A stretch of DNA of 11,668 nt from an uncultured Pseudomonadota bacterium (lineage in GTDB: Bacteria > BMS3Abin14), in the NCBI GenBank assembly GCA_964454175.1, contig CAYVSA010000020.1, positions 18,714 to 30,381 of the forward strand. Direction: 5' to 3'. This document shows positions 1-11,668 of this stretch, one piece after another. The position numbers were made by a program, and so were the translations under genes. The notes below the pieces were generated by a model that did no database searches, was not told the DNA's origin, and was given only the letters and a program-made list of their open reading frames with translations. Numbering within the stretch: the first letter of the stretch is position 1; every line of letters begins with the position of its first letter.

Positions 1-15
1 GGACCGGAAAAACGA

Positions 16-3000
16 TTACCCGATCATTTTTTTTACAATAGCGACCAGCGATTCTGCTCGATAGGGCTTCTGGATAAACTCCACGTCGGGGTATTCGTCC
101 ATTATTTCGGTGCATGTCTCCTGCTCGGTATACCCGGAGGAGAGTATTATCCTTGTGTTGTTTGCTTTTTCCATGATCCCGGCAAAAACTTCCTTTCCCC
201 CCATCTCCGGCATCGTCATATCCAGGAGCACGAGGTCAATTTCCTTTCCCAGCTTGCGGAAGACCTCCAGTCCCTCGGCACCATCACTGGCAAGGATCAC
301 GGTCAGTCCGCTGTCTTCCAGGATGTTGGTGGCAACATCACGGACGTACTCCTCGTCGTCTACCACGAGAACGGTCCCGCTGCCGGTCCATGCTCCCTCT
401 TCCGGGGGGATTTCTCCGGGTATATCCTCCCGGGTGATCTCGGCAAAAGGCAGTAGTACCCTGAAGGTAGTGCCCTTGCCGGGCTCGCTTTTTACCTTGA
501 TGGTCCCCTTGTGGCCCCTGACGATGCCCAGGACAGCTGCCAGTCCCAGACCCCGGCCGGTTTCCTTGGTTGTATAGAACGGGTCGAACAGCTTCTCGAG
601 GGTTTCGTCATCCATCCCGACCCCCGTATCGGAGACGGTCAACAGGGAATATATCCCCCCAGGGAGCTCATCTGGAGAATACAAACTGGTGAGGCTGTCC
701 TGCTCGAATTCCTTTACTCCCGTTGTGACGGTGATGGAGCCGGATTCGTCTCCAATGGCGTCCGAGGCGTTTGTTATGAGGTTCATTATAAGCTGCTGGA
801 TCTGGGCTGAACTTCCCTCGATCGTAACCCTGTCCGGTGAGAAGTTGTAGTAAATGCTGCATTTCTTGCCCACCGAGGAGACGAGGAGCTGGGACATCTC
901 ATCGACTATCAAGTTCATGTCCAGGGTCCCGATAACGAACTTGCCCTTACCGGAGTAGGCCAGCATCTGGTTCGTCAGGTCAGATGCCCTGATGGAGGCC
1001 TGCTCTATCCTCTTGATGTTGGTCGCCGCCGGATGATCATCGGGTATTTTCGGGAGGGCAAGGCTCGCATTCCCCATTATCCCCATGAGAAGATTGTTGA
1101 AATCGTGGGCAATACCCCCAGCCAGGATCCCAAGGCTCTCCAGTTTCTGGGAGTGGTGAATCTGGGCCTCGAGCTTCTTGCGTTCGGTAATATCTCTTAT
1201 GATAGCTGTAAAATGTCTTTTTCCCCCTGATCCGATTGAGGCCAGAGAGAGCTCCAGGGGGAAGATCTCCCCGGTTTTTCGAAGTCCCTCAACTTCCACC
1301 GTTTTTCCCATTATCCTGCCCTTTTCGGACTCGATAATTCGCTTCATTCCGGCCCTGTGTGCTTCGACGTAGCTTTCCGGCATGAAAACTGTCACGTCTG
1401 TGCCCAATGCTTCTTTCTCGCTGTATCCGAAAATGTCGAGGGCCGCTCGATTCCAGGAGGTGATCTTACCATTTATGTCCACCGTAATAATGGCGTCGGT
1501 CGCGGTCTGGACAACCGACCTGAAGTGCTCTTCGCTTTCCTTCAGGGCCTCTTCTGCATTTTTTCGCTTTGTTATGTCTGCAAACATGGCAAGTGCGGCT
1601 ACGGGAGTACCTTCATCGTAGATAGGTGCTGTGGAAATGGCGACGTTAATGGGTGTGCCGTCTTTCCTGTGTCTGACGAGTTCCTCGTCCAGGAGACGCT
1701 CGCCCTCCAGGGTTCCTCTCACCAGGTCCATGAACTCTTTCCTGGCCTGCTCTAATACAGCCGGGCTTATCCGGCCAACGACTTCCTCTGCCTTCCAGCC
1801 GAAGATGCGTTCCGCCGCGGTGTTCCACGTCATTATCTTTCCCGACGGATCAAATGTAATAATTGCCAGTGGGGAGCCGTCGATAAGGGCCTGCAGGTTT
1901 CTGTTGGCCTCCCTCATCGACTTTGAAGCCTGTTTTCTCTCATGGATCTCGGTTTCCAGTTCCGCAGTCCTGATCCTGACTTCGTTTTCCAGGGAAGAGT
2001 GCAATTTTTCCAGCTGTTCAAGCATGGAATTGAAGGCTTCGGCAACTGACCTGATCTCCAACGTACCTGCCAGGTCTGCCCTGGTGGAAAGGTCACCGTT
2101 CTCGACCTGCTTTGCACTTATGCTCAGATTGGTTATGGGTGCTGTGAACTTTTTCAGCAGGAGATCGGTCATAACAAGAAAGATGACAATAGTAGACAAC
2201 GCCACCAATAGGGCAGAACGCTGTGATCTGTAAATAGGCCCGAAAACTTCGGCCGAGTCGCGTTTCACCACCATTCCCCATCCCTCTTCGGGGGATATCT
2301 GGATGTAGCGGTAAGCGGCCAGAACCGGCGTGTTACGGTAGTCTCTTGCAGTAATTATCCCCTCTTCTCCACGGGCTGCCAGCATGGCCGGAATCGCATC
2401 GACCGTATATTTCAGGGGTTTCGGAGTTGTCCCGTCCTCCAGGGGGTATTTCAGGGACGTTAGTATCTTCCTGTCAGCGTCTACCAGGAGGGCCTCGCCG
2501 GTCAGGCCGAGGCCACCACCGGTATGAAGCAGTGGTTTGATCATGCCATCGGAGTGAATGTGCAGTACAAGAATTCCGGCAGGGCCGGTAGCGGGTTTTT
2601 TTCCTTCGGGCGGCATGATGAGCCTTGCGATGTGAAGGTGGTAGCTTGAGTTCATGGAGTCGTATGGTACGAATACCAGGCTTTCGCCCAGATCTGGAAG
2701 CCTGCTGTAATATGACTCGTAATATTTGACCGTCAGGCCTATTTCCTGTGTGTTGGTAGAAAACATCACCGAGAAAGTGTCAGGGTCAAGGATCTCGATC
2801 TTTTCAAAGATGTTGTAAACTGAACTGTAAAGTGCAACGGAGGAGAGGATATTGCCGAAATTCTCAGTTTTTCCGAAATTCCTGAAAACTTCTCCTGCTT
2901 CTTGCTCATTTTCAGGCTTCAGCGCGGCGGCGAGGGAAGTTTTCAACTTGAAAACGTTTGAACGGAGCTCTGTGCTGTCGGTAAGCAGGGCGGCGTCAGC

Positions 3001-3276
3001 CTTTTTTTCCTCCAGCCACCGTACAAGTCTTTCTTTTTTCAGGTCGGCTGTCAGATTGAGAGACTTGAAGACCTCAGCCTGGCGGGATGCAAGGCTGCCC
3101 TTGATGCCGGTGAGGGGAAGGCCGTAAATCGTCACAAGGTAGCTGGCGACAAAGGCTGCTGTCATCAACAGGCCCAGGACTACAAGGAGCCTGGATCTCA
3201 ACGTCAGGAAATGATCGGTGAGCTTTCCGAAAACTCCCATCCTAGTGGGTCTCCCCGGCTGATTTTGCCCCGCCAT
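16..3276 (-). CDS. Membrane-bound hybrid sensor histidine kinase/response regulator (TM - periplasmic Cache-like domain - TM - HAMP - PAS/PAC x2 - HisKA - HATPase_c - REC)
   Basis: 1086-aa ORF. Two hydrophobic segments (LLVVLGLLMTAAFVASYLV; ALLVALSTIVIFLVM). Cache-like tail (DYRNTPVLAAYRYI...WGMVVK). HAMP (PITNLSISAKQVENGDL...EIRSVAEAFNSM). Two PAS-PAC repeats ending DITKRK and DITERK. H-box AGGIAHDFNNLL, N-box NLITNASDA, G1 DTGVGM, F-box FDPFYTTK, G2 GRGLGL. Receiver motifs VLVVDDE, LLDMTMPEMGG, SSG and KP. GAGAGG RBS-like sequence about 10 nt upstream of ATG 3276. Confidence 0.96.
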   Translation of the reverse strand: MAGQNQPGRPTRMGVFGKLTDHFLTLRSRLLVVLGLLMTAAFVASYLVTIYGLPLTGIKGSLASRQAEVFKSLNLTADLKKERLVRWLEEKKADAALLTDSTELRSNVFKLKTSLAAALKPENEQEAGEVFRNFGKTENFGNILSSVALYSSVYNIFEKIEILDPDTFSVMFSTNTQEIGLTVKYYESYYSRLPDLGESLVFVPYDSMNSSYHLHIARLIMPPEGKKPATGPAGILVLHIHSDGMIKPLLHTGGGLGLTGEALLVDADRKILTSLKYPLEDGTTPKPLKYTVDAIPAMLAARGEEGIITARDYRNTPVLAAYRYIQISPEEGWGMVVKRDSAEVFGPIYRSQRSALLVALSTIVIFLVMTDLLLKKFTAPITNLSISAKQVENGDLSTRADLAGTLEIRSVAEAFNSMLEQLEKLHSSLENEVRIRTAELETEIHERKQASKSMREANRNLQALIDGSPLAIITFDPSGKIMTWNTAAERIFGWKAEEVVGRISPAVLEQARKEFMDLVRGTLEGERLLDEELVRHRKDGTPINVAISTAPIYDEGTPVAALAMFADITKRKNAEEALKESEEHFRSVVQTATDAIITVDINGKITSWNRAALDIFGYSEKEALGTDVTVFMPESYVEAHRAGMKRIIESEKGRIMGKTVEVEGLRKTGEIFPLELSLASIGSGGKRHFTAIIRDITERKKLEAQIHHSQKLESLGILAGGIAHDFNNLLMGIMGNASLALPKIPDDHPAATNIKRIEQASIRASDLTNQMLAYSGKGKFVIGTLDMNLIVDEMSQLLVSSVGKKCSIYYNFSPDRVTIEGSSAQIQQLIMNLITNASDAIGDESGSITVTTGVKEFEQDSLTSLYSPDELPGGIYSLLTVSDTGVGMDDETLEKLFDPFYTTKETGRGLGLAAVLGIVRGHKGTIKVKSEPGKGTTFRVLLPFAEITREDIPGEIPPEEGAWTGSGTVLVVDDEEYVRDVATNILEDSGLTVILASDGAEGLEVFRKLGKEIDLVLLDMTMPEMGGKEVFAGIMEKANNTRIILSSGYTEQETCTEIMDEYPDVEFIQKPYRAESLVAIVKKMIG

Positions 3277-3318
3277 GAAATTTCAGCCTCTCGAGAGAAT
3301 ATTTGACTGGCTGCTCCA

Positions 3319-3612
3319 TTATTTCCCCTGACTCAGGAGGGTCAGAGCATCGGCCCTGCCTTCCAGGACCATGTCCTGTGCTTCCTGCCAGTCCATCAAC
3401 CGGACTTCAATGTCTCTTCCCATAGCCCTGGAGATGGCACGGATCACGTCAACATTCAGGCCTCGGGGCACATCGTTTTCGGTCCACTCGACAGGAGGAA
3501 GGTTAGCATCACCGGCGAAGATGAGGGGTTGTTCCTGTGCTGCGAGCCTTACGGGGAGTAGGAGCCCGCCCACACAGAGGGATAGTAAGAATGTGAGGAA
3601 CCTGTTTTTCAC
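3319..3612 (-). pseudogene. Truncated periplasmic solute-binding protein of family 3 (SBP_bac_3, polar amino-acid-binding type); signal peptide plus N-terminal portion only
   Basis: From GTG 3612: signal peptide MKNRFLTFLLSLCVGGLLLPVRLAA, then typical family-3 motifs LIFAGDANLPPVEW, GLNVDVIRAISRAMG, IEVRLMDWQEAQDMVLEGRADAL. It stops at TAA after 97 aa, whereas a complete domain is about 220 aa. The ORF track starts it at 3669. Confidence 0.75.
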
Positions 3613-3692
3613 GTTTCCGGCAATCACCTGAAATGGCAGTTTTGTGGATAAGTTGGCAGGAAAGCCCAATACCCAACTTTTTAATTCAACTA

Positions 3693-3724
3693 ATTATACT
3701 AATAATAACGATAAGGGTGTTCAA
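3693..3724 (-). promoter_or_regulatory. Putative sigma70 promoter for the SBP fragment and kinase
   Basis: On the minus strand: TTGAAC (3724-3719), N17, TAGTAT (3701-3696), overlapping a perfect TATAAT (3698-3693), within an AT-rich divergent spacer. Confidence 0.45.
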
Positions 3725-3797
3725 AGTAAATATCTTTCCGCTTTTTGATTATCAGGCATATCTGGCTGTTTTATTTTACTAAGTTTGCCGTCGTGAG

Positions 3798-3806
3798 TGG
3801 TATTAT
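3798..3806 (+). promoter_or_regulatory. Possible extended -10 promoter element for the DUF302 gene
   Basis: TG-G-TATTAT about 50 nt upstream of ATG 3855. No convincing -35 at the correct spacing. Confidence 0.3.
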
Positions 3807-3854
3807 TAATAAATGATTAAACACTGACAACGATGGCGGAAGGATGGGGTTGTT

Positions 3855-4250
3855 ATGGAAAAGGGAAACTATTTTTTCAGCGTAAAGGTAGATCTGAGCT
3901 ACGGCGATGCCGTGGCAAAGGTCAGGGAGGCTCTTGCCGCAGAAGGTTTCGGAGTACTCACCGAGATCGATGTTAAGGCGACCCTGAAAAAGAAGCTGGA
4001 CGTCGATTTCAGGCCTTACATTATTCTTGGTGCATGCAACCCGCCCCTGGCGTACCAGACGCTCCAGATGGAAGAGCAGATCGGCCTCATGCTTCCTTGC
4101 AATGTAGTCGTACAGGAGAGTGTGGGCGGGGGAACTGTCGTATCAGCTATCAGCCCCGAGGATGTGATGCAGCCGGTTGGCAATGAGGGTCTGGCACCAG
4201 TGGCTGCAGAGGTGTCAGAGCGGCTGCAGAGGGTGCTGAGAGCGTTGTAA
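3855..4250 (+). CDS. DUF302 domain-containing protein
   Basis: 131 aa with DUF302 signature motifs EGFGVLTEIDVKATLKKKL, YIILGACNPPLA and IGLMLPCNVVV. AGGA/GGGG purine-rich RBS upstream. Confidence 0.93.
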   Translation: MEKGNYFFSVKVDLSYGDAVAKVREALAAEGFGVLTEIDVKATLKKKLDVDFRPYIILGACNPPLAYQTLQMEEQIGLMLPCNVVVQESVGGGTVVSAISPEDVMQPVGNEGLAPVAAEVSERLQRVLRAL

Positions 4251-4302
4251 AAACTGGTCCCCATCGAGGTGTCAGAGCAAAAACGGTCAGGTGTCAGAGC
4301 AA
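4211..4302 (+). repeat. Cluster of three GGTGTCAGAGC motif copies (4211-4221, 4268-4280, 4290-4302)
   Basis: Read directly: GAGGTGTCAGAGCGG in the 3' end of the DUF302 gene, and AGGTGTCAGAGCAA twice in the spacer with a 22-bp period. Confidence 0.9.
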
Positions 4303-4370
4303 CTGCACTGATTGCTTGAATCGCTGCATAAAAAGTTCCATATTCCCGTAATACCTGTGTTTTTAAAGCC

Positions 4371-4444
4371 AACCTGGAACCTGCCTTTCGACAAGCTCAA
4401 GGCCCTGAGCAAAGTCGAAAGGGAACTTGAAACCAGGAGCCCGG
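4371..4444. repeat. Degenerate heptamer tandem repeat (AACCTGG/AACTTGA type) interrupted by a 39-bp REP-like imperfect palindrome (4384-4422)
   Basis: AACCTGG AACCTG [CCTTTCGAC AA GCTCA AGGCCC TGAGC AAA GTCGAAAGG] G AACTTGA AACCAGG AGCCCGG. Outer stem 9 bp, inner stem 5 bp. It lies between convergent genes, so it could also act as a terminator or RNA stabiliser. Confidence 0.8.
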
Positions 4445-4451
4445 TCTATAT

Positions 4452-6056
4452 TTAATCCCTCAACTTCAGATCAACCGCTTCCCCCGGTCCCCAACTGCCG
4501 GCCTCATAGCTCTTTAACCGTTCGGCCCTGTCAGAACACAGCTCGCACTCATGAAGAAGCGGCTCCATGAACTTCCAGGTCAGGTCGATTCCGTCCTGGC
4601 GCCAGAAGAGCATCCGGTCTCCTTTCATACAGTCTAACAGCGCTTTTTCATAGGCGGCCAGGACCGGGCCGTCATACCCCTGCAGGTAGTTAAAATCCAT
4701 GGTGACAGAGCGAAGTCTCGGTTTTGCCCCGGGGCTTTTGGTCTGGAACTTCAGGGAGATGTGTTCATCGGGCTGGATGCCCAGGGTGAGGAGGTTGCCG
4801 GATTTCCCCCCGCCGGAAATATCGCGGAATATGGGATGGGATGTTTTCCGAAATTTGATAACGATCTCGGTAAGCTTTCTGCCAAGCCTTTTGCCCGAGG
4901 TGATGTAGAAGGGAACGCCCCGCCACCTATCGTTGTCCAGGAAGACTTTCATCATGCCAAATGTCGGGGTCAGAGACCCGGGGTCCACGCCCTCTTCCTG
5001 CCTGTAACCGTTTGCTCTGACACCATCGATTATCCCGGGGCCGTATTGTCCCAGAACCAGGTTGTGGTGAACCTCGTGGGTTGGAAAAGGCACGAGCGAC
5101 TCGAAAACCCTGACCTTCTCGTTGTGAACAGCATCCGAGCTGAAGCTTTCCGGAGGCTCCATAGCAGTGAGGGCGAGTAGCTGCATCATGTGGTTCTGGA
5201 ACATGTCCCGCAGGACGCCTGATTTTTCGTAGTATCCGGCCCTCTTTTCCACTCCCAGGCTCTCGGCAGCGATTATGTCCACGTGGTCGACGTGATCCCG
5301 GTTCCACAGCGGTTCGAAAATGGAGTTGGCAAAGCGGAACATGAGGATGTTGCGGACAGTTTCCTTTGCAAGATAGTGATCTATGCGGAAGATCTGATTT
5401 TCTTCGAAGCTCTCGTGAATGACCCTGTCGAGCTCGGCGGCCGACTTCCTGTCACTGCCGTAGGGCTTTTCCACGACGATCCTGGCCCAGCCGTTGCCGT
5501 TCTGATGCTGGACCGAGAGGCCTGCTTCTCCAAGGAGCCGGGCAATATTGCCGTAAAGAAACATTGGGGTAGCGAGGTAGAAGATCCTGTTGCCGCCTGT
5601 TTTGCTGTTTTTGTCAAGTTTTCGCAGGTAATTGGCAAGTTCACGAAAGGAATCAGCTGAATCGTAAACAAGCCTCCGGTAGTGCAGGCGAGCTGAAAAC
5701 TCTTTCCACCCACCGGTGTCAGAGCACTTGCCCCCGTCCTTCTCACTGGTGTCAGAGCAAATTTCCTCACCCAGCCCGATCTTGAGTTTTTTCCGGAATT
5801 CTTCCGATCTGATAGCAGTTCTGCCGCATCCGACGATGCTGAAATGTTCAGGGAGACCGTTGTTGGAATACAGCTGGAACAGGGACGGTATAAGTTTCCG
5901 GGATGTCAGGTCACCCGAGGCCCCTATGATGACAAAGGTACACGGGTCCAGGGGACGATCAAGTTGGGCTTCTTCAGCAGGGATGGTCTCTGTCCTGACG
6001 TGGCCTTCGACTATCCCGCCCAGACCCGTCCCGGAAGTCCTGTTTCCGTCCGACAT
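4452..6056 (-). CDS. zwf: Glucose-6-phosphate 1-dehydrogenase
   Basis: 534 aa. Dinucleotide-binding GASGDL, GCGRT with the Arg that contacts the NADP 2'-phosphate, FYLATP, IVVEKPYG, catalytic signature RIDHYLAKE, RDMFQNHMMQ, RWRGVPFYITSGKRL, AYEKALLD, YEAGSWGP. Confidence 0.98.
   Translation of the reverse strand: MSDGNRTSGTGLGGIVEGHVRTETIPAEEAQLDRPLDPCTFVIIGASGDLTSRKLIPSLFQLYSNNGLPEHFSIVGCGRTAIRSEEFRKKLKIGLGEEICSDTSEKDGGKCSDTGGWKEFSARLHYRRLVYDSADSFRELANYLRKLDKNSKTGGNRIFYLATPMFLYGNIARLLGEAGLSVQHQNGNGWARIVVEKPYGSDRKSAAELDRVIHESFEENQIFRIDHYLAKETVRNILMFRFANSIFEPLWNRDHVDHVDIIAAESLGVEKRAGYYEKSGVLRDMFQNHMMQLLALTAMEPPESFSSDAVHNEKVRVFESLVPFPTHEVHHNLVLGQYGPGIIDGVRANGYRQEEGVDPGSLTPTFGMMKVFLDNDRWRGVPFYITSGKRLGRKLTEIVIKFRKTSHPIFRDISGGGKSGNLLTLGIQPDEHISLKFQTKSPGAKPRLRSVTMDFNYLQGYDGPVLAAYEKALLDCMKGDRMLFWRQDGIDLTWKFMEPLLHECELCSDRAERLKSYEAGSWGPGEAVDLKLRD
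5012..5024 (-). repeat. GGTGTCAGAGCAA motif copy inside zwf (sense strand, read as G-V-R-A)
   Basis: Plus strand TTGCTCTGACACC at 5012-5024. Confidence 0.85.
5711..5761 (+). repeat. Direct pair of CACYGGTGTCAGAGCA copies, 33-bp period, inside zwf (each read as C-S-D-T)
   Basis: CACCGGTGTCAGAGCAC at 5711-5727 and CACTGGTGTCAGAGCAA at 5744-5760. The protein reads ICSDTSEKDGGKCSDTGGW. Confidence 0.9.
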
Positions 6057-6059
6057 GCT

Positions 6060-6980
<921 letters not shown>

Positions 6981-7115
6981 TTCATATTCTCCTGTCAGGG
7001 AGGCGAGATACCCTGGGCCCCGCTCCTGGAGTGGCAGGGGTTAAACGATAATATGTACAAATTTAGCATATTTCTGAAGGGAGGGTCAGGTATTCCATCC
7101 CGCTAAAGGAACTAC

Positions 7116-7144
7116 TTGGATTCGGCCCGGGGGGAAGTTATAAT
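7116..7144 (+). promoter_or_regulatory. Putative sigma70 promoter of the TPAT operon
   Basis: TTGGAT (7116-7121), N17, perfect TATAAT (7139-7144), 65 nt upstream of the likely GTG start at 7210. Confidence 0.65.
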
Positions 7145-7209
7145 CCTGCGAAGTCGTGGGACTGCAGCATTTTCCTGGCGGCTTCATATTATTCAACCGG
7201 GAGATCAAT

Positions 7210-8145
7210 GTGCGCAAAACCAGGAGTCTGATTCAAGAAGGGAAGCTGTTCATCCCGGTATTACTCATGATGGCGCTTATTTTCTCCTCGTGCTCACTGC
7301 AAAGGTATGCCGTCAACAGGATGGGAGACGCCATGGCGGGCAGCGGCAGCACTTTCGCCAGCGATGACAATCCGGAGCTGATACGGGCGGCCACGCCCTT
7401 CAGCCTCAAACTCATCGAGAGCCTGCTGGCAGAGAGCCCCGAGCATCGCGGTCTGCTTCTGGCGGCTGCCAGGGGATTCACCCAGTATGGATACGCCTTC
7501 ACTGAGCAGGATGCGGACGAGGTTGAGAATGAAGATCTCCAACGGGCCATCGAGCTTCGCCGAGATGCCCGCCGCCTCTATATCCGGGCCAGGGATTACG
7601 GCCTGCGGGGACTTGAAACATCCCATAAGGGTATCCGTGATGAACTCTACCGGGATCCGGATAGTGCCGTCCAGGGACTTGTCGTGGAGGATGTACCTTT
7701 AATTTACTGGACGGCTGCTTCATGGGGTGCTGCCATTTCCCTGTCCAAGGACGACCCGGACCTGATCGCTGACCTGCCCCAGATGGAGTCTCTCATTTAC
7801 CGTGCCCTGGAACTGGACGAGGATTACGACTATGGCGCCATTCATGTCTTTCTGATTGCCCTGGAGTCGAGCAGACCGGGTAAAGCTCCCGAAGATCAAG
7901 AGCAGGTTCGTCTCCATTTCCGAAGAGCTGTGGAACTCTCCCGGGGAATGCTGGCCGCGCCGATGGTGGCTATGGCGGAAAACGTTTCCGTGGTCAGCCA
8001 GGACAGGAAGGAGTTCACAGATTTTCTAAACAGGGCCCTGGCCATTGATGCCGACGCAGTACCGGAGTGGCGTCTGAACAACCTGATCATGCAGCGCCGG
8101 GCAGCCTGGCTCCTGTCCCGGATAGACGATCTTTTTCTGGAATAG
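7210..8145 (+). CDS. tatT: TRAP transporter TatT component family lipoprotein (T subunit of a TPAT system)
   Basis: Likely start is GTG 7210 with a GGGAG RBS; the ORF track extends to 7156. Basic N-terminus, hydrophobic core and lipobox-like FSS-C28. Alpha-helical protein with TatT-like motifs DDNPELIRAATPFSLKLIESLL, GFTQYGYAF, LYIRARDYGLRGL, RALELDEDYDYGA, HFRRAVELS, FLNRALA, N-x(6)-A-x-WLL. Lies directly upstream of the dctP and dctQM genes. Confidence 0.88.
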   Translation: MRKTRSLIQEGKLFIPVLLMMALIFSSCSLQRYAVNRMGDAMAGSGSTFASDDNPELIRAATPFSLKLIESLLAESPEHRGLLLAAARGFTQYGYAFTEQDADEVENEDLQRAIELRRDARRLYIRARDYGLRGLETSHKGIRDELYRDPDSAVQGLVVEDVPLIYWTAASWGAAISLSKDDPDLIADLPQMESLIYRALELDEDYDYGAIHVFLIALESSRPGKAPEDQEQVRLHFRRAVELSRGMLAAPMVAMAENVSVVSQDRKEFTDFLNRALAIDADAVPEWRLNNLIMQRRAAWLLSRIDDLFLE

Positions 8146-8173
8146 CCCACCGAACCGGAGGTAAGAGACAATA

Positions 8174-9250
8174 ATGAGGAACGGATCGAAAAGAAGACAG
8201 TGGAAAATCAGGCTCGTAACGGCCATGTTGACGGTCCTGGTTGTGATAGCGGGCGGACAAGATGGGGAAGTGAGCACCGCCTGGGCCACGGCAGGAAAGC
8301 CCCTCAAGATCCGTATGGCCACACTGGCTCCAAAGGGCTCATCTTTTCATCAGAGCCTTCAAATGATGGGCCAGAAATGGCGGCAGGCCCCCGAGGGAGG
8401 AGCCACTCTTACAATCTACACCGACGGGACCATGGGCGGTGAGTTTGACGTGATCCGAAGGATGCGGATCGGCCAGCTCCAGGCGGCCATGCTGACCGTC
8501 GTCGGATTATCGGAAATAGACGAATCCATCAACGTCCTCGAATACATGCCGATGATGTTCCGCTCCCTCGAGGAGATGGAACATGTACTGGAGCAGCTTC
8601 GCCCAACACTCGAGAAGAAGATGCTGGACAAGGGTTTCGTGACTTTATTCTGGGGTGATGCCGGCTGGGTAAGGTTTTTCACCAGCAAACCGATAAGGTA
8701 TCCAGAGGATCTGAAGAAAATGAAAACCTTCGTCTGGGCCGGCGATACCCAGCAGTTAGACCTGATGAAGGCTTCCGGCTATCATGCGGTCCCACTGGAG
8801 GCCAGTGACATCCTGACGGGTCTTCAGACCGGCATGATCAATGCCGTTCCCACGACTCCCCAATACGCTCTGGCTGGTCAGTTCTACCGTCGGGCCAAAT
8901 ACATGCTGGAGGTCAACTGGGCTCTTCTCATGGGAGCCACTGTCGTTACAAGGAAGGCCTGGGACAGCCTCACCCCCCAGGACCGGGAGTTCATCCTGGA
9001 ATCGGCTGCCGAGGCGGGCAGAGAAATACGAACCCAGAGCCGGTTGGAGGCAGAGCAGTCGGTTGAGGCCATGAAGAAGCGGGGCCTCGTGGTTCAGGAT
9101 GTCGGCCCGGAAATAGAGGCACGCTGGGAAGCGGCCGCCGAGGAAGTTTACCCGAAGATCCGCGGGCCCATGGTCCCCGAGGAGATCTTCGACGAGGTGC
9201 AGCGGCTCATCAGGGAGTATCGGGAGGCTGAACGGAAAGAGCCCGAATGA
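8174..9250 (+). CDS. dctP: TRAP transporter substrate-binding protein, DctP family (TatP-T type)
   Basis: 358 aa. N-terminal signal-like segment, KIRMATLAPKGS, IYTDGTMGGEFDVIRRMRIGQLQAA, PEDLKKMK, LTGLQTGMINA, KAWDSLTPQDR. GAGGT RBS. Confidence 0.93.
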   Translation: MRNGSKRRQWKIRLVTAMLTVLVVIAGGQDGEVSTAWATAGKPLKIRMATLAPKGSSFHQSLQMMGQKWRQAPEGGATLTIYTDGTMGGEFDVIRRMRIGQLQAAMLTVVGLSEIDESINVLEYMPMMFRSLEEMEHVLEQLRPTLEKKMLDKGFVTLFWGDAGWVRFFTSKPIRYPEDLKKMKTFVWAGDTQQLDLMKASGYHAVPLEASDILTGLQTGMINAVPTTPQYALAGQFYRRAKYMLEVNWALLMGATVVTRKAWDSLTPQDREFILESAAEAGREIRTQSRLEAEQSVEAMKKRGLVVQDVGPEIEARWEAAAEEVYPKIRGPMVPEEIFDEVQRLIREYREAERKEPE

Positions 9251-11103
9251 GGGAGGCTGTACCGGACAGCACCGGGACAGTGGGAGGAAATGGCCCCGTC
9301 AGCTTCTCCCGATTCTGGAAACAAGGGGAGAACTTTCTGATCGGCATCGCCCTTGCGGCCATGGTTTTGATACCCCTGGCCGAAATTGTCCTGCGGGCGG
9401 TCTTCAAGGTGGGTATCTCGGCTTCGACCTCCCTGGTCCAGCACCTGACCCTGGTGGTGTCTATGGCAGGGGGTGCCATCGCTGCCCGGGAAAACCGGCT
9501 CCTTTCCCTTTCTGCAGCTACCGATTATCTCAAGGGTCCTTATCGATCCGCCGCACGGATATACAGCGGAGCTTTTGCTCTGGCTGTCACGGCCCTGCTT
9601 GGTGTGGCCGGCGTTCAGTTCATTCAAGCGGAGCGGCTGGGCGGGAAGATCCTTGTCTACGGCATCCCGATTTGGATCGTGCAGTTGTGCATTCCCGTGG
9701 GTTTCGCCATGATCTCCCTTCACATCCTCCGGTATGCGGCTGATCGGTGGTCCGGGCGGCTCCTGGTCACACTGATCGCGGGGACGATCGTCATGGCGGG
9801 CCTCATGCCGCCCTTCTCTCCAGCCGTCCTGGTCCCCCTTGCCCTGGCCGGTCTCATTCTGGCCACGGCCCTTGGATCCCCCGTCTTCGTCCTCCTCGGA
9901 GGAGCGGCTGTCATCCTCTTCTGGGGGGCGGATCTGCCCATCGCCTCCATTCCCCTTGACCAGTATCGCCTGGTTACGAACCCGTCTCTTCCGGCCCTCC
10001 CCCTGTTCACACTGGCTGGTTATTTTCTGGCGGAAGGGGGCGCCCCCCGGAGACTAATCAGGCTGTTTCAGGTTAGTCTTGGTGGTGTCAGAGGCGGACC
10101 GGCCATCATAACCGCCGTTATATGTGCCTTTTTCACATCCTTCACCGGAGCATCCGGGGTGACCATCCTGGCTCTGGGAGGGCTCCTCATGCCGATACTG
10201 ACAGCGTCCGGCTGTTCAGAGCGGTCGGCCCTTGGATTGCTGACCGGCTCCGGTTCCCTGGGCCTCCTCTTCCCTCCCTGCCTCCCGCTGATCCTGTACG
10301 CCATCATCGCAAAAGTCTCCCTGGAAGAGATCTTTCTGGCCGGGGTCCTCCCCGGGGTCCTCCTGGTGGCCATGACCGCCTGGTGGGGTGCCCGGCAATG
10401 TCCGAGGGTCGAATCAACCGGGAAGAGATTCAAACCCGAAGAGGTGAGACAGGCACTCTGGGAAGCCAAATGGGAAATGCTATTGCCCCTGGTCGCCCTC
10501 GGATCTCTTTTCAGCGGCCTGGCCACACCGGTGGAGTCGGCTGCTATGACCGCCCTTTACGCCTTTATGACACAGACCCTTTTTCATCGGGATCTGAAGC
10601 TGTCACGTGATATCAGTCGGGTGCTGACAGAATGCGGGCTGCTGATCGGTGGTGTGCTTCTCATCCTGGGTGTTGCCCTCGGTTTTACCAACTACCTGGT
10701 GGATGCCCAGATCCCTTCCCGCATGGTTGACCTGGTCACCGGCACCATCGAGTCTCCCCTGGTGTTCCTGCTCCTCCTGAACGTTTTTCTGATAGTCGTC
10801 GGCTGCCTGATGGATATCTACTCGGCCATTGTGGTGGTGGTGCCTCTCATCGTCCCACTGGGTGCGGCTTTCGGGATCGATCCGGTTCATCTGGGGATAA
10901 TTTTCCTGGCCAACCTCGAGTTGGGCTACCTTACCCCCCCGGTAGGGATGAACCTTTTTCTTGCCTCCTATCGGTTCGACAAGCCGCTGCCGGAGGTCTA
11001 CCGGTCGATACTGCCTATTCTTTTCGTCCTTCTGGTCGGTGTGCTCCTGATAACCTACATCCCGCCCTTAACGACCTTTCTCCCCAAACTCCTTTACCGC
11101 TGA
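9247..11103 (+). CDS. dctM: TRAP transporter fused small and large permease (DctQ-DctM)
   Basis: 618-aa highly hydrophobic protein overlapping the dctP stop (ATGA). The N-terminal about 170 aa is DctQ-like (GGAIAARENRLL). The C-terminal part has DctM motifs LPALPLFTLAG, FTSFTGASG, GSLGLLFPP, ATPVES, GIDPVHLGIIF and GYLTPPVGMNLF. Confidence 0.95.
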   Translation: MREAVPDSTGTVGGNGPVSFSRFWKQGENFLIGIALAAMVLIPLAEIVLRAVFKVGISASTSLVQHLTLVVSMAGGAIAARENRLLSLSAATDYLKGPYRSAARIYSGAFALAVTALLGVAGVQFIQAERLGGKILVYGIPIWIVQLCIPVGFAMISLHILRYAADRWSGRLLVTLIAGTIVMAGLMPPFSPAVLVPLALAGLILATALGSPVFVLLGGAAVILFWGADLPIASIPLDQYRLVTNPSLPALPLFTLAGYFLAEGGAPRRLIRLFQVSLGGVRGGPAIITAVICAFFTSFTGASGVTILALGGLLMPILTASGCSERSALGLLTGSGSLGLLFPPCLPLILYAIIAKVSLEEIFLAGVLPGVLLVAMTAWWGARQCPRVESTGKRFKPEEVRQALWEAKWEMLLPLVALGSLFSGLATPVESAAMTALYAFMTQTLFHRDLKLSRDISRVLTECGLLIGGVLLILGVALGFTNYLVDAQIPSRMVDLVTGTIESPLVFLLLLNVFLIVVGCLMDIYSAIVVVVPLIVPLGAAFGIDPVHLGIIFLANLELGYLTPPVGMNLFLASYRFDKPLPEVYRSILPILFVLLVGVLLITYIPPLTTFLPKLLYR

Positions 11104-11121
11104 GCACTGTCTGTCTGTATG

Positions 11122-11149
11122 TTGAATATCATCTTCATTCTGTTATAAT
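11122..11149 (+). promoter_or_regulatory. Putative sigma70 promoter with extended -10 for the entericidin-like gene
   Basis: TTGAAT (11122-11127), N16, TATAAT (11144-11149), with TG at 11141-11142 (TGnTATAAT). Confidence 0.65.
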
Positions 11150-11200
11150 CCGGTAGCTTTTCAGGTGTAATGTTGCAGGGGGCAGTTATGGAGGACATTG

Positions 11201-11332
11201 ATGAAAAGGTTATCAGCTGTAATAGCAGTCATTTTCCTGGCAGTGAGCCTTGGCGCCTGCAGCACGATGGAGGGGTTGGGAAAAGACATCCAGAAAGCAG
11301 GCAAGAGCCTCGAGGATGCCGCTGAAAAGTAA
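11201..11332 (+). CDS. Entericidin EcnA/B family small lipoprotein (43 aa; below the ORF-track cutoff)
   Basis: Translated by hand: MKRLSAVIAVIFLAVSLGACSTMEGLGKDIQKAGKSLEDAAEK*. GGAGGA RBS at 11190-11195. Lipobox LGA-C20 followed by the family pattern C-x-T-x-x-G-x-G-x-D-I-x-x-x-G-x-x-(I/L)-x-x-A-A. Confidence 0.92.
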   Translation: MKRLSAVIAVIFLAVSLGACSTMEGLGKDIQKAGKSLEDAAEK

Positions 11333-11399
11333 TCCGCAGATTTCTGAGATTAGATCAGGGCCTGTAATCAACCCTGGTTAAAGCTATTTATAAATTTAA

Positions 11400-11474
11400 G
11401 GGGACGTAGCTCAGCGGGAGAGCACCTGCTTCGCATGCAGGGGGTCGTGGGTTCAAATCCCATCGTCTCCACCA
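11400..11474 (+). tRNA. tRNA-Ala (anticodon CGC)
   Basis: Acceptor stem GGGGACG/CGTCTCC with the G3:U70 alanine identity pair. D-arm GCTC/GAGC. Anticodon stem CCTGC/GCAGG with loop TT-CGC-AT (anticodon 11432-11434). T-arm GTGGG-TTCAAAT-CCCAT. Discriminator A and encoded CCA. Confidence 0.98.
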
Positions 11475-11482
11475 CTCGACGC

Positions 11483-11522
11483 ACAAAGAAACCCGTCTTG
11501 AAAAAGGCGGGTTTCTTTGTTT
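11483..11522 (+). terminator. Rho-independent, probably bidirectional, terminator after tRNA-Ala
   Basis: ACAAAGAAACCCGTCTT-GAAA-AAGGCGGGTTTCTTTGT: 17-bp stem with one G:U pair, a GNRA loop, and A-rich and T-rich flanks. Confidence 0.9.
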
Positions 11523-11641
11523 GCTCGTGGCAGGCCTTGTTGCGATAATCGCGTGCCGCGAGTGCGGAGAGTAGTCCCGAGCAAAGTGCTGTCAGTACAT
11601 GCACTGCGCCGAGGGGCACCAATAAAATCAACGTATACATA

Positions 11642-11651
11642 GTGTCAGAGC
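11642..11651 (+). repeat. Near-perfect motif copy (A)GTGTCAGAGC(C), intergenic
   Basis: 10/11 match to GGTGTCAGAGC, downstream of the tRNA terminator. Confidence 0.65.
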
Positions 11652-11668
11652 CTTTGTGCAAAAGTGAC

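Follow-up and report, generated by a model that had tools for sequence, protein, structure and literature searches.

The word GGTGTCAGAGC(A), a short repeated sequence in the DNA analysed here, is probably the conserved core of the terminal repeats of TIRYT/TIRtron elements, dispersed in this genome as orphan copies. TIRtron elements are small, their sole gene encoding a RAYT-like Y1 (HUH) single-strand DNA transposase of TnpAY1 subclass 2.1, and TIRYT stands for TIR-associated tyrosine transposase (Di Nocera, De Gregorio and Rocco 2013, PMC3733652). A first-pass annotation had proposed a lineage-specific signal, and we consider it likely that this apparent signal is the conserved end of a known, little-studied class of mobile element. 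Quentin et al. (2018, PMC6006769) place 20 of the 26 described TIRYTs in TnpAY1 subclass 2.1, with '(1)' as its Bertels group. No biochemistry is known for any TIRYT.

The repeated word in the window and its genome

The window is the whole stretch of 11,668 nucleotides that was analysed. The six exact copies of GGTGTCAGAGC reported by the first-pass annotation were all recovered there with their positions and strands (4211, 4268, 4290, 5715 and 5748 on the plus strand, 5014-5024 on the minus strand). Allowing up to one mismatch gives 10 matches, against a mean of 0.24 and a maximum of 2 in 200 dinucleotide shuffles, which upholds the claim that six copies exceed chance. The two 10/11 copies already noted, in dctM and in intergenic DNA, were found at 10084 and 11641; those at 4701 and 6520 are additional. 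Extension to GGTGTCAGAGCAA was likewise recovered at four copies (4268, 4290 and 5748 on the plus strand, 5014 on the minus strand), as were the 9-mer core at 3341 and all the reading frames assigned earlier. The sites are as follows.

3341..3349, plus strand: 9-mer core GTCAGAGCA, the minus strand being GCTCTGACCC in A-D-A-L-T codons, close to where a truncated SBP_bac_3 ORF (3319-3669) ends; probably incidental
4211..4221, plus strand: exact copy in the DUF302 gene (3855-4250), reading E-V-S-E-R
4268-4281 (GGTGTCAGAGCAAA) and 4290-4302 (GGTGTCAGAGCAA), plus strand: intergenic direct pair, the starts 22 bp apart, in the spacer of the convergent genes DUF302 and zwf
4701..4711, plus strand: one-mismatch copy GGTGACAGAGC in zwf; may be a chance match
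5011..5024, minus strand: 14-mer GGTGTCAGAGCAAA on the zwf sense strand, reading G-V-R-A-N
5715-5725 and 5748-5761 (block 5715..5762), plus strand: pair antisense to zwf, both copies reading C-S-D-T
6520..6530, plus strand: one-mismatch copy GGTGCCAGAGC in a 6-phosphogluconate dehydrogenase-like gene (6060-6980, minus strand); may be a chance match
10084..10094, plus strand: one-mismatch copy GGTGTCAGAGG, in frame in a DctQ-DctM fusion ORF (9247-11103), reading G-V-R-G
11641..11651, plus strand: one-mismatch copy AGTGTCAGAGC, intergenic, downstream of tRNA-Ala (11400-11474) and 17 bases from the contig end

The window's genome (2.17 Mb in 135 contigs, 98.5% complete) contains 53 exact copies of GGTGTCAGAGC, or about 24 per Mb, where Markov models of orders 1-6 expect 1.3-3.2, and by k-mer count the word is its second commonest 11-mer. 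Nineteen of these copies lie inside ORFs, against 1.2 +/- 1.1 (the largest of 60 values being 4) in a codon-preserving reshuffle of an ORF proxy set spanning 87% of the genome. Each count lies far above its null, the two nulls being of the kinds that the first-pass annotation had proposed. The copies form 32 clusters on 20 contigs (17 singles, 9 pairs and 6 triples), some of the arrays including partial copies, and the spacing of direct pairs ranges from 18 to 35 bp, often 18-25 bp and mostly 21-25 bp. The strand split, 34 plus to 19 minus, refers to an arbitrary contig orientation because the genome is in 135 contigs. Positions 5' of the word are variable and G-poor, and seven of the 32 clusters are close to an assembly break, at most 150 bp from a contig end or 300 bp from an N gap. 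The neighbouring word GGGGTCAGAGC occurs 18 times; for the 32 remaining one-mismatch words the mean is 1.7, the background being 1.2, and since these neighbours barely exceed background the family looks recent or maintained.

Spacers of 22 nt or more between neighbouring copies have no second copy in the genome (13 spacers of at least 12 nt were compared), and a larger mobile unit around the word was rejected because the longer spacers are unique; short A-rich spacers recur 2-8 times, at chance expectation. Among partial copies in the window's genome, three retain the 5' spacer and none the 3' flank. A directional stutter or one-sided truncation was nonetheless dropped, as 5'- and 3'-anchored partial copies balance at loci in other genomes (70 vs 72). 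Six motif-bearing stretches folded as single-stranded DNA gave no hairpin signal (z -0.35 to +0.87 vs shuffles), no conserved GTAG or GTGG tag adjoins the word, and an Rfam search of the window returned the tRNA-Ala alone.

By comparison with orthologues the coding copies are of two sorts, inserted DNA on the one hand and conserved V-S-E peptides whose codons spell the word on the other. In zwf the pair at 5715 and 5748 accompanies an in-frame insertion, ICSDTSEKDGGK, of 36 nt or 12 codons (residues 99-110, aligned gap 5727-5762), found in none of 11 family orthologues nor in the solved homologue 9emm; the 22-nt spacer of this pair is unique in the genome. A DUF3108 protein similarly has a 19-codon insertion holding two copies. 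The DUF302 copy, by contrast in kind, lies in a conserved peptide with no change of length against the orthologues, from which the window's genome differs by synonymous changes that complete the word; a 13/14-nt direct repeat (4199-4212, 4219-4232) stands on its two sides. Both GlpD-like sites are also conserved V-S-E peptides with no change of length, one relative having the identical 11-mer at the matching site, and the notion that all coding copies are insertions was rejected on account of these three sites. At 5011..5024 zwf shows no change of length against its orthologues, with five bases differing from the closest one across these codons. Two relatives retain DUF302-zwf, and their syntenic spacers lack the intergenic pair. 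The conclusion of the first-pass annotation that the signal acts on DNA and is no protein motif stands, because several frames are read, the codon-aware null is exceeded and at least two coding sites are inserted DNA.

Occurrence beside Y1 transposase genes

GGTGTCAGAGC is also amplified in Leptospirales, Acidimicrobiales, Sandaracinaceae, Ca. Uabimicrobium and other MAGs, with 23-103 copies in each of five unrelated genomes checked, and this amplification of the same 11-mer in unrelated phyla contradicts the idea of a lineage-specific signal. The 13-mer is present in 10 of 15 family genomes, most family members having 0-10 copies, and in 1 of 25 others. A scan of 185,579 species genomes for tandem pairs gave at least 113 stretches, which is not a count of true family members because coding tandem repeats merely containing the word, mostly in high-GC actinobacteria, make up many matches and were left uncounted. 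In a viral contig collection, word stretches were found at five places only.

In six of the 113 stretches listed, a full Y1_Tnp ORF lies at a distance of 36-306 bp from the array, and two more have adjoining fragments. The array-adjacent ORFs match PF01797, and five full-length array-adjacent proteins tested against the NCBIfam model REP_Tyr_transpos scored 65-89 bits (cut-off 80). In the five unrelated genomes, 17 of 20 TIRYT loci have the word, with at most one mismatch, within about 450 bp of the matched part of the gene, the chance of this being about 0.06 per locus; one further locus has it at 1.3 kb and two are without it. Within the family, locus L143 has a 229-aa Y1 gene with plus-strand copies 5' and minus-strand copies 3', and at L145, L150 and L138 the words GGGGTCAGAGC, GGGGTCAGAGY and GGGGTCAAAGC lie on both sides of Y1 genes. 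The word or a one-base variant is often found on both sides of such genes and often in small arrays, its orientation relative to the gene being inward on both sides at some loci and outward or direct at others. Of the three mechanisms raised in the first-pass annotation, the HUH-nuclease footprint is the supported one, the word flanking RAYT-like Y1/HUH genes both within the family and in distant phyla.

One genome holds eight full copies of a single such element; the similarity between them spans the word and ends about 6 nt past it, so the word is part of the element's end or borders it directly. An alignment of six full proteins (190-306 aa) has an invariant N-H-x-H and Y...N(P), and proteins flanked by the identical 11-mer share 21-30% identity with one another. 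In a tree of 29 TIRYT proteins, from which L150 was left out for its N-derived X and which includes a probably mis-framed L144 ORF, GGTGTCAGAGC flanks several deep branches.

Clusters beside Y1/RAYT genes, which the first-pass annotation had thought worth looking for, occur in relatives and distant phyla; the window's genome has remnants of such genes only. No intact TIRYT gene was found in the 135 contigs of this 98.5% complete genome, which has three decayed transposase-gene remnants. The one on contig C87 has GGGGTCAGACC... at one boundary, its break at the other falling exactly on a copy of GCTCTGACACC, and that on C103 keeps HUH and is missing the tyrosine region. All three fall in the subtype that goes with longer GGGGTC(G/A)... 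repeats in its relatives, and outside the GGTGTCAGAGC-array subtype.

Possible origins of the dispersed copies

We infer the dispersal route of such short ends as follows. The transposase, working on the element ends, would have produced the dispersed copies; if single-stranded DNA is nicked close to the word and rejoined, local duplications and arrays could arise, and very short end pieces may have been moved, or copied by templating, to new sites. In genes, only in-frame or harmless events would have survived, and the enzyme behind the copies may be lost or may lie within unassembled repeat-flanked DNA.

Some observations are counterpoints to the reading of the word as a terminal repeat. Copies have 11-14 nt in common and the spacers of paired copies are unique; the genome has no intact TIRYT and its remnants are of another repeat subtype; and the orientation of the word is non-uniform, some coding copies being without an insertion. 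We know of no transposition mechanism that moves so short a piece.

It is possible, though rather unlikely, that the 11-14-nt end core is a self-standing DNA unit, written to new sites without the flanking element by a double cut of the Y1/HUH enzyme or by short-patch templated copying. Such a unit would give in-frame insertions as well as same-length rewriting of near-matching codons, candidates for the latter being the V-S-E sites, G-V-R-A in zwf and the 13/14-mer that is duplicated around 4211. That one and the same word persists across phyla beside proteins about 25% identical would then imply that the conserved catalytic core, or some single-strand DNA factor of the host, constrains the end. 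No smaller mobile DNA word would be known in bacteria, and enzymes would gain loop insertions from it.

We think it improbable that the word is a preferred insertion or cleavage target of Y1 elements, lying outside them, with solo copies as unoccupied or vacated targets. A conserved flanking target would enter the similarity between copies as an end does, the word is oriented differently towards the gene from locus to locus, and this genome has many copies and no intact element; IS608 has a TTAC target beside its left end, and IS elements inserting into REPs offer a parallel. One such element is ISPpu9. A target would, however, leave the 50-fold excess and the arrays without a cause, many genes have the word on either side, as is the case for published TIRs (PMC3733652), and the C87 remnant is an internally deleted element with the word as one boundary.

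A selected site for a host DNA-binding protein, whether regulator or nucleoid protein, with direct pairs about two helical turns apart as operators, is more doubtful still. The predominant pair spacing of 21-25 bp, the scarcity of one-mismatch variants and the position of two arrays (C43 and C54) some 90-100 bp upstream of TetR-family genes would suit it, although two TetR neighbours in 32 clusters is, by a rough estimate, close to chance, and the spacing runs from 18 to 35 bp. Copies broken off within arrays, copies inserted in coding loops and the same word beside transposase genes in very distant phyla also speak against it. That the word is the uptake sequence of a naturally competent lineage is very improbable: it is a short non-palindromic word in genes and spacers, yet DUS and USS reach a density of roughly one per kb, unrelated phyla share the word, and the 13-mer numbers 0-10 copies in most relatives from the family. 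Both options, nucleoid site and uptake sequence, had been put forward in the first-pass annotation and are unlikely because of the density of about 24 per Mb, the clustered arrays with partial copies and the adjoining transposase genes. An assembly or adapter artefact, also raised there, is scarcely credible, since the seven clusters near contig ends or N gaps are normal for repeats in short-read assemblies, copies stand in frame within intact conserved genes, independent assemblies including closed chromosomes contain the word, and a 298-nt contig of a public run covers both zwf copies with a single base different, although the run possibly comes from the source sample itself (the contigs of this run cover parts of 3800-6100, the intergenic pair lying outside them).

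If the word is the core of TIRYT ends, an apparent lineage signal gives way to a testable cause, the ends of a widespread transposase class not known to have been studied biochemically, and GG(T/G)GTCAGAGC, identical across phyla, becomes a candidate for the sequence that TIRYT enzymes recognise or cleave. The in-frame insertions in zwf and DUF3108 suggest that such ends can remodel protein loops, and the orphan family in this genome bears on whether repeats outlast their enzyme. The word would also account for some contig breaks in this and similar metagenome assemblies.

Comparison with known systems

The closest likeness is to TIRtron/TIRYT elements, whose TIRs share GGGGWSAS and form moderately abundant repeat families occurring as dimers or clusters (PMC3733652, available text). 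Here too, at loci in relatives and other phyla, a RAYT-like Y1/HUH gene lies between non-hairpin repeats, some of them beginning GGGG[AT][CG]A[CG], the family is moderately abundant and dispersed as singles, dimers and clusters, the distribution over phyla is patchy, and the proteins have HUH and a tyrosine in a Y...NP context and are longer than IS200 transposases. The earlier statement that the word matches no canonical motif was nearly right, yet the word is one base off the TIRYT consensus (PMC3733652, available text): GGTGTCAG departs from it at the third base, a T, whereas GGGGTCAGAGC, which stands in for the main word at TIRYT genes of relatives, fits. Unlike TIRtrons, besides this T, the dispersed copies share 11-14 nt and not a long TIR, the host genome has decayed transposase remnants only, copies were inserted in frame into housekeeping genes, and an identical 11-mer adjoins proteins that are 21-30% identical. 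Among the papers listed as containing the 11-mer or its reverse complement there was none on bacterial repeats, judged from titles and abstracts, the strings resembling primers.

The REP/REPIN sequences and RAYT (TnpA-REP) of Escherichia and Pseudomonas are likewise short extragenic repeats tied to a related Y1 enzyme and flanking its gene (PMC6006769; PMC5581495; PMC3116915; available text), and in-frame insertions of REPs into genes are reported (PMC3733652; PMC6006769; available text). In contrast to them, the present word is without palindrome, hairpin or GT[AG]G tag, stands in direct arrays in place of inverted doublets and has far fewer copies. IS200/IS605 elements have a Y...Q motif (Table 1 of PMC6006769, available text) where the proteins here have Y...NP, and subterminal hairpins and tnpB are lacking here. 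The catalytic family is the same, HUH with one tyrosine (PF01797 matches), and at several loci the word lies on the same strand on both sides of the gene, which fits the expectation for a strand-specific mechanism of the IS608 type. DUS of Neisseria, USS of Pasteurellaceae and HIP1 of cyanobacteria are short words found in several gene frames and in spacers, as is this one; unlike them, it is tens of times sparser, forms tandem arrays, crosses phyla and is linked to transposase genes.

The word in the window and in its genome

The 11-base word GGTGTCAGAGC occurs six times exactly in the window, and the coordinates, the 9-mer at 3341 and the gene names reported in the first-pass annotation were all reproduced by a motif search and by our own gene calls. 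Four of the copies carry the extended form GGTGTCAGAGCAA, and 200 dinucleotide-preserving shuffles of the window gave a mean of 0.24 matches to GGTGTCAGAGC at up to one mismatch and a maximum of 2.

Copies of the word and genes in the window
4211, 4268, 4290, 5715 and 5748, plus strand: exact copies of GGTGTCAGAGC
5014-5024, minus strand: the sixth exact copy
4701, 6520, 10084 and 11641: the four one-mismatch copies
3855-4250: DUF302 gene
4452-6056, minus strand: zwf
Within the window: short 6-phosphogluconate dehydrogenase-like gene
Within the window: TRAP transporter with a DctQ-DctM fusion

Two further features of the window touch the word. A near-motif, GCTCTGACCC, lies 28 nt upstream of the stop of a partial SBP_bac_3 ORF (3204-3693, minus strand), which covers only positions 1-62 of the 132 in the profile, ends 43 nt ahead of the start of a gene for a 1086-aa PAS/HAMP histidine kinase-receiver (16-3276) and may be a broken sensor domain. 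Downstream of a tRNA-Ala (CGC) in the 11400-11520 stretch, an inverted repeat of 17 nt around a 4-nt loop (11483-11520) resembles a terminator, and the contig ends 148 nt past this repeat, right after a one-mismatch copy of the word.

The excess holds genome-wide and under a codon-preserving null, two checks that the first-pass annotation had suggested. The assembly (2.17 Mb in 135 contigs, 98.5% complete), from whose contig C20 the window is taken (positions 18714-30381), contains 53 copies of GGTGTCAGAGC, its second commonest 11-mer, a number that Markov models (orders 1 to 6) put at 1.3-3.2. ORFs hold 19 copies against 1.2 ± 1.1 expected (largest value 4 in 60 replicates) when synonymous codons are re-drawn by genome codon usage in an ORF proxy set making up 87% of the genome; the remaining 13% holds the other 34, at a density ~12-fold higher, and inspection together with Pfam places about 16 copies in credible genes. 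The 53 copies are spread over 20 contigs in 32 clusters, of which 17 are single copies, nine pairs and six triples; neighbours are mostly 18-25 bp apart, and a contig end or N gap adjoins seven of the clusters. The family is sharp: GGGGTCAGAGC has 18 copies, and the mean for the remaining 32 words at one mismatch is 1.7, permuted words giving 1.2. An A stands at position +1 after 45 of the 53 copies, and the bases 5' of the word are variable and G-poor. The spacers between paired copies are unique, and therefore only 11-14 nt are shared; as single-stranded DNA, the word and its surroundings fold no better than shuffles. Broken-off copies are found within arrays, for example at 1340-1435 of L143, a locus from the same family, and on contigs C37 and C43 of the window's genome. 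One-sided truncation of the partial copies was also considered, and overall was not supported by the counts.

Several loci of this genome are of interest in themselves. At C37:13777-14864, two copies on the plus strand are opposed by three on the minus strand with ~1 kb between them, the size of a TIRtron (a RAYT-like Y1/HUH transposase gene, or TIRYT, with its flanking terminal repeats); this interior includes an N gap, and neither a recognisable gene nor Y1 similarity was found in it. The arrays at C43:7947-8072 and C54:6004-6037 lie ~90-100 bp upstream of genes for TetR-family regulators, and arrays of an unrelated MAG (L052, L115) likewise have two such genes in their vicinity. The other commonest 11-mers come from tandem heptamers (GTTGGAC, ATTGGAC, CTGGGTC, CTGGAAC and CAGAAAC; 30-58 copies each), some of which directly adjoin copies of the word, as at C19:25180-25207 and C90:3240-3310. 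A second end-like repeat, (GGAATTAAT)GGGGTCAGAGCACTTTG, has five copies (C15:19319, C15:26661, C78:5962, C10:11 and C128:2328), three of them where a contig ends or an N gap falls; on C78 it stands alone, as a single unit between genes.

Transposase genes beside the word

The word was originally proposed to be a lineage-specific signal, a view that did not survive comparison with other genomes. Its 13-mer form was found in 10 of the 15 family genomes vs 1 of 25 sampled from other families (reversed control word, 0-1); arrays of GGTGTCAGAGC occur in very diverse taxa, and five other array-bearing genomes contain 103, 60, 51, 26 and 23 exact copies (reversed controls, 0-8). Genomes, one for each species, were also scanned for pairs of copies separated by 5-30 nt, which gave at least 113 stretches, again from very diverse taxa. 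Many of these are tandem repeats within high-GC actinobacterial coding sequence in which the word happens to lie. A subset consists of GGTGTCAGAGCA... arrays with locus-specific spacers, resembling those of the window's genome, in Leptospirales and other Spirochaetota, Ca. Uabimicrobium, Gemmataceae/Isosphaeraceae, Sandaracinaceae, sponge-type Acidimicrobiales and Gammaproteobacteria. In Ca. Uabimicrobium (L041, L108 and L129) the arrays are perfect tandems of 7 to 16 units, each made up of the word and 8-11 nt of A-rich spacer, with periods of 19 and 22 nt, and the TIRYT profile matches one Uabimicrobium genome at 32 places, mostly flanked by TGTGTCAGAGC and GGTGTCAGACC.

The word is associated with Y1/HUH genes. 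Clustering of every ORF up to 2.5 kb from the word gave a single specific recurrent family, Y1_Tnp (PF01797) proteins of 190-306 aa, of which a 306-aa one comes from Sandaracinaceae. Y1/RAYT transposases were among the neighbours that the first-pass annotation had suggested looking for, and among the 113 stretches listed a profile search found six full Y1 genes 36-306 bp from an array, plus two fragments next to arrays and a further gene 4 kb away. Five of the array-adjacent full-length proteins score 65-89 bits on the NCBIfam 'REP-associated tyrosine transposase' model (cut-off 80), and N-H-x-H and Y...N-P motifs are present in the array-adjacent proteins. The sampling as a whole covered loci located by means of the word or present in five selected genomes. 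In 20 TIRYT-type loci of these five other genomes, the word (at most one mismatch) lies within ~450 bp of the matched gene part in 17, at 1.3 kb in one and is lacking in two, against ~0.06 per locus by chance.

Within the organism's own family, Y1 matches were obtained in 13 of 16 genomes, that of the window counted, and two subtypes could be told apart by eye. The first (~280-290 aa) has a MARxLR start, a longer C-terminal tail and flanking 22-24-nt inverted repeats that start GGGGTC(G/A), and the second (~215-230 aa) is flanked by short GG(T/G)GTCAGAGC arrays. Other family loci have GGGGTCAGAGC once on one side of the Y1 gene and three times on the other (L145), or variants of the word on both sides (L150 and L138). 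The sole 13-mer copy of the related genome G005 adjoins its Y1 gene, and the sole copy of G015 precedes a Y1 fragment by 36 bp.

Layout of family locus L143
1368 and 1421, plus strand: copies of the word
1459-2148: Y1 gene, 229-aa product
2370 and 2390, minus strand: copies of the word

A Pfam Y1_Tnp search of the window's own genome gave one match, below threshold, and tblastn with 6 + 11 query proteins recovered three transposase pieces.

Transposase remnants in the window's genome
C103: 128-aa ORF with the HUH motif kept and the tyrosine region absent; GGGGTCAGGTCCCACC... upstream
C87: GGGGTCAGACCTCAC... and, ~95 nt on, codons 1-30 of the gene, which is broken exactly at the motif copy C87:614-624
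C98: C-terminal fragment between GGGGTCAC... and ...CTGACCCC

Only these three remnants are found, and the 53-copy family is therefore an orphan in the assembly; an intact Y1 gene could be hidden in unassembled repeat-flanked DNA.

Copies inside genes and in the DUF302-zwf spacer

Orthologues were compared for eight copies in four genes, out of 16-19 coding copies, and reveal insertion polymorphism. In zwf, 12 codons (ICSDTSEKDGGK) that carry one copy and abut a second are missing from 11 of 11 family orthologues (57-72% identical) and from the solved homologue 9emm, while a third copy, read as G-V-R-A-N, leaves the length unchanged and differs by five bases from the closest orthologue. A DUF3108/AMIN protein has a 19-codon insertion (ELVSEQTELVSEQ...) with two copies relative to its sole alignable orthologue. 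The copies in the DUF302 and GlpD-like genes fall on V-S-E peptides conserved in orthologues, from which this genome differs in codon choice only; the identical 11-mer also stands at the matching GlpD-like V-S-E site of a relative (L202), and V-S-E is spelled GTG TCA GAG in 13 of 241 cases in this genome vs 5.5 expected. In DUF302 the 4211 copy is bracketed by a 13/14-nt direct repeat at 4199-4232 (AGTGGCTGCAGAGG / AGCGGCTGCAGAGG; core GGCTGCAGAGG with flanks), read in two different frames in a protein equal in length to its orthologues, an arrangement that looks like a local templated rewrite. The intergenic pair at 4268/4290 is missing in both relatives that keep the DUF302-zwf arrangement, which have heptamer repeats there instead (L152:2878-2963 and L153:1071-1500 in the spacers).

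The word as a probable element end and its known counterparts

The word is positioned at the end of an element. A Sandaracinaceae MAG contains eight full copies of one element, 81-92% alike, whose similarity stops ~6 nt past a GCTCTGACACC on the 3' side, and these 3' ends have a single word in some copies and arrays of whole and partial words in others. The main rival explanation, of lower probability, is that the element has the word as its target and not as its end; proposals of an uptake signal, operator or artefact carry little weight. With the word as an end, the enzyme would recognise and cut single-stranded DNA at or beside it, repeated nick-and-rejoin or template switching at the ends may build the local arrays, and very short end pieces could be transferred or copied to new sites, where selection in genes would retain only harmless or in-frame events.

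RAYT-like genes with inverted repeats in place of REPs have been described as TIRYTs or TIRtrons, with a common GGGGWSAS motif in the repeats and moderately abundant TIR families whose members stand alone, in dimers or in clusters (Di Nocera et al. 2013, PMC3733652). Most TIRYTs were assigned to TnpAY1 subclass 2.1, often with an HTH tail (Quentin et al. 2018, PMC6006769), and in the RAYT grouping of Bertels et al. (2017, PMC5581495) only Group 6 is described as more IS-like than Group 1. We place GGTGTCAGAGC among the known TIRYT/TIRtron repeats because it is one base away from the GGGGWSAS consensus and the G variant of the word fits it.
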